A stretch of DNA of 41,821 bases from assembly GCA_014796735.1 (NCBI GenBank), contig JAAVIG010000060.1, positions 1 to 41,821 on the forward strand, written 5' to 3'. This document shows positions 1 to 41,821 of the stretch, piece after piece. The first letter of the stretch is position 1, and each line of letters begins with the position of its first letter. The notes below the pieces were generated by a model that was given only the letters and a program-made list of their open reading frames with translations, did no database searches and was not told the origin of the DNA. The stretch comes from Oscillospiraceae bacterium (GTDB lineage Bacteria > Bacillota > Clostridia > Oscillospirales > Ruminococcaceae). A program made the translations under genes and the position numbers.

Positions 1-233
1 GATTCCGCGTTTGAATAAATATTATCCGCGGTCTTAAGGTTTTCCTGATAATTGTTCAGATTGGCGATAGCCTTTCTCACTCTCATGGCTGTAGCCGCCT
101 GTGCGGGCATTTCGCTCGCCTGCCCGAACTGGCGGTAGCTGGAAATCTTCTGCTCGGATTTGTATTTAAGGGAATAATTCTTTTCAAGATTCTTCAAGTA
201 ATTGCGGGTTATGGTGGCATTAGCTACTCTCAT
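1..233 (-). CDS. flgL: Flagellar hook-associated protein 3 FlgL, N-terminal part (runs off the window)
   Basis: Manual translation from ATG at 233: MRVANATITRNYLKNLEKNYSLKYKSEQKISSYRQFGQASEMPAQAATAMRVRKAIANLNNYQENLKTADNIYSNAE, a flagellin-family N-terminus; RBS GAAAGGA upstream; directly follows flgK. Confidence 0.85.
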   Translation of the reverse strand, partial: MRVANATITRNYLKNLEKNYSLKYKSEQKISSYRQFGQASEMPAQAATAMRVRKAIANLNNYQENLKTADNIYSNAE

Positions 234-285
234 TTGATTATCGTCCTTTCAGCTCTTAAATAATTGATGTTTTAAGCTATACCGC

Positions 286-1890
286 TTACCTTCCTGCCAG
301 ACCGGTGTTGTTTATAAGTCTGTCAACACATTCATCCATTGTGGTAAGCATACGGGAATTGGCGTTGAACCACCTCTGGTAGTTCATCATGTTGATGCCC
401 TCTTCTGTTTCCGAAACGCCCGAAATGCTTTGCCTTGTGTCAAGAATGGCGTTTGCGTTGTCGGAATTAAGGTCGTACTGCTCTTCGTAGTAGCTTATGC
501 TTTCGGCTATGCGGTCGTCAACGAACAGGCAGTAATCGTAAATAGAGCCCGTGAACTCGCCCGCTCTGCCTACCTTGATAGGTGTATCCAAGCCGAGGTA
601 AAGCGTATTCACCATGTTGCCGTCCAACGAAAGATCCCATCTCAGCTCGTCTTTTTCCACGTTGTAAGAGGGGTTCCTGCCTATCATCGTGGCTTCCGCC
701 ATCCACTCGTCGGAAATCCTGATGTTAGAAGCGGTAATGAGTACGTCCTTGATCTCATTGCCGTCCTTGTCGTACTGCTTGTCGGCGGCGAACATTGTTC
801 TTGAGGGGTCTATCTCCGTAACTTTATTGCCGTCGGCGTCGATATAGGAGTACTGGCCGCAAAGGTCGTTCATCAGTTTCGCGAACGAATTTGCGAAAGC
901 GTCCAATGTGGAACGGTAATAAGGAATACCGTACTCGGTGCTTTGATAGAAAGCGGCATATGTTCCGTTGCCGTTAAGCATATCCATTCTTGCCTTTAAG
1001 TCTCCCGAGAAAACGTTCCCGCTGACCTTCTCGCCGTTTGTAAACTGGAGAACCGCCGCGCCGTACTCCTCGTAATCCTTCATCATAAGATGCTCGTACT
1101 TGGTGCCGTTTACTACCGTAGTACCGCCTATTTCTATTTTAACCGAACCGTCGTTGTTATCGGAAACGCTGATGTTGCCGTAATAGGAAAGCTCGTCGAT
1201 AAGCTGATTGCGTTGATCCAGAAGTTCGTTCGGTCCGTAGGAGCCTATAACCGTTTCACCGTAATATATCTTATCCGCGGCGGTAATATTGTACTCACCC
1301 GTGATAACTCCGTTATACTGAACGATCCTGTCGATCAGATCGTTTACCTCGGAAATGGAATTTTGCAGCTCAATTATATTTTCGTTTTTGAGGTTGTCAA
1401 GCTGCGTGGCATAGCTTCTGAGGGTCTGAGTAACGGAATAGCACTCGTTTCTTACAATGCTCGCAAGCTCCTGATTGTAGGGGGAATCCGCCGCGTACTT
1501 GGCAAAGGCGGCTTTTACATCGTTCAGATTCTTGATAAGACCGGTTTCGTCTATATCGCTCAAGATCCGTTCTGTTTCGCTCAGAACGCTTTTTTTGACG
1601 TCGTACTCGGCGACGTAAGCGGTAAATTCTCTGTAACGCTTGTCAACGTACTTGTCTCTTATCTGATTCACTCCGAAAGCGTTAACGCCCTGTCCCGTAA
1701 GGGAAAGTCGCGAAAGCTTCGTGCCGTATTTGCCCGAAAGGGGAATGAACGTGGAGTTCAAGTCTACCCTCTGTCTGGTGTAGCCCTCCGTGTTTATGTT
1801 GGACAGGTTGTTGTTGGTAATATCCAACGCTTTCTGTGAAATCTGGATACTGCGCTTTGAAACCTCATAGCCTACAAAAGTTGAACGCAT
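286..1890 (-). CDS. flgK: Flagellar hook-associated protein 1 FlgK
   Basis: N-terminal NNLSNINTEGYTRQRV and C-terminal RQSISGVSETEEGINMMNYQRWFNANSRML basal-body/hook motifs; AGGAGG RBS; flgN-flgK-flgL synteny. Confidence 0.95.
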   Translation of the reverse strand: MRSTFVGYEVSKRSIQISQKALDITNNNLSNINTEGYTRQRVDLNSTFIPLSGKYGTKLSRLSLTGQGVNAFGVNQIRDKYVDKRYREFTAYVAEYDVKKSVLSETERILSDIDETGLIKNLNDVKAAFAKYAADSPYNQELASIVRNECYSVTQTLRSYATQLDNLKNENIIELQNSISEVNDLIDRIVQYNGVITGEYNITAADKIYYGETVIGSYGPNELLDQRNQLIDELSYYGNISVSDNNDGSVKIEIGGTTVVNGTKYEHLMMKDYEEYGAAVLQFTNGEKVSGNVFSGDLKARMDMLNGNGTYAAFYQSTEYGIPYYRSTLDAFANSFAKLMNDLCGQYSYIDADGNKVTEIDPSRTMFAADKQYDKDGNEIKDVLITASNIRISDEWMAEATMIGRNPSYNVEKDELRWDLSLDGNMVNTLYLGLDTPIKVGRAGEFTGSIYDYCLFVDDRIAESISYYEEQYDLNSDNANAILDTRQSISGVSETEEGINMMNYQRWFNANSRMLTTMDECVDRLINNTGLAGR

Positions 1891-1992
1891 ATAAATATTC
1901 CTCCTAAAAATCTGCGTAAAAGATTAAACATCCCGAATCAGTCAATCGGTCATAAGACAGTGCTTAAAAATGCCGCACTATGATGCATTCCG

Positions 1993-2475
1993 TCAGACAT
2001 TGCCGATGATATCGCCACCCGAGCCGCTGCTGCCCTTAACAAAGTGCGCGTCGCCGGAATAAGCGCCTATTCCCGTCAATTCGTTTACGCCAAGAAGCTT
2101 TGACTGTACCTTTATTTTCCTCTCCACCAAATCATTGGATATCTCATTGATCCTTTTTATTTTCGCAATAGAGTTGTTGAGCCTCTGACTTTGCAGATTG
2201 AAAGCGGGGATATAATCCTCCGGAAAAAGCTCGGCCATATCCACCAGCTTAACTCCCTTGATCCCTGCCTGTTCAAAAAGGGCAAGCCTTTTATCCTCAA
2301 GGGAATTGCCCTTCATTATATAGCTCTGCTCATCAACCAGCGCGTCCTCAAGCCATGTCAGATCGTCCTTGAGAATATGGTTTTGCTTTTCAAGGAGAAA
2401 ATTGGCAAGCTTTTCAAAGTGAGTGTTATACTGATCAAGAAATCTTATGATAACTTCGGCGGTCTGAACAGTCAT
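1993..2475 (-). CDS. flgN: Flagellar export chaperone FlgN
   Basis: 160 aa helical protein (LLEKQNHIL..DL..LE....LEDKR pattern) between flgM and flgK; AGGAGG RBS. Confidence 0.8.
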   Translation of the reverse strand: MTVQTAEVIIRFLDQYNTHFEKLANFLLEKQNHILKDDLTWLEDALVDEQSYIMKGNSLEDKRLALFEQAGIKGVKLVDMAELFPEDYIPAFNLQSQRLNNSIAKIKRINEISNDLVERKIKVQSKLLGVNELTGIGAYSGDAHFVKGSSGSGGDIIGNV

Positions 2476-2487
2476 AAAACCGCCTCC

Positions 2488-2769
2488 TTACTGTCCGAGA
2501 ATAGCCTTGGCAATAATCTCGGAGCTTACGGGACAGTTATCTCCGCTGTACGCGGCCTGAAGCTGTTCGATTTTTTCAGCGCCCGCTTCCGCCTCAATGC
2601 TGCTTGCAGTGTTTGCCTTTGCCGCCGCCAAAGCGCTCGCAAAGTCAAAATCCACCTTGTCGGTATTGGCGGGAGCCTTGCCCTTTTCCTTTTTGCCCGC
2701 GGAAACGTTCGAAAATTTTTCGTAGGAGCGTATCGCGCTTGCGTTGGGTATTAAATTCTTTATCTCCAT
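2488..2769 (-). CDS. flgM: Anti-sigma28 factor FlgM (93 aa; start reassigned to MEIKNL)
   Basis: DKVDF...EKIEQLQAAYSGDNCPVSSEIIAKAIL matches the FlgM C-terminal pattern; GAAAGGG RBS before ATG 2769; consensus sigma28 promoter upstream. Confidence 0.85.
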   Translation of the reverse strand: MEIKNLIPNASAIRSYEKFSNVSAGKKEKGKAPANTDKVDFDFASALAAAKANTASSIEAEAGAEKIEQLQAAYSGDNCPVSSEIIAKAILGQ

Positions 2770-2901
2770 AAGATCAACCCTTTCTGTTTGATTTTGGGTG
2801 TGTTCGTTTTGTTTTGCGGATTCGGGGAATCGGAGACGCGCCCTTTTCCTGTAAGCCGCAGATCGTTTTTTCATAAAGAGAGTAAATCTATCTCAAGTAT
2901 A

Positions 2902-2928
2902 ATATCGGCAGAGGCGGAAAAATCTTTA
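2902..2928 (-). promoter_or_regulatory. Sigma28 (FliA/SigD) promoter of flgM-flgN-flgK-flgL
   Basis: Minus strand reads TAAA-gatttttccgcctct(15 nt)-GCCGATAT, an exact SigD consensus. Confidence 0.9.
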
Positions 2929-3047
2929 GTTTTTATTTGAAAAAAAAGATGAATTTTATGTGAAAATTAGGTGAAACATTGTTGTTCTTGCCGAAATGAA
3001 GCTTCCTCCGTTCTAACGAAGAGATGAGGGGCTGTAAAAACTCAATA

Positions 3048-3104
3048 AAAACGTAACCCGTCAAAGCCAAGGTAAACAAGGTTTTAACGGGCATATTTCA
3101 TTTA
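3048..3104 (-). terminator. Hairpin terminator of the solute-binding protein gene; member of the dispersed AACCCGTCAAAACC...GGTTTTGACGGG repeat family
   Basis: Minus strand CCCGTTAAAACC-N11-GGCTTTGACGGG followed by TTACGTTTT; homologous to 17691-17742 and 20404-20450. Confidence 0.65.
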
Positions 3105-3125
3105 ATAGTTATGGTTTATTTCAGA

Positions 3126-4682
3126 TCAACTCTGCGCCGCCTTCGCCATAGCGTCGCGGTAAGGCTGTATAAACGCCTCTATCGCCTCATACTTGCTGTT
3201 CAGCATGGTGGTGTAGGACACGTCGTGGTAGGTAACGCCGTCGATAAGAGCTTCGTCGGTGGCGGTCATTATATCGGTGACCCCTCCGTCAACACCCATT
3301 GCGTTATCGAACACCAGTTCAAACTTATCCGAGTGAAGCATTTCGTCGATGAGATCGTACTGCTCCTTGCTGTACACCGCCTTGAACTTTTCTCTTCTGG
3401 GGGTGTCACATTCGGGGCAGACCGTCAGAGTATTGTCGCCCGCGGTATAATCGTGTCTGCATTCGGGGCACAGATCGTAATAGGCGGGTCCGGGAGCGGT
3501 TTTGTACTCAAAGTCCGCCGCTCTTGTTTCGGGGTCGGATTCGTAGAGTCTGCTTGACAGGATCCAGTCGACGCCGCCCTGAACATTGGGAGAACCGGCG
3601 GGAACCAGATAACCGAAGGTATCCGCCGCAATATAATACTTGTCGGAATTAGGGTCTTTGGGCATGGGAATGGTAACTATCTCTCCCTCAAGACCGTTGT
3701 TGAATAATCCCTGCTGCGCGCTTTCAAAGGTCCATTCGGATTCCATTGCCAGGAACAAAAGGCTTCCGTCCGCAAAAGCCGCGCCGGGGTCTACGTAGCC
3801 GTCGCCTATAAGCCCCTGCTTACGCATATCCGAGAGGAAATTCATGGCGCGTTCAACGTTTTCGTTTCTTAAATTGTTTACAATATCCGTACCGGTCACG
3901 TCAAGCATTTTTACGCCTGTGGTGTTGGTGAACATCAGACCCATCCACTTGTTGCCTCTTAACCCCTCGTTGTTGTCGGGGTCCTTATCGACCCACTGCG
4001 CGGCAAGCTCTTTAAAGGTGTTCCAGTTCCAGTTGTTTTCCTTGTAAAGCTCCATAGGATCCTTTAAGCCCGCCTCCAATACGGAGGCTCTGTTGTAAGT
4101 AATTGTAAAGCCGGGCATTACGTCGGAGGGAAAATAAAAATGCTTTCCCGCGTAGTCAAAGGATTGAATAACGCTCTTTATGTCCTTCCACAGATCGGCG
4201 TCCATATCCAGCCAATCGTCAAGGGGAGTGTAAGTGTTTTTTGAAGCGTAGCAGGGAAATGCGATCCAGTCGTATCTTACCAGATCGGGAGAATCGCCCG
4301 TTGCGATATACGTTCCCAGCTTATCCCACCAATCGTTCCAGCCCGCTATTTCCGTTGTAAGAGTCCCGCCGAAATGTTCGGCAAATATCTCGGCCGTCTC
4401 CTTTTCCTGTTTACCGATGTCATAGTAGCAAAGTGCGTGCACCTCGCCCGCCAGCTGACCCTTGACATAAGCGGGGCCCGTGCCGTCCTCGTTGGCTTCG
4501 TCAACCTCTCCTATATCAGCCATGCTGCTGTAATCGATCTCGTTGTCAAGCGCCTGTGTGGTTGTGGTAGTGGAGCTGTTAACATTCGTAACGTTGCCAT
4601 CGCTTTCATTGCCCGAGCAGGCGGACAGCAGAATGATCGAAGCGCACATCAATATTGATAAAATTTTCTTTTTAGCATTCAT
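3126..4682 (-). CDS. Extracellular solute-binding lipoprotein (carbohydrate ABC family 1) with C-terminal CPEC...CPEC insert
   Basis: Start reassigned to MNAKKKILS (GAAAGGAAA RBS); lipobox LLSAC; motifs IATGDSPDL, YNRASVLEAGLKDP, WNWNTFKELA typical of SBP_bac_1/8. Confidence 0.85.
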   Translation of the reverse strand: MNAKKKILSILMCASIILLSACSGNESDGNVTNVNSSTTTTTQALDNEIDYSSMADIGEVDEANEDGTGPAYVKGQLAGEVHALCYYDIGKQEKETAEIFAEHFGGTLTTEIAGWNDWWDKLGTYIATGDSPDLVRYDWIAFPCYASKNTYTPLDDWLDMDADLWKDIKSVIQSFDYAGKHFYFPSDVMPGFTITYNRASVLEAGLKDPMELYKENNWNWNTFKELAAQWVDKDPDNNEGLRGNKWMGLMFTNTTGVKMLDVTGTDIVNNLRNENVERAMNFLSDMRKQGLIGDGYVDPGAAFADGSLLFLAMESEWTFESAQQGLFNNGLEGEIVTIPMPKDPNSDKYYIAADTFGYLVPAGSPNVQGGVDWILSSRLYESDPETRAADFEYKTAPGPAYYDLCPECRHDYTAGDNTLTVCPECDTPRREKFKAVYSKEQYDLIDEMLHSDKFELVFDNAMGVDGGVTDIMTATDEALIDGVTYHDVSYTTMLNSKYEAIEAFIQPYRDAMAKAAQS

Positions 4683-4715
4683 TACGGAAACTTTCCTTTC
4701 GTTATAATTGCTTTT

Positions 4716-4744
4716 ATTGTAACATTTTGAAACATACTTGTCAA
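4716..4744 (-). promoter_or_regulatory. SigmaA promoter of the solute-binding protein gene
   Basis: Minus strand TTGACA-17 nt-TACAAT with extended -10 TG. Confidence 0.75.
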
Positions 4745-4881
4745 GCGGCGCCCAATTTTTATAATATTGCATTTTTCGCTTTAATGTGATATACTGTAAA
4801 TAATATTGTGCATATATCTCACAATTCGAAAATTACGCTGTATCGGCGAGTATATCCAAAAAAATCGGGGAGGGCAAACGG

Positions 4882-7800
4882 GTGGATACAAAAAAGCTTG
4901 ACAAATGGGCGGAGCTGTTATTGGACACGGGAAAAAGAAACAATCTGATAAATTTCAAGGACTCCAAGACCTCGTCTGTGGAGGTGCTGTTGCCTGAGCC
5001 GCACATCTTGTTTGAAAAGCTGGACGCCGGAAGCAGCTTAGAGGTGTTTGAAACGCCCGCCGAGGATAACGTACGGCCGGAGGAGCCCGAAGAAAAGGCG
5101 GACGACAGGGAGGAGTATAAGGCAAAATACTCTCCAAAGCTGAAAAAACAAAATCAGCTGCTGATTTACAACAAAGGCGGCGATCCCAACGCCGCATTAA
5201 AAAACATAGACAAAAAGGCCGACGAATACATAGAGGAAACGGGCGTAAATGTGGCGCATATGGCGTTCGGTATGATATGCTGGCGGGAAAAGGAAAACGC
5301 GGAAGACCCGTATAAAGCCCCCTTGCTGCTGATACCCATATATATCGAGCGTAAAAAATCAAATGAGCCTTATACAATAACGTCATCGGGAGACGATGTG
5401 ACGGTGAACCCCACCTTTGCCTATAAGTTAGAGGCGGAGCACGGTATAAAACTGCCCGAGTATGAGGAGCAGGGACTTAAGGAATACCTGAATATTGTAA
5501 GAGAGCAGCTTGCGCTCCTTAAATGGCAGGTGACCGACGAGTGCAGGATAGGGATATTCTCGTTTTTAAAGGTAAACATGTACCGCGATCTTAAGGACAA
5601 CGGGAACATTATACTGTCAAATCCCAACGTGCGCATGCTTCTTGGAGAAAAGGACGCGTTTGAACAAGGCAATACGCCCACTGCCGCGAGAACCCATAAC
5701 CCGCTCATGGAGCTGCATAATGTGGTGGACGCGGACTCAAGCCAAATCGAGGCTATAGAAACAGCGCGCACGGGGGTAAGCTTTGTTTTGCAGGGACCTC
5801 CCGGAACAGGCAAGAGCCAGACAATAACAAATATGATAGCGGAGCTGTTAAACAGCGGGAAAAAGGTGCTGTTCGTATCGGAAAAGTCGGCGGCTCTGAA
5901 TGTGGTATACGACAAACTGAAACAGGCGGGCTTGTCCGAGTTCTGCCTGGAGCTTCACAGCCACAAGGCAAACAAAAAGGCCGTTATAAAGGAGCTTTGC
6001 GATACCTTAAGAATGAGCAAAAGCGCGGTGTCCGACAAGGCGGATGCGGAGCTGACCGCAAAGGAAAAGGCGCAGAAGCAGCTTGACAGCTATGCGGCGG
6101 AGCTTCACCGCACAAGGGAAAATATAGGAAAAAGCCTGTATCGGCTGTACGAGGATTACTCGGCGGTGAGAAACGCGCACGACATCGGCTGCTTTATTCC
6201 CGACATTAACGATAAAAACGGGGAATATTTCGAGGAATGTATCGGGCTGATAGAGGAGTACAGCGAGTATGTGCCCTCAATAGGCGTCGATCACAGGAAA
6301 AATTCGTGGTACGGCTACATAAATCCCGACAACTCACATCAAGCAAAAAATCAGGTCAAAACGGACTTGGACGCGTCTATAAAGTACCTTTCCGCGCTGT
6401 CCGCTTTGCAGGAGAGGATTGAAAGAAGATACGGAGTATACTGTTTAAATGTAGAGCAGACAAGACTGTGGCGTAAATTTTTCGGCTATGGCGCGGAGGG
6501 CACGGTATTGACCCCCCGATTGCTGAATATAAATGAGCTTGAAAAAGCGCAGAGCAATATCAAAAAGGCGGAGAAGCTCTGCAAGGAGATATTGACAGCG
6601 AAAGAGGAGATAGGCTCCGAGTTTGACGGCGATATTTACAGATTAGACGGCTCGGACTGTCTCAAACGGCTTACCAAGCAGTTTGACGGCGGCTTTTCAA
6701 GACTGTTTTCAAAGGAATACAAGGGTATAGTAAGTGACCTCAGACTAAGCAGAAAAAGCGGGAAAAAGCCTTCTTACGAAGAAGCGGTGAAGTATGCCCG
6801 CATACTTTCGGAGTATCAGAAAAAGCAGGGTGAGCTGAGCGAAGCGGAAAGCCTGCTGAAGGGCGTTGTGGGCAGCGCGCTTAAGGGTACGGAAAGCGAC
6901 TGGGAGAATATAAACGGGCAGACGGATTTTTTAAGGTCACTGCTGCAAACGGGCTTTTACTTCGGACGCCTAGAGACAATGACCAACGAGGAATTTGAAA
7001 GGGAGAGGACGGAATTTTCCGCGCTGTGTCAAGAAACGGACGACTGCTTTAAACTGAGGGGCGAGGAATATTCAAGACTGAGTTCATATTTTGACCCCGA
7101 GGTATTCGACCCCGACAGAGCGGATACACAGGCGGCTCTTATGAAATGCAAAACCTGTATGAGCGGAATGTACAGGTTAGATAACTGGTGCAGATTCAGG
7201 GGAATATTGAAGGAGATAGGACAAAGGGAACTGATGCCCTTTGTATACGCCGCGATGGAGGAAAACATTCCGGCGGCGGATATTCCCTTAGCTTACAAAA
7301 AAAGGCTGTACAGCGCGCAGATCGACGCAATACTGGCGCAGGAGCCTGTTCTGGCTTCATTCAGCCGTATCTCACAGGACAGAGCGGCGGAGCTGTTCAA
7401 GAAAAAGGACGTGCTGCATTTTGAGATAAACAAGGCGAAAATAAGAGCGGCTTTGTCCTCCCGCAGACCCTCCCCCGATATGGTATCCTCCGGCAGCGCG
7501 GTTTCGGTGCTGCTGAGAGAGGCGGAGAAGAAGCGCAGGCAGAAGAGCATACGCGCGCTGCTGACAGAGGCGGGTGAGCTTATACAGGTAATAAAGCCCT
7601 GCTTTCTTATGTCCCCTCTCAGTGTAAGCACATTTCTGACCTCAAGAAATATTCATTTCGATACGGTCATATTTGACGAGGCGTCTCAGATATTCCCGCA
7701 GGACGCTGCAGGGGCGATATACCGCGCCGATCAGCTTATAGTAGTCGGAGACTCAAAGCAAATGCCGCCCGGAAACTTTTTCAACGCTTCCTTGGAGGCA

Positions 7801-9480
7801 GAGGATGACGAGGAAACGGGCGACGTTACCGACTTTGAATCGGTGCTTGACCTTTGCTCGGCTTCAATGCGGCAGTTACGGCTTAACTGGCATTACAGAA
7901 GCCGCTTTGAACAGCTGATCGCTTTTTCCAACAAGAATTTTTATGACGGCAGTCTGATCACCTTCCCCTCGGCAAGCTGCGACAGGGAAGGAACAGGAGT
8001 AGATTACCATTACGTAAACGGAATTTTTGACCGCAAAAGTCACACCAACAGAGCGGAGGCCGAATATATCACGGAGCTTGTGTACAAAAACATAGAGGAA
8101 TACCCCGACAGAAGTCTTGGGGTAGTGGCTTTCAGCGCGTCGCAGCAAAATCTGATAGACAAGCTGCTGTGGGAACGCAGGCTTAACAATCCCGACAAGG
8201 AATTTTTCTTTGCAAAGGACAGGGAAGAGCCTTTCTTTGTCAAGAATCTGGAGACGGTACAGGGAGACGAGAGAGATACTATCATATTCAGCGTGGCTTA
8301 CGGCTTTGACGAGAGCGGAAAGCTTCTGCACAACTTCGGCCCCTTGAACCGCGCGGGAGGAGAAAGACGCCTCAATGTGGCGGTAACGAGAGCAAAGCAC
8401 AACGTGCAGCTTGTGTCCTCAATGCACCATACAGACATTGACCTTACCCGAACGGGAGCGGAGGGCGCAAGACTGCTTAAGGAATATCTGGACTTTGCGG
8501 AAAACGGTGATATTGCACTGCTGCAATCGTTTGATTCCAATCACCGCAATGACCGCTTCAACTCGGCGTTTGAGGCGGAGGTGGCAGAATTTCTGCGTGA
8601 CAACGGCTTTGACATTAACACACAGGTCGGCTGTTCGGGATTCAAAATAGATATTGGCTTGAAAAAACCCGACAGCGCGGATTATGTGTTGGCAATAGAA
8701 TGTGACGGCGCGTCCTACCGCTCGGCGAAAAACGCCCGTGACCGCGACAGGCTTAGACAGCAGGTGCTGGAAAAGATGGGCTGGCGATTCTGCCGCGTAT
8801 GGTCAACCGACTGGTACTGCAATAATGCGGCAGAACGGCAAAGGCTGTTGGAGACGGCGGAAAAGGCAATAAACACGCCCATGCGATATAACGAACAGAG
8901 CGAGAATGTTTACGGCGAAGATAACGGACAGAATCAGGAAGATTTCGAGGAGGAGAAAAGAGAGCACTTTGAGTTCCCGCCCTATAAGGCGGCTGATACG
9001 GATATGCTTATCCCAATCTACCGGCCAAACTACTTTAAAGCTATGGTGAAGGAGATACTGGAAACGGAAGCGCCTTTGTCAGAGGAGCTGCTATTAAAGC
9101 GCGTGCTTCCTTTCTTCAGGCGCGAAAAGGTAACGGTGTCCGTACAGAACATGTACGAAATTGAAATGAAGGACTGCGGAGAATACGGAATTATACGCAG
9201 GAACGGATTTTTGTATTATCAGGGGAACAATATACATTTCAGAGCGGCAGGCGATATTGTAAGAGAGGTAAAGCATATTTGTCCCGAGGAACTGGCGGCG
9301 GGAATTTTGGGGATATTGAAGCAGAATATTACCGCGGACAAAACCGGACTGTACAACGAGCTTGCGCGTCAGTGCGGAATAAGCAGGGCGGGCAGCACGG
9401 TGACGGATCTGTTTGATAAGGCGCTGGAGCTGTTGGGGGATAAGGTGACGGTTGAGGGGGAAATGTTGAAGTTAAAGTAG
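4882..9480 (+). CDS. DUF4011 - SF1 (UPF1-like) helicase - Vsr/MTES_1575-like nuclease - DUF3320-type protein (Hhe-like anti-phage defence)
   Basis: N-term W..LLDTGKRNNLINF (DUF4011), Walker A QGPPGTGKSQT, Walker B FDEASQ, VGDSKQMPP, HYRS, VQGDERD, RLNVAVTRAK, then SAFEAEV...IDIG...IECDG...DRLRQQVLEKMGW...WSTDW; GTG start with GGAGG RBS. Confidence 0.9.
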   Translation: MDTKKLDKWAELLLDTGKRNNLINFKDSKTSSVEVLLPEPHILFEKLDAGSSLEVFETPAEDNVRPEEPEEKADDREEYKAKYSPKLKKQNQLLIYNKGGDPNAALKNIDKKADEYIEETGVNVAHMAFGMICWREKENAEDPYKAPLLLIPIYIERKKSNEPYTITSSGDDVTVNPTFAYKLEAEHGIKLPEYEEQGLKEYLNIVREQLALLKWQVTDECRIGIFSFLKVNMYRDLKDNGNIILSNPNVRMLLGEKDAFEQGNTPTAARTHNPLMELHNVVDADSSQIEAIETARTGVSFVLQGPPGTGKSQTITNMIAELLNSGKKVLFVSEKSAALNVVYDKLKQAGLSEFCLELHSHKANKKAVIKELCDTLRMSKSAVSDKADAELTAKEKAQKQLDSYAAELHRTRENIGKSLYRLYEDYSAVRNAHDIGCFIPDINDKNGEYFEECIGLIEEYSEYVPSIGVDHRKNSWYGYINPDNSHQAKNQVKTDLDASIKYLSALSALQERIERRYGVYCLNVEQTRLWRKFFGYGAEGTVLTPRLLNINELEKAQSNIKKAEKLCKEILTAKEEIGSEFDGDIYRLDGSDCLKRLTKQFDGGFSRLFSKEYKGIVSDLRLSRKSGKKPSYEEAVKYARILSEYQKKQGELSEAESLLKGVVGSALKGTESDWENINGQTDFLRSLLQTGFYFGRLETMTNEEFERERTEFSALCQETDDCFKLRGEEYSRLSSYFDPEVFDPDRADTQAALMKCKTCMSGMYRLDNWCRFRGILKEIGQRELMPFVYAAMEENIPAADIPLAYKKRLYSAQIDAILAQEPVLASFSRISQDRAAELFKKKDVLHFEINKAKIRAALSSRRPSPDMVSSGSAVSVLLREAEKKRRQKSIRALLTEAGELIQVIKPCFLMSPLSVSTFLTSRNIHFDTVIFDEASQIFPQDAAGAIYRADQLIVVGDSKQMPPGNFFNASLEAEDDEETGDVTDFESVLDLCSASMRQLRLNWHYRSRFEQLIAFSNKNFYDGSLITFPSASCDREGTGVDYHYVNGIFDRKSHTNRAEAEYITELVYKNIEEYPDRSLGVVAFSASQQNLIDKLLWERRLNNPDKEFFFAKDREEPFFVKNLETVQGDERDTIIFSVAYGFDESGKLLHNFGPLNRAGGERRLNVAVTRAKHNVQLVSSMHHTDIDLTRTGAEGARLLKEYLDFAENGDIALLQSFDSNHRNDRFNSAFEAEVAEFLRDNGFDINTQVGCSGFKIDIGLKKPDSADYVLAIECDGASYRSAKNARDRDRLRQQVLEKMGWRFCRVWSTDWYCNNAAERQRLLETAEKAINTPMRYNEQSENVYGEDNGQNQEDFEEEKREHFEFPPYKAADTDMLIPIYRPNYFKAMVKEILETEAPLSEELLLKRVLPFFRREKVTVSVQNMYEIEMKDCGEYGIIRRNGFLYYQGNNIHFRAAGDIVREVKHICPEELAAGILGILKQNITADKTGLYNELARQCGISRAGSTVTDLFDKALELLGDKVTVEGEMLKLK

Positions 9481-9519
9481 GGGCAGCGGTTGCTGTCAAT
9501 AATAATAATAATAATATGT

Positions 9520-9554
9520 AACAGGCAGTCTTTTGAAAGGGCTGTCTGTTTTTT
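9520..9554 (+). terminator. Intrinsic terminator of the helicase gene
   Basis: AACAGGCAGTC...GGCTGTCTGTT stem followed by TTTT, 40 nt after the stop. Confidence 0.8.
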
Positions 9555-9592
9555 GTAAGAGGAAAAAGTGGGGTATAGGACAGATGTCGGGC

Positions 9593-9760
9593 GGCGGAGC
9601 CGCTTGCGAAGCAAGCTGAAATGCGTCAGCATTTCAAAATTTTCGCCAAAGGCGAAAATTTGGCTCCGCCCCTGCTGTAGGGTAGTTATTGCAAAAGGAG
9701 CAGTTTTTATTCATAGGGCGGCACAAGTTAATTGGGGGAACAAGCATAATCATACATTGC
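9593..9760 (+). repeat. Four-way-junction repeat element, copy 1 (junction 9593-9670 plus conserved tail)
   Basis: GGCGGAGCC [GCTTGC-GAA-GCAAGC][TGAAATGC-GTCA-GCATTTCA][AAATTTTCGCC-AAA-GGCGAAAATTT] GGCTCCGCC then CCTGCTGTAGGGTAGTTATTG; homologous to 21054 and 21685 copies. Confidence 0.9.
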
Positions 9761-9974
9761 ACAAAATATATGGGAACAACGCACAACATCACCAATGAAA
9801 ACAAATGATAAACAGCTAAGCACCTGCGACCCGAATGTGAATAAAACACTACTGCAAATTTCCGACATTGAACAATTCAACCAAGTTATATAAGTGACAT
9901 TTCACGCACTAATTTTATGGAGCAAAAAAACGTACCGTAAGCACTACGCAATAGAGGGGGGTAAGGAAGGGATT

Positions 9975-10139
9975 CTTAAGGTGAAACCTAAGGGGGGAGA
10001 GTGGGGCAATGAGTTTCACCGAATTTTTTGCAGTTGCTTATGTAAGCGCAATCATCATAAAGCTTGCACTATTTTTTTAGATGAAGCCACGTAAGGTGAA
10101 GCTTATTGCACCTTCGCCCCCCTTTGGTGTCACCTTAAG
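9975..10139 (+). repeat. Long imperfect inverted repeat (about 45 bp arms, 74 nt spacer) upstream of rpoD
   Basis: 9975-10020 CTTAAGGTGAAACCTAAGGGGGG...GCAATGAGTTTCACC pairs with 10095-10139 GGTGAAGCTTATTGC...CCCCCCTTTGGTGTCACCTTAAG. Confidence 0.75.
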
Positions 10140-10418
10140 CCCCGCGCGGGAGCGCATACTGCACTCGCTTCCGAGTTAAAAGAAAACATTATATAAAGCG
10201 TAGTTTTACAAGAACGGTAAAATGGCAGTTAAAGCTAAAAATAAAGCATTACATAAAACGCAGTTTTAAGAATTAAGAAAATACCGCTTTGTTGCGAATA
10301 AAACAACCGCAGCTTTACAAATCAATCAATCGGCAGCTGCTCTGAAAAGCATCTCACAGCTCAAAGCGCAGTTTTAAAAAGGCATTCCGCCGATTGAGGA
10401 AAAGAAGGGAAAGAAAAA

Positions 10419-11504
10419 ATGACGGAAAACGGAAAAAACATGATAACCGACCTTATCGAACACGGCAAAAAGGAAGGCAAGCTCACCACCAAAGAAATCA
10501 ACGACGTACTGGAGGACTTAAACTTTGACGTAGATCAAATAAACCGCCTTTACGACGATTTCGAAAGCAACAACATAGACATAGTTGACGACTTCATCAT
10601 TGACGAGGACTTAGACACCGCCCTTGATTTTACAGGCGAGGACGACTTGGACATGGCTCTGTCCACCGAGGGCATAACCATTGACGATCCCGTCAAGATC
10701 TACTTAAAGGAGATAGGCAGAGTACCGCTTCTCAGCGCGGAGGAAGAGATCGAGCTTGCAATGCGAAAAAACCAAGGCGACCAGTTCGCCAGAAAGCGTC
10801 TTACCGAAGCGAACCTCCGCCTGGTGGTAAGCATAGCCAAGCGTTACGTGGGACGCGGCATGCAGTTCCTTGATCTTATCCAAGAGGGCAATATGGGACT
10901 TATCAAGGCAGTGGAAAAATTTGACTACCGCAAGGGCTATAAATTCTCCACCTACGCCACATGGTGGATAAGGCAGGCTATCACAAGAGCCATAGCGGAT
11001 CAGGCAAGAACCATACGCATACCCGTTCACATGGTGGAGACAATAACCAAGGTAAAAAAGGTCTCCAGCCAGCTTCTCCATAAAAACGGTCACGAAGCCA
11101 GCGTTGACGAGATAGCCAACGAGCTTAACATGCCTGTTGAAAGAGTAAGGGAGATAATAAGGATAAGCCAAGACCCCGTGTCGCTGGAAACTCCCATAGG
11201 CGAGGAGGAGGACAGCCACTTGGGCGACTTTATCCCCGATGAATTGGCTCCCGCTCCCGCCGAGGTAGCTTCCCTTTCGCTGTTGAAGGAGCAGCTTGAC
11301 GAGGTTTTGGGTACCCTTACTGATCGTGAAGCAAAGGTGCTTCGCCTGCGCTTCGGCTTGGAGGACGGCAGACCCCGCACTCTCGAAGAGGTGGGGCAGC
11401 GTTTTCAGGTGACGCGGGAAAGAATACGCCAGATCGAGGCTAAGGCTTTGAGAAAGCTCCGTCACCCCACAAGAAGCAAAAAGCTTAAGGATTTTCTTGA
11501 CTGA
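10419..11504 (+). CDS. rpoD: Primary RNA polymerase sigma factor RpoD/SigA
   Basis: Region 1.2 [12 protein letters not shown], region 2 [54 protein letters not shown], region 4 RTLEEVG...[18 protein letters not shown]. Confidence 0.98.
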
Positions 11505-11577
11505 CTTGTAATTTTTACTTGATTTTTGTAATTTTTTACGGGAAAGTCCTTATACATAATAATGAAAAAGGTGTATT

Positions 11578-12006
11578 ATGCATATCACACTTGAAACCGA
11601 TTACGCTATAAGGATCGTTGACGCTCTTGCGGTGGAAGCGGTAAAGGAACAGGATTCCTTCCGGAGCTGCATTGACGCGGGAACTATTTCGGAACGCACC
11701 GAGGTGCCTTTGAGATTCGCTCTTAAAATACTTCGCAAGCTTGTGAGCGGAGGCATAGTGAAGAGCTACAAGGGCGTTTACGGAGGGTACAGACTGATAG
11801 CGGAATTAAGCGAAATTTCAATTTACGACGTAATGGAAATAGTGGAGGGTGAATACCATTTCAGCCGCTGCCTTTCCGAGGATTACAGCTGCAATTGCAG
11901 CGCGGACGGACTTCCCTGCAATTATCGGCAGGCGTTCGGCGAGGTCACGGAAATGGTTAAGGATTACCTTAAAAAGCAGACCTTCGATAAACTGGTAAAA
12001 CTGTAA
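11578..12006 (+). CDS. Rrf2 family transcriptional regulator (possible Fe-S type)
   Basis: MHITLETDYAIR, KILRKLVSGGIVKSYKGVYGGYRL, ISIYDVMEIVEG, Cys cluster CLSEDYSCNCSADGLPC. Confidence 0.92.
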   Translation: MHITLETDYAIRIVDALAVEAVKEQDSFRSCIDAGTISERTEVPLRFALKILRKLVSGGIVKSYKGVYGGYRLIAELSEISIYDVMEIVEGEYHFSRCLSEDYSCNCSADGLPCNYRQAFGEVTEMVKDYLKKQTFDKLVKL

Positions 12007-12191
12007 ATATTCCCGAAGCCTTGAACAACATGCCAAAAATGTTAACCGCAGATGCCCCAAAGCACAATAAAAATATATGGAGAAAAAGTTTGAAAGAACT
12101 TGGAAAATCGGGTTCTTTCAAACCCGTCGCCTTTGTGCCGCGAAGACAGTTTGGCACAAGGGCTCCTCAAGAGGAAAGGAATTATCTTAAT

Positions 12192-14528
12192 ATGGACATC
12201 GACCAGATCTTAAAAAAAGCCGCGAAAAAACAGGAAACACAGGGCGATAAAATTTTCGCCTTGGATATAGGAACGCGCACCGTTGTGGGCATTATCGGAG
12301 AAAAAGCCGATGAAAAATACCGTATTTTAGACTGCGTGGTAGTACCTCATACACGCCGCGCAATGGTTGACGGACAGATCGAGGATATAAAGCAGGTCGC
12401 GAAAATAGTCGGACAGGTAAAGCAAAAGCTGGAGCAGCGCAACGGCATAACCCTGACAAGGGCTTCTATCGCAGCGGCCGGACGCGCGCTTAAAACCGTC
12501 AACGTATCCAAGGAATTTGACGTTTCGGGAAGCGATATTATTACCGAGGAAATGGTGGCGTCAATGGAAATGGAGACAGTTTCCGCAGCGCAGACCGAGC
12601 TTGACGAAAGTCTTGCGAACGAAAAGACCCTGTTTTACTGCGTTGGTCATAACGTGGTGACTTACCGTCTCGACGACTATAAAATGATCTCGCTTAACGG
12701 ACACAAGGGCGCTACGGCGGGGATCGACATGGTAGTAGCTTTTCTGCCTGGGATAGTTGTGGAAAGCTTATATTCGGTAATGGAGCTTAACAAGTTAGAG
12801 GTGCAGAGCCTTACCCTTGAGCCTATCGCCGCGATGAACGTTATTATTCCCCCGGAAATACGCCTTATAAATATTGCCCTTGTGGATATAGGCGCGGGCA
12901 CCTCCGATATTGCCATAGCAAAGGACGGCTCCATTATTGCCTACGCAATGGCAACGGTGGCGGGTGATGAAATTACCGAGGAAATAATAAGAAGCTTTCT
13001 TGTTGATTTTGCGGTAGCGGAGCAGATGAAGCACGACGCCGCCGAAAACGAGGTGATTACATACAAGGACATTTTCGGTATCCCTCACGAAGCGACGCAG
13101 GAGGAATTTATCGAAAAAATACTGCCCTGTATGGATAATCTGGCGGCAACTATTTGCGACACCATAATCAAAATAAACGGCGAATCCCCTCAGGCGGTTT
13201 TCCTTGTGGGCGGCGGAAGCCTTATCAAGGGCTTGCCCACTCTTGTTGCGGATAAGTTAGATATTGACGAGGACAGAGTAGCGGTAGGCGGCGGAGAATT
13301 TCTCCGTGATGTTGACACAGGCGACTTCAATATGGGCGCGGAATTTATTACACCCATAGGAATAGGCGTTACCGCTCTTGAGGACAGAGGCTACGACTTT
13401 TCCGTAATCACGGTAAACGGCAAAAAGATAAGAGTTTTCGACACCAAAAAGCTTACCGTTTATCAGGTGCTTTCTCTCGCGGGCTACAAGGCGGGGGATA
13501 TTATGGGACATTCGGGTCAGGGACTTGCCTTTACCGTTAACGGGAATAAGGTGTTCCGCAAGGGCAGCATGATGACTCCCTCGGAAATAAAGATAAACGG
13601 CAATTCGGCAGGGCTTACCTCAATAGTTACGCAGGGCGACAATGTTGAGCTTATTCCCGCCAAAAACGGGGATAACGCGAGAGCCGTGCTGAAAAACGAG
13701 ATAAATTACAGAAAGTATCATTCGGGTACCGTAAGCTTTGGCGACAAGCAGTATAAATTCGGTATAGAGGCGTTTGTAAACGGCGTTAAAAAGCCGCCGC
13801 AGTATGAAATACAGCCACTTGACGAAATAGTGACGGGCGGAATACTCACCTTGGGCGATTTGTTAAATTCCATCGGCGTTGAGTATACGGAGGGCTTTGC
13901 CATAAACGGAGAGTATGCGGAGGAATTTGCTTTGCTTTCCGACGGCGACGTTATCACCTTAAGACTTGCTCCCGTTGGGAAAAAAGCCGTTAAAGCCGAG
14001 ACGGAAATTGCAGCCGACGAGGAAGCCTACGAGAGCTATGTAAGCGAGTCTGTAAGAAGCCAAGCGGTACAAGCTTCCGCTCCCGCTGCGGCTAAGCCTG
14101 TTACCGCACCTGTACCTGTTCATACACCCGCACCCGCTCCCGTTTCTGCTCCCGCTCAATCGGCAGCTTCGGTCGCTGCGCCCGAAATACCCCGCACTGA
14201 GTCGAGCCCCGCTTACAGCAAGTCCGATACTTCCCCTTATGTTCCGTATGCGGAGAATTTAAGCGCGTCGGATAAAAAAGCGGAGGAAGAAGAAAATCAG
14301 GGAGATGTAATTCCCGCTCTGACGCTTATGCTCAACGGCAGACCTTTGACGCTTCCCGAAAAGCGTGACGGAATACCCCATACGTTTTTGGAGCTGCTGA
14401 ATCATGTTGACATAGATACAAGAAACCCTATGGGCAGGGATATAGAGCTTACCTTAAACGGTTCGGAAATCAATTTCGGCGAGGAGCTTCACGACGGTGA
14501 CAGAGCGGTAGTAAAGTGGAAGGAATAA
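12192..14528 (+). CDS. FtsA-like actin-fold ATPase with C-terminal beta-grasp-like repeats
   Basis: Start reassigned to MDIDQIL (GAGGAAAGGA RBS); ALDIGTRTV, TLEPIAA, LVDIGAGTSD, AGDEIT, VFLVGGGS actin-fold motifs; repeated (V/I)NG..x..GD.V units in the last 330 aa. Confidence 0.85.
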   Translation: MDIDQILKKAAKKQETQGDKIFALDIGTRTVVGIIGEKADEKYRILDCVVVPHTRRAMVDGQIEDIKQVAKIVGQVKQKLEQRNGITLTRASIAAAGRALKTVNVSKEFDVSGSDIITEEMVASMEMETVSAAQTELDESLANEKTLFYCVGHNVVTYRLDDYKMISLNGHKGATAGIDMVVAFLPGIVVESLYSVMELNKLEVQSLTLEPIAAMNVIIPPEIRLINIALVDIGAGTSDIAIAKDGSIIAYAMATVAGDEITEEIIRSFLVDFAVAEQMKHDAAENEVITYKDIFGIPHEATQEEFIEKILPCMDNLAATICDTIIKINGESPQAVFLVGGGSLIKGLPTLVADKLDIDEDRVAVGGGEFLRDVDTGDFNMGAEFITPIGIGVTALEDRGYDFSVITVNGKKIRVFDTKKLTVYQVLSLAGYKAGDIMGHSGQGLAFTVNGNKVFRKGSMMTPSEIKINGNSAGLTSIVTQGDNVELIPAKNGDNARAVLKNEINYRKYHSGTVSFGDKQYKFGIEAFVNGVKKPPQYEIQPLDEIVTGGILTLGDLLNSIGVEYTEGFAINGEYAEEFALLSDGDVITLRLAPVGKKAVKAETEIAADEEAYESYVSESVRSQAVQASAPAAAKPVTAPVPVHTPAPAPVSAPAQSAASVAAPEIPRTESSPAYSKSDTSPYVPYAENLSASDKKAEEEENQGDVIPALTLMLNGRPLTLPEKRDGIPHTFLELLNHVDIDTRNPMGRDIELTLNGSEINFGEELHDGDRAVVKWKE

Positions 14529-14532
14529 CTTT

Positions 14533-16170
14533 ATGATAAAAAGATCACTGGCGGAAAAAACCGCACTGTTTATAGCTTTATCGCTGCTTACGGCGGCGGT
14601 TTTTTCCGCCTGCACCGAAATAGACTACGGCATTGCTCCCATTACCGAGGAGGAGACGGAGGTCACAACCGAAAGCACTACCCCAACTGAAACGGAACCT
14701 GCGGAGACCACTTCTCCCGACAAGTACGAGGAGAAGGAGTTCAATATCAACTTCGAGGAGTTTTCCGAGACCCTGCAGCTTGAGGAGGTTTGCGAAAACA
14801 CGACCCATAGCTATTTAATGGGCTACGAGGGCAGAGGATATATTCAGATAGACCGTCACGAGTACGCGACCTTTACCGTGCATGTGCCTTCAACACAGTA
14901 TTACAGACTGACCGTTCAGATGTGCGCCTTTGATACGGGGGTAAACGTTATAGCGGGAGGGGCGCTTTACGATAACGGCGAGTATGAGACCTATGACGGA
15001 GTGTCCAAGGGCGTAATTTACGCAAAGGATATTACCGCTTTTACTCCATTTACCGTAAACGGGATCTATCTTAAAAAGGGCGATAACACTATTACGCTTC
15101 AATCCGAATTCGGCATAGCTTATATGGACAAGGTGATAGTTGAAAACGGCTCTACCGTAAGCGACAGCTTTTATACCATAAGCAACGCGCCGATAAACCC
15201 CAACGCTTCTTTGAAAACAGTGCGGATAATGAATTATTTTTCCGAAATTTACGGCAGGAAGACCTTGACCGGGCAAAGAGTGACTAACGGCACCAACGCG
15301 GAGATCGCTGCGATATACAAGGAAACTGGCAGACTGCCCGCTTTAAGAACGGGAGACCTGACCTGCGCTCAAAGCGGAAGCCCTTACTATGACGAAGCTC
15401 TTGCCGAGCTTGATATGGCGGCGGAGTGGAGCGATATGGGCGGCTTGGTGGGCTTCGGCTGGACATGGTATTCCCCCTCTGATTCGTCAAGCCACTATCT
15501 TTCCTCAATGACCGATTTCAAGTTTGTGAACGTGTATACAAACAGCGATATTTCCGAGGCTTCTCCCGAAACTATTGAAAAGTTTTACGGCAGCGGCGAA
15601 ATATCTCGGGAATGTTATCTGATAATGAAGGATATAGACGAAATAGCTCAGGTGTTCAAGACCTTGCAGGAAAAGGGGGTAACGGTTTTGTTTTCCCCTC
15701 TTTCAGATGGAGGAAAGGGCGGTTACTGGTGGAGCGAAAGCGCCGACAGCTATCTTTGGGTATGGCGCACAATGGTGAAGCGCTACAATGAATACTACGG
15801 GCTTAACAATATAATCTGGGTATGGAACGGCGGAAGCGCGGAGTTTTTCCCGGGCGACGAATATGTTGATATAGTGGGCGAGAATATTTACAACACCACG
15901 GGCGACAGCGGAAACGGTATATTTATGGGCACAGCTTATTACAATTCCGTGAGGGCCGCCGCAATGACCGACTGCCTTATGATACCCAACGCCGATACAT
16001 TGGCGCAGGACAACACCCACTGGCTTTGGTTCACTCTCGGAAAGGGAGATACTCTTATAGACGAAAACGGAAGCTTGACGGAGCGGTATTCCTCCAACGT
16101 GCTTTTGGAACGGGCTTATAATCATGAAAGCTTTGTTACGCTGGACGAACTGCCGAAATTTTCGGATTGA
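14533..16170 (+). CDS. Lipoprotein with CBM6/35-like module and degenerate GH26 (beta-mannanase-like) domain
   Basis: Lipobox FSAC, Thr/Glu linker, LKKGDNTITL beta-sandwich, GH26 landmarks PINPNAS, YGRKTLTGQ, GLNNIIWVWN, FPGDEYVDIVGENIY; catalytic motifs altered. Confidence 0.8.
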   Translation: MIKRSLAEKTALFIALSLLTAAVFSACTEIDYGIAPITEEETEVTTESTTPTETEPAETTSPDKYEEKEFNINFEEFSETLQLEEVCENTTHSYLMGYEGRGYIQIDRHEYATFTVHVPSTQYYRLTVQMCAFDTGVNVIAGGALYDNGEYETYDGVSKGVIYAKDITAFTPFTVNGIYLKKGDNTITLQSEFGIAYMDKVIVENGSTVSDSFYTISNAPINPNASLKTVRIMNYFSEIYGRKTLTGQRVTNGTNAEIAAIYKETGRLPALRTGDLTCAQSGSPYYDEALAELDMAAEWSDMGGLVGFGWTWYSPSDSSSHYLSSMTDFKFVNVYTNSDISEASPETIEKFYGSGEISRECYLIMKDIDEIAQVFKTLQEKGVTVLFSPLSDGGKGGYWWSESADSYLWVWRTMVKRYNEYYGLNNIIWVWNGGSAEFFPGDEYVDIVGENIYNTTGDSGNGIFMGTAYYNSVRAAAMTDCLMIPNADTLAQDNTHWLWFTLGKGDTLIDENGSLTERYSSNVLLERAYNHESFVTLDELPKFSD

Positions 16171-16208
16171 TAATTCACAATTGCCGATTGAACAGAAAGG
16201 CTGAGCAT

Positions 16209-17459
16209 ATGAAAAAGAAACCAATGACATTTATTGCCTTGTCATTTATTACAGCGGCTTCACTATTGTTTTCCGCCTGCAATCCCGATACTGGCGGAAG
16301 TAATGACGCGGGAACGCAGCCAACCGTTCCGGCGGTAACCGAGGAGACCTCTTCCACCGCAAAAGTAAGCGCGGTTGAGGATCAGCCCGAAAACACTTCT
16401 CCCACATCTGCTGCGGGCGAGGAAATTCCCGAAGAAACCACACCCGCTCCCGACGGATTTCCCGCGCCTTATCCTGCGGGAGCGGTGATCAATGAAGAGA
16501 TGCTGTCGGAGTTTAAGGAAATCATCCAAGCCGCCGAGACCGCCAACAGCATTCTTTACGGGAATCACACTATCATACCGTTAAAGGGGGAGGAAAGCAA
16601 CGGCTATAAGCTTATTTCCCCCGATTACGCCGCCGACCTTGACGAGCTGACGGACAGAATGTACGAGGGCTTTAAATATTCCTTTTGGGAGGACAAGTAC
16701 GGCGATGAAGTGGAAAATATGCTTCCCGATATTGTTTTGGAGACGGACAGCGGAATAATGATGTCGATGAGCGAAAAGGCGGCTCCGGTTGTTATTGACG
16801 TTTCCTCCGCCGTTCTGACCTCTCTTGGCGAGACCGACGCCACGGTGACGGCGTTGGGGGTACAGGGCGATAAGTATGTCTGGCGCACCTATGATATGTT
16901 AAACGGCGTAAGAGGCTGGGTAGTGCGTATGTACGGCGACGAGAACGTGACGGGCGAGATCGCGGTATTCAGTCAGCTGCTGATCGACAAAAGCCTGACG
17001 CTCGACAAGATCTTCGGCAACGCCAAGCCTGTAACGGACGAAAACGGCGATTGGAACGCACAGCTTGTGACCATTGAAAACGACATTTACGGTCACGGCT
17101 TTTACAACGGTCTGGAGATAGAGCCGTTTATGACCGTTGAGGAAATGCGGCAGTTTATGAGAGATACTTTTACCTCGGAAATTGCGGAAAGCTATATAAG
17201 GCTTTATATAAACCGGACATATGTTGAAAAGGACGGGAGGCTTTATATAATAAACGGTTCGATACTGCCGCAGACAGGTGCTTTTTCTTTGGCGAATTAC
17301 GAAAACAGGGCTATAAGCAGCTTTGACGTTACCTCGGCCGTTGAATGGACGGACGGGGAGAACACTTATACGGTGCCTATCACCATTGCTTATGAGGACG
17401 GATTGTGGAAATTGGACACAAGACTTCCTATGAGAGAGGACAGGGTAATAGGAAAATAA
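16209..17459 (+). CDS. Lipoprotein, probable tandem IseA (DL-endopeptidase inhibitor)-like domains
   Basis: Start reassigned to MKKKPM; lipobox FSAC; low-complexity linker; TVEEMRQFMRDTFTSEIAESY...YVEKDGRLY and YEDGLWKLD resemble the IseA family from memory of the family, not from a search. Confidence 0.55.
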   Translation: MKKKPMTFIALSFITAASLLFSACNPDTGGSNDAGTQPTVPAVTEETSSTAKVSAVEDQPENTSPTSAAGEEIPEETTPAPDGFPAPYPAGAVINEEMLSEFKEIIQAAETANSILYGNHTIIPLKGEESNGYKLISPDYAADLDELTDRMYEGFKYSFWEDKYGDEVENMLPDIVLETDSGIMMSMSEKAAPVVIDVSSAVLTSLGETDATVTALGVQGDKYVWRTYDMLNGVRGWVVRMYGDENVTGEIAVFSQLLIDKSLTLDKIFGNAKPVTDENGDWNAQLVTIENDIYGHGFYNGLEIEPFMTVEEMRQFMRDTFTSEIAESYIRLYINRTYVEKDGRLYIINGSILPQTGAFSLANYENRAISSFDVTSAVEWTDGENTYTVPITIAYEDGLWKLDTRLPMREDRVIGK

Positions 17460-17486
17460 TAAAAAAATTGAAAGCGGCGAAGCCGC

Positions 17487-17652
17487 AAATGTTTTTTTCG
17501 CTTCCTTTTTGCACTGCAAAAAGGAAGTAGGGTGTGGGACAAAGTCCCACGAAGTGAATAATTAAAGCCAACACAGAAGTAGGCAACTAAGCGTCTGCTT
17601 TGTGTGCCGACATCCTTGTCGGCACTTTGGGCAGCCGCCGGTTCGCATCCAT
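17487..17652. repeat. 166 nt multi-hairpin insert bounded by a 10 bp direct repeat GCGAAGCCGC (17477-17486 and 17653-17662)
   Basis: Hairpins CTTCCTTTTTGC-ACT-GCAAAAAGGAAG, GTGGGAC-AAA-GTCCCAC, GTGCCGACA-TCCT-TGTCGGCAC; the homologous site at 20479-20498 has a single GCGAAGCCGC and no insert. Confidence 0.65.
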
Positions 17653-17742
17653 GCGAAGCCGCCGCTTCGGGCGTTGACATCTTTCTAAATAAAATATACC
17701 CGTCAAAACCTCATTTCCACCGGTTTTGACGGGTTATATTTT
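17653..17742 (+). repeat. 90 bp dispersed repeat ending in a terminator-like hairpin, copy A
   Basis: 76/90 ungapped identity (manual count) to the reverse complement of 20404-20493; ACCCGTCAAAACC...GGTTTTGACGGGT followed by TATATTTTT. Confidence 0.85.
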
Positions 17743-17795
17743 TGTTTAGTTTTTTTCAGCTAAAATTTTAAATTTCCGTTATACGCTGCAAATTA

Positions 17796-19664
17796 TCAGT
17801 GATGACTGTCACTGTGGTGCGAGCTTCCGTGATGACTCGTGCTTGTAGTGACGGTTTCGTGATGCTCGGTTTCGTTATTGTGATGATGTGCTTCGGTATG
17901 ATGATAATAGCCTACTCCGCAGTCTGTTATTGTTCCCGTTGAACCTGCGCAGCCCAAAAGCTGATTTTTGGTCACCGTATCACCCGCATGAACATGCATT
18001 TCGCTTAAGTGACCGTATGTTATATATGTTCCGTCGTCAAGCATAACGCTTACGTGACGTCCGCAGTCACCTTCATCATCTGCGCAGACCACCGTTCCGC
18101 TGCACAGGGCGTAAACATTTTCGCCGTATTGGGCGGGGAGGATCGTTTGCGTGTTGTTATTGTCAATTTCTATTGTCAGTCCGTGATGAGTACAGCTGCT
18201 GTGTCCTTGTGCATGTGCATTATTAAGGAATTCGGAATTTATAACACATTCCGCTATAAGGTCGGTATCGCCGGGGGTAAGAATTATTGGATCGGGAGCA
18301 TTTCCGACAGCATTGCCGACCTCGTCTGTAATGATCTCGCTGATTGCGGCAGTTGTTTCGACCGTTTTTGCGGAGGTTGGGTTGGTGCGTATTGTTTCGA
18401 TATATTCGCAATTCATTCCCGTTGCCGAGAAGGTACACATGGTAAACAGTACGTCGGTGATTCCCTGTCCCTTAATAAACTCCACTGCGTTTAAATCGAA
18501 ATATCTTATATCGCAAACATATATTTCCTCAAAGCCGCTTGTAAGGAAGGGGATTTCCGCATTGCCGTAGCAGTCCTTGAATACCGCCAGTTTCCTGCCG
18601 TTATTAACATCGGTCTCTATCCTTACTATCTTATTGTCTCCGCCCATGAACATCTCATACGAGTAGGCAACCGGCATTTCAAGGAAGTAAGAATCCTTGC
18701 TGTCAAAATTGTATTTTGTATCGTAATAGTAACATTCAAAGTTGTTAGCGGGGATATAGTAGGTAAAGGTTTCGGGGTCGTTCAGCAGGTTTGCGTCTTG
18801 AGTAACCACGCTGTACAAAGTACCTACGTATTCCTCTATATCTCTTTTTTCATAGGTATTAAGCTCGGGGAAGGGTACGTTCGCCGCTTTCGCAAATTCA
18901 CCTGCCGCGTAATATGCTCCCAAGGGCTGCCAGTGGTGATCGGTGCGGAGGTATATTTCCTCGTCTATATGCTCTTTTAACGTGCCTACGCAGTCAACGT
19001 TTGTCACCTTATTGCTTAAGCCGGCCGCGATATATGAGATATCGTCGGACTGTGAGGCGTTGTATTCCGCGAAGTTTTTCGGGGTGTAGTATTCGCCGCT
19101 TGTGGGGGCTATCATAACATAGGTTGCGATACCGTTTCCCAAGTCTTCGGCAAAGGCGTTGATATATTGTACAAAATTATCCCGTTTTGAGCTGTTGTCG
19201 TAAAGAATGATACCGCGGTGATGTCCGTTTTGCTCGCAGACTATCGTCCCGTTGGTGTGTATTCCCGGCGCGATCTCGTTTCGGGGGTCGTAAGAAGGTT
19301 CGGTTGTGGCGGAGGGTTCGTTGGTTGTAACAACGGGTTTGTCTGTCACGGTGCTATCGGTGTAGGTGTTTTTCTCTGTTGTCTCGTTTGATCCTTCGTA
19401 GATCGGATTTTCGGGCAGACCTCCATTTGGCGTTACATTGTCCGAACCTTTTCCCGACAGGATCAGCACGGGGACAGCCACCGCGCAGACGACCGCGGCG
19501 CAGGCCGCCGTTTTCAGTACGTTGATAAGAATGTATCTTTTTGACGATTGCTTTAAGGGCTGTGTTTCCACGGCGTAAACAGGCTGTTCGGGACTGTTCT
19601 TGGCTTCGTCGATAAATTTTTCGTTAATGCCGTCAAATATTTCCAAAAAATCTTTATTTTTCAT
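17796..19664 (-). CDS. Putative anti-sigma factor: TM helix, DHHW (AlgX/AlgJ-like) domain, degenerate M23 peptidase domain, His-rich tail
   Basis: N-term FLEIFDGINEKFIDEA typical of clostridial ECF partners; TM AACAAVVCAVAVPVLIL; YLRTDHHWQPLGAYY and FKDCYGN; VYALCSGTV...YGHLSEMHVHAGDTVTKNQLLGCAGSTG; 3 nt downstream of ECF sigma. Confidence 0.75.
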   Translation of the reverse strand: MKNKDFLEIFDGINEKFIDEAKNSPEQPVYAVETQPLKQSSKRYILINVLKTAACAAVVCAVAVPVLILSGKGSDNVTPNGGLPENPIYEGSNETTEKNTYTDSTVTDKPVVTTNEPSATTEPSYDPRNEIAPGIHTNGTIVCEQNGHHRGIILYDNSSKRDNFVQYINAFAEDLGNGIATYVMIAPTSGEYYTPKNFAEYNASQSDDISYIAAGLSNKVTNVDCVGTLKEHIDEEIYLRTDHHWQPLGAYYAAGEFAKAANVPFPELNTYEKRDIEEYVGTLYSVVTQDANLLNDPETFTYYIPANNFECYYYDTKYNFDSKDSYFLEMPVAYSYEMFMGGDNKIVRIETDVNNGRKLAVFKDCYGNAEIPFLTSGFEEIYVCDIRYFDLNAVEFIKGQGITDVLFTMCTFSATGMNCEYIETIRTNPTSAKTVETTAAISEIITDEVGNAVGNAPDPIILTPGDTDLIAECVINSEFLNNAHAQGHSSCTHHGLTIEIDNNNTQTILPAQYGENVYALCSGTVVCADDEGDCGRHVSVMLDDGTYITYGHLSEMHVHAGDTVTKNQLLGCAGSTGTITDCGVGYYHHTEAHHHNNETEHHETVTTSTSHHGSSHHSDSHH

Positions 19665-19667
19665 AAC

Positions 19668-20222
19668 TCAATAACCTCTTTTCTGCAAGTACTTTTTCAG
19701 TGCGTCACGCGTTCTGCTGAGAGTTACCGAAGCGTTGTTTTCGCTCATTCCCGCCGAAGCGGCAATATCCGCTACGTTGTCGCAGTACCAGTATCTTCTT
19801 ACGAAAATTATTCTCTTTTTTGAGGGCAGCTTTTCCAAAAAGTCGTTGATCGCTTCAAGCAGCTCTTTGCGCTCCGCTTCCTCTTCAACGCTTCTTTCCG
19901 TGAAGACAAAGTTTTCCAATTCCTCAAACGCCGTATCGGGTTCGCTTCCGCCTCTTTTTTCACGGTGCATAAGCCTGTATCTGTTAAGGGCTATGTTTTT
20001 CGCTATCTTGGCTATGTAAGCGGACAGAAAGCTCGGAGTATTGGGCGGTACAGTTTCCCACACCTTTAATAGGGCTTCGTTAACACACTCTTCGGCGTCC
20101 TGAAAATTGTGCAGTATGTTTTTGCATATCGCCGTGCAAAGTCCGCCGTACTTTTGAGAAAGGGCCGAGATCGCCGTTTCGTCTTTGGTATTAAAAAGAT
20201 CTATAATTTCCGCGTCTTCCAT
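19668..20222 (-). CDS. ECF-type RNA polymerase sigma factor
   Basis: DAEECVNEALLKVW (region 2), YIAKIAKNIALNRYR, LPSKKRIIFVRRYWYCDNVADIA...VTLSRTR (region 4). Confidence 0.93.
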   Translation of the reverse strand: MEDAEIIDLFNTKDETAISALSQKYGGLCTAICKNILHNFQDAEECVNEALLKVWETVPPNTPSFLSAYIAKIAKNIALNRYRLMHREKRGGSEPDTAFEELENFVFTERSVEEEAERKELLEAINDFLEKLPSKKRIIFVRRYWYCDNVADIAASAGMSENNASVTLSRTRDALKKYLQKRGY

Positions 20223-20377
20223 TTGCGTTCTTCCTTTCTCTTTTTGTGGCAGCGCAAGGGGATTTTGTGAATTGCTGTGAAAGTTACTTTCATAGGTTAA
20301 GACAACATTCTTTGAAAAATCTTACATGTTTTTGAAAATTTTTTTGGAAATTTACCGTGTTGGTTAATTTTATTATA

Positions 20378-20404
20378 ATATCGGGGCAGTAAAAAATTCG
20401 ATTA
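20378..20404 (-). promoter_or_regulatory. Candidate sigma28-like promoter of the ECF sigma/anti-sigma pair
   Basis: Minus strand TAAT-15 nt-CCCGATAT (one mismatch in each box versus TAAA-N15-GCCGATAT). Confidence 0.45.
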
Positions 20405-20493
20405 AAATATAACCCGTCAGAACCAAATAAAATGAGGTTTTGACGGGTATGTTTGTATTGGTAAGATGTCAACGCTCTAAGCGGCGGCTTCGC
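20404..20493 (-). repeat. 90 bp dispersed repeat ending in a terminator-like hairpin, copy B
   Basis: Inverted homologue of 17653-17742; positioned as terminator for the minus-strand gene ending at 20528. Confidence 0.85.
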
Positions 20494-20527
20494 CGCTTAT
20501 ATTTTTTCATATCCCCCGAAAGCTTTA

Positions 20528-21013
20528 CTATTCCCGATTTCTTTTATCCTTTGCCGCAACTCTGACCGCAGCCTTGGTCATTTCCTTGATCACTCTCGGT
20601 CGCAGCCTTTCGCACTTTTCAAAATACTCCTCTTCATCACGCGCAAATTCGGGTCTTATCGTTTCGATAACGCTTCTGGTAAGCTCCCACAGGTTGCGGT
20701 CTGTAGGCGTCAGATTGAAGCGGTTTACCACCGTTTCCAGCTCTTGATTTATAAGCTCAGCTACGATAAAGGTTATTCCCCGGTCTGCTGCCGGCTGTTC
20801 CTCCTGCTGTTCGGGTTCGGGTGACGGAGGTTGGAATTCTTCGGCGGGGAGTCCCGTAAGCTCCGACATTTCCTCCGCAAGGGTCAATGTTGGTGGTTTT
20901 AACAGCGGAGGTGCTTTTCCCTGCAGCTCTTGAAGAGAGGGGGAAACCATTTTCTTGGCCGGCTCTGTGCCTACCAGATCAAGTACGTGTTTGGTTTTCG
21001 CGCTTCGTGCCAT
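20528..21013 (-). CDS. ParA-associated protein with a degenerate, Cys-poor ComFB-like C-terminal domain
   Basis: AAGGAG RBS; N-term MARSAKTKHVLDLV, Pro/Glu linker, then FIVAELINQELETVVNRFNLTPTDRNLWELTRSVIETIRPEF, which aligns by eye with the ComFB pattern N.MEELV...CxCxxC...ALNxLPPxY without the cysteines. Confidence 0.55.
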   Translation of the reverse strand: MARSAKTKHVLDLVGTEPAKKMVSPSLQELQGKAPPLLKPPTLTLAEEMSELTGLPAEEFQPPSPEPEQQEEQPAADRGITFIVAELINQELETVVNRFNLTPTDRNLWELTRSVIETIRPEFARDEEEYFEKCERLRPRVIKEMTKAAVRVAAKDKRNRE

Positions 21014-21053
21014 GATTCGCCGCTCTCCTTTTTTGTAGTGGTTGGTTGGAGGC

Positions 21054-21236
21054 GGCGGAGCCGCCGAATTTTCGGAGAAAATTCGGCACCTTTCTCAGCG
21101 TAGGCTGAGAAAGGGCAAATTCCCGTTAGGGAATTTGCGGCTCCGCCCCTGCGGTGGGGCAGTTTTTGGGTAGGAGCAATTTTTGCGGATGGGGTGGCAG
21201 TGGTTAGTTGAGGGAGCGGCGCAGGTATACATTTGT
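21054..21236 (+). repeat. Four-way-junction repeat element, copy 2 (junction 21054-21147 plus tail)
   Basis: GGCGGAGCC [GCCGAATTTTC-GGA-GAAAATTCGGC] A [CCTTTCTCAGC-GTAG-GCTGAGAAAGG][GCAAATTCCC-GTTA-GGGAATTTGC] GGCTCCGCC CCTGCGGTGGGGCAGTTTTTG. Confidence 0.9.
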
Positions 21237-21432
21237 ATGGTTTTATGGTAAAGCGGGCGGCAGAGGTTTTTAATAAAAAAGCATCTTAAAAGGAAAACAA
21301 GATGTGAAAGCAGTAAATCGGCTGCCGACTTGTGCCGATCATCAACCTCCTTTCACTTCTCCAACCCTTTCCGCTCCCCTGCTGATCAACACCGCCCGCC
21401 GACCCGTGCCAATCTCTGCCCTTACCTTTGCC

Positions 21433-21469
21433 TTATACTAATCCCACAGTTTCAAAAGGGATTAGTATT
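21433..21469. repeat. 37 bp hairpin motif downstream of parA
   Basis: TTATACTAATCCC-ACAGTTTCAAAA-GGGATTAGTATT; 35/37 identical to the reverse complement of 22708-22744. Confidence 0.85.
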
Positions 21470-21570
21470 GAACTCTTTTACAACCACCTGCCGACCTCTG
21501 CCAATCTCCTACGTTTCTCAACCCCTACCGACTTGTGCCAATGTCCTGCCAACTTCATCCGTACACCCCC

Positions 21571-21685
21571 GTTCCTGCGCAAAAACTACCCCACAGCAGG
21601 GGCGGAGCAGCATTTTTCTGACGAAAAATGCGTGGCGGCTTTCGCCGCCACGCGTTATTTTCTCCGAAAATAACGCAGCTCCGCC
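21571..21685 (-). repeat. Four-way-junction repeat element, copy 3 (junction 21601-21685 plus tail), inverted relative to copy 2
   Basis: Minus strand GGCGGAGC T [GCGTTATTTTC-GGA-GAAAATAACGC][GTGGCGGC-GAAA-GCCGCCAC][GCATTTTTC-GTCA-GAAAAATGC] T GCTCCGCC CCTGCTGTGGGGTAGTTTTTG. Confidence 0.9.
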
Positions 21686-21731
21686 TTCGGGTGCAATCTT
21701 CATTATAAATTTTGGTCAAACCGAGTAAAGC

Positions 21732-22565
21732 TTAAAACTCCTGCTCCTCAGGCAGCGGGTGTTTCCTCGGTCTTCCCCTGCCCTGCTTCTTCTCGACTCT
21801 TACAGGCTTTTCCATACCCAATACCTCATAGATCAGATCGGTATATTCCTTAGCCGCCTTAGACTTCGGCGCATACTCCATAATGGTCTTTGCGTGCGCG
21901 GGAGCCTCCGCGATAACAACACTGTTGCTTATCTTCTGCTCAAACACATCGGTATCCAGCTGCTCCGCGATCATATTAGCCAAGTCCTCCACCTCTTTGG
22001 TGAGAATAAGCCGAGGATTATACTTGTTAAGCAATATTCCCCTTATCTCCAGCGACTTGTTATAATATTTTTTTACCGCGAAAATAGTTTCCTTAAGCTG
22101 AGCGATTCCCTGTAAAGAAAGTATCTCGGGCACCATGGGTATAATAAGCTCGTTAGCCGCCGTATAGGCGTTAATGGTAAGAATGGACAGCGCGGGCGGC
22201 GTATCTATTATAATGAAATCGTAGTCCTTCTCAACATAGCTCAGCTGTTCTCTCAGTATATATTCTCTCCCGACAGTTGTAAGCTCCAGTTCGCAGCCCG
22301 ACAGCAGAATATTTGCGGGCACCACATCGCAGCAGCCCACATGCTGAACCGTGTCGTAAAGGTTTACGGAACCCTTGAAGACGTCATATATGGTATAGCA
22401 CTCGTCCGCGTCCGCACCTAAGCTAAATGAAAGATTCCCCTGCGGATCCAGGTCTATCGCCAGAACCCTGTTGTTCATCGCGGTAAGACATCCGCAAAGC
22501 GAGCTGCATGTGGTAGTCTTTCCCACACCGCCTTTTTGATTTGTAACGGCAATTACCTTCGCCAT
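21732..22565 (-). CDS. Orphan ParA/Soj family ATPase with C-terminal GRGRPRK (AT-hook-like) tail
   Basis: Deviant Walker A NQKGGVGKTTT, IDLDPQGNL, DFIIIDTPP, EAPAHAKTIMEYAPKSKAAKEY; no parB adjacent. Confidence 0.93.
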   Translation of the reverse strand: MAKVIAVTNQKGGVGKTTTCSSLCGCLTAMNNRVLAIDLDPQGNLSFSLGADADECYTIYDVFKGSVNLYDTVQHVGCCDVVPANILLSGCELELTTVGREYILREQLSYVEKDYDFIIIDTPPALSILTINAYTAANELIIPMVPEILSLQGIAQLKETIFAVKKYYNKSLEIRGILLNKYNPRLILTKEVEDLANMIAEQLDTDVFEQKISNSVVIAEAPAHAKTIMEYAPKSKAAKEYTDLIYEVLGMEKPVRVEKKQGRGRPRKHPLPEEQEF

Positions 22566-22707
22566 ATTTTTCTTTTCTTAAAGCAGGCTTTCCGAAAATC
22601 CGAAATTTTTCCCTTTTCTTTTTTCACAAAGCCTTTCTTTAAGGGTCTCCTTTTTATTTTTGGAACTACTTTCCCCGCGTTCCCTGCGTAAAAGCTTCCG
22701 GTTGTTT

Positions 22708-22798
22708 AATACTAATCCCTTTTAAAACTGTGGGATTAGTGTAATGGGTGCAATCCCTTTTTGAACTGTGGATATTACGTCAGTTTAAAAAGGGATTG
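22708..22798. promoter_or_regulatory. Cluster of three AATCCCTTTT-N-RAACTG motifs upstream of parA
   Basis: Hairpin copy 22708-22744 plus an 18 bp inverted pair CAATCCCTTTTTGAACTG (22751-22768) / CAGTTTAAAAAGGGATTG (22781-22798). Confidence 0.6.
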
Positions 22799-22870
22799 GT
22801 ATAAAATAAATCGTCAAAAGCCGACGAAACACCGTACAAGTTCTGACTGCGCGGTGTTTCTCCTTATAAT

Positions 22871-24862
22871 TTAAATTATAGTATTTCCCAGATCGAGATC
22901 GGGCGCCATGTTAGGATCGTAAATGTGATAATTGGATTTGCCGTTTTTCTTTACGAAGTACATTGCCTCATCAGCCGCGCCGACTAATTTCTCCGCGTTG
23001 GTTCCGTGCTCGGGAGCAAGGGCAATGCCTATGCTGGCGTTAATGTTAAGGATAACCTTTGCGGCTTCGCAGTTATATCCCGAATACAAAGCGTCTATAA
23101 TGCTCATCGAGAAATCGTCGCAGTTTTCCGCCTTCTCCTTGCCCGTTACGCAAAGCACAAATTCGTCTCCGCCGAAGCGTCCCGCGATTCCGTCATTGCC
23201 AACACATTCCTTGATGGTGTCGGAAACATACTTTATAACCTCGTCGCCTACATTATGCCCGTAACGGTCGTTAATAAACTTGAAATCGTCCACGTCGATA
23301 AACAGTATTGCGTATTTTTCGTTTGCTCTCTTAAGATCGAGTAATTTTTGCAGCTCTTTAAGGAATGTGCTTCTGTTGTAAAGCTGTGACAGGAAATCGT
23401 AGCTTGCCTTCTGAGAAAGCTGAAGGCTGGATTTCTTCTTGTTGTTGATGTCGGTCACCATTCCCATTATTTTTGTTACGGAGCCGTTTCTGCTGGTAAC
23501 TGCGCTGGATTTTATGTTGACCCATATCTCGGTGTTTTTCTTGGTCTTGATCTGAAATTCGTTTTCGACGTATTCTCTCAACCCCTCGTTGAGCGTGTTC
23601 ATATCCTTGATAAAGTGCCTTGAGTCCACATCGCTCATAAGCGAAGCAAAGAAAGTATTGTCAAAAATGTTTGCTCTGTCATAATCCAATTCAAAGGTGT
23701 CCTTGAAGTTTTGTGAAACAAAAAGCTTTTCGTCCTTCAAGTCCCATTCAAACAGCATGCTGTCCGACAAAGACGCGATGGTCTTGTGTACGTCCTCCGA
23801 AACGTAAAATTCGTCCAGCAGCGAGTTGAAGGCTTCGGAAATGACCTGAAATTCGTAGGTCTTGAAATTGGGAAGACGCTTCTGACGGTCGCCCGCGTTT
23901 ATCTCCTCCATTGCCGACGTTACCATTCCGATAGGCGTGATCGCGCGGCGGTAAATAGCAAAGGCTATGATCGAGTCTATTACGATAAATACCGCGAAAA
24001 CAATAAGACCTATGATCAGCACGGGCATTACGTCAAAGGATGCTGCGGAAGCGGGATAGTAAGCGACCCATAGCCATTCGCTGTCGTTTATTCTGCCGTA
24101 GGCGCCGTAATAGCCGTTCTGATTGAAGGGAACGTATTTGTTGTTTTCTCCTATGCTTGCCAGCGAATCGGCGGTTATACTTGCGGGAGCCTCCCACTCG
24201 GAGGTTCTCGTGACATTACCATTGACGTTAATCGCGTTCCCTGAAGCGTCCATAAAGGTGATGACGCCCTTTGTGTTGAAAAACGATGTGGAATTAAGAC
24301 CTACACAGAGAGGCGCAGTGTCTACCGCCGCACCGATATAGCCATTTCCGCCTGTAGCGGTGGCGATCTCTCTGATTATGTAAATATAGCTGGACGTACC
24401 CTCGTATTTTGCGCTGTCAAAAGAAATATCACTTATATAATAGGTGTTCTCGGGCACTGCCGACAGCTTGTCAAAATCCTTGTAGGTCTGCGAAAGCGAA
24501 CTTTGATCCGCCGCAGCTACGGAATAACCGTTGCTGTCCATAATGATAATATCTTTAAGAGCGGTATCCGCATTTACGCGGGAGACAAGCAGCTCGTCCA
24601 CCTTATCCTTGATAGCGTTGTAATCTCCGCCGGCGGCGCGCTTTATAATATCCATCTGTCCCATTGCCGCAAGGTCGGTGGAGTATCTGTCAAAGAAAAT
24701 AGTCTGGGATTTTGCGGCGCTGTAAGCGACAGAAGGCGTCTCACTGGCGACCATTTCGCCGTAAAAGCTTTCGTATTGCGCGCTTCCTATAGTACCGACA
24801 ATCGCGGCGGGCAACACTATTGACGAGACGATCAGAATTTTGAACACAGTTTTCAGTTTCAT
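22871..24862 (-). CDS. Membrane sensor diguanylate cyclase (Cache - HAMP - PAS - GGDEF)
   Basis: Two TM segments around an extracellular domain, HAMP (ITPIGMVTSAMEEINAGD...EFQVISEAFNSLL), PAS/PAC, DFLSQLYNR, DVDDFKFINDRYGHNVGD, RFGGDEF, SIGIA, ADEAMYFVKKNGK. Confidence 0.93.
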   Translation of the reverse strand: MKLKTVFKILIVSSIVLPAAIVGTIGSAQYESFYGEMVASETPSVAYSAAKSQTIFFDRYSTDLAAMGQMDIIKRAAGGDYNAIKDKVDELLVSRVNADTALKDIIIMDSNGYSVAAADQSSLSQTYKDFDKLSAVPENTYYISDISFDSAKYEGTSSYIYIIREIATATGGNGYIGAAVDTAPLCVGLNSTSFFNTKGVITFMDASGNAINVNGNVTRTSEWEAPASITADSLASIGENNKYVPFNQNGYYGAYGRINDSEWLWVAYYPASAASFDVMPVLIIGLIVFAVFIVIDSIIAFAIYRRAITPIGMVTSAMEEINAGDRQKRLPNFKTYEFQVISEAFNSLLDEFYVSEDVHKTIASLSDSMLFEWDLKDEKLFVSQNFKDTFELDYDRANIFDNTFFASLMSDVDSRHFIKDMNTLNEGLREYVENEFQIKTKKNTEIWVNIKSSAVTSRNGSVTKIMGMVTDINNKKKSSLQLSQKASYDFLSQLYNRSTFLKELQKLLDLKRANEKYAILFIDVDDFKFINDRYGHNVGDEVIKYVSDTIKECVGNDGIAGRFGGDEFVLCVTGKEKAENCDDFSMSIIDALYSGYNCEAAKVILNINASIGIALAPEHGTNAEKLVGAADEAMYFVKKNGKSNYHIYDPNMAPDLDLGNTII

Positions 24863-24968
24863 AGTTTGTTTACCGGTCCTTCCTCTTTTTAAAGGAGAAT
24901 TCTTTAATTAAATGTACAAAAAATTAACGACGGTCAAGCGCTTTTTTCGAAAGGCTCAACTGCTTATG

Positions 24969-25634
24969 TTATGAGTCCTCGCTTTTAAAGTTGTCAAGCT
25001 GTACTCTGAATACATATTTAGCAAAGGTTTCTTCAACGGCGGGGGTTATGTTGGTAAAGCGGCAGCCGTAGCCGGTAACATCTCCTGCAGCGTTGGTCTG
25101 TACTCGTATGATCTCGGCTCTTATATCCACGTGTTTGTTTTCCATCATAATTGTCAGCGTAAGAATATCTGACTTTTGCAGCGCTTCCTCGCATATGCAA
25201 AGGAAAATACCGCCTATATTCAAGTCCTTTATCCGTGCCACCGCGGGGGTTGCCAGGGCGATTCTTTCGCCGTTTCTTTCTATGGCGTTTATTATACAGT
25301 CGATATCCGCTTCTACCTTATAATATCTGCGGCGCTCCTCCATAACACTGGATTTTGCGGTTCTCATCACCACATTAAGCTGATAATCTGTCGAAACCTT
25401 AACATAAGAAGGGTATTTTACTCTTTCGCCGCTTTTCATCTGCGCGATAACTTCTACCTCGTTTCCGGTTTCTACCTCCGGCAGACCGCGTCCTTTTATT
25501 ATCAGCAATACGTCGGATCTTCCGGTGGTACTGCTTTGCAGTGAAAATTGTTTATTTGTTGCGGAAATGATCTTTGCGTGTGTTTCATCGGGAGTCAGAA
25601 TATCAAGCTTGACTATCCGTTCTCTTGAAAGCAT
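24969..25634 (-). CDS. PilZ-domain protein, YcgR/flagellar-brake-like
   Basis: Start reassigned to MLSRERIV (AGGAG RBS); ERRRYYKV and DLNIGG variants of the RxxxR and DxSxxG motifs; C-terminal YGCRF. Confidence 0.85.
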   Translation of the reverse strand: MLSRERIVKLDILTPDETHAKIISATNKQFSLQSSTTGRSDVLLIIKGRGLPEVETGNEVEVIAQMKSGERVKYPSYVKVSTDYQLNVVMRTAKSSVMEERRRYYKVEADIDCIINAIERNGERIALATPAVARIKDLNIGGIFLCICEEALQKSDILTLTIMMENKHVDIRAEIIRVQTNAAGDVTGYGCRFTNITPAVEETFAKYVFRVQLDNFKSEDS

Positions 25635-25705
25635 ATTTAATCTCCTAAAAGCTGTTGTAGGATTCAAAACATCGTATACTAGCGCAGTGTATATGACATA
25701 GAACA

Positions 25706-25734
25706 ATTATACCTTAAATTCTCCGATAAATCAA
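25706..25734 (-). promoter_or_regulatory. SigmaA promoter of the PilZ (and probably GGDEF) gene
   Basis: Minus strand TTGATT-17 nt-TATAAT. Confidence 0.7.
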
Positions 25735-25941
25735 GGGGTTATATTGAAATTTGATAAAAATAATAAAAAAATTTTTAAAAATTCTGTAAATTTGCGGCAA
25801 ACCGAAACATCTCTTGTGAAAATTACCGAAATTTTCCGTTTCTGTATATTATTTCTTCTTTACAACCGCACCCAAAATATAGTATAATATTATCAGGCAA
25901 AATTAAGGAAATATTGATGGAAAAAGCGGAAAGGCGGCGCT

Positions 25942-26667
25942 ATGAATATTTACTTCCATTCTTATACCGAAAAGTACATAAAACGCCGCACAAGAGCCAT
26001 TGTTCTTACGGTAACGCCCCTTGCGCAGTTCTGTATGATGGTGATCTGGGCGCTGATGTTCAACATGAAGCTTGTCACCGATCCCGATTTTTTGCTTTCC
26101 TGCGCTGCGGCAGTAGGCGTGAGCGTTTTGACGGGAATGCTGCTGTGCTGGCTCTACTGCACTGTCTGCGAGCATTACATAAGGACCAACAGACGTTATA
26201 CTTATTTTGAGATACTTCAAAAGGCGGCGGTGTTCAGCAAGTATAAAGGAAGCTACACTCTTTTCGGCAAAAGGACAGTGCTGCGGGAGGTGTGTGTTAT
26301 ACCGCTGAAAAATTACGACAGGGCGTATCTTGACGAAAGAAAAAAGCATTTAATCCTGATCGGAGAAATAAGAATTTATCAGGGAGAAAGCAACAGCTTG
26401 GGCTATCATGTGAAGGACGGATTCCCCGTGTTTGACAAGTGGTGGTACAACGAGGCGGAGAAATCCTATAAAAAGGCGGGAGTTATCCGTCTGCCAATGG
26501 ATTTTGAGCATCCCGGCAGGATCGCCGCGGCTTTGGATACCGCAAAAAGAGAATTTGAAAGGATACCTCCCAAAAAAGAGTATGTTTTCAAGGAGGCGGA
26601 TATAGTACGCAAGCGTCGAGAGCTGAAAAGACTGGCAGACGCCGCGCGGTACTCGGTAAAATGGTAG
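25942..26667 (+). CDS. Hypothetical membrane protein (two N-terminal TM helices, basic soluble domain)
   Basis: 241 aa ORF with GGAAAGG RBS and two hydrophobic segments; no family recognised. Confidence 0.7.
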   Translation: MNIYFHSYTEKYIKRRTRAIVLTVTPLAQFCMMVIWALMFNMKLVTDPDFLLSCAAAVGVSVLTGMLLCWLYCTVCEHYIRTNRRYTYFEILQKAAVFSKYKGSYTLFGKRTVLREVCVIPLKNYDRAYLDERKKHLILIGEIRIYQGESNSLGYHVKDGFPVFDKWWYNEAEKSYKKAGVIRLPMDFEHPGRIAAALDTAKREFERIPPKKEYVFKEADIVRKRRELKRLADAARYSVKW

Positions 26668-26814
26668 ATTTCGCCTTTATATCCTATGTTTTATGCCGCG
26701 TTTTCGACCGGCGGACATGAACTTGTTTTTGCTCAATATGACAGTGAATATATTTGGGGTCTTGGTAAAAATATAAAAAATTCACAAAATATTACAAAAA
26801 ATTTTAAAAAGCGG

Positions 26815-26843
26815 TTGTTTTTTTCTTTTTATTGTTGTATAAT
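26815..26843 (+). promoter_or_regulatory. SigmaA-type promoter of the flgB operon
   Basis: TTGTTT-17 nt-TATAAT about 165 nt upstream of flgB. Confidence 0.6.
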
Positions 26844-27010
26844 TATCTGTACGGTAGTTTTTGTACAAGAAGAAGGCGCGAAAAAATCGCATATGTCGGA
26901 AATTATGCTTATTCGGATACAAAAACACGGATCGAATGTAAAAAAGTAAATTCAAGGATATATTTGTAAGGCATGGACGCAAAACCTTTTATTTTGAAAG
27001 GAGAAGACAA

Positions 27011-27382
27011 ATGGCTCTTTTTGATACAACGGGCTTTCGCATACTTGAGGAGGGCCTGCAGATCATCAATCAGTCTCAAAGGGTGATCGAGCATAACATC
27101 GCAAATCAGGACACCCCCGACTATAAGTGTAAATATCTTTATTTCAGCGGCGTGCTGCGGGACAAGCTGAATGCCTCCGAAGACACGAAGTACAAAAAGG
27201 AGCTTCATTTGTCGAGCTATATTTATACCGACAAAAAAACTTATGATCAGCCCGACGGAAACAACGTTGATTCCGATACCCAGCAGGCTTTGTTCACTAA
27301 AAACGGCTTGCTTCAGGAGGCGCTTATCAATCAGATGAACAGTGAGTTCACTCTGATGCGCACCGCTATGAGCAGAAACTGA
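27011..27382 (+). CDS. flgB: Flagellar basal-body rod protein FlgB
   Basis: HNIANQDTPDYK and PDGNNVD motifs; first gene of the cluster. Confidence 0.93.
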   Translation: MALFDTTGFRILEEGLQIINQSQRVIEHNIANQDTPDYKCKYLYFSGVLRDKLNASEDTKYKKELHLSSYIYTDKKTYDQPDGNNVDSDTQQALFTKNGLLQEALINQMNSEFTLMRTAMSRN

Positions 27383-27483
27383 CCGCATACTGAAAGCAAA
27401 CGCGCGTGATAAAGCGCATTACAGCATATAAAGCGTATTTGCGGGATATTATCTTATTACTTTGAGAAAGGAAGTTAAATATA

Positions 27484-27993
27484 ATGGCGTTTCTCAGCAA
27501 TCTTGACATTGCCGTTTCGGGTCTCAGCGCCCAAAGGCTCAGAATGGACATAATCTCTCAGAATGTCAACAACGCCACTACCACCAGAACTTCGGACGGT
27601 ACGCCTTATGTAAGACAGGTGGTGGTATTTTCGGCGGACGAGAGCTATGACAATCTCAACATAAGAGACTTTGTTCACAGAAAGACGAGTACTCTCGTTT
27701 CGGGCAAAATGCCCTTCAGCAGCGTGCTTGAGATGAGCATGTCGGAGCGCAGTCAACGCACGGGACATGGTGTTGTCGTTACCTCTATCGAAGAGGATCC
27801 CACTCCTCTGACTCCCGTTTACGATCCCTCCCACCCCGACGCGGACGAGGACGGCTACTACTATCTGCCCAACGTGGACGTAGCGGAGGAGCAGTACGAC
27901 TGGATCGAAGCTACCAACTCCTACAAAGCCAATCTCACCATTTTTAACAGCATGAAGAAAATGGCGCAGCAGGCGCTGACGATAGGCGAATAA
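27484..27993 (+). CDS. flgC: Flagellar basal-body rod protein FlgC
   Basis: SGLSAQRLRMDIISQNVNNA, PYVRQ, YDPSHPDADEDGY..PNVD. Confidence 0.96.
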   Translation: MAFLSNLDIAVSGLSAQRLRMDIISQNVNNATTTRTSDGTPYVRQVVVFSADESYDNLNIRDFVHRKTSTLVSGKMPFSSVLEMSMSERSQRTGHGVVVTSIEEDPTPLTPVYDPSHPDADEDGYYYLPNVDVAEEQYDWIEATNSYKANLTIFNSMKKMAQQALTIGE

Positions 27994-28036
27994 TTTGTTT
28001 TTGATCTGATATTACCTATAGAAAGGAAAACCGGTT

Positions 28037-28363
28037 ATGTTTATAGTTCCCATTTCATCTGTCGTTACTCCTCTGGAGTCGGTGTCAAGGGTTTTTGACG
28101 AATATAACGAGACTGCTGCCGCCGAGGAGGAGAGCGCTGCCGCTCCCACGTTTTTCGACGTGTTTTCGGGCATCTTCAATAATGCGGTAGACGCCAATAT
28201 GCAGAAGCAGGAGGATATTATGCAGCTTATGCTTGGCGATACCGACAGCTTAGAGCAGATACAGGCGAATATAACCAAGGCGGAGATCGCCACCGAGCTG
28301 CTTGTCAACGTCAAAAACGCTGTTGTGGATTCCTACAACGAGATAATAAAAATGAGCATTTAA
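28037..28363 (+). CDS. fliE: Hook-basal body protein FliE
   Basis: C-terminal KAEIATELLVNVKNAVVDSYNEIIKMSI; synteny. Confidence 0.92.
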   Translation: MFIVPISSVVTPLESVSRVFDEYNETAAAEEESAAAPTFFDVFSGIFNNAVDANMQKQEDIMQLMLGDTDSLEQIQANITKAEIATELLVNVKNAVVDSYNEIIKMSI

Positions 28364-28409
28364 CAAAAATGCTCGGTCATGACAAAAAGCGATATAAAGA
28401 GGTTATTTG

Positions 28410-30092
28410 ATGGATAAAGTAAAAGAAACTCTTGCTAAGATAGGAAATTTTTTCAAGAGTAAGTTTTCTTCTCTCAGCAAAAAGACTGTTATTATCATTT
28501 CAGCCGCGGTGGCAGTGGTTTTGGTCTCGGCTATCGTGCTGGCTGCCATTATGAGCCAAGTCCACTATGCGGTGCTTTACAAGGGCGCGTCGGCAAGTGA
28601 GCAAACGGAAATAGCTACATACGCGAGGGAAACTCTCGGCGTCACCGACATAAAAATAAACGCCAACGGCGATATACTTGTACCCGAAAACATGGTGGAG
28701 GACTTAAGAGTCAGCATGAGCATTGCGGGCTATCCCAAATCCACCTTTAACTACGACATATGGAACGACGGCATTACAATGTTTTCCACCGACAAGGAGA
28801 TGCGCGTGCTTGAGGTTCAGCAGCTTCAAGAACGCTTAGGAGCCACGCTGAAAACCTTTACCAACGTAGACAGCGCGATAGTGACCCTTAACGTTCCCCA
28901 AACGCAAAACTATGTACTGTCCGAGTCCAAGGAGGAGTCCTCCGCGGGCGTTACTCTCTATCTGAGAGACACCCTTACGCCGGAGCAGATCGACGGTATG
29001 TACAACCTTGTGGCAAATTCCGTCCCCGGACTTAAGAGAATCAATATAACCATTACCGATCAGAGCGGTATCCAGCTTTCTCCCGAAAAGACCACCGACA
29101 GCGCCAAGGAGGAAGAAGAAAGGCTTGAGATATACTATCAGAGGCTCAATTACCGCAACAGACTCAAGGAAGAGTATGAGGAAGCGATAAAGACCGTAAT
29201 GTTAAATACCTTTGACGGCATCAATGTTTCCGTGGGTCTTAATCTTGATTTTGACAAAATGGTGACGGAAGAAATAGTATACAGCGGTGCCAATGTAGAC
29301 GAAAACGGCAATCAGTCGGGCATCGTAAGCGACGAGCATATTAAAAATGCGTCGGGCGGCTTGGGGGCTACGGGCGGTCTTACCGGAACCACGGTGGACG
29401 CGGATATAAGCCCGGACTATCCCACTCTGGAGGTGAGCGAGGACGGAGAATTCTATCAGGAATACGCAAGAGATATAAATTATCTTGTGGGCGAGACCAA
29501 AAGACAGATAGAAAAGGACGGATACAGCATTTCCACTCTTTCCGCCGCGGTGGTGGTAAGGAGCAACAATGACTTTACGGTAGAAGAGGAGACCCGCTGG
29601 CGCAACACTATTGCCAACGCTATCGGCGCGGATTTTGCCAATGTTTCAATAAAAACCACTCCTTTTATAGAAGTGACCAATCCCGTAATAGACGGCGATA
29701 TTATCAACGTAAGCGGCGTAAGCAGCCAGAGCATGGTAATGATAGCCATTATCACAATTCTCGGCATAGTGCTTATCGTACTGCTCATTCTCGCGCTTAA
29801 CGCTCCCGGCTCAAGAAAAAAACGCCGCTCACCCGCTCACCTTGTTTCCGCTCCTATCCCGGCGGCGGACGGCACAGACGGTTACGGCTACTCGGAAGGC
29901 GGCGAAGGAGGAGACCAGAATATGGCTAATCTCGGCAGATTTGACGAAACCGAGTTCGAGCTTACCAGCTTAAGCGAGGAAATGCCCGAAACAAGAGACG
30001 AAGCTCTCAAACGTGAGATACAGGATTTCTCAAAGAACAACCCCGAGATCGTGGCTCAGCTTATAAGAAGCTGGATAAGAGGGGACGAGTAA
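28410..30092 (+). CDS. fliF: MS-ring protein FliF
   Basis: Two TM segments, YAVLY, LVANSVPGLKRINITITDQSG, C-terminal NPEIVAQLIRSWI. Confidence 0.95.
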   Translation: MDKVKETLAKIGNFFKSKFSSLSKKTVIIISAAVAVVLVSAIVLAAIMSQVHYAVLYKGASASEQTEIATYARETLGVTDIKINANGDILVPENMVEDLRVSMSIAGYPKSTFNYDIWNDGITMFSTDKEMRVLEVQQLQERLGATLKTFTNVDSAIVTLNVPQTQNYVLSESKEESSAGVTLYLRDTLTPEQIDGMYNLVANSVPGLKRINITITDQSGIQLSPEKTTDSAKEEEERLEIYYQRLNYRNRLKEEYEEAIKTVMLNTFDGINVSVGLNLDFDKMVTEEIVYSGANVDENGNQSGIVSDEHIKNASGGLGATGGLTGTTVDADISPDYPTLEVSEDGEFYQEYARDINYLVGETKRQIEKDGYSISTLSAAVVVRSNNDFTVEEETRWRNTIANAIGADFANVSIKTTPFIEVTNPVIDGDIINVSGVSSQSMVMIAIITILGIVLIVLLILALNAPGSRKKRRSPAHLVSAPIPAADGTDGYGYSEGGEGGDQNMANLGRFDETEFELTSLSEEMPETRDEALKREIQDFSKNNPEIVAQLIRSWIRGDE

Positions 30093-30134
30093 GACTAATG
30101 ATCGGAATAACTATATAAAAAGGGGGAAACCGGA

Positions 30135-31145
30135 TTGCCAGAAGCTCAGGAAATAACTCCTATTCAAAGAGCCGCTATGGTTCTTTCGGCCATCGGCGCG
30201 GGGAACGCGTCCGAAGTATATAAGCATTTCACCGACGACGAGGTGGAAAGGATAACCGTCGAGGTCGCGAAAATGGACTACTGGCCCGTTGAAGTGGTCG
30301 GCGGAGTGCTTAACGAATTTTACGAGCTGTGCTTAACTCAGAAGGTAATTTCCGAGGGCGGCGTGGAATACGCGAGAGAAATACTTGAAAAAGCGTTCGG
30401 CGAGGAACAGGCAAAGGCACTGTTCGAGCGTATCACAAAGCAGCTTAAGACCAAAGCTTTCGCTTTTGTAAGAAAGGCAGATTATAAAAACCTTTTGGCA
30501 ATGGTTCAGAACGAGCACCCTCAGACTATTGCCTTGATCCTGTCCTACTGCCGAAGCGATCAGGCGTCCGCAATACTGTCGGAGCTGCCTAAAAACATTC
30601 GTATCGAGGTAGTTGAAAGAATAGCAAAAATGGATAACGCAAGCCCCGAGTTTACCAAATCGGTGGAGGAAACTCTCGAGCGTAAATTCGCCATGCTGGT
30701 CACCACAGAGAGCATGGAAATCGGCGGTATCAACTACATCGCTGACGTAATGAACAAGGTGGACCGTTCCACCGAAAAGTTCATTTTCGACGAATTGGCT
30801 CTCCGCGATCCGAAGCTGGCAGAGGAGATCCGTCAGAAGATGTTCGTGTTCGAGGATATTGTGAATCTCGATTCCATGTCCATACAGACATTTATCAACG
30901 AAGTGGACGCAAAGGATCTTGCTGTCGCTATCAAAGGCTCTACCGCCGAGGTTGCCGAGGTTATCTACGCCAATATGTCCACCCGTAAGCGTGAAGCTAC
31001 TCAAACCGACGTTGAATACCTGCACAATGTTCGTATGCGTGACGTTGAGGAAGCGCAGCAGCGTATTGTTGCCATTATCAGACGTCTTGAAGAGGACGGC
31101 GTTGTAACCATTTCCAAGAGCGGACAGGACGAGATCATTGCTTAA
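30135..31145 (+). CDS. fliG: Motor switch protein FliG
   Basis: EGGVEYAREIL, NEHPQTIALILS, MFVFEDI, DVEEAQQRIV; TTG start. Confidence 0.97.
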   Translation: MPEAQEITPIQRAAMVLSAIGAGNASEVYKHFTDDEVERITVEVAKMDYWPVEVVGGVLNEFYELCLTQKVISEGGVEYAREILEKAFGEEQAKALFERITKQLKTKAFAFVRKADYKNLLAMVQNEHPQTIALILSYCRSDQASAILSELPKNIRIEVVERIAKMDNASPEFTKSVEETLERKFAMLVTTESMEIGGINYIADVMNKVDRSTEKFIFDELALRDPKLAEEIRQKMFVFEDIVNLDSMSIQTFINEVDAKDLAVAIKGSTAEVAEVIYANMSTRKREATQTDVEYLHNVRMRDVEEAQQRIVAIIRRLEEDGVVTISKSGQDEIIA

Positions 31146-31308
31146 GGCATGCCGGAGATCGCGGCGCGTTTTTCCGGCGGGGTCATTTGCGCGCCTTTGC
31201 GGCTTGAATACGCTCTTTTAACTGAATTGACTATACTTAAGGCAATATTACGGTTTAAGACGGATACGGTCACGGATACAATTACAGTTACAGCTACAGA
31301 ATCATTTT

Positions 31309-31340
31309 ATTGCCCGAAATACAGCTTTTCGGGCAATTTT
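31309..31340 (+). terminator. Terminator-like hairpin after fliG
   Basis: ATTGCCCGAAA-7 nt-TTTCGGGCAAT followed by TTT. Confidence 0.55.
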
Positions 31341-31346
31341 GATTAA

Positions 31347-31528
31347 GAACATGTTCCGATAGGATCGGCGCACGTCTTTTCGGCGAAATTTTCCGTGCTC
31401 TGTGTCAGAAAAACTTGCGCGACTTTAAAAAGTCTCTTAAATACGATCAAGTATTCCTGCGTTTTTCTTCCTTGATCACGAAAAATTTCGCTCGAAAATC
31501 CGCACACCACTCCTATCGGAACAAGTTC
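31347..31528 (-). other. 182 nt long-stem structured element between fliG and fliH, folding best on the antisense strand
   Basis: Outer 18 bp IR (17/18), inner about 21 bp IR, and five C-A mismatches that become G-U/G-T pairs on the minus strand. Confidence 0.65.
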
Positions 31529-31566
31529 CGAATAAAAATTAAACTAACTACCGAGGAAATAAACCA

Positions 31567-32757
31567 ATGTTTGAAGTTATCAAAGGCAGCAGCCCGTTTA
31601 AAAATATAGTTATCGAGGGCAATGCGATAATAAACAATAAAATAGCGGGACTTGACGACTGCATATCCGAGACGAAGAACGACACGGAATATCAGGAGGA
31701 AAGTGAGCTCTCCGAGAACGAGACAGAGGAAAATGAAGACGTTGAGGAGGAAGAGTCCCCCAAGATAGACTTTCACGAGCTGGAGGAACTAAGGGAGCAA
31801 TACCGCCGAGAGGGTCAGGAGTATTCCGTTGCTTTACATAAAAAGGCGGATCAGGAGCTTGAAGAGGCTAAGGCGGAGGCTGAAAGGCTTGTTGAGGAGG
31901 CCAAGGAAAAGGGCAGGAGACTGCTTGCTCAAATTGACGAAAAAACAGCTCTGGCACTTGACGAGGCTAAGAAAAGGGGCCTTGAGGAGGGCTACGACGA
32001 AGGTTTGAAGAAAGGCGAGGAGGACGGCTACATTCAAGGGCTTAAAAAGTGCAAGGAGACCTTGCTCGACCTCAAAAAGCTTTGCAGTGATATTGAACAG
32101 GAAAAAGCCGAGCTTGTGGCGGAAAACCGCAGAGGTATATTCGATCTTGCAATGGAGATCGCCGAAAAGATAACTGTGACGGTGTTCAGCCAAAAGGACA
32201 AGAAAGCTCTTGAAAAAATGATAACCGCCGCCGCAAAGGAATTCCGCAGCGCGAAGAATATAAGAGTAACGCTTTCCAAGCTGGATCTGAGCGAGGACGT
32301 GGAGGCGGATTTCAAATTACTGGAAAAGTGCTTTTCACCTACAGTAAATGTGGAGTTTGAAGCAATTGACGGCGAATCGGGCACGCTTTTGCTTGAAAGC
32401 GACGGAGATATACTTGACGCGGGCGTTTCAACTCAGCTGAAGATGATAGGCGAATTGGGCAGGGGCAAGTTCAGAGACAAGGAAGAGGACGGCAACGCCG
32501 AGGCAGATGATGCCGAGGAGGTAAAAGAAGCTAAGCCGGCAAGAGCAGCCAAAGCCGCTAAAAGCGCAAAAGCCGCAAAGACTGTAAAGTCGGATAACAA
32601 GACGGCTCAGACGAACGAAGCGCCGTACGTGGAAACGGCTGAGGAAACGGATCATGACGCAGAAACCGCTGAGACTGTCGGGGCGGAAGAGACGATCGCA
32701 GATGCCGGAGCAGTCAATGTGACCGATGCGGTGCAAGAGGGCGAGTCGTTGGAGTAA
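31567..32757 (+). CDS. fliH: Flagellar export protein FliH with long acidic N- and low-complexity C-terminal extensions
   Basis: GxxxG repeats (EAKKRGLEEGYDEGLKKGEEDGYIQG), LAMEIAEKI, GTLLLESDGDILDAGVSTQL; between fliG and fliI. Confidence 0.88.
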   Translation: MFEVIKGSSPFKNIVIEGNAIINNKIAGLDDCISETKNDTEYQEESELSENETEENEDVEEEESPKIDFHELEELREQYRREGQEYSVALHKKADQELEEAKAEAERLVEEAKEKGRRLLAQIDEKTALALDEAKKRGLEEGYDEGLKKGEEDGYIQGLKKCKETLLDLKKLCSDIEQEKAELVAENRRGIFDLAMEIAEKITVTVFSQKDKKALEKMITAAAKEFRSAKNIRVTLSKLDLSEDVEADFKLLEKCFSPTVNVEFEAIDGESGTLLLESDGDILDAGVSTQLKMIGELGRGKFRDKEEDGNAEADDAEEVKEAKPARAAKAAKSAKAAKTVKSDNKTAQTNEAPYVETAEETDHDAETAETVGAEETIADAGAVNVTDAVQEGESLE

Positions 32758-32794
32758 ACACTCGAAAACTGACTATTATTTAAAGGATCATTAC

Positions 32795-34102
32795 ATGGAT
32801 TTAAAGGGATTTATGGGTGCGCTTGACGGTTTTGAGTCAAGGCGCAGCATGGGAAAAATAGAAAAAATAATAGGAATGACGGTGGAGGCGAGCGGTCCGC
32901 AGTGCAATATAGGGGACGTTTGCCGCGTTTACAAAAAGGGCAACACGGAGGACTATATTTTTGCCGAGGCGGTGGGCTTTCAGGCGGATAAGGTGCTTTT
33001 GATGCCCTATACCGATATAGAGGGCATAGGCCCGGGAAGTATTGTTGACAACACGGGCAAGCAGCTTATGGTAAAAACGGGCAACGCTCTGATAGGGCGT
33101 ATCGTTGACGCCATAGGAAATCCGTTGGACAACGGCGGAGAGATATATTACACCGATGAGATGCCGATCTCGGGAATACCTGTCAATCCCCTCGCCAGAC
33201 CGAAGATCGCCGAGCCTATTGAGCTTGGCGTAAAGGCCATAGACGGGCTCTGTACCTTGGGAAAGGGACAGAGAATAGGCGTTTTCGCGGGCTCGGGCGT
33301 AGGCAAAAGCACGCTGATGGGCATGATAGCGAAAAAGGTCAAGGCGGATCTTAACGTTATCGCGTTGGTCGGAGAGCGCGGACGCGAGGTAAGAGAGTTT
33401 ATAGAAAACGACTTGGGGGAGGAGGGCATGAAACGCTCCGTTGTGGTAGTCGCCACAAGCGATCAGCCTGCCATGATGAGAAGCAAGTGCCCCCAGACGG
33501 CTACCGCGATCGCGGAATATTTTATGCAGCAGGGTAAGGACGTATTGCTGATGATGGATAACCTTACCCGCTTTGCCATGGCAAAAAGAGACGTGGGGCT
33601 TTCAATAGGCGAGCCGCCCATAATGCGCGGCTATACAAGCTCGATATATAATGATATGCCCAAGCTGCTTGAAAGAGCGGGCTGCTTCGAGGGAGGAAGC
33701 ATTACGGGGATATACGCGGTACTGGTAGAGGGCGACGACACCAACGAGCCTATATCCGATACCGTTAGAGGTATTATTGACGGACATATAGTGCTTTCAA
33801 GAAAGCTGGCGGCACAGAACCACTATCCCGCTATCGATATACTTCCCAGCATAAGCAGACTTATGAGCATTATATGCGACAAGGAGCATAAGGAAGCGGC
33901 GGCAAGGCTCAGAAATCTGCTTGCCTTGTACAACCAGAACTATGACCTTATTGCGATAGGCGCATATAAAAGCGGCACTAACCCCAAGCTTGACGAGGCG
34001 ATAGACAAGATAGACAAGATAAACGGATTTTTGATGCAGGCAACGGACGAGTCCTTTGATCTGGAGGATACCGTAAGGCTGCTTAAGGAAGCGGTCAATT
34101 AA
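32795..34102 (+). CDS. fliI: Flagellum-specific export ATPase FliI
   Basis: GQRIGVFAGSGVGKSTL, ALVGERGREVREF, DVLLMMDNLTRFA, RGIIDGHIVLSR; start taken at MDLKGF. Confidence 0.96.
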   Translation: MDLKGFMGALDGFESRRSMGKIEKIIGMTVEASGPQCNIGDVCRVYKKGNTEDYIFAEAVGFQADKVLLMPYTDIEGIGPGSIVDNTGKQLMVKTGNALIGRIVDAIGNPLDNGGEIYYTDEMPISGIPVNPLARPKIAEPIELGVKAIDGLCTLGKGQRIGVFAGSGVGKSTLMGMIAKKVKADLNVIALVGERGREVREFIENDLGEEGMKRSVVVVATSDQPAMMRSKCPQTATAIAEYFMQQGKDVLLMMDNLTRFAMAKRDVGLSIGEPPIMRGYTSSIYNDMPKLLERAGCFEGGSITGIYAVLVEGDDTNEPISDTVRGIIDGHIVLSRKLAAQNHYPAIDILPSISRLMSIICDKEHKEAAARLRNLLALYNQNYDLIAIGAYKSGTNPKLDEAIDKIDKINGFLMQATDESFDLEDTVRLLKEAVN

Positions 34103-34142
34103 ATTGACAATTTAAAATTTGCTTCCGGAGGGAGCTCTAACG

Positions 34143-34592
34143 ATGAAAAAATTTCAATTCACCCTCGACAGGATAAAGCAGTACCGAATGCAGCTTGAGG
34201 AAATGGAAAAAAACGATCTTGCCGCGCTCAGGGCGGAGCTGTCGGTGCTTCGGGAGGAGGAAGACGCAATAAAAAAATCTATTGCGGATAAGACCGAGGA
34301 GCTTAGAAGAATTTACCGCCGAGGAGCTTATCCCAACGAGATCTCGGTGGCCAACAGATACCTTACTTTAAGAAAACAGGACCTTGAAATGAAGAGACAG
34401 GAGATCACGGAGAAAAACAGGCAGATAGAGAAAAAGCTGGAGGACGTGCTTGAGGCTACCAAAGAGGTCAAAAAGCTTGAAAAGCTGGAGGAGCACCAGC
34501 TGGAGGAATACAGAGAACAAGAGACTAAGGAAAACGAGAACTTTATAGAGGAGTTTTTTGGCGGCGCAAGGCAAAGCGCGGCGGAAAAGTAA
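34143..34592 (+). CDS. fliJ: Flagellar export protein FliJ
   Basis: MKKFQFTLDRI N-terminus, coiled coil, KKLEKLEE; follows fliI. Confidence 0.92.
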   Translation: MKKFQFTLDRIKQYRMQLEEMEKNDLAALRAELSVLREEEDAIKKSIADKTEELRRIYRRGAYPNEISVANRYLTLRKQDLEMKRQEITEKNRQIEKKLEDVLEATKEVKKLEKLEEHQLEEYREQETKENENFIEEFFGGARQSAAEK

Positions 34593-34701
34593 AAAAGGCG
34601 GTAAGAGCGGAGCGTTACGGAAAATCAGCGTTTTGCACAACCCGCGATAGTGGCCTGCCATTTTTTTTGGTGAAAGAATATACTTTTTTGTCTGAAATTT
34701 G

Positions 34702-34730
34702 TTGACTTTTTATATAAAAAAGTGTATAAT
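34702..34730 (+). promoter_or_regulatory. Internal sigmaA promoter upstream of fliK with a palindrome in the spacer
   Basis: TTGACT-17 nt-TATAAT; ACTTTTT-ATATA-AAAAAGT palindrome overlaps -35 and spacer. Confidence 0.75.
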
Positions 34731-34898
34731 TATTATCGTGAACACTTGCGGCTAAATTCAGAGCATGTTGTTCATAGGATATTGCTTGCGTCTTTTCGGC
34801 AAATTTGCACACAAATCCAATGAACACAAGCTCTTACCAAGGTTGAACAGGGCTTTGCCCTTTTCAATAAATAAATTATTCGGAAAGGAGGTACAAAT

Positions 34899-37142
34899 TT
34901 GACGGACATCAGTATAGGCGCAGGCTTTGTCACACCACAGACGGTGCGGACTTCAGTGTCGGTACGTCAGACCGTTCCAAATACTTCAAGCGGCAGCTTT
35001 ATGCAAACCTTACAGCAGAATAAGACTGTCGATGCCGATCTTGGACAGTCTGCCGGTACGGCAAGCGGTTCTGTCGGCACGGGAAACTCTTCGGGCAGTC
35101 AAACGGCTGCAGCGGTCACGGGTACGGGCTCGGACGGCGCGGACGCTGCGGTTTCATCGGTAAGCGAAAGCGCTTCCGATACATATGACGCATCGGCGGC
35201 GGAAGAGGTAAGCACCGAGTACGAAACGGCGCAGAAGATTGAGTACGCTTCGTCGGCAAATGTTAAGGTCAATGAGAATGCTGTCAGGGAGCTTGAAGAT
35301 CTGTCTCAGGAAGTACAGGATAAGCTCACAGCGGGCGAAGAAAAGCCAAGCTTGCTCGAACAGGCTCGCGAAGCGTTGGAAAAAGCGATGCTGAAAGCCT
35401 TTGAGGACTTGAACGACCCCGATAAGGATAAAGAGGAGTTCGAGGAAAAGGCGCTGAATTTCCTTATGAAGCTTGTGGACAAAATCGCGGGCAAAACGGA
35501 TAAGAAAACCGCTTTGACCGACGATGAGGACGAGAACGAGGAAATGATCGACGGAACCCTTTTGCAGATAATCGACAACATGCTGAAAAACGCGGAGAAG
35601 AACGCGGAGGACAGCGAAATTGCCGATGAGGAGAAGGACGAATTGATCACCAAGACCGATTGGGTCGATATCGGCTCGTCTCAGGAAACGGCACGTAAGG
35701 AAATCTGGTATAACCGCGCGGATATACAGATCGAGCTGATACCGAGCAGAATACCCCCGCGTGAGGATTACCGTCTCCCCGATCCCAATGCACCTGTTGT
35801 ACAGGGCGTAAGAACCGAGTATACGACCGACAGCAGCGGCAGTCGTTTGGTTACAAGCTTCGACATAAGCGTTCAAGCGGCGGAGGAAGCGGCACAGAAC
35901 GGCGAAGGTACGGTTTATACCAACTTGGCTGCGGCGGACGGCATGACTGTGGTAAGCGAAAACGTTATAAGCACGGAAAATCCCGATGCTGTGACGGAGA
36001 TTCACGCTCAGACCGAGACGGCGGCAAACATCGGTGCGGAGAAAGCGGCGCAAATCGAAAATTCCGTACCTGTACCTACGGCGGCAGCGGCACCGATTCG
36101 GCATATTACCGAAGAACGGCCCGCGGAAGCCTTTGACTTCGGACAGTCGGAGGATAACGGAAGTGCTTCATACACCGAAAGCGCATTCGCAGGAGCCGAA
36201 GCGGCAGTAAGCGAGGAAGGATCGGTTTACACCGAGGAAACGGAGATACCGCAGACGGTTACCAAGGCATCGACACAGTCTGAAGAACTGAGCAAGAATT
36301 TAGGCGAGGAGGGTATTCCGAATGTGCAGGCGCGTGATACGTCGGAAGTAAATGAAAACCCGACGGTATTACAGACAGCCGAGGACGAGGAATACGAGCA
36401 GATCGCGCAGAACCTTTACAGAGAGGTCACCGAAACCGTAAAGGCGGTCATTGCTTCCGAGATGCCCGAAGATAACGGAGGGGTTATCCAACGTTTAGGC
36501 GGCGTCAGCGAGGAAGAAAAAGCCGAGAGCGAGTTTGACGAGCTTGCAAGACTTTTCGGAATGAAGAAGAAGGAAAACAGACCCGAGCTTCCCGAGGAAG
36601 AGGAGGAAAAGGCAGAGAATGTCAGACCCGCCAAGTACAATGAGGCGGCGGAAAAGGTTCCTGTTGAGGACATAAGCACAGTAACCTCAAAGGTAACGGA
36701 CGTTCCCATCGCAAAGACCTATGAACCTACCGAAAGCGGAGTTAAACAGATCGTTACTCAGATAGTTTCCGAAATCTTCAGCAATCTTCCCGAAGAAGGC
36801 GGAGAAACCGTTCTGACAATGACCCTGAATCCCGAAACACTGGGAAGGATTTCCGTAAAGCTTGTGGAAAACGCGGGAAAGATCAGCGTTACTATAACGG
36901 CGGAAAATAAGGAGACAGCGGCGATACTGGCTTCGAGAGCCGAAAGCATGCAGGAGAGCATGAAAGACAGCGGAACTCAGCTTGAAAAGTATCAGGTGGT
37001 TTACGGCGCCGAGCAGGACGGCAGAGCGGAACAGCAGAATTACGACGGAAGCAGCAAGAATCCTTACGTGAGAGAAGTCGAGGAACACGACGAGGAAAAC
37101 GAGGGACAGTTTGCGGAAATACTCGGTAATGAAGCGGTTTAG
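34899..37142 (+). CDS. fliK: Flagellar hook-length control protein FliK (747 aa)
   Basis: C-terminal T3S4 motif LTMTLNPETLGRISVKL; long acidic disordered N-terminus; TTG start with AAGGAGGT RBS; fliJ-fliK-flgD synteny. Confidence 0.9.
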   Translation: MTDISIGAGFVTPQTVRTSVSVRQTVPNTSSGSFMQTLQQNKTVDADLGQSAGTASGSVGTGNSSGSQTAAAVTGTGSDGADAAVSSVSESASDTYDASAAEEVSTEYETAQKIEYASSANVKVNENAVRELEDLSQEVQDKLTAGEEKPSLLEQAREALEKAMLKAFEDLNDPDKDKEEFEEKALNFLMKLVDKIAGKTDKKTALTDDEDENEEMIDGTLLQIIDNMLKNAEKNAEDSEIADEEKDELITKTDWVDIGSSQETARKEIWYNRADIQIELIPSRIPPREDYRLPDPNAPVVQGVRTEYTTDSSGSRLVTSFDISVQAAEEAAQNGEGTVYTNLAAADGMTVVSENVISTENPDAVTEIHAQTETAANIGAEKAAQIENSVPVPTAAAAPIRHITEERPAEAFDFGQSEDNGSASYTESAFAGAEAAVSEEGSVYTEETEIPQTVTKASTQSEELSKNLGEEGIPNVQARDTSEVNENPTVLQTAEDEEYEQIAQNLYREVTETVKAVIASEMPEDNGGVIQRLGGVSEEEKAESEFDELARLFGMKKKENRPELPEEEEEKAENVRPAKYNEAAEKVPVEDISTVTSKVTDVPIAKTYEPTESGVKQIVTQIVSEIFSNLPEEGGETVLTMTLNPETLGRISVKLVENAGKISVTITAENKETAAILASRAESMQESMKDSGTQLEKYQVVYGAEQDGRAEQQNYDGSSKNPYVREVEEHDEENEGQFAEILGNEAV

Positions 37143-37256
37143 GCTTTGACAAGCGCTTAAGCGGCAAAAAGGTATGACAAAGAAATTTTTCGGCAAATCC
37201 CATTAAAAATTATAATTTTGCAATTTGCCCCAATCAGAGGGCGGAAAGGAGAAAGC

Positions 37257-38117
37257 ATGGCATATAATACAGAACCGGTAAGCAGCGTTGACGACGTTCG
37301 AAACAAATACGCCAAGTATTTTGAACAGGACAACAGCAAGTCGATAGTATCGATAGACACGTTTTTCCAGCTTCTTATGGCGGAAATGACAAACCAGGAC
37401 CCCTTGGAACCCACCAGCAATACCGAGTTCATATCACAGCTCGCGAATTTTACCGCGCTTCAGACCGGCAGCGACAGCCTTTACTACAACACGGTGAACT
37501 ACGCTTCGAACCTTGCGGGAAAAACCGTTACGGTAGCTACCAACGCAGGCGTGGACAGCGAAGGCAAGATGAAGCTTAACGTTGAAACGGGAGTCGTTAC
37601 GGGCGTTGACATCAGCGATGAAAACAGCATTGAGATAACGGTAAACGGAAAACGCTACGGATTGGGCTCGATAATGAACGTTGCGGGCAACTCCACCGGA
37701 AGCACGGTTTCGGCAACAGACGGCGCGTACGCGGTAAGCCTCATCGGAAAGAACGTAATGCTTAAGGCAACGAACGCGGATGGTCAGACCATCATTGACA
37801 GCGGCGTGGTTGAGAGCATTGAGGTTGAAAACGGCGTATACCGTATCGTAATGGGCGGCTTGTCCTATCCCTTGGACAGCGTTATCAAGGTAGGAAATAC
37901 GGCAAGCAGCGTAGGCGGCACCGAAAGCGAGGAAACGGGCAGCTCCGACAAAACGGAAAGTACCGATAATGCGGAGACTAAGTCGGCAGCAAGAGCGGCC
38001 ACAGAGGAAACAAGACCCGTGGAAAGCGACGGGATAACGGTACTCAATCAGCCCGAAACGGAAACGTCGATATTGGGCGCTTCGGAAAACGAAGAACTGA
38101 AAGAATTATTTTCGTAA
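37257..38117 (+). CDS. flgD: Hook capping protein FlgD
   Basis: DTFFQLLMAEMTNQDPLEPTSNTEFISQLANFTAL; start reassigned to MAYNTE (AAAGGAG RBS). Confidence 0.95.
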   Translation: MAYNTEPVSSVDDVRNKYAKYFEQDNSKSIVSIDTFFQLLMAEMTNQDPLEPTSNTEFISQLANFTALQTGSDSLYYNTVNYASNLAGKTVTVATNAGVDSEGKMKLNVETGVVTGVDISDENSIEITVNGKRYGLGSIMNVAGNSTGSTVSATDGAYAVSLIGKNVMLKATNADGQTIIDSGVVESIEVENGVYRIVMGGLSYPLDSVIKVGNTASSVGGTESEETGSSDKTESTDNAETKSAARAATEETRPVESDGITVLNQPETETSILGASENEELKELFS

Positions 38118-38141
38118 CCTGACGAAAGGCGGGGTGATCAA

Positions 38142-38561
38142 ATGCTTTTAAGCGAGTTTTTACAAGCGAGAAATCAAAGCATAATAAATCAGCCTGTTGA
38201 AAGTGGGAAAAATAATATTGTCGGCACCGAGGTTAATTCACCGAAGGTCAACGAAAAGGGAAATTCCTTTGCGGATGAGCTTCGCACCATGCTGTCGGGA
38301 AAAAGTCAGGTTCAATTCAGCAATCATGCCATTAAAAGGCTTGAAAGCAGAGAGATCGACGTAACCGAAAATGACGCGTTGGAGAGGCTTAACAAGGGTG
38401 TTGAATTGGCGGCGCAGAAGGGCTGCGGTCAGTCGCTTATATTGGTGGACGGCACGGCGTATATAGTAAGCGTTGCTAACAACAAGGTTATTACAACAGT
38501 ATCACAGGCGGATTTAAAAGAAAACGTATTTACAAACATAGACTCAACCGTGATCGTATGA
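38142..38561 (+). CDS. Putative flagellar operon protein (TIGR02530 family)
   Basis: FSNHAIKRLESREI, AAQKG..SLIL, IVSVANNKVIT, VFTNIDSTVIV; typical position between flgD and flgE. Confidence 0.9.
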   Translation: MLLSEFLQARNQSIINQPVESGKNNIVGTEVNSPKVNEKGNSFADELRTMLSGKSQVQFSNHAIKRLESREIDVTENDALERLNKGVELAAQKGCGQSLILVDGTAYIVSVANNKVITTVSQADLKENVFTNIDSTVIV

Positions 38562-38650
38562 TGTCGGACCGAAAGGAAACATCTCCGCCCCGAATGACGG
38601 ACGGGCGGTAAACAAACGGTTTGAGTCCCAACGGAAAGGACAATAAGCTT

Positions 38651-40294
38651 ATGATGAAATCACTTTACTCCGGTGTGGCAGGTCTTAAGGTCCACAACCA
38701 GAGAATGGACGTTATCGGCAACAACATTTCAAACGTAAACACCACAGGTTATAAGGCAAGCGCCGTAACCTTCAAGGATGTTTTCTATCAGAACAAATCT
38801 TACGCTACCTCAGGTGATGTTATAAAGGGCGGTACCAACGCTAACCAGGTAGGTTACGGTGCAAGACTCGGTTCTATCGGACAGGTAATGACACAGTCCG
38901 GTCTTACATATTCCGACAGCGTAACCGACTGCGCTATTCAGGGTGAAGGCTTCTTTCAGGTAATGGATCAGGCGGGCAACATCTATTATACCAGAAACGG
39001 TAACTTTCACATCGACAACGTAGGCAACCTCTGCGACGCAAACGGTAACATCGTATTGGGCGTAAGCGGCGATCCTACGGGAGTAGCAGCGTCCAGCAAC
39101 AGAATCAACCTTTACGTTCCTCCTGTTGACAACAGAAGAGCAAGCGTTGAAAAGGTGTACAAGGACGGTCTTGACGAATATACATACACCATTACGGCCA
39201 ACTCCTTCGGCGATAACGGCAACATTTCCTTTACAATTATCAATACAGGTCCCGATGAAACACCCTTTGCGACACAGAATGACAGATCCATCACCGTAAG
39301 GATCAACCTGGATCAGGATTTCCTTGCTCCCGGCGAGGCTCCCACGGGCGCGAACGACACAAGAGTAACTCTTGAGCAGGCCATAAACGACGCTCTCACA
39401 GTGGGCGGCGTTGAGCTTCCCGGCGAAGTGCTCCCCTTGAATTTCGAGTACAGCAGTATGCCTGTAAACACGCACGCAGTAGCGGCTTCGAACACGCTGT
39501 CCTTTGACGCGGACGGCGAGCTTACCGGCGGCAACGTTCTTAATCTTACATTTACAGCAGAGACGGCAGGCGCTTTTGCCAACAATTACGAGATCAATAT
39601 CGTAAGCTATACCCCCAATGCCGCAAGCAACGATCTTGCAACAAACGGCGGCGTAAAGGCAAACTGGACGGAAAACGTACTTACGATCAGGGTTCCCAAT
39701 ACCGCGCAGGTAACACAGCAGAACATCAACGACGCTATTGCCGCGGCGGCAGGCGGAAACGAAAAGAGAGTGCTTACAGTTAACGGAGGTATCAGCCAGG
39801 CACAGGCGGCGGCTATCGGAGATACAAGCGTAAGACTCGGTCTTATGGGCGGTAAGGACAACTTCTTCAAGAGCATTGCCGAAACAATGGACACCGTTAA
39901 GCTTGTAGGCGGTTCTGTCGAAGCGGATCAGACCACCAAGGATCTGGAATCAATGTTCATTGACGACGACGGTGTTATTTACGGCGTGCATACCGTTCAC
40001 GGAACTATCGCATTGGGTCGTATCGACTTGGCGGTATTCGAGAACCCCGAAGGTCTCGATCAGGTAGGTACATCTTACTGGAAGGAGTCCCTGAGCTCGG
40101 GTTCGGCTATCACTAAGAAAGCAAACGACGTAGGTACCGGTTCTATCGTATCTACCGCGCTGGAAATGTCCAACGCCGACCTGTCGCAGGAAATTTCCGA
40201 CATGATCATCACGCAGAGAGGCTTCCAGGCTAACACTCGTGTTATCACCGTTACCGATACAATGCTTGAAGAGCTTGTAAACCTTAAGAGATAA
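38651..40294 (+). CDS. flgE: Flagellar hook protein FlgE
   Basis: MMKSLYSGVAGLKVHNQRMDVIGNNISNVNTTGYK, AIQGEGFF, YTRNGNF, LEMSNADLSQEISDMIITQRGFQAN. Confidence 0.95.
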   Translation: MMKSLYSGVAGLKVHNQRMDVIGNNISNVNTTGYKASAVTFKDVFYQNKSYATSGDVIKGGTNANQVGYGARLGSIGQVMTQSGLTYSDSVTDCAIQGEGFFQVMDQAGNIYYTRNGNFHIDNVGNLCDANGNIVLGVSGDPTGVAASSNRINLYVPPVDNRRASVEKVYKDGLDEYTYTITANSFGDNGNISFTIINTGPDETPFATQNDRSITVRINLDQDFLAPGEAPTGANDTRVTLEQAINDALTVGGVELPGEVLPLNFEYSSMPVNTHAVAASNTLSFDADGELTGGNVLNLTFTAETAGAFANNYEINIVSYTPNAASNDLATNGGVKANWTENVLTIRVPNTAQVTQQNINDAIAAAAGGNEKRVLTVNGGISQAQAAAIGDTSVRLGLMGGKDNFFKSIAETMDTVKLVGGSVEADQTTKDLESMFIDDDGVIYGVHTVHGTIALGRIDLAVFENPEGLDQVGTSYWKESLSSGSAITKKANDVGTGSIVSTALEMSNADLSQEISDMIITQRGFQANTRVITVTDTMLEELVNLKR

Positions 40295-40457
40295 GCTTTA
40301 GGTAATATCAGACTTTAACCGAAGCATGGAAGCGGCGGCATAATAAACCATATTGACGAAAACGGCGTCCGGTCGTAAAAATACGGTCGGCCGCCCATTC
40401 GTTGATATTATTATCAAAAAGGAACGGCGTCGGACAACCCGACGTGAATAAGAAAAT

Positions 40458-40676
40458 ATGATTTATTTAACTAAATTGGGCGGAAAACAGTTCTTGCTTA
40501 ACGAGGATCAGATCGAATCCGTTTCTCAGAGTCCCGATACCATTATAGTGCTGAGCAACGGTCACAGCTACATTGTTCAGGAGTCTATGGAAGAGATCAT
40601 GGAAGAGATAATTAAATTCAATCGCAGCAGCAGACGGATCGCTTCAAGAAGAAACGACAGTTCGGATATACAATAA
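40458..40676 (+). CDS. flbD: Flagellar protein FlbD (SwrD family)
   Basis: MIYLTKLGGKQFLLNEDQIESV..PDTIIVLSNG..YIVQES. Confidence 0.92.
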   Translation: MIYLTKLGGKQFLLNEDQIESVSQSPDTIIVLSNGHSYIVQESMEEIMEEIIKFNRSSRRIASRRNDSSDIQ

Positions 40677-40748
40677 TTAAAGTATATTATCCCCCGCGGA
40701 AGTTCCGCGACAGGGAAAAAGATAAACCAAGCAGAAAAAAACCTGTAA

Positions 40749-41546
40749 ATGGAGGGCTTTCCTTTGAATATTACGATTATCATAGGCTGGGTATTAGCCT
40801 TCGGTCTTACAATATTCGGCATATTGAGCGGCGGTAAAATGGACGACTTTATCGACCCTGCCAGCGTATTTATCACTGTGGGCGGTACCTTGGGCGGACT
40901 GATCGCCAGCTTCCCTATGTCGACGCTGTTGGCAGTGCCCAAGCTTTTAAAAATTTGTCTTTTTCCGCCGAAGTACAATCCTCAGAAGTACATAGACGAG
41001 ATAGTGGAATACGCCAGAGTTGCGAGAAGCCAGGGTATCCTTACTCTTGAAGACAGCGCAAACAAGGCTACTGATCCCTTTATGAAAAAAAGTCTCTTGC
41101 TTCTTGTAGATGCCAATGACGCGGAAAAAATTCGTGAGATGTTAGAGGAAGCCATTAGCTTTACGGACGACAGACACGCGGCCAACAAGGCGTTCTTTGA
41201 AAAGGGCGTTGCGCTGGGTCCCGCTTTCGGTATGTTGGGTACGCTGGTAGGACTTGTTAACATGCTTGCCCAAATGGAAAACAGCTCAGAGGGCTTGGGT
41301 TCTGCGATGGCTACCGCGCTTATAACGACCTTCTACGGTTCGCTTCTTGCAAACGTTATATTCGGCCCTTTGGCCAGTGCGCTTGAAAACGCAAACAATG
41401 ACGAAATACTTTGTATGCAGATAATTTGTCAGGGCTCAATGGCGATAGCCGCAGGTTCAAACCCCGCATTGATAAGAGAAAAGCTCGAATTTATGCTTGC
41501 GGATAAGGATCTTAAGAAAAACGGCGGCGCTAAGGGCGAGGAATAA
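40749..41546 (+). CDS. motA: Flagellar stator protein MotA
   Basis: ARSQGILTLE, GPAFGMLGTLVGLV, MATALITTFYGSLLAN. Confidence 0.95.
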   Translation: MEGFPLNITIIIGWVLAFGLTIFGILSGGKMDDFIDPASVFITVGGTLGGLIASFPMSTLLAVPKLLKICLFPPKYNPQKYIDEIVEYARVARSQGILTLEDSANKATDPFMKKSLLLLVDANDAEKIREMLEEAISFTDDRHAANKAFFEKGVALGPAFGMLGTLVGLVNMLAQMENSSEGLGSAMATALITTFYGSLLANVIFGPLASALENANNDEILCMQIICQGSMAIAAGSNPALIREKLEFMLADKDLKKNGGAKGEE

Positions 41547-41821
41547 TTTGGCGAAGAAGAGCTTACGCTTATCCGACTGTCCGAGCAATGCTCCGAGATC
41601 TTTTACAAGGATTTTGTCGGCTTGATTTGATAACAGGACATGGTTGATTTGCGAACAAGCTTTCTGTTACAGAAAAATTTCACAAAAATTTCACAGAGCG
41701 CGAAAGAAAAAATTTTTCCCATGTTTTTTACGTCAAAAAAAGGGTATCTCGCGGCATTTAAAAGCTGCAAGCGAGTTAAAGGAAAAATTTCGGGTTGCAA
41801 CTTTTTGAAATTTATGTTATA

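What the first reader, a model, noticed from the sequence alone, without database searches (positions are those of the whole stretch)
9593..9760. Novel four-way-junction (Holliday-like) element family with variable hairpin arms and ssDNA-type loops
Seen: three copies (9593-9670 +, 21054-21147 +, 21601-21685 -) share a closing stem GGCGGAGC/GCTCCGCC and a 3' tail CCTGCKGTRGGGYAGTTWTTG...AGGARC (about 90 nt alignable between copies 1 and 2). Each encloses exactly three perfect Watson-Crick hairpins, abutting with 0-1 unpaired nt, whose sequences and lengths largely differ between copies. All nine loops close with C-G and, read in tail orientation, are GAA, GTCA, AAA / GGA, GTAG, GTTA / GGA, GAAA, GTCA. 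Established: cGNAg triloops (e.g. GCGAAGC) and cGNNAg/cGNABg tetraloops are extra-stable classes in single-stranded DNA; 8 of 9 loops fit, and the stems have no G-U pairs. Inference: a structure-selected, strand-specific ssDNA element (REP-like HUH/Y1 transposase substrate, priming signal, or junction decoy) rather than a terminator or tRNA. Best candidate here for an undescribed system.
Basis: partly seen in the sequence, partly recalled or inferred. Interest (0 to 1): 0.9.

Follow-up and report, generated by a model that had tools for sequence, protein, structure and literature searches.

The report
Four-armed mobile DNA with mutation halo
This bacterium carries about 30 copies of a gene-less repeat that starts with a four-armed hairpin predicted to fold in single-stranded DNA, is present or absent at the same sites in close relatives, and has neighbouring genes that are G-rich on one strand at silent positions, likely because that strand is repeatedly left exposed there.

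Summary
The three junctions are 3 of about 30 intergenic copies in this genome. Each is the left end of a larger element: about 200 nt in short copies, 616-810 nt in long ones (window 9590-10400), which add a central hairpin and a fixed right end. Relatives keep the fold, closing stem and tail but replace the arms. Loops are DNA-type (GNA 39, GNYA 45, GNRA 7, UNCG 0 of 126). Sites are filled in some relatives and empty in others. No Rfam match, target duplication, REP guide or flanking transposase was found, so the mobiliser is unknown. Added here: host genes 5' of the junction are G-rich at silent sites on the junction strand (skew +0.40 within 300 nt, fading over 1 kb, either gene orientation). 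This is partly lineage-acquired and is seen in four relatives. Best reading: a non-autonomous element recognised as folded single-stranded DNA, whose junction recurrently leaves its 5' flank exposed. The scan has noted four-armed repeats and such halos before, on other genomes. I found no published description.

The parts
9590..10400 (+). Full-length element, copy 1 (about 810 nt, gene-less), between a DUF4011/AAA helicase gene and rpoD
   Evidence: BLAST against own genome; alignment of 16 long copies; 17 copies with both ends span 616-810 nt
9593..9670 (+). Four-way junction, copy 1 (main subfamily)
9671..9762 (+). Conserved G-rich tail ending in the ATACATTG motif; short copies stop soon after it
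9975..10139 (+). Central long imperfect hairpin (module C), with about 27-nt conserved arms and an exchangeable interior; also the core of related repeat families in relatives
10144..10155 (+). Conserved mini-hairpin with a GGGA loop after the central hairpin
10378..10400 (+). Conserved right-end motif; its CTCCGCCG/TTCCGCCG core is a partial inverted repeat of the left end; 32 matches in the genome, 30 after merging tandem ones
21054..21147 (+). Four-way junction, copy 2 (long-arm subfamily); short element
21148..21235 (+). Tail of copy 2
   Evidence: 85 nt at 74% to copy 1
21601..21685 (-). Four-way junction, copy 3; short element, tail-to-tail with copy 2. The parA-to-next-gene gap is 722 nt here against 119 and 93 nt in the two closest relatives
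21545..21600 (-). Tail of copy 3
8900..9480 (+). 3' end of the DUF4011 gene: G-rich halo on the junction strand (GC skew rises from about 0.1 to 0.43 toward the element)
   Evidence: four-fold sites +0.55
10419..10960 (+). 5' half of rpoD: C/A-shifted against relatives without an element here (T>C 17 vs C>T 9, G>A 11 vs A>G 2 against G008)
21732..22150 (-). 3' half of parA: G/T-shifted on the copy 3 strand against G001, whose site is empty (A>G 14 vs G>A 5; C>T 13 vs T>C 2)

Best explanation
This is a family of gene-less DNA elements, present at some sites and absent at the same sites in relatives, whose left end likely folds on one strand into a four-way junction that a protein supplied from elsewhere likely recognises by shape, and whose 5' flank is likely left single-stranded again and again. 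Shown: the family, its anatomy, arm replacement with the fold kept, DNA-type loops, presence/absence at orthologous sites, and a G-over-C excess at silent sites 5' of the junction. Inferred: when the GNA-loop strand is unwound (at a fork or during repair) the junction snaps shut. A strand-transfer nuclease of the HUH/Y1 type, or a host junction-processing enzyme, binds or cuts it, and this occasionally copies the element to a new intergenic site. Far more often, cutting or polymerase stalling there leaves the DNA 5' of the junction single-stranded until it is refilled. That biases silent sites toward G and T and promotes recombination between copies. The enzyme is not identified.
For: 28 tail matches and 33 profile hits at E<1e-7 in the genome, all 33 intergenic. 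In 42 junctions from four genomes, 32 have no unpaired junction base and 123 of 126 loops close C-G: cGNAg 39, cGNYAg 45, cGNRAg 7, UNCG 0. GCGNAGC/GCGNNAGC mini-hairpins are far more stable as DNA than as RNA (PMC13037366, passages). Compensatory pairs in the main subfamily of 41 copies: G-C/T-A 30:10 and 31:10 in arm 1, T-A/C-G 28:11 in arm 2. G126, G119, G110/G125 and the more distant G061 keep the closing stem and a branched fold with different arms. Filled/empty sites: parA gap, and further sites empty in G008 and other relatives. Halo: +0.40, +0.24, +0.15, +0.04 at 0-300, 300-600, 600-1000 and 1500-3000 nt; +0.37 for same-strand and +0.45 for opposite-strand genes; 23 of 27 loci positive; random intergenic anchors 0.025 +/- 0.052, maximum 0.156 in 300 draws. 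56 gene sides facing a family end average +0.28, against +0.014 for 1042 other intergenic sides, +0.027 for 98 sides of a small repeat and -0.039 for 18 sides of the second four-way family. At homologous silent sites within 400 nt, differences run toward G/T in this genome 135:76, 161:103, 156:100, 154:86 and 148:102 against five relatives, and near 1:1 at 1.5-3 kb. Left-flank skew is +0.36 in G001, +0.37 in G126 and +0.39 in G110/G125, but -0.15 in G008 and -0.31 in G119/G132, where the loci were anchored on the central hairpin. The exposed strand becoming G-rich matches the lagging-strand-template pattern (PMC6263442, passages). Copy 1 sits on a synteny break: four relatives show a gene running into rpoD (dnaG by recall of the operon), and G001 has another neighbour after DUF4011.
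Against: No mobilising gene was found: PF01797 in 6 genomes, PF01541 and PF02486 in 10, PF04986 in 5 with a control that did not ring. No target duplication (longest direct repeat 4.9 vs 5.0 nt in mismatched pairs, 17 copies), and the left boundary is blurred: about 190 extra nt at one site. Two 'empty' sites in this genome may be deletions rather than pre-insertion sites. Silent-site divergence is hardly raised near elements (0.31 vs 0.31; 0.305 vs 0.26-0.30), so the halo is a shifted spectrum, not a hot spot. G rises much more than T, which plain deamination does not predict. Four relatives keep part of the skew at the same sites (+0.14 to +0.20 against +0.26 to +0.32), only 9 of 14 anchors lean the expected way, and beyond 3 kb G125 still gives 539:446. 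Strict polarisation with outgroups was weak. The right flank is inconsistent: C-rich after long copies (-0.37), about flat after short ones (+0.10), G-rich in G126 (+0.33). G061 shows only +0.12, and 5 short G001 loci show none on 29 sites. The second four-way family without a halo is younger (nearest-neighbour identity 0.975 vs 0.897), so age is a confound. Copies and genomes are related, so counts are not independent.
Confidence: 0.5

Rival explanations
1. A passive fragile repeat with no dedicated enzyme: host nucleases (SbcCD, RecU; names recalled) cut the folded DNA, resection exposes both flanks, and repair from other copies spreads, fuses and erodes the repeat.
For: No mobiliser found; blurred ends; mosaic modules and tandem ends; G-rich left and C-rich right around long copies is the resection geometry; skew in both inferred replication orientations; synteny breaks at 2 of 3 testable long copies. 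In yeast, inverted repeats raise mutation in flanking genes through breaks and resection (PMC3681665, abstract).
Against: It does not explain why a gap-free junction with C-G-closed GNA loops is kept while arms are replaced. Other hairpin repeats in the same genome have no halo. G126 right flanks are G-rich, not C-rich. Divergence is not raised.
Confidence: 0.2
2. A priming signal: primase loads at the junction on the single-stranded template, as at the phage G4 complementary origin or ssiA, and error-prone primer extension marks the DNA 5' of it.
For: The same mini-hairpins (GCGAAAGC, GCGTTAGC) occur at G4, St-1 and alpha3 priming sites (PMC13037366, passages) and in these loops. Synthesis from such a primer would run into the 5' flank, where the halo is. 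In G126 the upstream gene is co-oriented wherever one is present.
Against: In this genome the strand is not tied to gene direction (18 of 33 left ends on the majority coding strand) and the halo is as strong or stronger when genes run the other way (+0.44 vs +0.29; gene direction on small contigs is a rough proxy). It does not explain how copies spread.
Confidence: 0.12
3. A REP/BIME-type repeat of a RAYT (TnpA-REP) gene that is missing from these draft assemblies.
For: Assemblies are incomplete (77% and 86%).
Against: No GTAG/GGAG guide 5' of the stem in 27 copies; no RAYT-like gene near a junction in genomes up to 96-99% complete; long copies far exceed REP size (21-65 nt, PMC6006769).
Confidence: 0.12
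4. A structured RNA (non-coding RNA or mRNA-end stabiliser) that was amplified.
For: The sequence also folds well as RNA (z -9 to -12); 21 of 30 right ends face a same-strand gene, often a few bases before its start.
Against: GNYA loops outnumber GNRA 45 to 7 with no UNCG; 1 G-T in 1437 pairs, though the detector penalises mismatches; no Rfam hit; promoter-like sites at chance level (2 vs 1.7).
Confidence: 0.06

Closest known systems
REP/BIME/REPIN repeats with RAYT (TnpA-REP, Y1 HUH) (PMC6006769, passages; other papers seen in the listing only)
   Same: Intergenic, many copies, folded single-stranded DNA, inverted and tandem pairs, non-autonomous.
   Different: Four-way junction instead of one hairpin; no GTAG/GGAG guide; no flanked Y1 gene found; up to 810 nt with a central hairpin and a separate right end.
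Bacterial MITEs and cruciform repeats (Correia/NEMIS, bcr1, Nezha) (PMC3184786, passages)
   Same: Gene-less, highly structured, filled and empty sites, compensatory changes.
   Different: Only a short partial inverted repeat, no target duplication, blurred left end, one-ended short copies, DNA-type rather than RNA-type loops, longer than the 200-400 bp given for MITEs.
Phage G4/St-1/alpha3 priming origins and ssiA (PMC13037366, passages)
   Same: Same mini-hairpin loop sequences in single-stranded DNA.
   Different: Chromosomal, dispersed and closed into a four-way junction; no fixed tie to gene direction in this genome; no priming shown.
attC sites and candidate ssDNA motifs such as DUF1874, GEBRO (PMC5737381, passages); Clostridiales-1 motif RF01699 (PMC2864571, table row)
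   Same: Structure kept with little sequence; PMC5737381 calls a branched ssDNA structure rare.
   Different: Not arrayed between cassettes, not on plasmids, no Rfam match.
GRINS (PMC8256042, passages) and replichore GC skew (PMC6263442, passages)
   Same: Local G/T versus C/A skew strongest at third codon positions.
   Different: Here the skew lies in single-copy host genes outside the repeat, is anchored on one end of it and fades over about 1 kb.

Membership tests
REP/RAYT | GTAG or GGAG guide at the 5' foot of the hairpin | tested here: not met
   27 copies show variable bases ending mostly in GC before the stem
REP/RAYT | A tnpA-REP gene flanked by the repeat | tested here: inconclusive
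   None in G000, G001, G109; 13 Y1 loci in G008, G125, G061 have no junction nearby; assemblies are drafts
REP/RAYT | Many extragenic copies | tested here: met
   33 of 33 profile hits intergenic
MITE | Terminal inverted repeats | tested here: inconclusive
   Only a 7-9 nt core is shared, inverted, by the two ends; short copies lack the right end
MITE | Target-site duplication | tested here: not met
   4.9 vs 5.0 nt in mismatched pairs, 17 copies; copies are old, so short duplications could have decayed
MITE | Filled and empty sites in relatives | tested here: met
MITE | An IS with the same ends | tested here: inconclusive
   No multi-copy transposase among assembled proteins of 150 aa or more; DDE families were not searched
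IS91 / rolling-circle or Rep_trans element | Y2 transposase or Rep_trans gene next to the ends | tested here: inconclusive
   5 Rep_trans loci carry no part of the element; the Y2 search had a silent control
Rfam families incl. Clostridiales-1 | Covariance-model match | tested here: not met
   0 at gathering score in the window; 0 at E<=1 over 9500-10420; only sub-threshold hits over copies 2-3
Priming signal (ssi, G4 origin) | Primase-dependent priming on single-stranded DNA | not testable with these tools
   Needs biochemistry; orientation proxy argues against
Type I toxin-antitoxin | Conserved small hydrophobic ORF under coding selection | tested here: not met
   Differences by codon position 121/106/107, 30 synonymous vs 95 non-synonymous, frame not kept in several of 13 copies; no Pfam hit

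The most novel reading that the evidence does not exclude
A class of bacterial mobile DNA that is read by shape alone: a single-stranded Holliday-like junction recruits junction-processing enzymes, spreads without a transposase gene of a known type, and rewrites the silent sites of neighbouring core genes on one strand over about a kilobase.
Probability: 0.25. Interest if true: 0.85.

Novelty: new variant of a known kind. Interest (0 to 1): 0.62.

Why it matters
Natural branched single-stranded DNA elements are rarely described (PMC5737381 says so for its one candidate), and how many gene-less bacterial repeats spread is still open. This family gives a compact test object: an 80-95 nt junction whose arms change freely while the geometry is fixed, with filled and empty sites and a measurable one-strand footprint in core genes such as rpoD and parA. 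If the footprint is caused by the element, a repeat can set the local direction of mutation in neighbouring genes, which bears on codon-bias and GC-skew analyses and on the unexplained origin of GRINS-like skews.

Tried and rejected
Type I toxin reading of the 23-codon ORF at 10009-10080: rejected. The central-hairpin pattern gave 0 in viral contigs; both metagenome scans gave 0; plasmids and phages gave 0. In 300 other genomes of the class, 7 had 1-3 closing-stem matches, none of the 10 fetched loci was a junction, and none had an expanded family. GIY-YIG search found one long protein per genome (609-638 aa, UvrC-like by recall); elements lie near it in G000 and G001, read as chance among about 30 copies. 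Sequencing runs: 20 runs with small shares; the four laid were contigs only, and the one RNA run showed the same depth pattern as DNA runs, so expression was not tested; they show related copies with many internal length variants. Strict parsimony polarisation was too saturated to decide. The first covariation regex matched nothing and was fixed. Two of the 32 left anchors (C133, C180) are not profile hits and may be false; they were kept in the skew counts. No covariance model was built. DDE, DUF559 and PD-(D/E)XK families were not searched. Literature searches that found no description. Supplements of PMC2864571 and PMC5737381 were not read and may hold motifs that are not in Rfam.

Full report
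Observation. Each folds into a closing stem of 8-9 pairs and three perfect arms of 6-11 pairs with 0-2 unpaired junction bases. z-scores are -8.5 to -12.9. A structure-only scan finds 43 junctions scoring 30 or more in the 2.37-Mb assembly and none in 10 shuffled genomes. The window is bacterial, with flagellar genes, rpoD and parA. Related titled records are Oscillospiraceae and Clostridia.

The family. The genome has 28 tail matches and 33 profile hits at E<1e-7, all intergenic and mostly among core genes. Sixteen of the 33 run off a contig on the tail side, because the junction is the left end of a longer repeat. Long copies are 616-810 nt (17 with both ends). They have the junction, a G-rich tail, an A/C-rich spacer, a long imperfect central hairpin with an exchangeable interior, a GGGA mini-hairpin and a fixed right-end motif. 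Short copies, such as window copies 2 and 3, stop about 100-130 nt after the junction. The two ends share a short inverted core. There is no target duplication and no REP guide. The small ORF inside the central hairpin is not under coding selection.

Distribution. The tail pattern was found in 2 of 36 sampled genomes of the genus, and parts of the long element in 8 of 107. G001 has 27 closing-stem matches, G126 has 12 tail matches with different arms, some in tandem, and G110, G125 and G119 have divergent or more branched junctions ahead of the same tail and central hairpin. G008 has one junction copy and a large sister family with the central hairpin but other, TTAAG-type ends. A more distant Clostridia genome, G061, has 40 closing-stem matches, nearly all reading as junctions with the same loop types. 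None of 300 other genomes of the class had an expanded family with this stem.

DNA, not RNA. Across 42 junctions, 123 of 126 loops close with C-G; cGNAg 39, cGNYAg 45, cGNRAg 7, cGNABg 2, UNCG 0. GCGNAGC and GCGNNAGC hairpins are much more stable as DNA than as RNA (PMC13037366, abstract and passages); the GNAB class is recalled, not read. Compensatory changes occur within the main subfamily, and the closing stem itself varies in matched pairs between genomes. Rfam has no match. Expression could not be tested.

Mobility. The parA gap holding copies 2 and 3 is 722 nt here and 119 and 93 nt in relatives with 97% identical ParA. Other sites are empty in G008 and further relatives. In four relatives a gene runs directly into rpoD, while this genome has DUF4011, the element, then rpoD; G001 has an element before rpoD too, but after DUF4011 it has a short copy that lost most of its junction and a different neighbour. 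Many insertions are shared with G001 and copies are about 83% alike on average, so the family is old. No mobilising gene was found.

The halo. Host genes 5' of the junction are G-rich and C-poor at four-fold sites on the junction strand: +0.40, +0.24, +0.15, +0.08, +0.04 with distance, in genes of either orientation, 23 of 27 loci. After the right end of long copies the same strand is C-rich (-0.37, -0.26, -0.06; 22 of 26 loci). Other intergenic sides and two other repeat families show nothing. The left halo is present for short and long copies and in both inferred replication orientations, and in G001, G126 and G110/G125, but not beside central hairpins in G008 or G119/G132. At homologous sites this genome has moved toward G/T within 400 nt against five relatives, by about 1.5-1.8 to 1. 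Against this: four relatives keep about half the skew, 9 of 14 anchors lean the expected way, divergence is not raised, the right side differs between genomes, G061 is weak, and the halo-free second family is younger. I found the halo, before seeing the scan's earlier notes on similar halos.

Mechanism. A strand exposed as single-stranded DNA becomes G-rich (PMC6263442, passages). The constant signal is exposure of the GNA-loop strand 5' of the junction. That is the geometry of a block or cut on that strand; by inference it is opposite to rolling-circle displacement, an origin or outward transcription. I therefore read the element as non-autonomous mobile DNA whose folded end is recognised by shape, with recurrent stalling or cutting as the source of the halo and of rearrangement (0.5). 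Rivals are a passive fragile repeat handled by host repair (0.2; PMC3681665, abstract), a priming signal (0.12), a REP of an unassembled RAYT (0.12) and an RNA (0.06).

Comparison and novelty. It works like a REP or MITE but fails the guide and target-duplication tests, and no cognate gene was found (PMC6006769 and PMC3184786, passages). Branched ssDNA motifs are called rare in PMC5737381 (passages). GRINS are the nearest published skew (PMC8256042, passages) but lie inside duplicated coding DNA. PMC6429828 and PMC2864571 (passages) gave nothing closer. Six searches found no description; the library lacks most subscription papers and I read no supplements. The scan has no look-alike of this sequence but has noted four-armed repeats and halos on other genomes. 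Verdict: a real, apparently undescribed family; a new variant of the structured gene-less repeats; interest 0.62.

Noticed in passing
G000:C21:5602-5781, C49:9698-9877, C53:1061-1240, C115:3661-3840, C158:9971-10150, C51:4389-4567 and others: A second family: two four-way junctions around a short fixed spacer, with TA-ended inverted repeats; 19 junctions; younger, no halo; also in G001 and G118. It looks like a MITE of the ERIC/BOX/Correia type (recalled).
   Followed up: partly
window 21435-21468 and 22709: Short member of a third, about 120-nt TA-type palindromic repeat that also inserts into the studied element (L015, L173) and is very abundant in G109 and G110.
   Followed up: partly
window 21320-21560, minus strand: Four to five copies of an about 16-nt G-rich motif between copies 2 and 3, next to parA; could be binding sites or tail duplications.
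   Followed up: no
L162, L398, L399 (G008): Sister repeat family with the same central hairpin but different arms and TTAAG-type inverted ends, more than 50 matches; no halo.
   Followed up: partly
G061, e.g. L265:292-369, L267:6587-6663: About 40 short four-way junction repeats on longer stems in another Clostridia genome that has many IS200-type Y1 genes, none beside a junction.
   Followed up: partly
L502, L505, L508, L509 (G126): Tandem direct copies with a period of 165-171 nt, and G-rich flanks on both sides.
   Followed up: partly
window 10378-10419 and other right ends: Right ends often lie a few bases before a ribosome-binding site and start codon, so rpoD and other core genes must be transcribed from or through the element.
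   Followed up: no
window 12021-14528: 835-aa FtsA-like protein carrying a ThiS/ubiquitin-like domain, after an Rrf2 regulator.
   Followed up: no
window 4882-9480: DUF4011-AAA helicase-MTES_1575 nuclease-DUF3320 gene sits where relatives have another gene before rpoD; a tblastx with those relatives' upstream DNA found no match at E<1e-30 in this assembly.
   Followed up: partly
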